A DNA stretch of 64,000 nucleotides, from assembly GCA_964016885.1 (NCBI GenBank), contig OZ024741.1, positions 279,124,001 to 279,188,000 of the forward strand. Direction: 5' to 3'. Made by a program: the position numbers and the translations under genes. The notes under the pieces are model-generated. The model searched no databases. It had not been told where the DNA came from and saw only the letters and a list, made by a program, of their open reading frames with translations. This DNA comes from Eledone cirrhosa (lineage: Eukaryota). Of this stretch, positions 1-64,000 are shown in pieces (positions within the stretch are counted from its first letter, which is position 1; every line of letters begins with the position of its first letter).

Positions 1-199
1 GTTCTTGATGTTACTGTGGATTCTTTGTTCTCGTTTGTCTTCCCTAAGATCATCTTCTTCTGTCACCACGAGAACTTTCTCCAAATACCTTCGTTCGTAT
101 TATATTGGTCACGACAATAGCTAACTAACTACACACGTGTTTTCCTCCCCACCAAAAGATTTCACCATTTTCTTTCGTTTGGTACATTCGTCTATCTTT

Positions 200-335
200 C
201 TATTTCTTCTTCGATCGCTCATTCTATCTTCCGATGAAGGACTAACGTCTGAAACGTGAAGGCACTTTTCCTATTATATCAAAAGTTGAACTAATATATA
301 TCATCATTGCGCTGTGTCGTACTTTTGTGTTGTTT
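200..335 (+). mobile_element. Degenerate Penelope-like pLTR remnant with minimal hammerhead motif (~229-260)
   Basis: CTT-CCGATGA-AGGAC-TAAC-GTCT-GAAAC-GT-GAAG; homologous to 436-560 (inverted) and 32560-32650. Confidence 0.55.
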
Positions 336-435
336 TATATAAATACATATAAGTATAAATAAATATATATATATATATATGTATATATATGTATATATAT
401 GTATGTATGTATGTATACATGTATGTATGTATGTA

Positions 436-560
436 AAAGGTAAACAGAAATAACGACACAATCGGTACAGTATATGGAAAATATATTAGGTTAACGCTTG
501 AAATACTTAATGTTTTGGACGCTAGTCCTTCATCAGAAGAAAGAATGAGAAATTAGATAG
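436..560 (-). mobile_element. Second copy of the same pLTR family, inverted, HHR motif at 506-539
   Basis: Reverse complement CTT-CTGATGA-AGGAC-TAGC-GTCC-AAAA-CAT-TA-AG (GAAA mutated); aligns with 200-335. Confidence 0.55.
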
Positions 561-578
561 ATTGAAGGGACGGCCGGG

Positions 579-611
<33 letters not shown>

Positions 612-612
612 G

Positions 613-694
<82 letters not shown>

Positions 695-850
695 CGAGCT
701 GCTGTAGTTTCTGTCTACCAAATTCTACTCCAAAAGCATTGGTCAACCAACCTATGGTTATAGAAGAAAATATCTACTCAAAGTACCGCGCAATGGAACT
801 GAACCTAAAACCACATGATTCCATCATAACAACACAGCCATGCCTCCACT

Positions 851-899
<49 letters not shown>

Positions 900-1102
900 G
901 CGTGTGTGTGTGTGTGAGTATATATATATATATATGTTTGTGATGGAAAGGCAGTAGAAAGTGAAAGTAAAAGAGAATATATGCGGCTGATATTAAGATG
1001 AGAAAATAATGAGTTGTTTGTTTGCTGCGTATCTTTATATCTTCTATCCTCACCACTTCAACACATATCTCCAATTCTCATTTCTCTATACTCTATCACA
1101 CC

Positions 1103-1163
<61 letters not shown>

Positions 1164-2194
1164 GCTCGCTCTCTCCCTTATATATCGATCTAACTATCTA
1201 CGTATATATCTATCTAACTAGCTAGCTATCTGACTATTTATCTATCTATCGATTTACCAATCTATCTATTTGTCAATCTACCTACCTATATATCTCTATA
1301 TATTTATCAATCTATCTATGTGTCTGCATGCCTGTCTGTCTGTCAATATGTCTCACGTTTTTCTCACACTTCATGCTTGTTAGCAGTTCTGTAGTTTTCG
1401 TCATCAACTTGAAGGTGTGTGATAAACCCCACTAAATAGCGGCTGAACAAATACCGATCACGATTTATGCACACTTCTCCGTTGTAAGATAATCGTTTGG
1501 TTGGTTAACGGGCATCATATCCGGTTACTCTTAAGTCGGCCTATTCTCTTGAAGAGTGTGACGAGAAGACAGCAAACTGATTCAACGTCTAAACAAACCA
1601 GCGATGAGTGTCCACTCTGCGGTCAAACAATCTGTATTAAAGCAACCATGGACAGTTTTTGTTGAAGTTGTTGACCAACCAGAGTAAAACTTTTCTTCTT
1701 CCTTTTTTCTTTTTTGTTTAGTTATTTTTTTATATTTGTTTTGTTGGGGGAGGGGTTCATATTTTAGGGTTGGGATGAGAGTCAAAACTATCGATTTTTA
1801 CGTTGGCACACGACAACTAGAGTAGATGAAATATTATTGATGTTAAAACAAAGAACTGCCTGAGAATGAAATTTTATCACTTCTTTCATTTAATATTTCT
1901 TCCTATTTTTGTTTTCTATTTTTATCTGGTAATCCATTGTTCTTTTATTTTACTTTTATTTCCTTCTAGCAAAGGTACCTCGCAATGCGTAGCTATTGTA
2001 TGTGTATGTAAAGTAAGGACCTGCAAGTTCTGATGGAGTCGTAGGAGCTCGGCACTGACATACAGCGTATCTTGGGTAATATTAAACCTAGCGAAGCCCA
2101 TCTCCTCTCCAGACATAAATACAGCCGATTTCTTTAGAGAAGGAGAGATAGCGAGAAAGTGGTAGCGAGGAAGTAAGAGATGTAGAGGAAGAAT

Positions 2195-2340
2195 TTACTC
2201 CAGTACTGGACTGATACTTTTGTTATAGACCTCGAAAGGATTAGCAAAGTTGATCTCGGCGTGCTTTGAAATCAGAGAGCAGAGAGCCAGAACGAATACT
2301 GCAAAGTATTCTATCCGACCTTCTAACGACTCTGCCAATG
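2195..2340 (-). mobile_element. Diverged tRNA-derived SINE, family A
   Basis: Reverse complement matches the family A consensus (TTGGCAGAGTCGTTAGAAGGTCGG...TTCAAA...GCCGAGATCAACTTTG). Confidence 0.7.
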
Positions 2341-3182
2341 TTCCGTCTTGTGTTTTCTATAAGACTAAAACAGAAAAGTGTTTGAGAGAGAATTTGTAAG
2401 AGCTTTTGAAATGTTACGCTTAGAAGCTTCGTTTGATGGTTTGTTCATGCGTATATACATATGACAATATACATAGACAATAATAAAATGGATGGTTTTG
2501 TAGGTGTTTGTTTCGTTGTTTCTTTTTATCTGCCTTTCTGTGTAGTTTACTCCCTACCTTTTCAACAGATTTACTTAGCTTTATCGATAAGACCTTTAAT
2601 TCATGTCTTTCTCTTCCCCTTTCTATCCTCATTTCCCTCTCGTTTCCTTCTTTTAATTTCTCTCTCTTTTCCCTCTTTTATTTTTTTCCCTCTTCCCAAC
2701 ATTCGTGTTTAAACGAATTTTGAAACAGGATTTACCTTAGAACGAGATACAAGTAAAATCTATTGATGAAAGCTAAATACGAAACAAGAATCATAATCCA
2801 CTAAGTTGAGAAATGTATACAATATGGCGAAGATACTTAATAATTCCCCAAAGTGACTTCCACACATCCATCTGTTAATTTTCTCACCCATCAAAAAATT
2901 TTACATCCGGTTAAAGTTATTGCAACATGGTGGATTAGGCTTTGACACGCAACCTTCTATCGCGAATACTAAAGTCAAGGATTGTGGAGTTCTAATTTAA
3001 CTGAAAGTATGTGGAGCTGTTGGCTAAAAGTAGTAAACTCAATTTTGTGCCTCAAGTTAACTAGGGGCCAATCTGATTGTAGAGAAGTTGAAGAGACCAA
3101 CGATAGATAAGTACCCAGACTAGAATCTGGAATTAGCTGTCGAAACAGCAAGAGCTCGGCCGTCAGGCCCCGACTCTTTCGA

Positions 3183-3280
<98 letters not shown>

Positions 3281-3640
3281 GTGTGTGTGTGTGTGTGTGA
3301 GTGTTTGTGTGTGTGTGTATAAGTAGATTATCTAATGTGTTTTCCACTTTATTAGTGCGGTAATGCGGCGATTGGAGGGGCATTTAGCTGCTCTTTCTTG
3401 CAGCAGCAAATACCACCACCAAACCCATTACTTTTCCTGGTAATCAACCATTATTATCGATCTGACAGATCGATAATAATGGTTGATTTAAAAAAACTGG
3501 AAAACTATTTACATTTTATAGTTGTATATCTAACAAGGTTGCTATAACCCTAGGCACAACGGTATGTACGTTAGTCGAGAAACAGACACTAACTCATTTT
3601 ATTTATCATTTTTGAATATATATTTTTTGTTATATTTCAG

Positions 3641-3698
3641 ATATAAGCTTACCTAAAGAATGGGGAAGTGCTGTTAAAAGAGCCATGCAAAAGAAAGG
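3641..3698 (+). CDS. Candidate small exon of an unidentified host gene (..ISLPKEWGSAVKRAMQKKG..)
   Basis: Polypyrimidine acceptor ttttttgttatatttcAG, open frame, donor GG|GTAAAT; no homology recognised. Confidence 0.25.
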
Positions 3699-3812
3699 GT
3701 AAATACTGTTTCCTTATTTTTTCTTTGTTTTTATAACTTCTTAGAGGTTCTGTCACTTGGTTGATAGTTCAGACATCTTCGGGGATTTAAACTCCCTTTT
3801 ATTCCTTCCTAT

Positions 3813-3877
<65 letters not shown>

Positions 3878-4392
3878 CCTCTCTCTCTCTCTCTCTATCT
3901 ATCTCTCTATCTATCTATCTCTCTCTCTCTCTCTCACTCTCTCCCTCTCTCCCTCTATTTCTTTCTATCTCTTTCTCTCTTTCTCTCCCTCTATCTCTTT
4001 CTATCTCTTTCTCTCTCTATATATATATCTACCCATCTATTTCTTTCTCTGCCGCTCCCTCCCCTCTCTCTTCCCCTCTCTCTCTCCCTCTCTACCTCTC
4101 TCACTTTCTCCCCACCCCCTCTCTCTCTCTCGCGCTTTCTCCCTCTCTCTTTTTCTCTTTTTATTTCCCTCTCTCCCTCTCTCTCCACATACACACACAC
4201 GCACATAAGATAACACTACCTTTTCAATGATATTTTTCTTTATTTTATTCACTAGACTCCTCGAGCGGATTCTCCAGGCGAAGCTCAATGACCAGAGATC
4301 CAAACGATTCTTCAGCGATTGGTAATAGTCTCATGATTTGACAGCAACGAAATTCCGAAGATCAGAACTATCCCTATTGTTTTCTTTTCTCC

Positions 4393-4436
<44 letters not shown>

Positions 4437-4459
4437 AAATATATGAATATATGTATAAA

Positions 4460-4504
<45 letters not shown>

Positions 4505-4554
4505 CCTGATTGTGTAAATATACAACTTTATATATGTACATACTTTAAATATAT

Positions 4555-4629
<75 letters not shown>

Positions 4630-4645
4630 TTATATACATATATAC

Positions 4646-4695
<50 letters not shown>

Positions 4696-5007
4696 TACAT
4701 ATATGTATGTATATATATTATGTATACAAGTTATTTGAAAAGAAAACATACAAAAAAAAAGACAATAAAATTCTAAGAAAAAATCAACAAGAAATACTGT
4801 GACATTTTCTTTCACTCATGAATGACACTAAGTTTTTGATGGAAGAGTATACAGAACTTTAACGTGATATGAAACAGCTGTGTCAGCTGGAATACATCGA
4901 TAACAAAAAATAACCTTATGTAATATGTGTGTAATAAAGGCATAAGTTAATCTTCTAGACAGAGTTGAAACAATTATTTTTTATTCTTATTATTCAGACA
5001 CCATCAG

Positions 5008-5645
5008 GGCGGTGGATTGGCAGTATCGGTAGAGGGCCGGACGCCATGCTTTGCTGCATTAAGTTACGGCCCTTTATGATCTGAGTTCAAATCTCGCCGA
5101 GATAAACTTTGCCTTTTATCCTTACGGGGTCGATAAAATAAAGTACCAGTCACCAGTCACGCACTGGAGTCGATTTAATCGACTTTCCCCTCCCCCAAAA
5201 TTGCTGGCTTTGCATCTATATAAGAAACCATTATTCAGACACCAAGGGCGGTGGATTGGCAGTATCAGTAGAGGGTCGGGCGCCATGCTTTGCAGCATTG
5301 AGTTACGGCCCTTTGCGTTCTGAGTTCAAATCCCGACGAAGTTAACTTTGCCTTTCATCCTTACGGGGTCGATAAAATAAAGTACCAGTCACGCACTGGG
5401 GTCGATTTAATCGACTTTCCACGCCCCCAAAATTGCCGGCCTTGTGCCTATAGTAGAAACCATTATTCAGACACCATGGTTTGCAGCATAGAGTTATGGC
5501 CCTTTGCGTTCTGAGTTCAAATCCCGCAGAAGTTAGCTTTGCCTTTCATAAGTAAAATAAAGTACCAGTAACGCACTGAGGTCGATTTAATCAACTTTCC
5601 CCTCCCCAAAGATTGCTGGCCTTGTGTCTAAATCAAAAACAATTA
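5008..5645 (+). mobile_element. Three head-to-tail family A tRNA-SINE copies (third 5'-truncated)
   Basis: A-box-like TGGCAGTATCGG, B-box GAGTTCAAATC; each unit preceded by ATTATTCAGACACCA. Confidence 0.85.
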
Positions 5646-5692
5646 TTTTACACAACTGAAGTGGATTGGCAGATGGATGTTTTGCAATATTT

Positions 5693-5953
5693 AGTTGGTG
5701 GTGGTGGTGGTAGTGGTGGTGGTGGTGGTGGTGGTGATAGTGCTAGTGGTGGTGCTGGTGCTGGTGCTGGTAGTGCTGGTGCTGGTGGTGCTGGTGCTGG
5801 TGGTGGTACTGCTGGTAGTGGTGATGGTAGTGATGGTGGTGGTGGTGGTGGTGATGGTGGTAGTGCTGGTGGTGGTGGTGATGGTAGTGATGGTGGTGGT
5901 GGTGGTGATGGTGGTAGTGCTGGTGGTGATGGTGGTGGTGGTGGTGGTGGTGG
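5693..5953. repeat. (GGT)n-derived trinucleotide microsatellite
   Basis: Direct reading; poly-G/P/T/V/H ORFs are artefacts. Confidence 0.95.
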
Positions 5954-6253
5954 AGCCCATGACAACATCTAAAAATGTTATATATACGTCGTTGGCTTAT
6001 TATATAAACATTTGTAAAAAAAAAATTAGCAAATAAATCAACCAGTGACTTTGGCAGTAATTTATCCCCCCTACCCCGCCCCAACATATCAAATGCTGTC
6101 CGAGTAATTGTATTATGTAATCTCCATCATGTAAACATATATGTTCCCTACGTCATTGGTTTACAACATGTTTTATAAAGTTATGTCGATTAATATTGTT
6201 TATATAATACAAATGGTGGTGACGAATTGGCTGAGTCGCTAGAACGTGATATA

Positions 6254-6612
6254 CAGGGTAGGTGGAAGGAAACTTCTTATATAAAATTGTTAATAACTTT
6301 ATTAATTATTGGTTGATTTTCATAAAACATGTTTCATTTTGAACAGTATAATTGTAGAAGTGTTAAAATTCTACATAGGCACCAGTGGTGTCCACCAGAG
6401 TTTGTAATCATCTGGCTATATCCTTGACTGACTTTATCAGGAATTCAGGCAGAATGTTGGTCAGTATATAACGAATGCATTTCTACAATTGAGTCAGAGT
6501 TTCTTGCTGGCCATTTAGCCATCGACAACCCAGCCATCGTCCTGGAAATTGGACATCAAGCCACTCACGGACAGTATGTGCAAAATGAGGAGGGGACCCA
6601 TCTTGCATGAAT
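6254..6612 (-). mobile_element. Tc1/mariner transposase 3' remnant with terminal repeat
   Basis: TA|CAGGGT terminus; reverse strand reads FMQDGSPPHFAHTVREWLDVQFPGRWLG (QDGAPPH motif of Tc1/mariner DDD transposases), with stops. Confidence 0.75.
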
Positions 6613-7161
6613 ACGAAGTTGATAAAAAAAAGTAAGGGTCCAGTACTGGGGTGGATTCTTCATCAACATCTCTTTCTCATGTCTTCTTCTTCTTCTTCTT
6701 CTTCTTCTTCTTCTTCTTCTTCTTCTTCTTCTTCTCTGCTAGAAACCGGAGCTCTGTTCAGACCTGGAAAGGGAATATGCTCCACCAGGTTTAGAATTCA
6801 CGCTATATATCACTACGGCGCTCCCATGCCTCCAACAGGAGCTACGGGTCTATACATATACAAATCCCATGAAGACTCGCCCCCTCAACACTTATTAAGA
6901 TAGATGCTGTAGTAAGACAATGCACCATTTTTTTTTTTTTTGTACTCTGCAGATGATAAACAACTAGAAATATTCATGCAGGCGATACACCTGATTGATA
7001 CGCCTGAGAAATTATCACGTGATTCGAATGAGAAAATGTTATTTAGAAGACGTATATTGTGATAAATACCATCATTGGCTATGAAAAATGACATATCCAT
7101 ATATGAGAGGGTTAGAGCCTTCAGACACTGGAATTGATGCCGGTATTATGAAATACCAACA

Positions 7162-7567
7162 TAGGGCAGTGCATTGGCAGAGTCGTTAGGGCGTCGGATA
7201 AATACTTAGCAGTATTTGTTCCGGATCTTTATGTACTGAGTTCAAATCCCACCAAGGTTAACTGTATTTCATCCTTCATCAATCTACAAGATCCCAAGCC
7301 TCATTCGCTTCCCGCGTGAGGTGAAACTCGTCAAATCGGACCAAGGAAACAATGTTTCCATTGGTCTTTCCATTGTTCATACTATCTACCAGTCGTAATT
7401 CTTGGCAGAAAGAGCAATGTGAAATACAATTTCTTGCTCGAGGACATGGCGCATCCTCGAGGACATGGCGAACTCGTAATCTCGCGTTTGCGAATCCAAT
7501 TCCCTAACCACTTAGCCACGTGTCTTCGTTTTTTCGCGTACTGATCTTCTGCTTAAAGGAGAAATGA
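7162..7567. mobile_element. Composite SINE insertion: family A 5' part (+) plus family B copy (-)
   Basis: Flanked by 17-bp direct repeat ATTATGAAATACCAACA (7145-7161, 7568-7584). Confidence 0.65.
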
Positions 7568-7655
7568 TTATGAAATACCAACAGAAGAGAGGCGGCATAA
7601 ACATACGCCAGAAATTACAGAACGGGGATATTGTGAGTTATACCAAACTATAGTG

Positions 7656-7998
7656 CAAAGGTTCTCAAACCTTTTGGGTCACCGCCCCCTCACAGCCACG
7701 TAATACCCTCAGCGCACCCCAACCCTATTTCCAGAGAGACCTGCCTACATGCAAATTGTAAATAATATATAACAAATAAAATCGTTAATTTATATATAAT
7801 AAATAATATAATATATACTATGTATGAATAAATGTTATACATTTTTATTTTACTATATTTATATATAATATGTATCATTTGATATTTAATATACTATTAT
7901 ATCATCTCTACCGACCCCACTGCTCCATTAGGCTGCAGCTCCACCCTGGACCTTCAACGCCCCTCGGAAGGCAGTAGCGTTCACTTTGAGAACCTCTG
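7656..7998. mobile_element. hAT (Charlie-like) MITE
   Basis: TIRs CAAAGGTTCTCAAA / TTTGAGAACCTCTG and perfect 8-bp TSD CTATAGTG (7648-7655, 7999-8006). Confidence 0.9.
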
Positions 7999-8292
7999 CT
8001 ATAGTGATAGGGATAGCAAAGCTAAGTGGTCAGATATCAGACCTGCCAACCCCTAAAAACCCAAACCGGTGAGTACCATGAATAAAAGTGCCTCAAAACG
8101 GGGAGAAATGAGACAAAATGGAAAGATTTTACATAATGAAAGCTATACCCATTTTCACAAGAGAAGACATTTGTCACCCACCCCAAGGTGGGTGGGAGAT
8201 CTCCGCGTCGGACGGCGAGAGTTAAGATATTGTTAAGAACAACCATGAAAGGAAATGCCTCCTAATGAAAATAATAGTGCCAACAAATAATA

Positions 8293-8481
8293 ATTGTTTC
8301 TACTTTTGGCACAAGGCCAGCAATTATCTCAGTGTATTACTGGTACTTTATTTTATCGACCCTGTAAGGATGAAAGGCAAAGTTAACCTCGGCGGGATTT
8401 GAACTCAGATCATAAAGGACCGTAACTCTATGCTGCAAAGCATGGCGTCAGACCCTCTACCGATACTGCCAATCCACCGCC
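8293..8481 (-). mobile_element. Full-length family A tRNA-SINE
   Basis: Consensus match; flanking direct repeat CAACAAATAATAAT/CAACAAATGATAAT. Confidence 0.85.
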
Positions 8482-9150
8482 AACAAATGATAATAATAAT
8501 ACATCTCGAAAAGAAATAAATGAAATGAAAACAACGGATGCTGTAATATAATAGACGACCTACTGTGGTCAATATCATCTACTAACGCATTTGAAGGAGT
8601 TATTCCTACATGGCTTCAGTCCAATATCTGGGAGAAGTAAAAAAATAATTGAACTTGTTAGCAATGATTTCTGTATAACTAACATGAAGACAGCAACTCT
8701 CATAAGTATTTAAGCTAAGACAAACCTTCTAAATAGATTAGATAGAGAAGAAATAAGAAACCCATTGGTATAATGACACTGACCCAGTCCGGGAATAAAA
8801 TATTAGATACACTAATAAATACAGAGACACTTATAAATAGTGATACTCTTATAGATACAAAGACACTTATAGTTAGAGATACGCTAATAGATAGAAATTG
8901 AAATAACCAATAAGCAACCAATTAATGGAAGCTTTCAACATAATTTGATTGTGCTCCAGAGTTTACTTTAGAACACTTTTGGTTTCTGAAGAAATAGCAA
9001 TCATATATATATATATATACACTATAAACTATATATATGATACATATATATATATACTATGTACATATATATATATATATACTGTATATATATATTATAT
9101 ATTATATGTGTGTGTATATATATATAAACTATATATATATGTATATATAA

Positions 9151-9350
9151 GGCGTGTGGCTGAGTGGTTAGAGAATTGGATTCGCAATCGTAAGGTTGTG
9201 AGTTCGATTCCTGGACCAGGCGATGCGTTATGTCCTTGAGCAAGACACTTTATTTCACGTTGCTCCTTCTACCTGGAGTTGCGACCGATAGATAGTATTA
9301 GCAATTGGAAAGACCAACGGAAACATTGTTCCCTCGGTCCGATTTGACGA
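9151..9350 (+). mobile_element. tRNA-derived SINE, family B
   Basis: A box TGGCTGAGTGG, B box GAGTTCGATTCC, central TGTCCTTGAGCAAGACACTT domain. Confidence 0.85.
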
Positions 9351-9582
9351 AAGTCGATCGTTCCTTCCTTTAATATGTATATATTATATACATATATATA
9401 TATACACTATAAACTATATATACATATACTATATTTATAATATATAGCCCACTAAATATTAACACTTCGAATATTTAATACTGCCGGCACTAGTATCGAG
9501 CACCTTTGGCATACGCTACTTGGCAAATACCTATATGTATCACCTATCCTCCCCTTTTTTTCTCTCTCTCGATACGTAAATA

Positions 9583-9625
<43 letters not shown>

Positions 9626-9632
9626 GAAGTAC

Positions 9633-10462
9633 GCTAGCAACCGAAGTGCATAATAAAGTTATATCTGTATATATACAGAGTGGGTAACCGAGACTGCAAC
9701 TACATGTATATAAATATATACATTTTAATATGTAAGCATTTAAATATGCCAGAAAATACGAATTTCCTGCAAATTGAAAGAATGATAAGCACTTTTAATC
9801 GATTTTCGGCTCTTATTGGACACTCATCAGATCAACCACAAGGAGATATGTATTTGATAGGTATGTATACCCATTCACTCCCAATATTATTCCGAAATGG
9901 ACATTCTAATTTGCATATAATTATTGTTGGTAATTAATTAAGATACATATTAATACATGCGCTAGGAGCCGAAGTGTATAATGAAGTTATATCTGTATAA
10001 ATATGGTATGTGTAAACGTGACTCTAACAATGTATATATAAATATACACATGTTTAATATGTAGACTTGTAAACATGCAAAAAAAATACGAATTTCCCTG
10101 CAAATTGAAATAATTGTTTCTACTTTTGGCACAAGACCAGCCATGACCCCAGTGCATTACTGGTGCTTTATTTTGTCGACTCGTAAGGATGAAAGGAAAA
10201 ATTAACTTTGGGAGGATTTGAACTCAGTACGTAAAGAGCCATAACTCTATGCTACAAAGCATGGTGTTTGACGCTCTACCGATACTGCCAATCCAACGCT
10301 CTGCAAATTAAAATGATGATAAACACCTTCAATTGATTTCGGATCTAATTAAATCCTCATCAGAAAGTGTGTATATCTTCCAGTCAACCACAATGAAACA
10401 TGTATACATTACCTTCTGAAGATCCAATTAGATCCGAAAATCGATTGAAGGTGTTTATCATT
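9633..10462 (-). mobile_element. Two diverged ~328-bp tandem HHR-containing units plus an inverted fragment; family A SINE inserted at 10112-10300
   Basis: Unit starts at 9633 and 9961; HHR cores at 9790-9832(-), 10324-10369(-), 10411-10452(+); SINE TSD CTGCAAATTGAAAT/CTGCAAATTAAAAT. Confidence 0.65.
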
Positions 10463-10636
10463 ATAAATAGATAAAGGGATAATTATAAAGGGATAAAAAT
10501 AAATATCATTATAAATAGATAAAGGGATAATTATGTTTATATACTGAGTGATACATTGCTGCATCAGTAGATATACTGGTGTGTGTGTGTGTCATTGAGT
10601 GTGTGCGTGTGTGTGTGGTGTGCATGTGTGTGTGTC

Positions 10637-10699
<63 letters not shown>

Positions 10700-10809
10700 G
10701 CGTGTGTGTGTGTGTGCGTGTGCGTGTGTGTGTCACTGTGTGTGTGTGTGTGGAAACAACCCAGTGAATTTCGACACCATCTGATGTCATCAACTCCTCC
10801 TGGCAAATA

Positions 10810-11430
10810 TTTTCGAATATTAATAAAAACATTCGATTCGATTGCAATTTTCGCTCTACATGGCTCAGTCTGCTAATATACAAATCAGGCCGATCAGTCA
10901 CTGTGTATTTTTGAAAATAGCATATATTTTCACTAGGGTTCATTCTACTGACATGGCTATAAAATTGAGGCTTGTTTGCATAATTGCAAACGAATCGAAT
11001 GTTATTATTAATATTCGAAAAACTCAGATTACATTTATTGTATTCAGCCATGTAGAGCGAAAATTTTCTTTTTTATTTGAATTTGGCAAAGCCGGCCATT
11101 TATCGCTTCATATACAGGAAACTGACTGGCCAGTCTACTGATATGCAAATCTGGCTGATCAGTGGATCTGCTAATATGCAAATCAGGCCGAGCAGTCACT
11201 GTGTACTTTTGAAAATAGCATATATTTTCATTAGCTCTGACAGTTTGGCAGGTGAACAGTGAGCTGTACTGATGAAGGGTGATACCCAGAAACATTAGTG
11301 TCTACATGCCAACACAAGAGCAAGAATGAAGGGTTCATTCTACTGACATGGCTATAAAATTGAGGCTTGTCTGCATAATTGCAAACGAATCGAATATTAT
11401 TATTAATATTCGAAAAACTCAGATTACATT

Positions 11431-11434
<4 letters not shown>
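10810..11434 (+). mobile_element. Retrozyme-like non-coding tandem element, family F1 (395-bp unit)
   Basis: GGGTTCATTCTACTGAC repeats at 10936 and 11331; one HHR per complete unit; no ORF; other copies at 56558-57690. Confidence 0.7.
11261..11306 (+). ncRNA. Type I hammerhead ribozyme (F1)
   Basis: TGTA-CTGATGA-A-GGGT-GAT-ACCC-A-GAAA-CA-TTAG-TG-TC-TACA. Confidence 0.75.
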
Positions 11435-11469
<35 letters not shown>

Positions 11470-11472
<3 letters not shown>

Positions 11473-11590
11473 GATATATTAACAAATGGAAACTATATTT
11501 ATAAAACCATATTTATTTCATTATACATATTTCAAGGACACCGAGTTAAATTATGGTGCGCTTTCATAAGATAAAATATAATATAGATCA
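11470..11590 (-). mobile_element. pLTR fragment of the family at 58834-59185, with degenerate HHR
   Basis: Near-identical AAATGGAAACTATATTTATAAAACCATATTTATTTC; stem II CACC/GGTG here vs TACC/GGTA there. Confidence 0.65.
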
Positions 11591-11626
11591 TATAATATAG
11601 ACCAGTCTGATAAAATATAATATAGA

Positions 11627-13900
11627 CCAGTCTGTCGGGCGCCAATCGGCGCCGCTGGTCACAGCACGTCGTACTGTTTCAAGGTCAAGGTCAAGGTGAT
11701 ATATAATAATAATAATAATAATATTATTATTTATACTTATATATACACAATATATAATTATAAACAGGAAAGGTCAGTAATTCATTACCACCTTATTACC
11801 AGTAAGAAAAATAGCTCAATGTAAATACATCAGATGTTTTACAGAGCCGGAATATAAATTACAGAACAATCAAAACTATGTTCAAAACATTTTATTGCTG
11901 ACAATCGTTTCTTACAAGATTTCGTTTTGGAATCATCGGAGCACTAGCAAAGTTTAGACATATAATTAACCTCCTATTCCACAGAACAATTGTAAAGATA
12001 CATAGATGTTAGTGTTGTCATTAACAGTGTCATATTCAAAGAGAGAAGATGATGTGGTCAGTATCAGTGGATGCGACAAAGATTATAAAAGAATAATACA
12101 ACAATTATAGAGGAATTAAAGAACAAAGTTACTCGCAAAATGAAGACATTAGCGGTACATATGCAAACGTATAAAAAGATCGCAAAGGTATTAAGCATGT
12201 ACAGAGGTTATTCTGTACATGCATCCACTGATACTGACAACATCATCAAATAAAATACGGATTCCCCCCCACCCAAATAAAAAACGGACTCCAAATAAAA
12301 AACTATCCCCCCAAATAAAAAACGGACTCCAATTAAAAAACGGATCCCCCACAAATAAACAACGGATCCCCAAATAAAAACGGACCCCAAATAAAAAACG
12401 GATAGCCCCCAAATATAAAACGGCCTCCAAATAAAAAACAGACCCCAAATATAAAACGGACACCCAAATAAAAAACGGACTCCCAAATAAAAAAACGGAA
12501 CCCAAATAAAAAAACGAATCCCCCCATATAAAAAATGGACTCCAAATAAAAAACGGATCCACCCCAAATAAAAAACGGACCCCAAATAGAAAACAGACTC
12601 CAAATAAAAAATGGTCGCCCAAATAAAAAACGGATCCCCCCCCCCCAAATAAAAAACGGAACCCCAAATAAAAAACGGATCCCCCAAATAAAGGACGGAC
12701 CCCAAATGAAAAATGGAACCACCAAATAAAAAACGGACTCCAAATAAAAAACGGATCCTCCATATCAAAAATGGACTCCAAATAAAAACAGATGACGCCC
12801 CCCATATAAAAAAATCGATCCTCCATATAAAAATGGACCCCCAAATAAAAAACGGATGCCATCAAAATAAAAAACGGATCCCCCCCCCCCCATATAAAAA
12901 CGGACCCCCAAATAAAAAACGGATGCCCCCAAAATAAAAAACGGATCCCCCCACCAAATAAAAAAAGGATCGCCCCCAAATAAAAAACGGATCACACGCC
13001 CCCATATAAAAAACGGCCTCCAAATAAAAAACAGATCCCCCCCCCCCCTTATAAAAAACGGATCGCCCCCAAATAAAAAAACGGATCACACGCCCCCATA
13101 TAAAAAACGGCCACCAAATAAAAAACAGATCCCCCATATAAAAAAACGGATCGCCCCATATAAAAAACGGACCACAAATAAGAAACGGATCCCCCAAAAA
13201 TAAAAAACGGACTCCAAATAAAAAACGGATCCCCGCCAAATAAAAAATGGATCCCCCCGCCTCCAAATAAAAAACGGACTCCAAATAAAAAACGGACCCC
13301 CAAATAAAAACGGATCCCTCCCCCATATAAAAAACGGACTCCAAATAAAAAACGGATCCCTCCCCCATATATAAAACGGACCCCAAATAAAAAACGGATC
13401 CGCCCCCCCCCCCATATAAAAAAGGGACCGCCAAATAAAAAACGCCCCCCCCCCCCCCCAATGAAAAACGGACCCCTAAATAAAAAACGGATCCCCAAAT
13501 AAAAAACGGATCCCCCAAATAAAAAACGGATCCCCAAAATAAAAAATGGTCCGTTTTTTATTTGTAGGGGAACCGTTTTTTATTTGGGGTCTGTTTTTAT
13601 TCGGAGGGAGGGGGTATTTGGGGGCGATCCGTTTTTTTATTTGGAGGGATCCGTTTTTTATTTAGGGGGATCCATATTTTATTTGGGGTCCGTTTTTTAT
13701 TTGGGGGTCTGTTTTCTATTTTGGAGGCATCCGTTTTTTATTTTCTAAAGTTATTAGTTATTATTTATAGTGTTCGCCAGTTGTTAGTTATTTTCCTCGT
13801 TTGACTTCCCACTTGTCAAATTTAAAATCATCAATGCATCACCACAACCCATATGGGAAACCTATATTTTCTATGAATTTCAAAACAATATTTCGATGGT
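11627..13900 (-). mobile_element. Putative non-autonomous Helitron/Helentron-like element carrying a minisatellite
   Basis: Minus strand: GGCGCC-GATT-GGCGCC hairpin, then CTGG|T end at 11627; TCAAGG repeats at 11679-11699; right boundary uncertain. Confidence 0.4.
12247..13744. repeat. ~20-24 bp minisatellite (CCCCAAATAAAAAACGGAT) that switches strand at ~13548
   Basis: Direct reading; after 13548 units read CCGTTTTTTATTTGGGG. Confidence 0.9.
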
Positions 13901-13930
13901 TTGCATACAATATATGTATACACACGCAAA

Positions 13931-14011
<81 letters not shown>

Positions 14012-14012
14012 A

Positions 14013-14070
<58 letters not shown>

Positions 14071-14420
14071 ATATGGGCTGATTAGCCTCATTTGCATACG
14101 GAGCTGTAGGTTTTCAGTCCAATATAGCTGCATACATACATGTACGTACAGTTTTTGTATATCGAATAATATACGATATGTTTACGGATAAATATTTGAA
14201 AGCCTTCAGCTATGAATTCTAAAGGAGATGTCTGGCGCAATCTACTTATTTCCAGCAGAAGCAAGGGGCAAGCCACCGACAGATGTTTCTGGCCGGGTGT
14301 CCGTTGTCAAGGTAACGCACCCCTTGCTTCGCTTCCTACCGGAACTCAAATAAGCCGCAAATATATAGTTTTATGTATATGGACTCATTAGCCTCGTCTG
14401 TGTACGGGGCTGTAGGCGAG
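14071..14420 (-). mobile_element. Retrozyme-like unit, family F3 (~306-bp period)
   Basis: ATATGGGCTGATTAGCCTC (14071) recurs as ATATGGACTCATTAGCCTC (14377); HHR inside; no ORF. Confidence 0.6.
14258..14330 (-). ncRNA. Type I hammerhead ribozyme, U3-A8 core variant with extended stem I
   Basis: GAAGCAAGGGG-tgc-GTTACC-TTGACAA-cGG..CCa-GAAA-CATCTG-TC-GGTGGC-ttg-CCCCTTGCTTC. Confidence 0.75.
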
Positions 14421-14764
14421 CTCGGCCTGAACAAGCAATATGTTGATTAAAGTCAGATATAAATAATAGGTCAGAAAGGCTCGAAGCGGAATGGTACTAT
14501 AGCAACCCCGCGCCTGCGTATACATTATCCCAACACATAGCACCAGTTACAGAAGAAAGCTTAAGTCGTTCGTTTGTTTTATCTTGGACTGTTTCAGCTC
14601 TACATCTGAAAAGGGGAAATATCATGTGCATAATACATTATTTTACTTTGTTTGGTTTCATTTACCATCATTTGCCCTTCGTATTTTCTACTGCATTGTA
14701 CTGACATTTAAAAAACTTATCGGTCATTTACTGCATATCTCACAATGCTTCGTATTAATTACAT

Positions 14765-15676
<912 letters not shown>

Positions 15677-15843
15677 TATATATATATATATACATACATA
15701 TATGAGAACGTATACATACATATATGAGAACTGTATACATATATGTATGTACGTATACATACATACTTACATTTAAGTAAGTGCCGTACTAAGAGTGAGA
15801 AATGAAATTTCGTTTTCATTTTATTACAACTTATATATATATA

Positions 15844-17715
15844 TATAAACGTTTGAATATGTGTAATAAGGCCAAAACAATGCAGGTATGGACATAGAAA
15901 AAAGAATGCAATAGTAAAAGAATTCGTCTTTCACCTTGAATTTATTTAAATGTCCTTAATTTTCGAGATAATATCTCTTCTTCGGAGGGAAATAAAGGTC
16001 TCAGACCAGCGTCTTAAATCTCTAGCCAAGCCATTCTGACCGGAAATAGTATAGAGTATCTGTTCTAACTCTAATATCAAAGAATTAAAATTAGGTGGAA
16101 AAAGAGTAGTCTCCCTTTAAGAGGGGTTTGTTTAGGGTTTATTTTTTATTTTTTTATTTTTTTTTTTTATATACGTGCCTGTATATGTGTGTGGGAGAAG
16201 GTATGTGGGTGGGTGTGTGTGAGTGTGGGAAGATAGGTCTAATCGTAAAAGTGGGGGGTAGGTGTTATCTGGTGTTAGAACTGGTTTTGTGTGTGTATGT
16301 GTGAGAGAGAATAAGTGGAGGTGTAAGCGTGTGTGTGTGCGCGTGCGTGTGTGTGGGGTGTGTAAATATGGGGCTAGAGGCCCTATCAGGTTATAAATTG
16401 GGTGTTGAGCTCTAGTCTATTATTGATTGGTGGATGTGTTTTATCTATAATAAGTGCTTCCTTAATTCTAAGATTGCCGAGGTTTCTTTCCTTAGTTTCT
16501 ATCCTAACTGTTATGTTTTTATCGGTGTTTTTGTGGTGGATGTCGTGTATCCGTTCAGTTTGAGTACTCAAACTGAACGGATACACGACATCCACCACAA
16601 ACCGTGCCAGAAAGAACAGAGGACACCACACCCGAGGCACTAACACTTGCTTCCTGAAGCTCCCACACTTCAGTGAAGAAACAACAACAGCCATCCGCAG
16701 AGCCATCAGACGAGAGGGACTGGATATCCAACTGGCCCATTCGGGTCCTTCTCTGCGCGGACGGCTGGCCAAGAGACACTCCACCAGACATGACAACTGC
16801 TGCAGACTAGCCAACTGCCCCATCAACGACACAGACCTATGCCACCAGGCTTACGTAGTATACAGACTAGAGTGTGACAAATGCAACAACTTCTACGTAG
16901 GTAGCACCACCAGACCACTCCACATAAGAATAAAAGAACACCTCAATACTAACGCTTCCTCATTTAAGAAACACCTAGTTAAATGCAAAAACACCGATAA
17001 AAACATAACAGTTAGGATAGAAACTAAGGAAAGAAACCTCGGCAATCTTAGAATTAAGGAAGCACTTATAGATAAAACACATCCACCAATCAATAATAGA
17101 CTAGAGCTCAACACCCAATTTATAACCTGATAGGGCCTCTAGCCCCATATTTACACACCCCCACACACACGCACGCGCACACACACACGCTTACACCTCC
17201 ACTTATTCTCTCTCACACATACACACACAAAACCAGTTCTAACACCAGATAACACCTACCCCCCACTTTTACGATTAGACCTATCTTCCCACACTCACAC
17301 ACACACACCCACATACCTTCTCCCACACACATATACAGGCACGTATATAAAATTTAAAAAAAAATAAATAAATAAAAAATAAACCCTAAACAAACCCCTC
17401 TTAAAGGGAGACTACTCTTTTTCCACCTAATTTTAATTCTTTGATATTAGAGTTAGAACAGATACTCTATACTATTTCCGGTCAGAATGGCTTGGCTAGA
17501 GATTTAAGACGCTGGTCTGAGACCTTTATTTCCCTCCGAAGAAGAGATATTATCTCGAAAATTAAGAACTTTTAAATAAATTCAAGGTGAAAGACGAATT
17601 CTTTTACTATTGCATTCTTTTTTCTATGTCCATACCTGCATTGTTTTGGCCTTATTACACATATTCAAACGTTTATACCTCATTACACAATGCTTCAAGT
17701 GAACTATAACCTCCT

Positions 17716-17717
<2 letters not shown>
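15844..17717 (+). mobile_element. 5'-truncated Penelope-like element with inverted 3' copy (arms 15844-16533 / 16986-17677)
   Basis: ~690-bp inverted repeat, GIY-YIG coding region, HHR variant CCGAAGA-AGAGATA-TTATCTC-GAAA at ~17532-17570, flanked by (TA)n. Confidence 0.9.
16567..17130 (+). pseudogene. Penelope RT-thumb end, Cys linker and GIY-YIG endonuclease (no start codon)
   Basis: Manual translation LKLNGY...CCRLANCPI...VVYRLECDKCNNFYVGSTTRPLHIRIKEH...EALIDKTHPPINNRLE*. Confidence 0.9.
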
Positions 17718-17788
<71 letters not shown>

Positions 17789-17928
17789 ATACATACATAT
17801 ATGAGAACGTATACATACATATATGAGAACTGTATACATATATGTATGTACGTATACATACATACTTACATTTAAGTAAGTGCCGTACTAAGAGTGAGAA
17901 ATGAAATTTCGTTTTCATTTTATTACAA

Positions 17929-18012
<84 letters not shown>

Positions 18013-18013
18013 T

Positions 18014-21347
<3,334 letters not shown>

Positions 21348-21799
21348 TGTGTGTGTGTGTGTGTGTGCGTGTATATGCATATGTATGTATATACGTACTA
21401 CATACATTTGTGCATATAATTTCTAATGAAATATGACTCACTGACACTGTTGATAAATTACGAAAGTTTCTGGTGCTACCTGCACGGCTGCGACAATTCC
21501 TATTATCTATTCAAGCTAAGTTAAGTGTCAAGACATATCAACATGGCATAGATTGGATTTATAAGGTAGAAAGAACGTGAAAGGACGCCATGTTCGTTAG
21601 AATGCCGATTATTATTCTGAGAACTATTGGTCGTGTTAATAGCGCTGGAATATTCATAACGTGAAGAGAGTTCATTTGTAATTCGATAATACGCGACCAG
21701 ATAATATCTTTACTACACAATTCTACAAGGTTGGAAGTTTACAAAAATTATAGAAAACGACAGTTTCATTTTTCAAACAAACTCAATAAGCGGTCGTCT

Positions 21800-22580
21800 T
21801 AGATGTGCATGCGTTATCGTGCGTAAATGCGTGAATGCGTTGGTGTGCGCAAGCGTGTGTTTATTTATGTATATGTGTTCGTGCGTGTAGCTATGTGTGT
21901 ATGTGTGTACGGTAAGTAAGTTTGTACGCATGCATGGGCAGGTGTGTTCGTGTATGAGTATGTACGTATCCATGGACAAATGTGTATGTGTATGTACATA
22001 TGCACGGACATATATGTATGTGTTAAATGTATATGTATGTATGCATGGTGGGAGTGTATGTATATGTGTATGCACGTATGCATGCGCAGGTGTTATGTGT
22101 ATGTATATGTACGTATGCATGTGAAGATGTGTATGTGTATGTACGCGTGCGTGCGCAAGCATGTATGTATACGTGTATGCACGTATGTATCGCATGTGTG
22201 TATATGCGTGTATACGTGTGCATGCGCGTGTGTATGTATGTGTATGTACGTATGCATGGACAGATGTGTATGTGTATGTACGTATGCATGCGCAGGTGTG
22301 TGTGTGTGTACATATGCGTCGGCAAGTGTGTATGTGTACGCGTATGTGTATGTACGAATGCGTGGGCAAGTTGTATGTGTATGTTCGTATGCATGGGCAG
22401 GTGTATATATGTGTATACGTATGCACGGATATGTGTTTATGTGTATATATGTATGCATGGGCAGATATGTGTGTGTGTCTGTACGTATGCACGCGCAGAT
22501 ATGTATGTGTTTGTAGGTGTGCATGCGCAGATGTGTATGTGTAAGTGTATGTACGTATGTGTGTGTACGCCGATGTGTTA
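21800..22580. repeat. Degenerate (TGTA/TGCA/CG) simple-repeat tract
   Basis: Direct reading. Confidence 0.85.
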
Positions 22581-22639
22581 GTTTACATGTTCATAGTCTT
22601 TTGAAGCAGTATAAGTCTTAAGACTGGCGAAAATCAGTT

Positions 22640-23895
22640 TTGTTGTAGTTGTTGTTATTGCAGTCGTTGATGTTGTTGTTGCTGCTGTTGTTGTTACTGT
22701 TGTAGTTGTTGTTGCTGTTGTTGCTAGTCGCCGTTGTTGTTGTTGTTACCGCTGTTGTTGCTGTTGTTGTTGCTGTTGTTGTTGTTGCTGTTGTTGTTGT
22801 TGTTGCTACTGTTGTTGTTACCGCTGTTGTTGCTGCTGTTGTTGTTACTGTTGTTGTTATTGTTGCTGTTGTTATTGTTGTTGCTGTTGCTGTTGTTGTT
22901 GGTGTTGGTGTTGTTGTTGTTGGTGTTGTTGTTGTTGTTGCTGTTGCTGTTGTTGTTGGTGTTGGTGTTGTTGCTGCTGTTGTTGTTGTTGTTGTTGCCG
23001 TTGTTGTTGGTGTTGTTGTTGTTGTTGCTGTTGTTGGTGTTGTTGCTGTTGTTGTTGTTGTTGCTGTTGTTGTTGCTGTTGTTGTTGCTGTTGTTACTGT
23101 TGGTGTTGGTGTTGTTGTTGGTGTTGCTGTTGCTGTTGTTGTTGTTGGTGTTGCTATTGTTGTTGTTGGTGTTGCTATTGTTGTTGTTGGTGTTGCTGTT
23201 GTTGTTGTTGCTGCTGCTGTTGTTGCTGCTGTTGTTGTTGGTGTTGCTGTTGTTGTTGTTGCTGCTGCTATTGTTGCTGCTGTTGTTGTTACCGTTGTTG
23301 TTGTTGTTGGTGGTGGTGTTGCTATTGTTGTTGGTGTTGTTGTTACTGTTGCTGTTGCTATTTTTGTTGGTGTTGGTGTTGTTGCTGTTGTTGTTGTTGT
23401 TGTTGCTGTTGTTGTTGCTGTTGTTGTTGTTACCGTTGTTGCTGCTGTTGTTGTTGTTGTTGTTGCTGCTGTTGTTGTTGTTACCGTTGTTGCTGCTGTT
23501 GTTGTTGCTGTTGTTGTTGTTGCTGCTGTTGTTGTTGTTACCGTTGTTGCTGTTGTTGTTGTTACCGTTGTTGCTGTTGTTGTTGTTACCGTTGTTGCTG
23601 CTGTTGTTGTTGCTGTTGTTGTTGTTACTGTTGTTGTTGTTGTTACCGTTGTTGCTGCTGTTGTTGTTGCTGTTGTTGTTGTTGTTGTTACCGTTGTTGC
23701 TGCTGTTGTTGTTGCTGTTGTTGTTGTTGCTGCTGTTGTTGTTGTTACCGTTGTTGCTGTTGTTGTTGTTACCGTTGTTGCTACTGTTGTTACCGTTGTT
23801 GTTAATGTTGTTACTGCTGTTGTTGCTGCTGTTGCTGTTGTTGTTACCGTTGTTGTTACCGTTGTTGTTACCGTTGTTGTTAGTGTTGTTGTTGT
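22640..23895. repeat. 1.25-kb (GTT)n array with GCT/GGT/ACC variants
   Basis: Direct reading; poly-V/N/L ORFs are artefacts. Confidence 0.95.
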
Positions 23896-24079
23896 AGTTC
23901 AACTCCAGGTCAACTCTAATTGAGCAGCAGACATCTGACCCTAACTTTATATCCACATAGGATTACATTACTCTGTGTCGCTTCTTTTGAAAGACAATAG
24001 CGTGTAAATTGAGGCAAGTTTACCGCTGCCCTTCTCGTTGTTGTTATTATTGTTGTTCTTATTGTTGTTGTAGTTGTGA

Positions 24080-24290
24080 GGGCGATGGATTAACAGGATT
24101 GTTATAGCGTCGAACAAAATGTTTTGCGGCATTCAGTTATGGTCCTTTACGTCCTGAGTTCAAATACCGTCGGATTCAATTTTGCTTTTCATCCTTACAG
24201 GGTCGATAAAATAAAGTACCAGTAATGTACTGGGGACGATTTAATCAACTTTCCATTTCCTTCAAATTGCTGACCATAAACCAAAAGTAA
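24080..24290 (+). mobile_element. Diverged family A SINE
   Basis: GAGTTCAAAT B box and GGGTCGATAAAATAAAGTACCAGT body. Confidence 0.8.
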
Positions 24291-26906
24291 AAACAATCCT
24301 TATTGTTGTTGTTGTTGTTGTTTTGGTTGTTGTTATTGTTATTGTTATTGTTTAACTCCATATAATCCATGAAGAGACAAACCTTTTGATGAAAGATTTT
24401 CCAAATGTGACCATCCCAACTTCTACTAGTCATTCTGTATCTCTTCTCAAACTACATTATCCAATGTCCTTTTTTAAAATACTGGGTTGTGGTATGAGGG
24501 TGATTATGCTACTATTTCTAGCAGCTCAAGCAGATAGAGCTCATGACGAATTGGGGTGGAGCTACTGATCCATAGAGACCAGGAAAGTTAGAGCGATCCT
24601 CGACCTGATAAAGATACAGGCCCATCATCAAAAGCCGGCTTAACAAGAAAGACACCTGCTCTTGTTAATCACACATAATCACCATCAATAACAATAGCAA
24701 CAACACTAATAAGAGCAGCAATAACTACAGCAGCTGTAAAAAAAAAGCAACAATGGGAATAGCAGCAACACAGCAATAACAGTAACAGGAAACCCCTTAA
24801 CAACAACACCAAGGCCAGAATGATAGTTTACCAGAAGTTCAACATCCCCTAGCCAAGCATAAGTACAAACGTCCATACAGACACAGACATGCCTCTTCGG
24901 TATACGTGGCTAAAATGAGACTGTGAAGTAGAAATGATGTGGCCTGAGGTCAATTTGAAAGCAAGATCACTTGTTCGATAACCTCAGGTCACTAAACTTA
25001 GAAGTGGTAGCAATCAGTGAGACCACAATTTCAGGAACGCGGTACACTCGCGCTCGTTGATCACGTATATGAGGCGTACATAACTTGTAGTCTATCAAGT
25101 TCAAGGCGTGAGTTGGCAATATTGTATCGGAAAGGCTTTGATCTGTAGGTATGGAAGATCGTCTTGACCACGGATGGTAAGTCGGAGGTGCTGGATATGA
25201 ACGGCAGCGGAGGCAGTGCCTTTAGACTATTAGCTATCTATTTCTTCGACTGGGGCAACACCACCATAGTTCTTCAGCTGTCTAGAAACTATCCTGAGAT
25301 CGTCCGGTCTCTAAAACTAGTTAGGAATTGGAAATGCATTCTTGGCGCACTGTACGATTGTGTGATGGTGACCCATAAGGGAAGAGGTGTAAAAGCTTTG
25401 CAAATTTGCGCAGTCGTTTCTAACTGTGGGTCATTTAGATGCAACCATACTGAGATTTCGTTGGGTCGACGGATAGAGATAGTGTAGGATGGGCATGATT
25501 TTAACTGGTTGGCTGCACAGACAAAAGATTTGAGATCTACACGATGCTCTGACAAGACCTAACTGCTGGGTTTTTACTCGTGTGTGACGGGTTATCCTAA
25601 ATACCTTTTTTTCTAATTATTGTATTTTATATAAAATTATCTATGCATTCTGTGTATATAATTCGCAAGTTTAATTATTCATTGTATAACTTTCATGGAC
25701 ATCGGCACAGAGTTGGCTACCCGTAGATGTGAGCCTCGCGAGTTGGAATGGCTCTTCCAGCGCGTCTCCCTCACAATCATCTGGGGAAACGCCTTCTCTA
25801 TTCTGTCTGCTGGGGTCGCGGGGCGGCCAACACGTGGGCTCCCATTTGCTCACAATAGTGAGAGATGGGGAGAGAGGGAGAGAGGGAGAGACGGAAGCAG
25901 TGACAGTGGGAGTTTGGATCTTTTGTGTTCGGCCCTTGTATATATATGTGTATATGAGAGAGAATGAGTCTAAAAGCTGTTTCCTGTAAATGGGATTATA
26001 CTTTAGTGTCGTATTAATTACAAGTTTAGTGGTGCTTGTAAAATATAATGACAATTGTAGACCGTGTAAATAATTGCTTGAGAATTATTAAATGGATTAT
26101 TATGGGTATTGAACCAAGACCCTTTTCGGTCTTTGTTTCTTCATCAATCTAAACTATAATAAAGTAAGGAGCGCGGGATTGTGTACGGTTTATAATTTGT
26201 TATCCCATTAGTAAAATAAGTTGGATTACTTTGAATAAATAATGAATGAATATTACATAATTTATCTACTAAATGTCGTGGCTGTTGATTAAATATATTT
26301 TGTTTATTTAAAGATTCACTTCTTTAAAATTTCTGAAAAGACAACACTTCCGGTTGGCCATCGCTTAAATAAACATACTAATTTTCTCCTAATGCAGTTT
26401 ATATATAATATCGTCTTTTTTAATATATCATGGATTACGTTACTGATTAAATAAGACAGTCTTCGTTCAATTTCTATGTATTATATATTGTCAATTACGA
26501 TTTTATTTGATGTATCATATCTACATGTATATATACCTGCGTATAATATCAATATACACACTACACATGCTAGCAGAAAACCACCCGAAGGGTGGTTTTT
26601 CTGCTAGTTAAACTTAACGCTGTTGATTTTATAAATTAGATGCGTTTCACATATAACTTTGTTAGAAAAAAATTAGTACTAGTGGGATTTGCACTCTTAT
26701 AAAATTATACAAATACTGTTCCGGTTCGGATTGAAAAAATACAAGTTTCCTAATTCAGTGTTTGTTTAGCCCTCACCAAACAGGCTTATGATCACAGGCG
26801 CTCCGGCCTAAACTATTGTGTTTTATTTTGTCTAGATATATAATATCGTTTCAACAATTAGTCACAATGGGCTCGCACATATAATACAATAAACGTTAAA
26901 GACATA

Positions 26907-27150
26907 GGCGCGTGGCTTAGTGGTTAGAGAATTGTATTCAGAATCGTAAGGATGTGTGAGTTCGATTCCCTGACTAGGCGATGTGTTATTTCATTCAGCA
27001 AGACACTTTATTTCATGTTGCTCTTTCTACCAGGAGTTTCAGCCAGTAGATAGTATCAGCAATAAGAAGAGCAATGGAAACATTGTTTCATTGGTCCAAT
27101 TTAACGAGATCCACCTCACTCAGTAAACAAATGATGCCTGAGATCTTGTC
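26907..27150 (+). mobile_element. Family B tRNA-SINE
   Basis: TGGCTTAGTGG A box, GTTCGATTCC B box, GCAAGACACTTTATTTCA. Confidence 0.8.
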
Positions 27151-27410
27151 AATCATACATGTGAGGCTGGAAGAACATACAATATTTACGAGATATGATA
27201 TTAAAAAACGTGAAAGAATATTTAGGTTACACACCCACACAACGATGAGTGACAAGTCGAGTCAGAACACCTCACATTTCTTGCTCACCACACATTCTTT
27301 TTGGGGATCACTGAAATCCCTCGTAAAAGCAATTCTTCGGTGAATTCATCAATGAAAGAACCTACATCTTCAGGGCAAAAAACACTATTTTAAAAATATA
27401 TTTCTTGTAA

Positions 27411-28800
27411 GGCGGCGAATTGGCAGAACCATTAGAAGGTCGGGTAGAATGCTTTGCGATATTCGATTCGGCTCTCTGCTCTCTCTCTCTGAGTTCAAAT
27501 CTCTCCGAGGTCAACTTTACCTTTCATCCATTCGAGGTCGATAAAAGAAGTGTACAAGTCTAGTACTGGGGTCGATTCTTCCTCTATATATCTCTGTCAC
27601 TCTCTGTCCTTCTCTAGAAGAAATCTGCTGTAGAGGTAATGGGTTCCGCCGGGTTTAAAAAATGCCCTAGAAACGCCATATGTCAATACGGCTCCCCTAT
27701 AACTCCCTCGGGAGTTACGGCACAGAGAAGAGAGAAATACTTCTTGTGTTGTTAAAACTAAAGGTCTGTCTATTGTGGACTCCTGATTGAGAGTCTCCCA
27801 CTGTTGGTCCCCCCAAACATTAGGTGATATTTTCTCTCTTCCAAGTCGAAGAATTGGCAGGGTGTCAGTTTAAAAGTGCCACGTTATTTGTTCTGGTTCA
27901 CTGCGCTCTGAGTTCAAATCTCACAAGGCCTTTTGTCATTTCAGTGTTGATAAATAAAGTGCTAATCCTGGGATCGACTCTTCTTCTCTTTCTCTGAAAG
28001 AAATCGGCAGTGTCCTACCTGGAGAGGGGTGGACAACACCAGGAGTGAAATGTCCAAGATACGCCATCTTGAAATATGACGTGTCTTCGACTACGTCAGG
28101 AGTTAACGACCCTTTACATTTCTGTCTTCCAGCTGGTGTAGTTGCGTTACTAGACCAGAGTTGATGGTTCTGATGACTGTATTAAAGAGTTCCTGAAGAT
28201 TTGGTTGTTTGTAGGGAACTTTCTGACAGGGTTGGTTTTCTCTTTTCATTCTTTCTTTTTGTTCGATTATTTTCTTTTATTCAACTAACGATAAGTCCTC
28301 CTCGGATAACCCTCAGTTTATTATTCTAAGTTTCGAGTACAAATCTCGCCGAGGTTAGCTTGGCCTTTCACGCTTACGGGGTCAATAAAATAAAATACCA
28401 GTCACGCACTGGGGTCGATTTAATCGACTTTCCCCTACTCCAAATTGCTGGCCTTGTGTCTATAGTAGAAATCATTAGTATTGGCTCTTTATGTTCTGAG
28501 TTCAAATTCCGCCGGGATAGGCTTTGCCTTTCATCTTTACCTGGTCGATAAGTACCAGTAACGTACTAGGGTCAATTTAATCGACTTTTCCTACCCCCAA
28601 AATTGTTGCCTAAATCAGAAACCATGGATTGGCAGTATCAGTAGAGTGGGGTGCCATGCTTTGCAGCATACGTCCCCTTTCGGTCTGAGTTCAAATCCTG
28701 CCGAGGTTCACTTTGCCTTTCATCCTTACGGGGTCGATAAAATAAAGTACCAGTAATGCACTGGGATAATTGCCGGCTTTGGGCCAAAAGTAGAAATAAT
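27411..28800 (+). mobile_element. Cluster of diverged family A SINE copies and associated repeat fragments
   Basis: Consensus matches at ~27411-27575, 27850-27975, 28330-28470, 28485-28620, 28626-28800. Confidence 0.75.
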
Positions 28801-28819
28801 TATTATTCATATATATATA

Positions 28820-28898
28820 CAGGGTGTCCCAAAAGATATATACACACTTTGATTAGAATGCTGTTGAAGTTTGTATACATTTTTGGGGGGACACTCTG
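28820..28898. mobile_element. 79-bp Tc1/mariner-type mini-MITE
   Basis: TA|CAGGGTGTCCCAAAA ... TTTTGGGGGGACACTCTG|TA. Confidence 0.75.
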
Positions 28899-28999
28899 TA
28901 TTATTAAAATATTTTGTTTATGGCGTCGTTATTTATTTTATGGAATGGAAAAACAACAGAAATTGGTTTTATTGCAATAAAGCTAATTCTATTTTCCAG

Positions 29000-29072
29000 T
29001 CACGTAGTCCCACGGACGTAAATCAATCAGAAGAAAACACGACCAATCAAATTTTGGTCAGCCAAAGTATTG
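29000..29072 (+). CDS. Candidate host-gene exon (SRSPTDVNQSEENTTNQILVSQSI)
   Basis: Acceptor ttctattttcCAG with ctaat upstream, consensus donor G|GTAAGT, open frame phase 0 to 1. Confidence 0.45.
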
Positions 29073-29415
29073 GTAAGTTCTACTGATTGAAATTGGGTGG
29101 AAGAATGGAAGGGCTGAGGGTAGATGTAGGGTAATGTCAATCAATACAGAACATTGCATTCTTCAATCCCAACACAGCTTTTTGTTTAGACGTTTCGTTG
29201 GTTTGTTTGTTTTTCGTGTGTTTTTATTATATGTCAATCTGTGTGTCAATGTGTATGTGTATGTATGTGTGTCTGAGTGTATAAACGTATGAGTGTTTGT
29301 GTGTGTGTGCTTTTCATGTCATAATGGTACATGGAATAATTCCGTTTTCGTTCTAGACACCCAATCAAGCTGGACAACACACACACAGAGACACACACAC
29401 ACACACAAACAAACG

Positions 29416-29464
<49 letters not shown>

Positions 29465-29516
29465 TATACATATATATATATGTGTGTATGTATGTACGTA
29501 TGTATATATATATATT

Positions 29517-29609
<93 letters not shown>

Positions 29610-29685
29610 TAACTCATGTCTATAGAATCAATCAGATATTAAAATATCTATATATCTATATATATCTATATACACACACACGCAC

Positions 29686-29736
<51 letters not shown>

Positions 29737-29737
29737 C

Positions 29738-29883
<146 letters not shown>

Positions 29884-30807
29884 CATCTGTGTTCGTGAGT
29901 GTAACGATGTGCACGGTTGTATGTATACAGTATAGTCAAATAGATTTTCAATTTTCAAATTTCCCAATGTTGCGTAAGTCGACCAAATCTTGTTTACACG
30001 TCTAGAGTCACACTTAAATCTTCTAAAAAGACGGCAATTTAGCCGTCAGAGACCGTTTGGCCTAGTGGTTAAACGCTCTCATCCAAAATACCGAAGATGC
30101 GAGCTTCGATTCCCAACAGCCGTCTCTATCCATATTGTACGACGTAATTCTACGAGTATTTCTCCTCCTCACCATGTAATTTCACATAAGTTTTTATTTC
30201 TGTTCGTCTTATTCTAGGACAGTGTTTGACTAACCTGTTAGAAACTGTACCCCCAGAATGGACCAGCAATACAGTCGGTAGAGTGGAAACTGTGTACGTC
30301 CTTTCTTTCTCCCTCTTACTTTCACTCACCCCCTCTGCCAGTCACCTTCTCTCTGATAGCCTGCCACTATAACTATCTCTTTCTCGCTTCCTCTTACTTT
30401 CACTCCCTCCCTCTCTGCTAGTCACCCTCTCTCCGCTAGCTCACTTCCCCCCTCGTCTGCCACTGCAAGCAGTCTCTTTTCTCGCTCACACTGCTACAGT
30501 CAAGACGTGTCTGTTCTCTCTCGTCACACTTGTCAGGACTTATGTCCGAAAAAAGTTTGTTGACTTGATATTTTTCCTCTCTTTACGTTGCTTTACTTTT
30601 CGTGTCTGTTTACGTATTTTGTTCTCTTTCTCCCCCTTTTTATCCCAATAACTTATTTTAGTTATTGATCGCACTAAGTTGAGATATCTTGTCTCTAACG
30701 CGAAGAAATATCGATGATTCCTAGCAGACAACTGATGATGTATAATACCCTCTTTCTCGCCCTTAACTTTTTATTTTCATTATATATATATAGAGAGAGA
30801 GAGAGAC

Positions 30808-31612
30808 AGTTACGGTCCTTGCCATTCTGAGTTCAAATCCCGCCGAGGTTAACTTTGCCTTTCATCCTTACGGGGTCGATAAAATAAAGTACCAGTAATG
30901 CACTGGGATAATTGAAACAATTAGTAGAAACAATTATATATATATATATATATATATACTTCAATGTGATATACCTTTCATGATAGGGTCTATGACGTAG
31001 TTAGAACTCAATATAATCCGTTAGCATGTACTTCAGTGGGATCCACTGATTGGTTCCGTGTTTCGCTGAGTCAATCTTTCAGATACACAATGTATGGGGT
31101 CGACCCCATGTATTATATCTGATAGTATACAGTTCCCTAACTGTTATAGATGAGTCAATATATCGATATGATCAACCCTCCGAAATGATCGTAAAACAAT
31201 AAATGAAATATGTAAAATAACTTGCCTGGATTGGCAGTATCGGTAGAGGGTCGAACGCCATGCTTTGCAGCATAGAGTTACGGCCCTTTGCTGTCTGAGT
31301 TAAAATCCCGCCGAGGTTAACTTTGCCTTTCATCCTTACGGGGTCGATAAAATAAAGTACCAGTAATGCACTGGGATAATTGCTGGCCTTGTGCCAAAAC
31401 TAGAAACAATTATTAAATGATATAATTGTTTCTACTTTAGGCACAAGGCCAGCAATTTACCAGTACATTACTGGTACTTTATTTTATCGACCCCGTAAGG
31501 ATGAAAGGCAAAGTTAACCTCAGCGGGATTTGAACTCAGACTGTAAAAGGGAGGTAACTATGCTAGAAAACATGGCGTCCAACCCTCTACCGATACTGCC
31601 AATTCACCGCCC
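30808..31612. mobile_element. Family A SINEs: 30808-30930(+), 31228-31410(+), 31425-31612(-)
   Basis: Consensus match; the last two form a tail-to-tail pair. Confidence 0.85.
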
Positions 31613-31676
31613 TTATTAGATGATATAACATGTAATATATATTATTAAATTATATAATATGTTATATATATATATA

Positions 31677-32154
31677 AGTGCGACAATGGATCTTCACAGA
31701 CACGCACACTCTTAAGCTAGCGATTACGTAATTCAACGTGAATCGGCGTGATACAGAATGTTATAAAGCTGGCATTTTGAATAAGCTCAGTGGATTGGAG
31801 CAACGTGAAATAAAGTGTCTTGCTCAAGGATCCAACACGCCGCTCAGTCTGGGAATCGAACTTACGAGGTTACGATAGTAAGCGCCGAAAACCATAACCA
31901 CAAAATCGCGCTCTTTTATACACACACACACACACACACACTTACGAGGTTACTATCGTAACCTCGTAAGTTCGATTCCCAGACTGAGCGGCGTGTTGGA
32001 TCCTTGAGCAAGACACTTTATTTCACGTTGCTCCAATCCACTGAGCTTATTCAAAATGCCAGCTTTATAACATTCTGTATCACGCCGATTCACGTTGAAT
32101 CACGTAATCGCTAGCTTAAGAGTGTGCGTGTCTGTGAAGATCCATTGTCGCACT
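31677..32154. repeat. ~205-bp inverted duplication of a family B SINE segment
   Basis: 31677-31881 is the reverse complement of 31950-32154 with about one mismatch. Confidence 0.9.
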
Positions 32155-32671
32155 CGTGTGAGTAAAGGGCGTCACCATCATAAGATCTTGTGTCTGATTC
32201 CTGAACAAAACTCATCATTTCACTTTATGGTTTTTCGTCATTAGATAGGGGGGCTCCTATGATATGCAATATCATAGGAGCCAAATAAACCTGCTCAGAG
32301 ATGTGCTGAATATATATGCCCCAATGTGCAATAGAATGAACAGATCCACCTTACATTACCTCATCTATAGTGATTTCCAAATGTTGATTGGGGAGATGGG
32401 ACTGTCTTTTTTCCATTATTTTCTTCATTGTCTTTATCCTATGTGCCCTCTTGTTTTGATAATTGTGGGAGTTTCTTTTTATCAGTTCACCAATCTTCTG
32501 CAACTTACTCTCTCTTTTTTTAACTTCCTCTTCTACCTCCCTCTTATCTACTTGCACTCTCCTGGCGAAGGACTAACGTCCGATACGTTGAACATCTTTT
32601 CTCGGTTTCATCCAAAGATTGAACCTAATAACACTAATTGTTTTTGTATCGTTATTTGTCATTTTTTATAT

Positions 32672-32702
<31 letters not shown>

Positions 32703-32715
32703 AATATATATATGT

Positions 32716-32784
<69 letters not shown>

Positions 32785-32787
<3 letters not shown>

Positions 32788-35182
32788 ATAATAATAAAAT
32801 TGAAGACTAAATTCCAAAGAGGGCTCGATCAGGAAAATATATATCAAATATATAAGAACCGTAGAGTAAATATTTATTAAAATAACAGATTAAAGTTTAA
32901 GCAAAGAATCGCTGCTTTCACCCTTAACGGGATCTTCTGAAACTAACAAAGTCACTCTGTAAACGCAGAACTGGATATTTCAAAAAACGTTGCAACCGGA
33001 GGAAGACAGGAAGACGATACTTTGGTTCGTGGAAACGTTCGCTGGCAAAGAACGGGAAAAAACGAATAATACGTCATTAATAGGAGCGGTGAAAAACAAT
33101 TACGCGCAAAGACAGAACCACGTTTATGGTATAAAAGAGGTCGTAGACTAATGTTCTCTTAGGTGGTGCATAGAGACGTTCTCTGGCAATGAACGAAAGG
33201 TTGAGGCCAATCTCTCGGTCGTTAATTACCTCGACGTTACCCTCAATTTATTGAACGGGTTGTATTACCCGTATAGAAAGCCGAATGATACGCTTAATTA
33301 CATAAGTAAGCATTCCAACCATCCTGCCAGCATAACCAAGAACCTGGTAAAAAAACGTTTCGTTGAGGCTTTCCCGTCTTTCCACCAACGAGCGCATTTT
33401 CAACGACCATTCCACTTATTACAATGAAGCTCTTGCTCGAAGTGGATTTGTCGATAAGGTAGCTTATACAGAGTACGAAAATAGACCTAGAAGAAATAGA
33501 TCCCGTCGCATTTGTTGGTTTTACCCACCATATAATATGGAGGTGGCCACACCATTAGCTAAGATCTTTCTTTCCCTTATTACGAAGTTTTTTCCCACTA
33601 CACATAAATATAGTAAAATTTTTAATAGAAATACTATTAAAATTTCTTACTCTACGACTCCTAACCTTGCACATAACATCACAGCTTCAAATTTAGCTAA
33701 ACTACCTAGCCGTAGGAACACGTGCAACCCTGTAGTTAGTACTAACTGTAATTGTAGGAATCGGGCTGATTGCCCCCTATCCGGGAAATGCCTCTCTAGT
33801 AACATTGTCTACAAATGTAAGGTTGTAACACCCACGTCCCGTAGGGCCTACATAGGGTTAACCGCCAATAGTTTCAAGCAGCGTCTTTACATGCATACCC
33901 ATTCTTTTCGTTACCCTCTAAGAAGGAATATGACGTCACTTTCAGCTTATATCTGGAGTCTAAAAGACAACCACACCCAATATAAGTTACACTGGGAGAT
34001 CCTAGCTAGGGCTAGATCGTATTACGGAAATAAAAGACCATGTGACCTCTGCGCCGCTGAGGCCCTGGAAATACTCTACGCCACAGACCACATCTTAAAC
34101 AAAAAATCTGAGGCAATTTCGGCCTGTAAACATAAATTGCACAAAACTTTCCTGTATTACAGCCCCACGTTATACTCTAACGGATAGCACGATCTATACG
34201 TGGATATTTTACGTCTTGATTTGGGAGCTAAGTATATGTTTTGTTTATTCCTTTACTTATTTGCATAGGTAAGTATATTTTACCCGTATGGTTTGTGAAG
34301 GTATGTATACCTTCTCGTACGTATATTTGACTGTTATGGCGTATAATTTTTACATATTCTGGTATTTAGGGTTTGGCTATGTGTATACGGGAGTTTTGCG
34401 TCTGTGTGAGTATGCAGGTTCGTACGTATGGTGGGTGTGTGTATATGTGTACTTCTTGTTTTAGTTGACTTACGTCTCCGAACATTCGTGTATTTATTTG
34501 TAGGTATGTGTGTGCGCTTGTTATATACGTATTTATTTACTTATATACGTTTATATAATTATTTATTTATTTGTACACAAGCATACACACACACACATAT
34601 TTATATGTGCGTGGTTTTGTATACCTATGGTAAGGTTTTGCGTATGCTTGTGTATGTACGTATCTGTTTGCGTGTATGTATTTATTTGTTTCTATTACTT
34701 CTGTATTGTATTTATTTACTTTGTTCTTAACTCTGTAGCGGAGATTCATTTGGTCTCCTAGTTAGAATTTTAGTCTACGACTTCTGCTATACCATTTACG
34801 TGGTTTTGTCTTTGCGTGCTATTGTTCTCCACACTCCACATATGACTTATTATCTTCGTTTTTTCGTTCATTGCCAGAGAACGTCTCTATGCACCACCTA
34901 AGAGAACATTAGTCTACGACCTCTTTTATACCATAAACGTGGTTCTGTCTTTGCGCGTAATTGTTTTTCACCGCTCCTATTAATGACGTATTATTCGTTT
35001 TTTCCCGTTCTTTGCCAGCGAATGTTTCCACGAACCAAAGTATCGTCTTCCTGTCTTCCTCCGGTTGCAACGTTTTTTGAAATATCCAGTTCTGCGTTTA
35101 CAGAGTGACTTTGTTAGTTTCAGAAGATCCCGTTAAGGGTGAAAGCAGCGATTCTTTGCTTAAACTTTAATCTGTTATTTTA

Positions 35183-35190
<8 letters not shown>
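32785..35190 (+). mobile_element. 5'-truncated Penelope-like element with inverted pLTRs (32870-33198 / 34862-35190)
   Basis: Near-identical 329-bp inverted repeats, RT/GIY-YIG body, (TA)n flanks. Confidence 0.9.
33200..34187 (+). pseudogene. Penelope RT C-terminus plus GIY-YIG endonuclease, one frameshift near 33355
   Basis: VNYLDVTLNL..YRKPN..YISKHSNHP; then WFYPPY, CNCR..CPL..C, IVYKC..AYIGLTANSFKQR..H. Confidence 0.92.
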
Positions 35191-35260
<70 letters not shown>

Positions 35261-35261
<1 letters not shown>

Positions 35262-36026
35262 CTATAAAGCTGACGGCCGTATGTAGGTTACAAACTCTCC
35301 GCCAAACGGCTGGACCAAGCACCATCAAATTTGCACCATGGATGTTACTTTTTCCAAGTAAAAAAATTAGGGTATTTTCGTCTACTGAATTTTGTTAAAA
35401 GATTAAAGATATTATTTAAATATTCACTTCTTTAAAATTTTCAAATGTCAACACTTCCGGTTATACGACATTCCTAACGTCTTCACGAACCAAAGTATCA
35501 TCTTCCTGTTTTCTTTCGGTTGCAACGTTTTTCGAAATATTTACTTCTGCGTTCACAGATTGATTTTTTTAGTTTCAGAAGATCCCGTTAAAGGTGAAAG
35601 CAGCGATTCTTTGCTTAAACTTTAATCTGTTATTTTACTATATATATATATATAATTATATATTCGTGTACAGATATTTTTGCATACACAAAAACAAAAT
35701 ATAAACAAACGTATTTATTTCACGAAAGCACAGACGGCTTATCGTCATTGTTACTGCCGATATGCCACCCAAAAAGTCCTAGCCTGGCCGCAAGATCAGA
35801 TTTTCCAGAAGAAAAAATGTTACTAGAGCAACAGAGAGACTAAGCTTCGCGATTACCATCAACAAAGCTCAAGGTCAAACCCTAAAAGTGACTGGCCTTC
35901 ATCTGGGAAAACCATGGTCAATTGCATGTAGGAAGCTCTGGGGTGAGCTCGCCAAACAATCTTTTCATCTTTGCTCCCGAGGGCCGAACAAAAAATATTG
36001 TATACTCTGAGGCTCTAACAATGTAA
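35261..36026 (+). mobile_element. Helitron remnant: 5'-like end and PIF1 helicase C-terminus (35837-36026); pLTR fragment inside at 35480-35638
   Basis: LSFAITINKAQGQTLK..HGQL.V..S.V..TKNIVYSEAL*; AAACGGCTGGACC subterminal motif. Confidence 0.8.
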
Positions 36027-36591
36027 TTTATGTATTTTCTGTTACTTGGAATTTCCATTATGGTTGTACAAATTATTGTAAAGTTTGTTAAAAAATGTGT
36101 TCTCTGTTCAAGCTTTATTGTTGTAACTATCAATTTTCTTTAACGTACTGGCTAAGAAAAGAAACCTACAATGAAAGAACATCTTAAAGTTTACCCAAGC
36201 CAAATGTTGTATTTATTAACATTTCTAACTGCAGGTTCTTAGCAAGCTTACTGGCGCCTTAGTATGGTATTCAATTCTCATATCGTTTTTGATTGATATG
36301 GTGCATATATCGCAGCTATTCATTAGATAACGATTGCTGATGCATATTGTACGACAGAATTAACTGAAAAATATTTTGAATGAACAAATAAAAGAGATAT
36401 AAAAGAGAGATGTTTGTTGGTTGGTTCCTTCGCGTATCACACGAAAAAAACGGAAAGTGACAATCTGAAAGTATGTACAGGATTGGGATAAGAGTATATC
36501 CAGGAAAGTTTATTGATACTAATTTTATGACGCCAAAGAAGAAGAAAGACATACCACGTATGCTAACCAACCTGACTGCTATTTCTAACAG

Positions 36592-36674
36592 GTTGGGAAT
36601 CAACCATAAGGGATTCTCTCATCGTTGTCAGTGATGATCGTGTTTCGCGGCCTATGTCTCCGATTCCAACGGTG
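36592..36674 (+). CDS. Candidate host-gene exon ([28 protein letters not shown])
   Basis: Acceptor ctgac..tatttctaaCAG; phase 1 start matches the end of the 29000-29072 exon; weak donor. Confidence 0.35.
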
Positions 36675-37002
36675 GTTTGCACACACATACACACACACAC
36701 ACACACACACGAACACTCACACTGGCACACACACACGCACACGCACACACACACGAACACTCACACAGGCACACACACACATATATATATACACACACAT
36801 ATATATACACACACACACACATATATATATACACACACACACACATATATATATACACAAACACACACAAACACACACACACACACATACACACAATACG
36901 CACACACTGTAAACAAGACAATGCATTCAATACAGACGTTTTCTCTTCTGTCGGTCTTCTCTTATCATTTGTTAACCTTGGCGAAGCTGGGTACCTCAGC
37001 TA

Positions 37003-37155
<153 letters not shown>

Positions 37156-37434
37156 TATACATATATATATACATATATATATACATATATATATATAATT
37201 CTTTACTTCATCGAGAAATGAAGTCTGTCGGACTAGTACTGTTCCATTCAATGTGTGTGTATGCGTGCATGTATCTGTGTGTGAGCGTGTGTGTGTGAGC
37301 GTGTCTCTGTGTGTGTGCATGTGTGTGTGTGTGCTAAGCAATTTTATTAAATATGTTTGTTTTTTTATCATTTCATGTTTCCTTTTTTTTTTCGTTGTTG
37401 TTTTAGTTCACAACTCTTTTAATTTGGTTGTTTA

Positions 37435-39870
37435 ACACATACAGTAACACACAACACACAACATACAGTAACACACCCCACACAACACACAACACACATT
37501 CACACATACAGTAACACACCACACACAACACACCACATACAGTAACACACAACACGCAATACACCACATACAGTAACACACAACACACAACATACAGTAA
37601 CACACCCCACACAACACACATTCACACATACAGTAACACACAACACACAATACAACACATACAGTAACACACAACACACAACATACAGTAACACACCCCA
37701 CACAACACACATTCACACATACAGTAACACACCACACACATCACACCACATACAGTAACACATCACTCACAACACACCACATACAGTAACACACAACACA
37801 CCACACACAGTCACACATACAGTAACACACAACACACCACACACCACATACAGTAACACATCACTCACAACACACCACATACAGTAACACACAACACACC
37901 ACACACCACACACATACAGTAACACACAACACACCACACACAGTCAGACATACAGTAACACACAACACACCACACACAACACACATTCACATACAGTAAC
38001 ACACCACACACACATTCACACATACAGTAACACACCACACACACATTCACACATACAGTAACACACCACACACACAGTCACACATACAGTAACACACCAC
38101 ACACATCACACCACATACAGTAACACATCACTCACAACACACCACATACAGTAACACACAACACACCACACACAGTCAGACATACAGTAACACACAACAC
38201 ACCACACACCACATACAGTAACACATCACTCACAACACACCACATACAGTAACACACAACACACCACACACCACACACATACAGTAACACACAACACACC
38301 ACACACCACATACAGTAACACATCACTCACAACACACCACATACAGTAACACACAACACACCACACACCACACACATACAGTAACACACAACACACCACA
38401 CACCACATACAGTAACACATCACTCACAACACACCACATACAGTAACACACAACACACCACACACCACACACATACAGTAACACACAACACACCACACAC
38501 CACATACAGTAACACATCACTCACAACACACCACACACCACACACATACAGTAACACACAACACACCACACACCACACACATACAGTAACACACAACACA
38601 CCACACACCACATACAGTAACACATCACTCACAACACACCACATACAGTAACACACAACACACCACACACCACACACATACAGTAACACACAACACACCA
38701 CACACCACACACATACAGTAACACACAACACACCACACACAGTCAGACATACAGTAACACACAACACACCACACACCACACACATACAGTAACACACAAC
38801 ACACCACACACCACATACAGTAACACATCACTCACAACACACCACATACAGTAACACACAACACACCACACACCACACACATACAGTAACACACAACACA
38901 CCACACACATACAGTAACACACAACACACCACACACCACATACAGTAACACATCACTCACAACACACCACATACAGTAACACACAACACACCACACACCA
39001 CACAAATACAGTAACACACAACACACCACACACCACATACAGTAACACATCACTCACAACACACCACATACAGTAACACACAACACACCACACACCACAC
39101 ACATACAGTAACACACAACACACCACACACCACATACAGTAACACATCACTCACAACACACCACATACAGTAACACACAACACACCACACACCACACACA
39201 TACAGTAACACACAACACACCACACACCACACACATACAGTAACACACAACACACCACACACCACACACATACAGTAACACACAACACACCACACACAGT
39301 CAGACATACAGTAACACACAACACACCACACACCACACACATACAGTAACACACAACACACCACACACCACATACAGTAACACATCACTCACAACACACC
39401 ACATACAGTAACACACAACACACCACACACCACACACATACAGTAACACACAACACACCACACACCACACACATACAGTAACACACAACACACCACACAC
39501 AGTCAGACATACAGTAACACACAACACACCACACACCACACACATACAGTAACACACAACACACCACACACCACATACAGTAACACATCACTCACAACAC
39601 ACCACATACAGTAACACACAACACACCACACACCACACACATACAGTAACACACAACACACCACACACCACACACATACAGTAACACACAACACACCACA
39701 CACAACACACATTCACATACAGTAACACACCACACACACATTCACACATACAGTAACACACCACACACAACACACCATATACAGTAACACACAACACACC
39801 ACACACCACACACACATTCACACATACAGTAACACACCACACACACATTCACATATACAGTAACACACCA
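37435..39870. repeat. Minisatellite built on CATACAGTAACACAC with a 97-bp higher-order period
   Basis: CATCACTCACAA variant recurs every 97 bp between ~38130 and ~38520 and later. Confidence 0.9.
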
Positions 39871-39934
39871 CACACACATTCACATATACAATTAGATACA
39901 TATATATACACACATTTGTATACACAGAGAGACA

Positions 39935-40960
39935 CATACACACAATCACATACACCCATAATCACATACACACAATCACATACACCCATAATCACATACA
40001 CACAATCACATACACCCATAATCACATACACCCATAATCACATACACCCATAATCACATACACACAATCACATACACACAATCACATACACCCATAATCA
40101 CATACACACAATCACATACACCCATAATCACATACACACAATCACATACACACAATCACATACACCCATAATCACATACACACAATCACATACATACAAT
40201 CACATACACACATAATCACATACACACAATCACATACACACAATCACATACACCCATAATCACATACACACAATCACATACACACAATCACATACACCCA
40301 TAATCACATATACACAATCATATACACTCATAATCACATACACATAATCACATACACACAATCACATACACCCATAATCACATACACATAATCACATACA
40401 CACAATCACATACACACATAATCATGTACACACAATCACATACACACATAATCACATACACACAATCATATACACTCATAATCACATACACACAATCACA
40501 TACACCCATAATCATATACAAACAATCACATACACAATCAAATACATGTACACACACACAATCACATACACAGAGAGAAAGACACGCACACACATACAAT
40601 CGAACGTACATACAATCGCCTGCGCGCACACACACAATCGTACGCACACATACACACACACAAACACAATCACGTACACACACACACAATCACACACAGC
40701 TACACACATATACACACACAGCTACAAACACATATACATACACAGCTACAAACACATACACACACACACACAGCTACAAACACATATACATACACAACCA
40801 CACGCACATATACACACATAGCTACACGCACATATACACAGATACACACATAGCTACATACACATATACGCACACAGCTACAAACGCATATACATACACA
40901 ATCACACACACATGGCTACACACACACATGGCTACACACACATAGACACACATAGCTACA
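39935..40960. repeat. (CAATCACATACA) and (CAGCTACA) derived simple repeats
   Basis: Direct reading. Confidence 0.9.
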
Positions 40961-41149
40961 CATATATACACACATACACACACATACACACACAACCATA
41001 CACATACACACACAACCACACACATACACACACATACATACACGGTTAACAACCAATAATAAATTGAGAAAGAAAAGAAACTAAAGCGAGGCTATCATTT
41101 TTTTTTTTCTGAACGACAAAATCAACAACAACAACAACAACCACAATAG

Positions 41150-41182
<33 letters not shown>

Positions 41183-41627
41183 TAACAACAACAACAGCAA
41201 CAACACCAACACTAACACTAACTTATTAAGTCACCATTTTATGTCAAGAATCAACTGCTACTCCTCTATATATATTCCATGGCCTCTATCTTTGATAAGG
41301 TTCCTCCTACATCTCTAGCAGCTACCGTTTAAATAAAATAGATCTTCCAATTCAATGCAATCGTGAAAAAAATTATATCTGATATGCAATCTCACGCCTG
41401 ATAAATACCAATCAGTTATGTTGGGAGGGACGGGGCTGTTGTTGTTTTATTGTTTGTTTCTTAGTTTGTTTGTTTGTTTGTTTGTTTTTTGGTATGTTTG
41501 TATTTTTTCGGTGTGGGGGGGGGGGGATTATTCTGTCCCTGTGCATGTATTTATGTATGTATGTATGTATGTATGTATGTATGTATGTATGTATGTATGT
41601 ATGTATTTATGTGTGTATGTATTTATG

Positions 41628-44600
41628 TTTTCTCTTTCTCTTAGTTTCGAGTATATTTTTTTGACCGGCCACCTTCCTGGTGGGAAGGTTGTAAAAGAAA
41701 AGAAATTGTCATCCCTTGAATCGCAAGAATGTTTTGCATATTTTGAAGGTGCCAGCTATCGCAGCCATTTGTAGGCTATGAATTAGGGAGCTGCGCTTTT
41801 TGTCCGCAAATCCAAGTTCGGTCATACTTTGGTCCAAGCGGGTTGGTATATAACCCGTAGCACCAATAATGATGGGTATGAAGCTAAAGGTGTATCTTGG
41901 ATACTGGATTTGTAAGCTCCTCATCAATGGTCCGTAGATGTCCTCCTTCTCCTGTATTTTTCTGACAACGTTTACATCAAGTGGGCAGCTGATCTCCACA
42001 ACAGAACACGTTTTCAATGTGTGGTCCCAAACTACAATATCAGGCCGGTTGTGCTTTAATTTGGTGGCAGTTTTTATTTTCAGGTTCCACCAGTATTCCT
42101 TAGTGCCATCTGTCTCAATATATTCTTCCTCGTTTGTTGTTAATTTTGTTTTCCGAAGTGCGTTCCAGATAGTTCTAGCTATCCCATCGTGTCTCATGGG
42201 GAGGTAGTAGCGAGATGACATTCTTTCGCAGCTGGCAACAATGTGGCTTACATCCTCGATCTTTGTTTTACATAGCCTACATTTATTGTCAGCTGCTGGC
42301 CCTCCTCTTTTGTGCAGCAGATATTTGGTAGGGAGTTCTTGTTCCTGTATTGCATAGAGATATCCCTCAAGGTGTGATGTCATAAACTTGTCGGAACTCC
42401 ATGCCAGGCTTTTTGAGTGGTTTATCCCCTCTATGGTCTGTGTTTTACGCCTCAAGTATCCATGCACAACTTTCTCTGTAAATTGGTCAATTTTCTTTTC
42501 TTGTTTGAACATTGAATAGGATCTTCCGATTTCTCTGGGTGAGAGATTTATATCAGGCTTTATTCCATATCTCTCCTCCAGATCAGTCGCTATTCTAATG
42601 ATATTTCTTTTTTCATGCTCATAAACCTGAGCAAGATGGTCGCCAACCTTTTTCCTCTGTTGAAGGTGTTGCTTCAGTGTTACTATCCGGGTCTCATATG
42701 TTGTTAATATTGATTTTAGACCCCGGCCACCTTCCTTGCGTGAGAAGTATAGCCGATCCACATCACCATTGATGTTAAAGTTCCCAGTAACACTGAGAAG
42801 TTTACGAGTTCTAACATCCATCTCACTTAGTTCTTGCAATGACCAGTTCAGTAGGCCAAATGTTGGCGTTATAATTGGCACAGCATAGGTATTGTGGGCA
42901 ATGTATTTGTTGTATGCTGACAGTTCTGATGACCATATTTTTTTTACTCTTCTGAGGTATTCAGTTCTGGTTCTCTCCTTATTTATGGGTCCATCATATC
43001 TGACATTCTCATCCTGTCCAAGATATCTGTAGTTGTCACCTGACTGCAGAGGTTGTATTGTCAGGCCGTTCATATCTAGATTTCTAGAGGAGGGCACAGC
43101 TCTTCCACGTTTTGCTGCCAAATATGCACACTTGGACTCACCAAATTTCATTTTGATGTCGGTTGAAAATTGTGTAATGAGGTCCAATTGTTTCTTGATG
43201 TCATTGATATTTGGCCCATACAACTTCAGGTCATCAACAAAGAAAAGATGGAAGATACTTCTGGGCCCACTTCTTTGTCCACCTTGTTTCCTGAGTAGGT
43301 AAGATAGTGGATTCAGTGAGAGAACGAAGAGTAGTACTGACAAGCTATCACCCTGAAAGATGCCCTTCTGGTAATGCATCCTATCAGTCTTAACCTGCTC
43401 CTTCTCACCTCTAAGGATCAAATTGGTGTACCAGTTCTTGGTCAGGCGTTCAACAGCAGCTACTAATGGTTGTGGGACTTTAGCTAACTGTAAAGCCTTA
43501 ATAATCCACCCATGAGGTACACTATCAAATGCTTTTTGATAGTCCAGCCACACGACAGTCATGTTTCTGCGATTCTTTGTTGTTTTTTCCTGAATCATTT
43601 TGTTAGTTAGTAGGTGATCTATGCAACCCCACACCTCCCTCTTTCCACCAGCTTGCTCAGGTGTTATGATGTTGTTGGTAGCACAGTGATCCTGTAAGAA
43701 CAGGTTAAGGCACCCAGTATATAATTTATACATGATGTTTTGGCAGGCAATTGGGCGGTAATTTTTAGCAAGGGTGGTTTGGCTATTTTGGGGAATGAGG
43801 AGAGTAGTGGCAGTTGATAACCATCTGGGCAGTTCTTGTGTGCCCTTAATAGTTTCTGTAAACAGCCGTATGAGATCTTGCCGATAGAAAGTGAAATTCT
43901 TCAACCAGTATCCTGTAATGAGGTCTGGGCCTGGCGATTTCCTATTCGACATTTTCTGTAGAGCTGTTTCCAGTATTGACCCATCTATGTCATATTGTTT
44001 TGTCTGGACATGTTGGCAGTAGTCCTGTTCCAGTTGTTTTAGCCAATTAGCTTGTCTGTTGAATCCGTCATCCGTTTCCCATACAGATCTCCAGTAGTTC
44101 TCAACCTGTTCTTTTGAAGGGGTGTCGTTTACAGGGATTGAGCTTTTGCCACCGAAGCTGCGATAAACTGATTTAGGATCTCTGGCAAACAATCTATTTA
44201 GCACTTGTCGTTTATGGGCTGTTGACTTATATTTTAGTCTTTCTGTTGTAGCTGTGAGTTGTTGTTTCAACTGGTGTAATTTGGAGTTCAAAGTTTTAAA
44301 TTTGGTATCTCCAAATCGTCTCTCTAACTTTTTCTTTAGGTCTTCCTGGTGTCGTGTGAAGTTTCTCTCTATGTTGCATTTCATAACGACTGCGATGTGT
44401 GAGATACTTCGTCCCAGGGACAAAATTTTGGTTTTTAAATTTCGCATCCACGCTGGTTCAGGCTTTCTGTTTGTATCTTGATTGCGTGGTTTTAGATGTG
44501 TGTTATATGATAGCAATGTGACAGCTGAAACATATAACAAAACATTGAGCGTTTCAAATGTCGTTTCTACACCTTTAGATCGTATAGCCTTCAGATAATT

Positions 44601-45850
44601 GCCAGCTATTTCGTTCACCGCTTCCAATTCCAATTTAGTGGGTTCTTTACTGACTCTAGTGTTGTATGGTCTGTCACTCACATTAAGGCTGTGTATCTCT
44701 TGAAACATATCGTTCCATATCACTTGTAGGGTGCCCACAAGTTTTTGGTGCTCTGTTTGTTCAGTAGAGTCATGAATTGCAGCCTCGTTGTTGATGTGGT
44801 GACAATTACTACTAGAGTCAGCTGACCTTTCTCGCTGTTCTTCAGTGGAAGTGGGATGGATTTCAGCAAAATTGTTGGTGAGCTGTTCACTGTTAGATTT
44901 AGCCGGCCATTCTCTTTGTCTGTCAGTGGAGGTGGGGTGGTTGTCTACAAGAGCTGTATTTGTAGTATCACTCGATTCCGTTAGATGTATCAATTTACAT
45001 CTAATGATACGTTTTGCCTGTTCATTTAGATGCTTTGGAGAAAAGTCTAATTCTGGGTGTTTGGAGTTCCATAAAGTTTTTAGCCTTTGCATAAAACCGA
45101 ACTTTTGGGGTTCAGATTGTTTGTATGCTTCATATAATTCTTTGTTAAGCTCGTAGCTCCACTGTATACAACGGTTGTAATTGCGATTTGGTCGAAGGAG
45201 ACTTGTACTTTTTGCCATGATGAGTTCGTCTATTCACTAATATTTTGTATTTATTTTTTTTAAATAGTCGATGATCTTCTTTAAAAGTTACGACAAAGTT
45301 CTGTCAGAATCAAATTTAAAGTTATTCACAGCTTGGGTAATATTTCTTTTCAGTTAGTTTTTAATTCTACAACTGTGTTTTAAACGTTGTTCTTGAATCG
45401 TTTGAATCGAGAACAAAAAGAACCGTTACTTAGTATATTCCTTTACGAATGTAATATAATATAACAACGCTGTATTTATATGTTAAAGTTTATGTATCAT
45501 TCATATAAATAGGTGTTCTACAACATATTCACAACATTCACAGTTCAAACACTTATATTTTTGTTTCTGAATCGAAAACGTTACTTTTATATTTCTTTAT
45601 AAATGTAATATAACAACGTTGCATTTATATGTTAAAGTGTATGTATCGTTCATATATCATAAGTGTATGTATCGTTCATATAAATAGGTGTTTTACAACA
45701 CACTTACAGTTCAAACACTTATGTAGAATTATTGTATGTAATCTTACCGCGTAATGTAGCTCAACTTTTTCCAATATATGGTATGTTGCCTTCATGTAAG
45801 CCGTAATTACACACGTCCAATTATCGGACACTGACCACAACGGTCGCCAT
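41628..45850 (-). mobile_element. Apparently full-length R4/Dong-like RLE non-LTR retrotransposon in an (ATGT)n tract
   Basis: Single intact ORF, ~630-nt 5' UTR, ~80-nt 3' UTR, both junctions abut TACA/TAAA repeats. Confidence 0.85.
41709..45218 (-). CDS. Non-LTR polyprotein: RT, CCHC finger and restriction-like endonuclease (1169 aa)
   Basis: KSPGPD, NYRPI, DYQKAFDSV, GIFQGDSLS, FFVDD, YRYLG, GGRGL, CRLC..H..C, RHD, RPDIVV..EIS. Confidence 0.95.
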   Translation of the reverse strand: MAKSTSLLRPNRNYNRCIQWSYELNKELYEAYKQSEPQKFGFMQRLKTLWNSKHPELDFSPKHLNEQAKRIIRCKLIHLTESSDTTNTALVDNHPTSTDRQREWPAKSNSEQLTNNFAEIHPTSTEEQRERSADSSSNCHHINNEAAIHDSTEQTEHQKLVGTLQVIWNDMFQEIHSLNVSDRPYNTRVSKEPTKLELEAVNEIAGNYLKAIRSKGVETTFETLNVLLYVSAVTLLSYNTHLKPRNQDTNRKPEPAWMRNLKTKILSLGRSISHIAVVMKCNIERNFTRHQEDLKKKLERRFGDTKFKTLNSKLHQLKQQLTATTERLKYKSTAHKRQVLNRLFARDPKSVYRSFGGKSSIPVNDTPSKEQVENYWRSVWETDDGFNRQANWLKQLEQDYCQHVQTKQYDIDGSILETALQKMSNRKSPGPDLITGYWLKNFTFYRQDLIRLFTETIKGTQELPRWLSTATTLLIPQNSQTTLAKNYRPIACQNIMYKLYTGCLNLFLQDHCATNNIITPEQAGGKREVWGCIDHLLTNKMIQEKTTKNRRNMTVVWLDYQKAFDSVPHGWIIKALQLAKVPQPLVAAVERLTKNWYTNLILRGEKEQVKTDRMHYQKGIFQGDSLSVLLFVLSLNPLSYLLRKQGGQRSGPRSIFHLFFVDDLKLYGPNINDIKKQLDLITQFSTDIKMKFGESKCAYLAAKRGRAVPSSRNLDMNGLTIQPLQSGDNYRYLGQDENVRYDGPINKERTRTEYLRRVKKIWSSELSAYNKYIAHNTYAVPIITPTFGLLNWSLQELSEMDVRTRKLLSVTGNFNINGDVDRLYFSRKEGGRGLKSILTTYETRIVTLKQHLQQRKKVGDHLAQVYEHEKRNIIRIATDLEERYGIKPDINLSPREIGRSYSMFKQEKKIDQFTEKVVHGYLRRKTQTIEGINHSKSLAWSSDKFMTSHLEGYLYAIQEQELPTKYLLHKRGGPAADNKCRLCKTKIEDVSHIVASCERMSSRYYLPMRHDGIARTIWNALRKTKLTTNEEEYIETDGTKEYWWNLKIKTATKLKHNRPDIVVWDHTLKTCSVVEISCPLDVNVVRKIQEKEDIYGPLMRSLQIQYPRYTFSFIPIIIGATGYIPTRLDQSMTELGFADKKRSSLIHSLQMAAIAGTFKICKTFLRFKG

Positions 45851-46380
45851 TGTATGTATGTATGTATTTATGTATGTTTGTATTTACGTATGTATGTATG
45901 GATTATTTATGTTATTTATGTATGTATGTATGGATTATTTATGTTATTTATGTATGTATGCATGTATATATTTCTGTATGTATTTCTGTGTGTATGTATT
46001 TATGTATGTATGGATGGATTATTTATGTTATTTATGTATGTATGTATGGATTATTTATGTTATTTATGTATGTATGTATGTATGTATATATTTCTGTATG
46101 TATTTATGTGTGTATGTATTTATGTATGTATGGATGTATTTATTTATGTATGTATTTATGTATGTATTTATGTATGTTTGTAGTTACGTATGTATGTATT
46201 TATGTATGTAAGTATGCAAACGTGTGTATGCATGTATGCAGGTATACATGTGTGTATCTATGTATGTGAAAATACACATGTATATGTATGTATCTATGTC
46301 TGTATGTTTGTATGTATGTACGTAAGTATGCATATATATATGTATATAAGTATGTATCTATCTATCTATCTATCTATCAC

Positions 46381-48060
46381 TACTGCGGAAGTTGGAGCTT
46401 TTTCAGGGCATCCCTTTAGAACCGGGACTGCGAAAAGCGGCGTCGGCTTATGCCGACGACGTCACTGTAATGGTGTCGAAAACCTCGGAAATCAAGGTAA
46501 TCGGCAACCTACTACGGGAATACGAAAGGTTCAAAGGAGCAAAACTGAACCCGGACAAGTCTGTCGGTTTGCAACTCGGAACGTGGCGAGGCAAACCGAT
46601 GCCGTCCGACAGCGTCGTCGGACGCTGGACGGAAGGACCGGTGAAATTGCTCGGGGTCTGGTTCGGTCCAGACCTGCAGGTGGAGAAAAACTGGAACGAG
46701 GTCATGGCCAAGGTATTTGCGCTCACCCAGAAGTGGGCAGAGTGCAAACTGTCTTTGAAAGGTCGAGCGGAGGTGGCGAACACTTTCATAGCGTCCGTCA
46801 TCTACTACCGCTTGACTGTCGTGCCTTGTCCCCGTGAATACCTCACGAAGATGGAACGCATGCTCTTCCAGTTCCTGTGGAAGAAGCAGTCTCCACTGGT
46901 GAGGAGATCCGTCTGCTGTCAGCACCCTTCCAACGGAGGGCTGGGCATGCCGTGGCTAATGATGCGTAAACATGCGCTGAGGCTACGGCATCTCCAGATA
47001 TTCCTCACCGACCAACCGGTGTGGGCACCGTTTGTGAGACAGGCCTTCCCACAACTCGTCTCGCTGATGGAGCTGCAGTTCTGGGTGAAGCGAAGACCGA
47101 AGAAGATGGGCGCCTGGCACATTGAATGCGCCCAGGCGCTCACAGTCCTCTGACAAGCGGACACAGCAATCAGTGGAGACTCCACTTCGACATTCTATAG
47201 AGGATTAGTACTTTACAAGTGCGACGACGTGCTCGGGGAGATTCTAGACGTCGAAGACGACGAGCTCACCAGTCTGTTCGGTAGGACTTTCCGCCCGAAA
47301 CCTATGGACAACTTCCAGAGGTCCCTGGCCTGGCAGTGCTACCGAGGAGCTCTACCCGTTCGAGATAAGATCTACAGGCATGGACGCCCCGGCAAGGATC
47401 CTTCCAAGAGGACGTGTCCAAGATGCGAGCAGGACATTGAAACCGTCTTGCACGCAATTGTACACTTCCCGGGCGTAAGCGACCTGTGGAACTATGCAGA
47501 ACAACTGCTGTCGCGTATGGGACAAATCCAGTTGACTGCCGAGTCCATAGTAAGGATCAAACCGCCAGCCTCTTTCAAAAACGAAAGAGAGGCGGTTTTC
47601 CTCTGTACGGTGGCTATGGTGAAAGAGGTTATATGGTGGGCGAGATTGAGAGGACATATTCCTTTCTCTCCGGACAACAATTGATTCCCTTCTTTAAGTA
47701 TCATTTTAGAAGGAGAATCAGAGTGGAGAGAGAGGCACTGCACCCCAGTAAATTTACTGAAAGGTGGATGAATGAAGCGAAAATGGCCCGAGTGATTGGG
47801 CCTTCTCTGTTTATAAGCCTGTAGGTTAAAGAAGAGAGCAAAAGGAAGAAGGGAGCACTTGCACAACACGCTCCTGAAGTTGAGAGTTGTTCTATCGACG
47901 GGGTATTAAACAACCCATTTGTGGCGCCTCCCCCCTATTGGGGATTTCGATTGTTATAATTCTTTGTTTCAATATTTTTACATTACTGTATATAAAATCC
48001 CCGGCATGTGTCTTTGTATTGTTCCCTTTTCTTGTGCGCCCTTGTGGCCAATAAAGAAAT
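46381..48060 (+). mobile_element. L1/Tx1-clade LINE 3' fragment (RT end plus zinc finger), disrupted
   Basis: AYADD, LNPDKS, KLLGVWF, LSLKGRAEVAN, GGLGMP, CPRC..ETVLH; stop and frameshift; AATAAA at ~48050. Confidence 0.88.
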
Positions 48061-48573
48061 ATATCTATTTATATATATACAGTATATGTATCTATCTATC
48101 TATGTCTTTATCTATGTATGTATGTATGCATGTATGCATGTATGTATGTATGTATGTATGTATTTTTGTATGTATGTATAAGGCGGCGAACTAAAACGTC
48201 AGATAGAATGCTTTGCGGTATTCGTTCCGGCTCTCTACACACTGAGTTCAAATCCCGTCGAGGTCGATAAAAACAGTACCACTCCAATACTGGGGTCGAA
48301 TCTTCCTCACTTCCTCGCAACCACTATGTATTATGCATGTATGTATGCATGGATGGATGGGAGGATGGATGGATGTACTTATTCATTCATATAATATATA
48401 TATATATATATATATACATGTCTAAGCGTGTGTGTGCGTGTATGTATGTATATATCCATGCATGTATGTATACATTATGCATGTATACATATATCCACGC
48501 ATGTATGTATATATGTATGTGTGTAAGTATATATGCTTGTTTGTATGTATGTATGTATGTTCTTCTGGTTTCT

Positions 48574-48765
48574 GGATTGGCAGTATCGGTAGAGGGTCGG
48601 ACGCCATGCTTTGACGTGTAGAGTTACGGCCCTTGCTATTCTGAGTTCAAATCCCGCCGAGGTTAACTTTGCCTTTCATCCTCACGGGGGGGGGGGGTCG
48701 ATAAAATAAAGTACCAGTAATACACTGTATATTTGCTGGCCTTGTGCCAAAAGTAGAAACAATTA
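48574..48765 (+). mobile_element. Family A SINE (diverged copy also at 48181-48300)
   Basis: Consensus match. Confidence 0.85.
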
Positions 48766-49004
48766 TTTTATAAATTTTTACCAATAAAGGGAGCCAGTTT
48801 CTAACATAGATACAAGACTCTTTCATTGGAATATAGACAACATCAGCTAGGTAAATATGTATGTATATCTGCATACGTGTGTGCGCGCGCATGTGTGTGT
48901 GCAAGTATGGATGTTATTGTATGTGTGGAGGTGTATGTTTTGAGTTGTATGTGTGCATGTACATATGCTTTGTATCTGTACATACGTACATCCAGTTATT
49001 TCAT

Positions 49005-49390
49005 TCAGAATCTTTTACATATTTTTACTGTTCCGTTAATGGATTGTACTTGTAATTTCCTAACTAGTCTTGTTCTAACTGGTTCTGTGAAGCCTAGCTT
49101 CTGAAGATTTGTATTGAGGCAGTTACTAACATACCCCAGTGCCCCAATAATCATAGGCATAAATCTGAAGGTATAGTCAGGGTGGAGTATCTGCAGATTC
49201 CTCATTAGTTCTACATAGATATTCTCATTTTCGCTAATCTTAAATATTATATTGGCATCTGCTGGGTAGCTGATCCCCATAACTGTGCATGCCTTCTTTT
49301 CCACCTCCCATATCACTATATTTAATCTGTTATGCTTGCATTTTATTGGGGTTTTTACTGGAACATTCCATCAGTAGTCTTTTATATTAT
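49005..49390 (-). pseudogene. RLE-endonuclease 3' fragment of a second R4/Dong-like family
   Basis: KHNRLNIVIW..IYVELMRNLQIL.P.YTF.F.P.IIGALG..KICK aligns to the C-terminus of the 41709-45218 ORF. Confidence 0.85.
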
Positions 49391-49550
49391 GTATGTATAA
49401 TATCTATGCATGCGTATTTATCTTGATGTACTTTTTTCTGTTTACATGCAAGCATGTATATATTGTGGACATTTGTACACACAGACATATATATATTAGA
49501 AAGAGTTGGGGTCAGACGGCTGAGTTCTTGCCGTCTCCACAGCTAATTCC

Positions 49551-49662
<112 letters not shown>

Positions 49663-49695
49663 GTACATGTATATAAGCATATATGCATATGTATG

Positions 49696-49772
<77 letters not shown>

Positions 49773-50599
49773 CAAGTGGAAGCTTAGTAAAATCGAATCT
49801 TTGGCTGTGGCCAAGCAAAGTCGACCTACAATAAGGAATGAGTAGCAAAGCACTCAATAAGGGTAGGTCCTTGAGTAATAACATACGTTTAAATAGCTTG
49901 ACAAATTGAAAAACCCAACTATACAATACCAAAGTAACGAACGAACTAATCAGGTTAAATACAGACCTGGACAGAGCGGACGATATTCTGCAATACGTCC
50001 GATATGTTTCCATGAATCCGAAATCATCTATCCAACTTACGTAACACGTAAGCTTGTGGTATTCCATGATCGAACAGGGGATTCATTTCATCGACAGGTA
50101 TTCCGTTCTATTGCCTCAAACTGGTGTGAACAAACTAAATGCGACCGCCACAATAGACAGCCTACAAACATTTCGTTGTCACGTGTTATTTCCAACAAGG
50201 GAAGCAACCCCCGGTTTTTGGCGGGTAAATTCAAAGTGTTAACAAAGGAAAAGATATTTTCGCTCAACATTCCGAATAAAAGCTCTCAACCAGATGTTAT
50301 TAAACAAACACAAATAATTAACCAATCAACAGAATTGTCTAATTAAATTACTTAGTTAATTATTAAGTCTAGGAGAATATATATATATATATATATATAT
50401 ATCATCATCATTTCATTTTACGTCCGCTTTTCCCTGCTTGCAAGGGTGGGACGGGAACTGATTTTGGCTTGATTTCTACAGCTGGATGCCCTTCCTAACA
50501 CCAACCTCATTTACAGTGAGTGCTGGGTGACACCTCCACGACCACTTTGCAGTGGAATGATAGGGACCCCAGTCCCTATCATCTCATTTCTACAGCTGA

Positions 50600-50722
50600 G
50601 TAAACTGGAGCAATGTGAAATAAAGTGTCTTGCTCAAGGAAACAACACATCACCCGGTCTGAGAATTGAACTCACAACCTTTCGATTGCAAGGCCAATGC
50701 TCTAACCACTAAGCCATGTGCC
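50600..50722 (-). mobile_element. Family B tRNA-SINE 5' part
   Basis: Reverse complement TGGCTTAGTGG..GAGTTCAATTC..CCTTGAGCAAGACACTT. Confidence 0.8.
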
Positions 50723-50723
50723 T

Positions 50724-50802
<79 letters not shown>

Positions 50803-50826
50803 CATACATACATATATATATATATA

Positions 50827-52831
50827 CACTTCACCAATGCAGTGGCGAAAGCAAGTGAAACCCTGGTGCACTTCACCAATGCAGTGGCGAAAGCAAGTGA
50901 AACCCTGGTGCCGAGGAAAAAGAACTAAGGGAAGCACGTCAGCTCTGCAAACCCAAAAGTGTGTGCAGCCAGAGAACACCTGAAAGCTGCCAGGGACCAA
51001 TTCTATGCTGATCCTACGGAGGAGAGGATGGAGACTGTGGAGGTGATGAGGGAAGAGCTCTGTACCGCTTACACTGAGGTCAGAGAGGAGGCACTGATAG
51101 AGAAGATCAGAAGTGTGGAGAGAGCGGTTGACAGATCTGGATGTAAGGAGAGCTGGATGATCATCAACGAGATCACAGGGAGGAAGAAAAGGTGTTCGAG
51201 TCAGATCCAGGGAACGGGGCCCGAGGATAGGAAGAGGAAATGGCTAGACCATTTTAGGGCCCTACTAGGAGAGCCACCCTCCACAGCCCAGAGCACTGGG
51301 GAGATCAGGCGGCTGTTTGAGGAACTGGATGTTGAGACAGAGCCCTTCACCAGAGAGGAGCTTCAGAGAGCCAAGAAGAGGATCAAGGAGGGCAAGGCTC
51401 ATGGAGAAGATGGAGTGGCATCAGAGGTGATGAAGAGGTGTGATTTTGATGATATCATCCTGGGGTTCTGTAACGGGGCACTGGAGAAAGGAGTTGCCCC
51501 GAATCAGTGGAGGATCAGTAACATCGTCCCAGTGCCAAAGAAGGGAGATCTCTCTAACACCAACAACTACCGGGGGATCTCACTGACGTCACTTGTGGCA
51601 AAGACCCTCAACAGGATGATTCTTAACAGGATCCAGCCTGAGATGGAGAAGAAGCTCAGGGACAACCAGAACGGCTTCAGGGAGGGTAGATCAACCACCA
51701 GTCACATCCTGATGCTGAGGAGGATATTAGAGGGAGCTAGAGCAAAGGGCCTTCCTGCGGTCATGGTTTTCATTGACTTTAGGAAGGCCTTTGATTCTGT
51801 GGACCGTTACTGCCTGATGAAGATCTTACAGGCTTATGGAATCCCCAAGAGGATAGTGGACCTGATAGCACTGCTCTACACCAACACCAAAGCCCAAGTC
51901 ATTACACCTGATGGGATAACAGAGTTCTTTGAGATACTGGCTGGAGTGCTCCAGGGAGATACATTGGCTCCCTACCTTTTTATCATTGTAGTGGACTATT
52001 GTATGCGCCTTGCACTGGAGAAATACCAGGACTCTGGCTTTACTGTAGCACCGGCTCAGAGCAGGAGAGTTGGGGCGAAAAAGGTATCGGATGCTGAATT
52101 TGCCGACGACATAGTTTTGGTGACAAATACAGTGAAGGAGGCAGAGGATTTGATGCGGGAGGTTGAGACTGTGTCGATGAGTGTGGGGCTGAGAATGAAT
52201 GAGACTAAAACAAAATATCTGGTAGAGAATGTTGAGAAGCCAGAGGGGATCACTAATGTAGGCGGGAAGCCGCTGGAATTGGTTGAGGACTTCCTGTATT
52301 TGGGAGCAAAGATTGGGAATACGGAAGATGATGTGGTTGAGAGGAAGAGCAAGGCCTGGGCGGCGTGTCACAGCTTGAGATCGGTGTGGAAGTCGGACCT
52401 TCGTAGAGACCTGAAAATCCGCCTCTTCATTGCTGTAGTGGAGTATGTGCTGCTGTATGGGTCTGAGACTTGGACACTGACCAAGAGACTCACTCAGATG
52501 GTGGATGGGTGCTACACGAGAATGCTGAGGATGGCTCTGAACATTAATCAGTATACACTGAGGATGAAAAACTCAGAGCTGTATGGGAGCATCCCAAAAG
52601 TCAGCTCAAAAGTCACACAGAGGAGACTGAGGTTGGCTGGACACGCTCACCGACATCCAGAGTTGACATTGCACTCAGTGCTCCTTTGGGAGCCCCTACA
52701 TGGACACACTAGAAGAGGAAGACCAAGGTTAACATATGGTCTGTTGGAGATGCAGGATATGGCAGCGATAATGAGGGACAGAGACCGCTGGAGAGAACTC
52801 GTCCATGGATCTCGGGAATTTTACCCGCCTT

Positions 52832-52833
<2 letters not shown>
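50827..52833 (+). mobile_element. 5'-truncated RTE-like LINE, RT domain open (50959-52833)
   Basis: PKKGD..NYRGISL, QNGFR, FIDFRKAFDSV, GVLQGDTLAP, EFADD, FLYLG, LLYGSETW, RRGRPR; ends at the stop codon then (TA)n. Confidence 0.92.
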
Positions 52834-52869
<36 letters not shown>

Positions 52870-52872
<3 letters not shown>

Positions 52873-53720
52873 GGTGGCCCTTAGCAATAGGTAATTTTCC
52901 GAAAGTTACAATTTCGCTGTTGCCACCCTCTAATCCTGTTCCAATTAAAACCAACACGCAGTGTGGAAAGTTTCAGCTGAATCGAACAACTGTTAGGCGA
53001 CCCTCAAACGTCTTGAAATTGGAATATAGTATACGCAACGATTAATTGTTCAAAAGCAGTATACTGTTCTCTGTCTCGACCAAATTTATGTGGACATATC
53101 CAGGCAACCAAAGCAAATGTTTTAAAACGTTCTGAATCAAATTTACCAATAGTTAATTTGAAAAATTCCTGAAATAAAATGAAAAACTTAAGAAATATTA
53201 GGGATTCTTAAAACCTAATAAGAGAAACGCATTTTTATTTACAACAATAATTTCTATAGAATCAAAAACATAATGTGAACACTGAACACTGAAAATTGAA
53301 CATTATTTTTGCATAAGAGAGGATTTAGTGGCAGTTGGGTGTTTTATGGTTTTCGGTAACGATCTGTAAAACAAATTGTTTCTCAGTTTCGTCTTTTGTG
53401 AGAATGTTATTGTAATCCTGAATGAGTTTGGCACCTCCTTCTGCAACATCATTCACAACAACTGTCTTCTTAAGTTTTTCAAGTCCACTTTTGTAACCAG
53501 GATCATCCCTCCATGTTGAAGGGTCTTGGTCAGGGAAATCAGTGCTGATAGAAAATCTCATGAAGAAAATTTTTGGACCAGGAGTTACAAAAGACGAAGA
53601 CTCAATGTTTGTAAAGGAAGAAAAGTCATTTTGGTGTAGAATGTACCTCTTCGGTTGATTTTTTTCTTCTTCCTCTTCTTCACCTTTGTCTGCTTCCTGC
53701 ATAACTTGAGCAATATTTGC
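52870..53720 (-). mobile_element. hATm-type DNA transposon 3' fragment
   Basis: Terminus TAGGGTGGCCCTTA; VVNDVAEGGAKLIQDYNNILTKDE..KQFVLQIV transposase C-terminus. Confidence 0.75.
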
Positions 53721-54033
53721 CTTAACCTCTCCTTGCTCTCCTTGCTCTCCTTGCTCTCCTTTTATCCTTGCTCTCCTTGCTCTCCTTTTATCCTTGCTCT
53801 CCTTTTCTCATTGTTCTCCTTGCTCTCCTTTTCTCCTTGCTCTCCCTTTCTCCTTGTATCTATGTACTTGTTTATATACAAATACATTGAGAAAAGGGGA
53901 GCAAGGAGAAATATGAAAGCAAGGATAGTAAGGAGAGTATATATATACATATCATATATATATACATATATACATGTATATATATATGCAAAAGAAACCA
54001 AAGAACGCTTACATACTCAAACAGTCTTTATTT

Positions 54034-54077
54034 ACTTACAATGTTTCATCCTACCTTTTGGCAGGAATCCTCAGAGC
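54034..54077 (-). ncRNA. Type I hammerhead ribozyme near the 3' end of an unidentified element (~53988-56100)
   Basis: GCT-CTGAGGA-t-TCCTGCC-AAAA-GGTAGGA-t-GAAA-CATTG-TA-AGT followed by AATAAA and (TA)n. Confidence 0.8.
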
Positions 54078-54457
54078 CTAATAAATACAGTGTTGATTAT
54101 AAGCTCCACAAAAACCTAGTCACACGAACAATCAGAATAAAGATAGGGAGATTGGAGATGGCGAACAAAGAGGTGCATGCTGGGGTTGTTAAGCATCGCT
54201 GTTAAATGCCAGGTCATAAGGGGATTCGACAAGATGCAGATATAATAGATGGCACACAAAAACAAAGAATGCAAAAGCAAAAAATGCAAAAGCATAAAAA
54301 ATACATTAAAAATATACATAAAAAATACAGACAAAGGTTAAAACATAATAAAAATTATAATAAAGTAATAAAAAATATAAAAATAATAAAGATAATAAAA
54401 TAAAATAAAGTAAAATAATTTAAAAAATATATATATATAATGAAAAATAATAAAATA

Positions 54458-55441
54458 ATTGTTTCTACATTAGGCACAAGGCCTGCAATTACCCAGTGCA
54501 TTACTGGTACTTTATTTTATCGACCCCATAAGGATGAAAGGCAAAGTCAACCTCGGCGGGATTTGAACTCAGATCGTAAAGGGACGTAACTATGCTGGAA
54601 AGCATGGCGTTCGACCCTCTACCGATACTGCCAATCCACCGCCACTTCCAATGAAATTATTGTTTCTACTTTAGGCACAAGGCCAGCAAATACCCAGTGC
54701 ATTACTGGTACTTTATTTTATCGACCCCGTAAGGATGAAAGGCAAAGTCAACCTCGGCGGGATTTGAACTCAGATCGTAAAGGGACGTAACTATGCTGGA
54801 AAGCATGGCGTTCGACCCTCTAACGATACTGCCAATCCACCGCCACTTCCAATGAAATTATTGTTTCTACTTTAGGCACAAGGCCAGCAATTACCCAGTG
54901 CATTACTGGTACTTTATTTTATCGACCCCGTAAGGATGAAAGGCAAAGTCAACCTCGGCGGGATTTGAACTCAGATCGTAAAGGGACGTAACTATGCTGG
55001 AAAGCATGGCGTTCGACCCTCTAACGATACTGCCAATCCACCGCCACTTCCAATGAAATTATTGTTTCTACTTTAGGCACAAGGCCAGCAATTACCCAGT
55101 GCATTACTGGTACTTTATTTTATCGACCCCGTAAGGATGAAAGGCAAAGTCAACCTCGGCGGGATTTGAACTCAGATCGTAAAGGGACGTAACTATGCTG
55201 GAAAGCATGGCGTTCGACCCTCTAACGATACTGCCAATCCACCGCCACTTCCAATGAAATTATTGTTTCTACTTTAGGCACAAGGCCAGCAATTACCCAG
55301 TGCATTACTGGTACTTTATTTTATCGACCCCGTAAGGATGAAAGGCAAAGTCAACCTCGGCGGGATTTGAACTCAGATCGTAAAGGGACGTAACTATACT
55401 GGAAAGCATGGCGTCCGACTCTCTACTGATACTGCCAATCC
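54458..55441 (-). repeat. Five tandem family A SINE units, exact 201-bp period
   Basis: GTTTCTAC at 54461, 54662, 54863, 55064, 55265. Confidence 0.95.
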
Positions 55442-55589
55442 AAAAATAATAAAAGATAATAAGATAATAAAATAATATAATATAATAAAATTAAAAATTA
55501 AAAAGAAAAAAGATTTTTTAAAATTTTTTTAATTAAAAAATTTAAAAATTAAGAAATTAAAAAAGTAAATAAATTTTTTTTTTTTCATT

Positions 55590-55722
55590 AAAAAATAAAA
55601 AATAAAGAATAAAAAATAAAAAATAAAAAATAAAAAATAAAAAATAAAAAATAAAAAATAAAAAATAAAAAATAAAAAATAAAAAATAAAAAATAAAAAA
55701 TAAAAAATAAAAAATAAAAAAT
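55590..55722. repeat. (AAAAAAT)n heptamer array
   Basis: Direct reading. Confidence 0.9.
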
Positions 55723-56169
55723 TTTTCCTAAGAGAAATTCTTTAAAAAAGAAATAAATGCAGAAAGAAGAAAAAAAGTTATAAGTTATAAGCACATTGAG
55801 AAGCCAAAAGAGTACAAGCGCTGGTCCCTAGTAACACGAGTGAGTAGGATCTCGGTAACTTATATATAAGCGTTAAGAAGTCTTTTTGGTACATCCCGAA
55901 AGACCACAGTAATCCGAATCACCACCATGATATACATACACAAGGTATATTGGTAGGTACCCTCACAAGCATATAGGAAGGTATCACAAAAGCACAAGCC
56001 TTACACAAGTAAAATATGGTTATTATATGGTAGGGCTGAGTAAAACAAGTAAAAAACGGCATAAAAACAAACTATGCACAAGCAGATCGGGGTTATTGCA
56101 ATATATATATTACCCAATACCGAATACTCATTTCTCTCAGCTGTCAACCACATACGGATATATGTATAT

Positions 56170-56540
56170 TAGAGTGGCCCTTAGCAATAGGTAATTTTTC
56201 GAAAGTTAAAATTTTGCTACTCCCACAGCGGAAAATGGATGTTTGCCCTATACCTGCGCTCTGTCACCAGCTTTGCAAGTTGCCTTCCCCATTATATTTA
56301 TGGTCACTTATCCTTCTAATACCAAGAATAAGTCTGAGCAAGTTTTTAATTTAAGAGAAAATTTTTATCTAAAAAAATGACTTTCCGGGCGAAAACTTCA
56401 AAATTTCGCGGTCGATGAGAATCGCCTTGCAGTTGCCCGTTTGAGGTAAAATTTTACATAGATTGGCTTTTTTATTAATTGGAACAAGATAAGGGATGGG
56501 AGCTAAACTTTTAGAAAGTTGAAAAATAAGGGCCACCCTA
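56170..56540. mobile_element. hATm-family MITE related to the 52870 element
   Basis: TIRs TAGAGTGGCCCTTA / TAAGGGCCACCCTA; TSD ATGTATAT/ATGTGTAT (7/8). Confidence 0.8.
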
Positions 56541-56557
56541 ATGTGTATATATATATA

Positions 56558-57684
56558 AAAGAAAACTTCGCTCTACATAGCTGAATACAATAAATGTAAT
56601 CTGAGTTTTTCGAATATTAATAATAACATTCGATTTGTTTGCAATTTTGCAAACAAGCCTCAATTTTATAGCCATGTCAGGAGAAGGAACACTTCATTCT
56701 TGCTCTTATATTGGCATGCAAACAGAACTGCAGACACTAATGTTTCTGGGTATCACCTTTCATCAGTACAGCTCACTGTTCACCTGCCAAACTGTCAGAG
56801 CTAGTAAATATATATGCTATTTTCAAAAATACAGTGACTGATCGGCCTGATTTGCATATTAGCAGACTGGCTGATCAGTCAGATCTGCATATTAGCAGAT
56901 CCACTGATCAGAGGCTTGTTTGCAAAATTGCAAACGAAATTGGCAGTATCAGTAGAGGGTCGGACGCCATGCTTTGAAGTATAGAGTTACCTCCCTTTAT
57001 GATCTGAGTTCAAATCCCGCCGAGGTTGACTTTGCCTTTCATCCTTACGGGGTCGATAACATAAAGTACCAGTAATGCACTGGGTTATTGCTGGCCTTGT
57101 GCCTAAAGTAGAAACAATTATTAATATTCGAAAAACTCAGATTACATTTATTGTATACAGCCATGTAGAGCGAAATTTTCTTTTTTATTTGAATTTGGCA
57201 AAGCCGGCTATTTATCGCTCGTATACAGGAAACTGACTGGCCAGTCTGCTCATATGCAAATCTGGCTGATCTGTGGATCTGCAAATATGCAGATCTGACT
57301 GATCAGCCAATCTGCTAATATGCAAATCAGGCCGATCAGTCACTGTATATTTTTGAAAATAGCATATATTTTCACTAGCTCTGACAGTTTGGCAGGTGAA
57401 CAGTGAGCTGTACTGATGAAGGGTGATACCCAGAAACATTAGTGTCTGCAGTTCTGTTCGCATGTCAACATAAAGCAAGAATGAAATGTTCATTCTCCCG
57501 ACATGGCTATAAGATTGAGGCTTGTTTGCAAAATTGCAAACAAATCGAATGTTATTATTAACGAGGTTAGCTTTGCCTTTCATCCTTAAGGGGTTGATAA
57601 AATAAAGTACCAGTAATACACTGGGATAATTGCTGGCCTTGTGCCAAAAGTAGAAACAATTATTAATATTCGAAAAACTGGGAT

Positions 57685-57690
<6 letters not shown>
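56558..57690. mobile_element. Two oppositely oriented, differently permuted F1 retrozyme-like copies interleaved with family A SINE pieces
   Basis: 56558-56910(-) and 57118-57560(+) align to 10936-11434; SINE at 56940-57120 and 57562-57660. Confidence 0.75.
57398..57459 (+). ncRNA. Type I hammerhead ribozyme (F1); mirror copy at 56725-56774(-)
   Basis: GAACA-gt-GAGCTGTA-CTGATGA-aGGGT-GAT-ACCCa-GAAA-CA-TTAG-TG-TC-TGCAGTTC-TGTTC. Confidence 0.85.
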
Positions 57691-57715
<25 letters not shown>

Positions 57716-57719
<4 letters not shown>

Positions 57720-58495
57720 GTGGTTACACAACAGTTAGTTCACCATACCGAGAACAATTGTTTCACCTTCGCGGATCTTCAGCTCGGGATGTGTATGGTT
57801 ATAGGAACAGGAAGGACAACCGTACGAACGCGCATGCGCAGAAACTCGGTCACTTCACACAGGCAATACTAGACTGCATGCGGGTGGTGTAAGGGAGGTA
57901 ACTGCGAAAGTCCGGAAAGTTTTTTGGTTGAAAATAAAATAAAAAAAATTAAAAATAAAATTACAAAGAATCAGTCCGGAGCCTTGTAGTTATGAAATAG
58001 ATGTTTGGTGACGTGTGGACAACGTGTGAAACATTCACTTCTCGTGTTTAGGCAATCACTATTGCGTAATCTCTTTAGGATAGTTATTCGTTCGTCAATA
58101 CATAAGCCACACGTCGGATTTCCCCTTGCGTATGGCTTGAACTTAGTGATGGCTTTCCATTAATGGAGTACCCTATACTTGAGTCCTTGAGGGACCATAC
58201 GTGGCTCGCGAGTTTCGTGGATGAACGTCTGTCCGGGTATCTGAAGGTAGACTGGTGGTTCAGGAAACGCTCCTTGAATCGGCCCTCCGCCATGCCCACA
58301 TAGGATTTGACCTCCTGTGGTTCGTTTGGTCGGTTGGAAGTGACCACAGCTTCATAGATTACAGCTGGTGTGTTTCATTGTTGTTGAAGGGGGAAAGCTT
58401 CGGGCTTACGGCAAGAGCACCCTGGTGGGGTGTTGCTCCTAGGGCTGCTGGTGATGTGGGCCTTCATGTTCTTAGCGCAGCCGTACCTAACTCGT
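57716..58495 (-). mobile_element. Penelope-like 3' fragment (degenerate GIY-YIG) with canonical HHR at 57748-57787
   Basis: VIYEAVV..SYVGMAEGRFKERFLNH; CCGAG-CTGAAGA-tCC-GCGAA-GGt-GAAA-CAATTG-TT-CTCGG. Confidence 0.88.
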
Positions 58496-58549
58496 CCCTT
58501 GGACTGAGTGCTCTACCACTACGGATATTACCTTCCAGTGTTCCACCAC

Positions 58550-58667
<118 letters not shown>

Positions 58668-58745
58668 TATATGTGTATATGTGTGTATGTATGTGAATAT
58701 ATGTGTGTATATATATATATATATGTATATATTTTATATATATAT

Positions 58746-59185
58746 GCAAAAGTTCTATTTAAAGTTGTTGGGATACAACAAGTAAATATTTTTATATAAC
58801 TGATATAAAGCACTCGACAAGTTTTTGGAGTAGATATACGATATTAATAAATGGAAACTATATTTATAAAACCATATTTATTTCATTATACATATTTCAG
58901 GGATACCACATTAATTTATGGTATGCCTTCATCAGACAAAATACAATATATAACAGTTTTACAAATAGCTTTGACGTACCCTTTTAAAATGCAACCATAT
59001 CCAGACAGCCTCCAAAAGCAATGGTTGCATTTTAAAAGGGTACGTCAAAGCTATTTGCAAAACTGTTATATATTGTATTTTGTCTGATGAAGGCATACCA
59101 TAATTTAATGTGGTATCCCTGAAATATGTATAATGAAATAAATATGGTTTTATAAATATAGTTTCCATTTATTAATATCGTATAT
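58746..59185. mobile_element. Fold-back pLTR insertion (arms 58834-58998 / 59021-59185, 22-nt loop) with HHR motifs
   Basis: CTGATGA-AGGcATACCATA..TGTGGTATcCCT-GAAA-TAT-GTA at 59084-59130. Confidence 0.8.
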
Positions 59186-59250
59186 ATATATATATTTATA
59201 TATATATGGGTATATATATATATATGTATGTGTGAATGTATGTGTGTATG

Positions 59251-59285
<35 letters not shown>

Positions 59286-59417
59286 GTATGTATGTGTATA
59301 TATATATATATATGTATACATATATATACACACATATACGTGTGTATATGTATATATATATGTATATATGTGTATATATATGTATATATGTATATATATA
59401 TATTCACATATATATAG

Positions 59418-60094
59418 CGGCGATGAATTAGTTTTGCGAGGTTTTTTATATGAAATCGTGTGTCGAAACAGATATTGTTATATTTGGGGAGGGTCATATT
59501 TGCGTAATATTGCCAGAATTAATAACAGAACACACTCACTGTTTGGTTGGTTTTCGCTTCTCGCTGTCTTTTATATATATATATCTGCGATCTAACTTAC
59601 TCGGTCCTCAATGTTGCCATTGACTGACCGGCGGTCAAAAATAATACAGATACAATATAGACAAACACATATATATATAGTTTACATAAATCTTTCGTTG
59701 CACATCTGCAACATCGTCAGTGGTGTTATATTCATTGTTCCTCCTGTTGTGTTGTATGTCTACGCCATTTTTTTTGTTCAGTCTCTGAACAAAAAAAAAT
59801 GGCGTAGACATACAACACAACAGGAGGAACAATGAATATAACACCACTGACGATGTTGCAGATGTGCAACGAAAGATTTATGTAAACTATATATATATGT
59901 GTTTGTCTATATTGTATCTGTATTATTTTTGACCGCCGGTCAGTCAATGGCAACATTGAGGACCGAGTAAGTTAGATCGCAGATATATATATATAAAAGA
60001 CAGCGAGAAGCGAAAACCAACCAAACAGTGAGTGTGTTCTGTTATTAATTCTGGCAATATTACGCAAATATGACCCTCCCCAAATATAACAATA
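59418..60094. mobile_element. Fold-back insertion (arms 59473-59781 / 59785-60094, 3-nt loop) with HHR motifs
   Basis: CA-CTGACGA-t-GTTGCA-GATG-TGCAAC-GAAA-GATT-TA-TG at ~59845-59882. Confidence 0.8.
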
Positions 60095-60136
60095 CACATA
60101 TATATATATATATGTATATATATGTGTGTGTGTATA

Positions 60137-60187
<51 letters not shown>

Positions 60188-60406
60188 GTGTATATGTATA
60201 TATATATATATATTTGTATGTGTGTGTGTGTGTGTATGTATGTATGTACGTGTGTATATATATGTATGTGTATGTGTATGTATGTGCGTATGTGTATGTA
60301 TGTATATGTATATGTGTATGCATATGTATATATATATATATATATGTGTATATATATGTATATATATGTGTGAATGTGTGTATATGTGTGTGTATGTGTA
60401 TTTGTG

Positions 60407-60437
<31 letters not shown>

Positions 60438-60651
60438 GTGTATATGTATGTATATGTGTATATATGTGTGTATATGTGTATATATATGTGTATGTATATA
60501 TATATATATATGTGTGTATATATATGTATATGTATGTATATATATATGTATATATATATATGTGTGTGTGTATGTATGTATGTGTGTGTATGTATGTGTG
60601 TATCTGTGTATATATGTATGTATATGTATATATATATGTATATATATATAT

Positions 60652-61051
60652 GTCAACTCTGGATGTCGGTGAGCATGTCCAGCTAACCTCAGTCTCCTCT
60701 GTGTCACTTTTGAGCTGACATTTGGGAGGCTCCCATACAGCTCTGAGTTTTTCATCCTCAGTGTATACTGATTAATGTTCAGAGCCATCTTCAGCATTCT
60801 CGTGTAGCACCCATCCACCATCTGAGTGAGTTTCTTGGTCAGTGTCCAAGTCTCAGACCCGTACGGCAGCACTACAGCAATGTGCGAGCCCCTACATGGA
60901 CACACTGGAAGTGGAAGACCAAGGTTAACGTATGTTGATGCCCTAAGGACAGACACTGGTCTGTTGGAGACGCTGGACATGGCAGCGATAATGAGGGACA
61001 GAGACCGCTGGAGAGAACTCGTTCATGGATCTCGGGAATTTTACCCGCCCT

Positions 61052-61053
<2 letters not shown>
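60652..61053. mobile_element. 5'-inverted short copy of the RTE-like LINE
   Basis: 60652-60881 is the reverse complement of ~52429-52667; 60882-61053 matches ~52688-52833. Confidence 0.9.
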
Positions 61054-61125
<72 letters not shown>

Positions 61126-61545
61126 TAGAAAGTGAGGGTTTTTTTACAAAATGAAAAATAACCGAGGTGTCCTACACGAGTGAAAGTATAAAGAAAAAGA
61201 GATGAAATCGAAAATGCAACTGAAGTCTTATTTTTTTTTTTTTTTTTTTTTAATATATATATTTATTTGGTTCCTTTACCGGTTTCGCAGTTCTTCTGCT
61301 TTTCAAAAGGTGAGTTGAGATGGAGGGTCTGTGGTTTTTCTCACATCTGGTTAGTCTCTGAATGTTACTTGTTTTATATGGAAAAAGTGGCTCGAAATGC
61401 CAGGTTTTTCGAGAAGTAATTTGATTGGTTTGTCAATAATTATAATAAATTTCGCGCCAGTTCGCGTTACAATAGTTCTTCAAATAAGAAAGGGGGGGTT
61501 GTCACAGGTTGTTTTTTTCATATATGAGTGTTTGAATATATGAGT
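61126..61545 (-). mobile_element. Unrearranged pLTR of the 18078-18393 family, HHR at 61273-61310
   Basis: Near-identical to 18078-18262 and continues ..GAGATGGAGGGTCTGTGG.. Confidence 0.85.
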
Positions 61546-61614
61546 GTTTGAATATGTGTATATATATATATATATATATATGTGTATATATGTGTGTATG
61601 TGTGTGTATGTGTA

Positions 61615-61653
<39 letters not shown>

Positions 61654-61856
61654 ATATATATATGTGTATATGTATATATATGTGTATATGTGTATATATA
61701 TATATATATGTATATATATATGTACATGTATGTGTATGTATGTATATATATATATGCACATGTATATATATGTGTATATATATATACGTGTATGAGTATG
61801 TGTGTATATATGTATATATGTGTATATATGTATGTATATATATATTTATATGTATA

Positions 61857-61906
<50 letters not shown>

Positions 61907-62021
61907 GTGTGTGTATGTATATATATGTGTATATGTGTATGTGTATGTGTGTGTATATATGTTTATATATATGTGTATATATGTGTATATGTATGTGTAT
62001 GTGTGTGTATATGTGTGTATT

Positions 62022-62052
<31 letters not shown>

Positions 62053-62067
62053 GTATATGTATTTATA

Positions 62068-62166
<99 letters not shown>

Positions 62167-62277
62167 GTATATATATATATTTATGTGTATATATATGTGT
62201 ATGTATATGTATGTGTATGTGTGTATATATATATGTGTGTGTATGTATGTATGTATATGTGTATATATATATGTATA

Positions 62278-62360
<83 letters not shown>

Positions 62361-62381
62361 ATGTGTATATATATATGTATA

Positions 62382-62431
<50 letters not shown>

Positions 62432-62563
62432 TATACATATATATATACACATATACATACATACATACACACACATATATATATATACACACATACACAT
62501 ACATATACATACACATATATATACACATAAATATATATATATGTGCGTGAAGGAACGTATTTC

Positions 62564-63436
<873 letters not shown>

Positions 63437-63478
63437 GGGCATGTGGGCGTGTGTGTGTGTTTGTGAATGTGTCTGTTG

Positions 63479-63825
63479 ACACCTGGAATATAGCTTAAGA
63501 GAAATTTGAAGATAATGATATGATAGGCACCCAATATGTTGAACTGGTCTATAGAATTCTTTTGGCCTTTGTCACTCTAAGTAGAACTTTAAAGAATTAG
63601 CTTTTAAAGAATTTCCCTTTTCTTTAAATCCTTCAACCATGACCGACCTCCAACCATCTTATAGACACCTGAAATACAGGCATTGTTAGCTTAAGAGAAA
63701 CTTAAAAATAAGGAGTGGCACCCCAATCTGAACTTGTTTATAGAATTCTTTCTGCCTTTGTCACTCTAAATATAAATTATAGCGTTAAAGAATTAGCTTT
63801 TAATGAATTCCCTTTTCTATCAACC
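63479..63825. repeat. Diverged ~185-bp tandem duplication
   Basis: GACACCTG..AGCTTAAGAGAAA..TATAGAATTCTTT..GCCTTTGTCACTCTAA..AAAGAATTAGCTTTTAA occurs twice. Confidence 0.8.
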
Positions 63826-64000
63826 AATGACCTCTACCCATCCCACTCCCCACCCTCTCCTACCACCTGAAAAGACCTATATATACCACTTTTATTTTTG
63901 GATACCCAGATTCCTGATGATTTCTAAAGAAACAGTTCTAGTCCTGTAGAATCTCATCTATATTAAAACCTTTATACTCTGCTATGTATTGAGTACCTTG

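Follow-up and report, generated by a model that had tools for sequence, protein, structure and literature searches.

We propose with good confidence that F1, a hammerhead repeat family found at two loci (locus 1, 10810-11439; locus 2, 56553-57693) of a 64,000-nt stretch of Eledone cirrhosa DNA, hereafter the window, is a protein-free, non-autonomous element copied in trans by the reverse transcriptase (RT)-endonuclease of a Penelope-like element (PLE), most plausibly one of the (TA)n-targeting Hydra clade. F1 insertions display the following PLE marks: a fixed 3′ end, a 37-nt tail, 5′ truncation, a partial tandem, an inverted 5′ copy and a (TA)n target. A preliminary description of this DNA had already named a Penelope-like RT as the probable mobiliser, and the insertion anatomy supports that assignment by a more direct argument than the one offered there. 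Whereas the mobilisation of animal retrozymes has so far been argued from co-occurrence and sequence kinship, in F1 it is the anatomy of the insertions that bears the PLE marks. The class of F1, the hammerhead retrozymes, being already known, the gain is mechanistic and moderate. Neither F1 nor mapped retrozyme ends were found reported in the literature on cephalopod hammerheads, Penelope elements and retrozymes, a survey whose scope left Repbase, Dfam and subscription journals outside.

The F1 unit and its hammerhead

Both loci were mapped on a 437-nt unit, for which the stretch 57117-57553 (+) served as the reference, with position 1 at 57117 and the ribozyme cut after position 330 (57446). 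The ends of this full unit are set by a SINE and not by the F1 element. A joint that goes back 437 nt occurs in all four sequencing runs compared (X1, X4 and X11 from organism A and X5 from organism B, out of 13 listed; X2, X3, X6-X10, X12 and X13 were left out); as a circle junction it was discarded, because it marks the cut point that we chose for the unit. The single family with three arms recognised in the preliminary description is real (84-95% similarity by BLAST). The statement that it has no ORF stands for the sense strand (longest frame, 56 aa), but not for the antisense strand, where one of the three F1 copies has a 129-aa frame. This frame, the length of which is reached by 3 of 1000 shuffles, was rejected as a gene because it is frameshifted in two of the three copies; a longer reading of 175 aa containing it gave no match in Pfam. 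No ORF combining RT and GIY-YIG lies within the unit. Compared with shuffled sequences, the unit folds stably both as a linear molecule (z −7.1; 0 of 100 shuffles as stable) and as a circle (z −9.4; 0 of 60; 70% of the bases paired), with palindromes and subrepeats contributing to the self-pairing of the circle fold. At 437 nt, F1 has the short (150-450 bp), ORF-less and low-GC unit that characterises non-LTR retrozymes, and its original characterisation as an ORF-less, retrozyme-like hammerhead repeat is upheld, the unit and the type I hammerhead both being real. Judged from its sequence, F1 is thus a non-LTR retrozyme in make-up that would work like a non-autonomous PLE. It is housed in AT-rich animal DNA, rich in microsatellites and retroelement fragments.

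The forward arm of locus 2 contains a type I hammerhead (57398-57459, +) comprising an 8+5 bp stem I, a 4-bp stem II, a 3-bp stem III, the core motifs CUGAUGA (at 57413) and GAAA, and a GUC before the cut after 57446. It had been presented as a complete type I ribozyme with an 8+5 bp stem I and a GUC site; the core, stem I and the predicted cut site hold, but the motif is not fully canonical, its two atypical features being an A opposite an A at the base of the 4-bp stem II and a stem III of 3 bp. Across the three copies, 50 of the 51 pair cells are kept, with no two-sided changes, and among the 40 of 183 differences listed from the four runs no majority variant touches the ribozyme core or the two A residues that face each other. 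We regard this motif as a candidate self-cleaving ribozyme, the core of which appears conserved. Its 3-bp stem III is self-complementary, and the 10-nt segment that bears it pairs completely with a second copy of itself (duplex of −8.8 kcal/mol). Such a self-pairing short stem III is the pattern of animal hammerheads that work as dimers (PMC4209133). For the isolated motif, the hammerhead fold reaches −14.5 kcal/mol versus −20.7 kcal/mol for the minimum-energy fold. The axolotl HHR_Amex2, a weak cleaver, resembles F1 in having a mismatch, of the U-U type, at the base of stem II (PMC7229834). Within the window, a mismatch at this position is seen in three different hammerheads, at 57782 (−; U-U), 15196 (−; U-U) and 57413 (+; A-A).

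The two other F1 hammerheads depart further from this motif. That of the inverted arm of locus 2 (56720-56781, −; cut after 56733) has lost one stem II pair through one changed base, and that of locus 1 (core at 11269, cut after 11302) is without the 12 nt of stem I directly past the cut, so that this copy is probably dead as judged from its sequence. A core scan of both strands of the window returned eight candidate type I hammerheads, two of them in F1, and Rfam gave no match in the window at its gathering score and, among its 27 weak matches in 56400-59300, no hammerhead. Exact-pattern scans for the F1 ribozyme matched no stretch in metagenome contigs or in viral contigs. In run X4, one contig covering 57399-57468 stands at a depth of 644, far over its neighbours, and carries changes at 57431 and 57436 beside the ribozyme core; it represents either an amplified locus or a variant subfamily.

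Fixed 3′ ends and ragged 5′ ends of F1 copies

The region 56553-57693 is a single insertion consisting of two arms that meet head to head at 56911, one of them extended by a tail of 37 nt. The inverted arm (56553-56911, −) is 5′-truncated and runs from unit position 150 to 437 and on to 68-72, its 3′ end carrying the tail and passing into a short (TA)n. The forward arm opens with 56911-56938 (+; unit 401-428), abutting the inverted arm with no spacer, and is then interrupted by a near-full repeat (56939-57122, +), which we take to be a SINE, lodged inside the terminal hairpin of the first F1 repeat at the cost of about 9 nt of the unit. After the full unit and, at 57522-57561 (+), its first hairpin and the 5′ half of the second (terminal) hairpin, a 5′-truncated SINE (57562-57664, +) splits the terminal hairpin of the second repeat at the same site, flanked on both sides by the 8-nt duplication ATTATTAA. 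The true 3′ end of the arm follows at 57659-57693 (+; unit 1 to 31-35) and enters the (TA)n at 57688-57716. In two consecutive F1 repeats, therefore, a SINE occupies one and the same site, the ATT-rich loop of the terminal hairpin, and this hairpin is intact at 10995-11018, 11390-11413 and 56610-56633. As the corresponding site of the inverted arm is free of a SINE, and as 96 of 104 positions agree between the two SINEs, these most likely arrived later, as separate insertions.

It follows from this map that 57118-57560, previously regarded as a copy with ends of its own, is bounded on both sides by SINE borders, the arm continuing at 56911-56938 and 57659-57693, while the segment order formerly given for 56558-56910 (−) was confirmed by mapping on the unit. 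Elsewhere in the window, the SINE has 13 long matches (135 nt or more) and four shorter matches, at 76-95% identity, and it presumably resembles repeats of octopus genomes; with its tRNA origin in question, ARAGORN found no tRNA. Other occurrences comprise a reversed SINE end at 57227 in another F1 copy of run X11, a head-to-tail SINE array at 54449-55442 (−; 4.9 copies, period 201, 98% matches) and an inverted SINE pair at 31227-31606.

Locus 1 begins with short inverted fragments (10810-10865, −; unit 43-62, then 414-437-18), followed by a forward arm (10866-11439, +) that reads unit positions ~190-262, lacks 263-371, and continues with 372-437, a full unit and positions 1 to 36-41 before entering (TA)n. 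Its segment order, as first described, was likewise recovered by mapping, and the join at 10936/10938 proved to be a 109-nt deletion (unit 263-371) that takes out a whole ribozyme.

The three long arms end on the 3′ side at unit positions 31-35, 36-41 and 68-72, each passing into (TA)n. These ends fall at two sites separated by 37 nt, the offset between the two arms of locus 2, inside a zone of 40 nt that lies 138-179 nt beyond the cut. The 5′ ends vary (unit 401, about 190, and 150), and an inverted 5′ piece is present at both loci. An AT-rich or (TA)n target is common to all three long arms; the exception is the short inverted left end of locus 1, which has neither (TA)n nor tail. Given these fixed 3′ ends, the copies do not correspond to an RNA circle opened at random. 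The view that they are different circular permutations was mostly wrong, the permutations being mimicked by SINE borders and a deletion; fixed termini had been named beforehand as speaking against a circular template, and the 3′ end is indeed fixed, in the window and in all four runs.

In these runs, the F1 unit matched 6390 contigs of X1, 110 of X4 and 37 of X5, as well as 40,346 raw reads of X11 (a RAD library), which indicates that in two organisms or more F1 is present in high copy number. Loose ends running behind 57151 (unit 35) into (AT)n occur in all four (56, 3 and 1 contigs in X1, X4 and X5, and 582 reads in X11), and further loose ends lie at 57157, 57173, 57176 and 57185; the groups 57151-57157 and 57173-57185 agree with a fixed 3′ end that has an optional tail. 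The depth peaks just inside the fixed end and falls just past it (from 554k to 40k in X1, from 1959 to 0 in X4 and from 89.5 to 8.8 in X5), and then recovers gradually toward the ribozyme (270k there in X1, where the range along the unit is about 14-fold). As summed contig depth is not copy number, only the shape of the profile was used: it is the one given by copies that share a fixed 3′ end and are progressively truncated on the 5′ side, and a long array would be flat. The X11 profile is shaped by restriction sites. The piles of X11 read starts and ends at 57464, 57177, 57192 and 57532-35 were rejected as biological ends, for they fall on GCATGC- and AATT-type RAD sites (the enzyme being deduced).

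Head-to-tail continuity of the unit was found in all four runs, and none of the pieces listed spans a unit. In X11, 36% of the reads on F1 continue into unlike sequence. Strand-changing joints number six among the 15 joints listed (95 further), each from one or two read starts; the opposite-strand joint 57266/57513 (104 raw X11 reads) falls within 4 nt of the head-to-head junction of locus 2 and is therefore unlikely to be an assembly artefact. Of the 24 loose ends listed (684 further), none has an ORF-like upstream flank and none starts at the cut. Altogether, most F1 copies appear to be 5′-truncated and dispersed rather than arrayed.

The terminal hairpin, a sister family and Penelope-like elements

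A second ORF-less family, F2 (15030-15320, −), is homologous to F1 and possesses an octamer, a hammerhead (core at 15196) and a twin hairpin, its 3′ end lying in a TA-rich run. Over the part between the octamer and the 3′ end, F2 aligns with F1 with a score of 140, compared with 59.6 ± 7.0 for shuffles (none of 300 as high), and 179 identities over 293 columns; ATATGCAAAT is common to both, 90-95 nt upstream of the ribozyme core. F2 is likewise accompanied by an inverted piece, and its 3′ segment is present a second time (15318-15421 / 15731-15834, and 15462-15535).

The 10-bp terminal hairpin that stands just before the fixed end in both F1 and F2 is paired in 48 of 50 cells (five rows), with four of its ten pairs changed on both sides and wobble (G-U) pairs that favour the ribozyme strand, while a control slid along the alignment shows at most 50% pairing. 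The structure was derived from the same five sequences that served to score the covariation, and as three of the four two-sided changes are differences between F1 and F2, the covariation rests on two lineages. We consider this hairpin as a candidate recognition or start signal for the RT.

In F1, three copies of a 33-nt subrepeat (57240-57339, +) bear ATGCAAAT octamers, at 57254 and 57320 with one variant between, which would make these subrepeats a candidate part of an internal promoter. The octamer is a part of snRNA promoters and also of newt satellite 2. A window-wide enrichment of octamers was considered and dismissed: 10 were found, five of them in F1, against a shuffle mean of 6.05, and 9 of 100 shuffles reach as many.

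Concerning the mobiliser, the window holds the 3′ part of a Hydra-like PLE ORF (33351-34187, +; 278 aa) with a CxCX5C linker, representing the candidate clade. Two of its 25 relatives, of ~700 aa, were inspected and have RWK and DKT/S motifs; the ORF and four of its relatives gave no RT or GIY-YIG match in Pfam. A 3′ fragment of another Hydra-like PLE (57718-58550, −; tblastn E value of 4e-14 to the 33351 ORF) has a broken endonuclease region and its own minimal hammerhead at 57782. It is a separate insertion, placed tail to tail with F1 in a shared (TA)n, and has no homology to F1. These fragments had been considered Neptune-like, an assignment replaced by Hydra-like on the basis of the relatives' motifs and the published description of the Hydra clade. 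Hydra PLEs insert into (TA)n and carry hammerheads, and PLE insertions in general are 5′-truncated partial tandems that often have an inverted 5′ copy as well as a tail of 30-40 bp on one side (PMC8557442). None of eight regions covering the ORF-bearing fragments and the other inverted insertions of the window is similar to F1. As no autonomous partner was thus seen in the window, the Hydra clade is the one proposed for the mobiliser, from the target and from its presence.

In a further head-to-head inverted insertion (58831-59188), each arm has a hammerhead-like motif with a long stem II, and the 3′ end lies 48-50 nt beyond the predicted cut; this element has a decayed copy at about 11470-11600 (−), tail to tail with locus 1 in a shared (TA)n. 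At both F1 loci (57688-57718 and 11435-11472), therefore, the (TA)n in which F1 ends is also entered, from the opposite side, by an unrelated element with a hammerhead, which suggests that one microsatellite was used repeatedly as a target.

Copying mechanism, template and related systems

From this anatomy and by analogy with the anole PLE PAc, we propose the following pathway. A copy longer than one unit would be transcribed, perhaps from the octamer-bearing subrepeats. As in the in vitro work on PAc, in which both strands of AT-rich DNA are cut and extended (PMC11167929), the PLE protein would bind F1 RNA near the twin hairpin and cut both (TA)n strands, and the cDNA would start inside the RNA at one of the two sites ~37 nt apart, 138-179 nt past the cut. 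PAc also starts reverse transcription at two internal sites, the spacing of which equals the tail (PMC11167929); PAc, the source of the mechanism, belongs to the Poseidon clade and starts ~85-92 nt from the cut, as computed from the positions in PMC11167929, closer than in F1. Synthesis would then proceed back through the intact ribozyme to variable stops, thereby producing the fixed 3′ end and ragged 5′ ends seen in the DNA, with a minority of copies longer than one unit and, upon extension on both strands, head-to-head arms with the tail on one. The later SINE insertions and deletions found in the DNA give the look of extra permutations.

As for the template, all three arms cross the cut site and two of them are longer than one unit, which excludes a cleaved linear monomer. 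The F1 DNA is compatible with a ligated circle, with an uncleaved tandem transcript and with template jumping. The earlier claim that the copies point to a circular RNA is not supported, because the DNA is accounted for just as well by an uncleaved tandem transcript, which we hold to be the probable template. The circle idea is already in print, for PLEs (PMC4209133) and for retrozymes (PMC7229834). Applied to F1, it would involve a 437-nt circle, ligated after double self-cleavage of dimer loci elsewhere and copied by the PLE RT from fixed sites. We view this as possible, though the weaker candidate: it agrees with the core free of majority variants in the listed differences, with the self-complementary stem III seen in dimer-activated animal hammerheads (PMC4209133), with the lack of a 5′-end pile at the cut among the loose ends listed (as expected if the cleaved linear monomer is not the template), with the good folding of the unit and with the abundance of circles in mussel, coral and axolotl (PMC7229834). 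It is weakened by the fact that neither of the two window loci holds two ribozymes on one strand, so that neither can release a monomer; by the minority share of full-unit copies in the depth; by PAc, whose dominant substrate is uncleaved RNA and whose ribozyme mutants are still inserted (PMC11167929); and by the failure of eight of nine predicted Xenopus retrozymes to cleave in vitro (10.64898/2026.07.22.740005). A circle reverse-transcribed from arbitrary points, giving random permutations with no fixed ends, is very improbable. The length of two arms, the crossing of the cut by all three, the stability of the circle fold and the circles of mussel, coral and axolotl (PMC7229834) would suit it, yet it is largely refuted by the clustering of the 3′ ends in the three arms and the four runs; moreover, two of the ends on which the permutations were based are SINE borders, and the depth along the unit is about 14-fold uneven in X1.

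Two further explanations concern the nature of F1 rather than its template. F1 might be a mere terminal repeat (pLTR) of an autonomous PLE, with most copies being 5′-truncated remnants; truncated autonomous copies would show the same anatomy (PMC8557442) and Xenopus retrozymes match pLTRs (10.64898/2026.07.22.740005), but both arms that pass the tail run on into the octamer region of the unit and not into an ORF, and ORF-like upstream flanks are absent among the loose ends listed, which makes this explanation unlikely. Helitron/Helentron-type elements, for their part, may also have a hairpin close to one end, a single fixed end, AT-rich target sites and a partial tandem arrangement, with which the corresponding features of F1 are compatible. 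A non-autonomous rolling-circle DNA element of this type, or a DNA satellite, in which the hammerhead would be incidental, is the least credible reading of all, in view of the complete hammerheads of two sister families (F1 and F2), the G-U pairs favouring the ribozyme strand, the head-to-head arms with a 37-nt tail and an uneven depth unlike that of a long array.

Under the PLE-driven copying that we favour, the anatomy of F1 points to two sites of RT initiation and to a covarying hairpin within an RNA of 437 nt, a prediction testable with the existing in vitro PLE assay. Genomic copies that look circularly permuted are, moreover, weak evidence that a circle existed. A bolder and rather doubtful extension is that F1 and F2 form a retrozyme superfamily, in which circular RNAs would be produced from an octamer-type promoter and the covarying hairpin would direct a Hydra-clade Penelope RT to two fixed internal sites of the circle. 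If true, it would provide a retrozyme with a mapped RT start signal, thereby uniting the circle model of retrozymes with the internal initiation of PLEs.

Similarly to F1, the metazoan non-LTR retrozymes of Acropora, Mytilus (350-390 bp) and axolotl (PMC7229834) and of vertebrates (10.64898/2026.07.22.740005) are ORF-less, a few hundred bases long and below 50% GC, with a type I hammerhead, strong self-pairing, head-to-tail continuity and PLEs in the same genome. A retrozyme is counted as active when its head-to-tail repeats include two or more complete hammerheads in a row (10.64898/2026.07.22.740005). In contrast, F1 copies appear 5′-truncated and dispersed, not arrayed, no window locus has two ribozymes, and the F1 ends bear PLE tail and inversion marks not met in the retrozyme descriptions compared. 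As to what mobilises retrozymes, PLEs are called a strong candidate in PMC7229834, and the mechanism is described as still to be worked out in 10.64898/2026.07.22.740005. The endonuclease-bearing (EN+) PLEs of the Hydra clade share with F1 the fixed 3′ end, an optional 30-40-nt tail, 5′ truncation, the partial tandem, the inverted 5′ copy, the (TA)n target and a hammerhead near the 3′ end (PMC8557442), whereas F1 has no ORF and no similarity to the PLE fragments of the window. The non-autonomous Chlamys PLEs, such as MRC1, also form pLTRs and head-to-tail insertions via the PLE machinery; unlike F1, they are green algal, their 3′ end is generally similar to that of an autonomous family and most are described as without canonical hammerheads (PMC8557442). 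Newt satellite 2 is, like F1, a hammerhead repeat with a short self-complementary stem III, and an snRNA-type Pol II promoter is ascribed to it (PMC2220036); F1 differs in that no proximal element was identified in it and in that it is not arrayed in the window.

Compared with the 138-179 nt of F1, the 3′ end lies 36-50 nt past the cut in two other hammerhead-bearing families of the window. Additional head-to-head inverted insertions, which also speak for the PLE reading, were observed at 62726-63286, 31677-32154, 16386-17130, 19641-20069 and 10313-10464. The last of these has a hammerhead in which stem II is 7 bp long, and 16564-17130 matches GIY-YIG (PF01541, E value of 3e-5). The window also contains two long, uninterrupted ORFs of non-LTR retrotransposons, at 41709-45233 (−; 1174 aa, RVT_1 and zf-RVT) and 50929-52833 (+; 634 aa, RVT_1).
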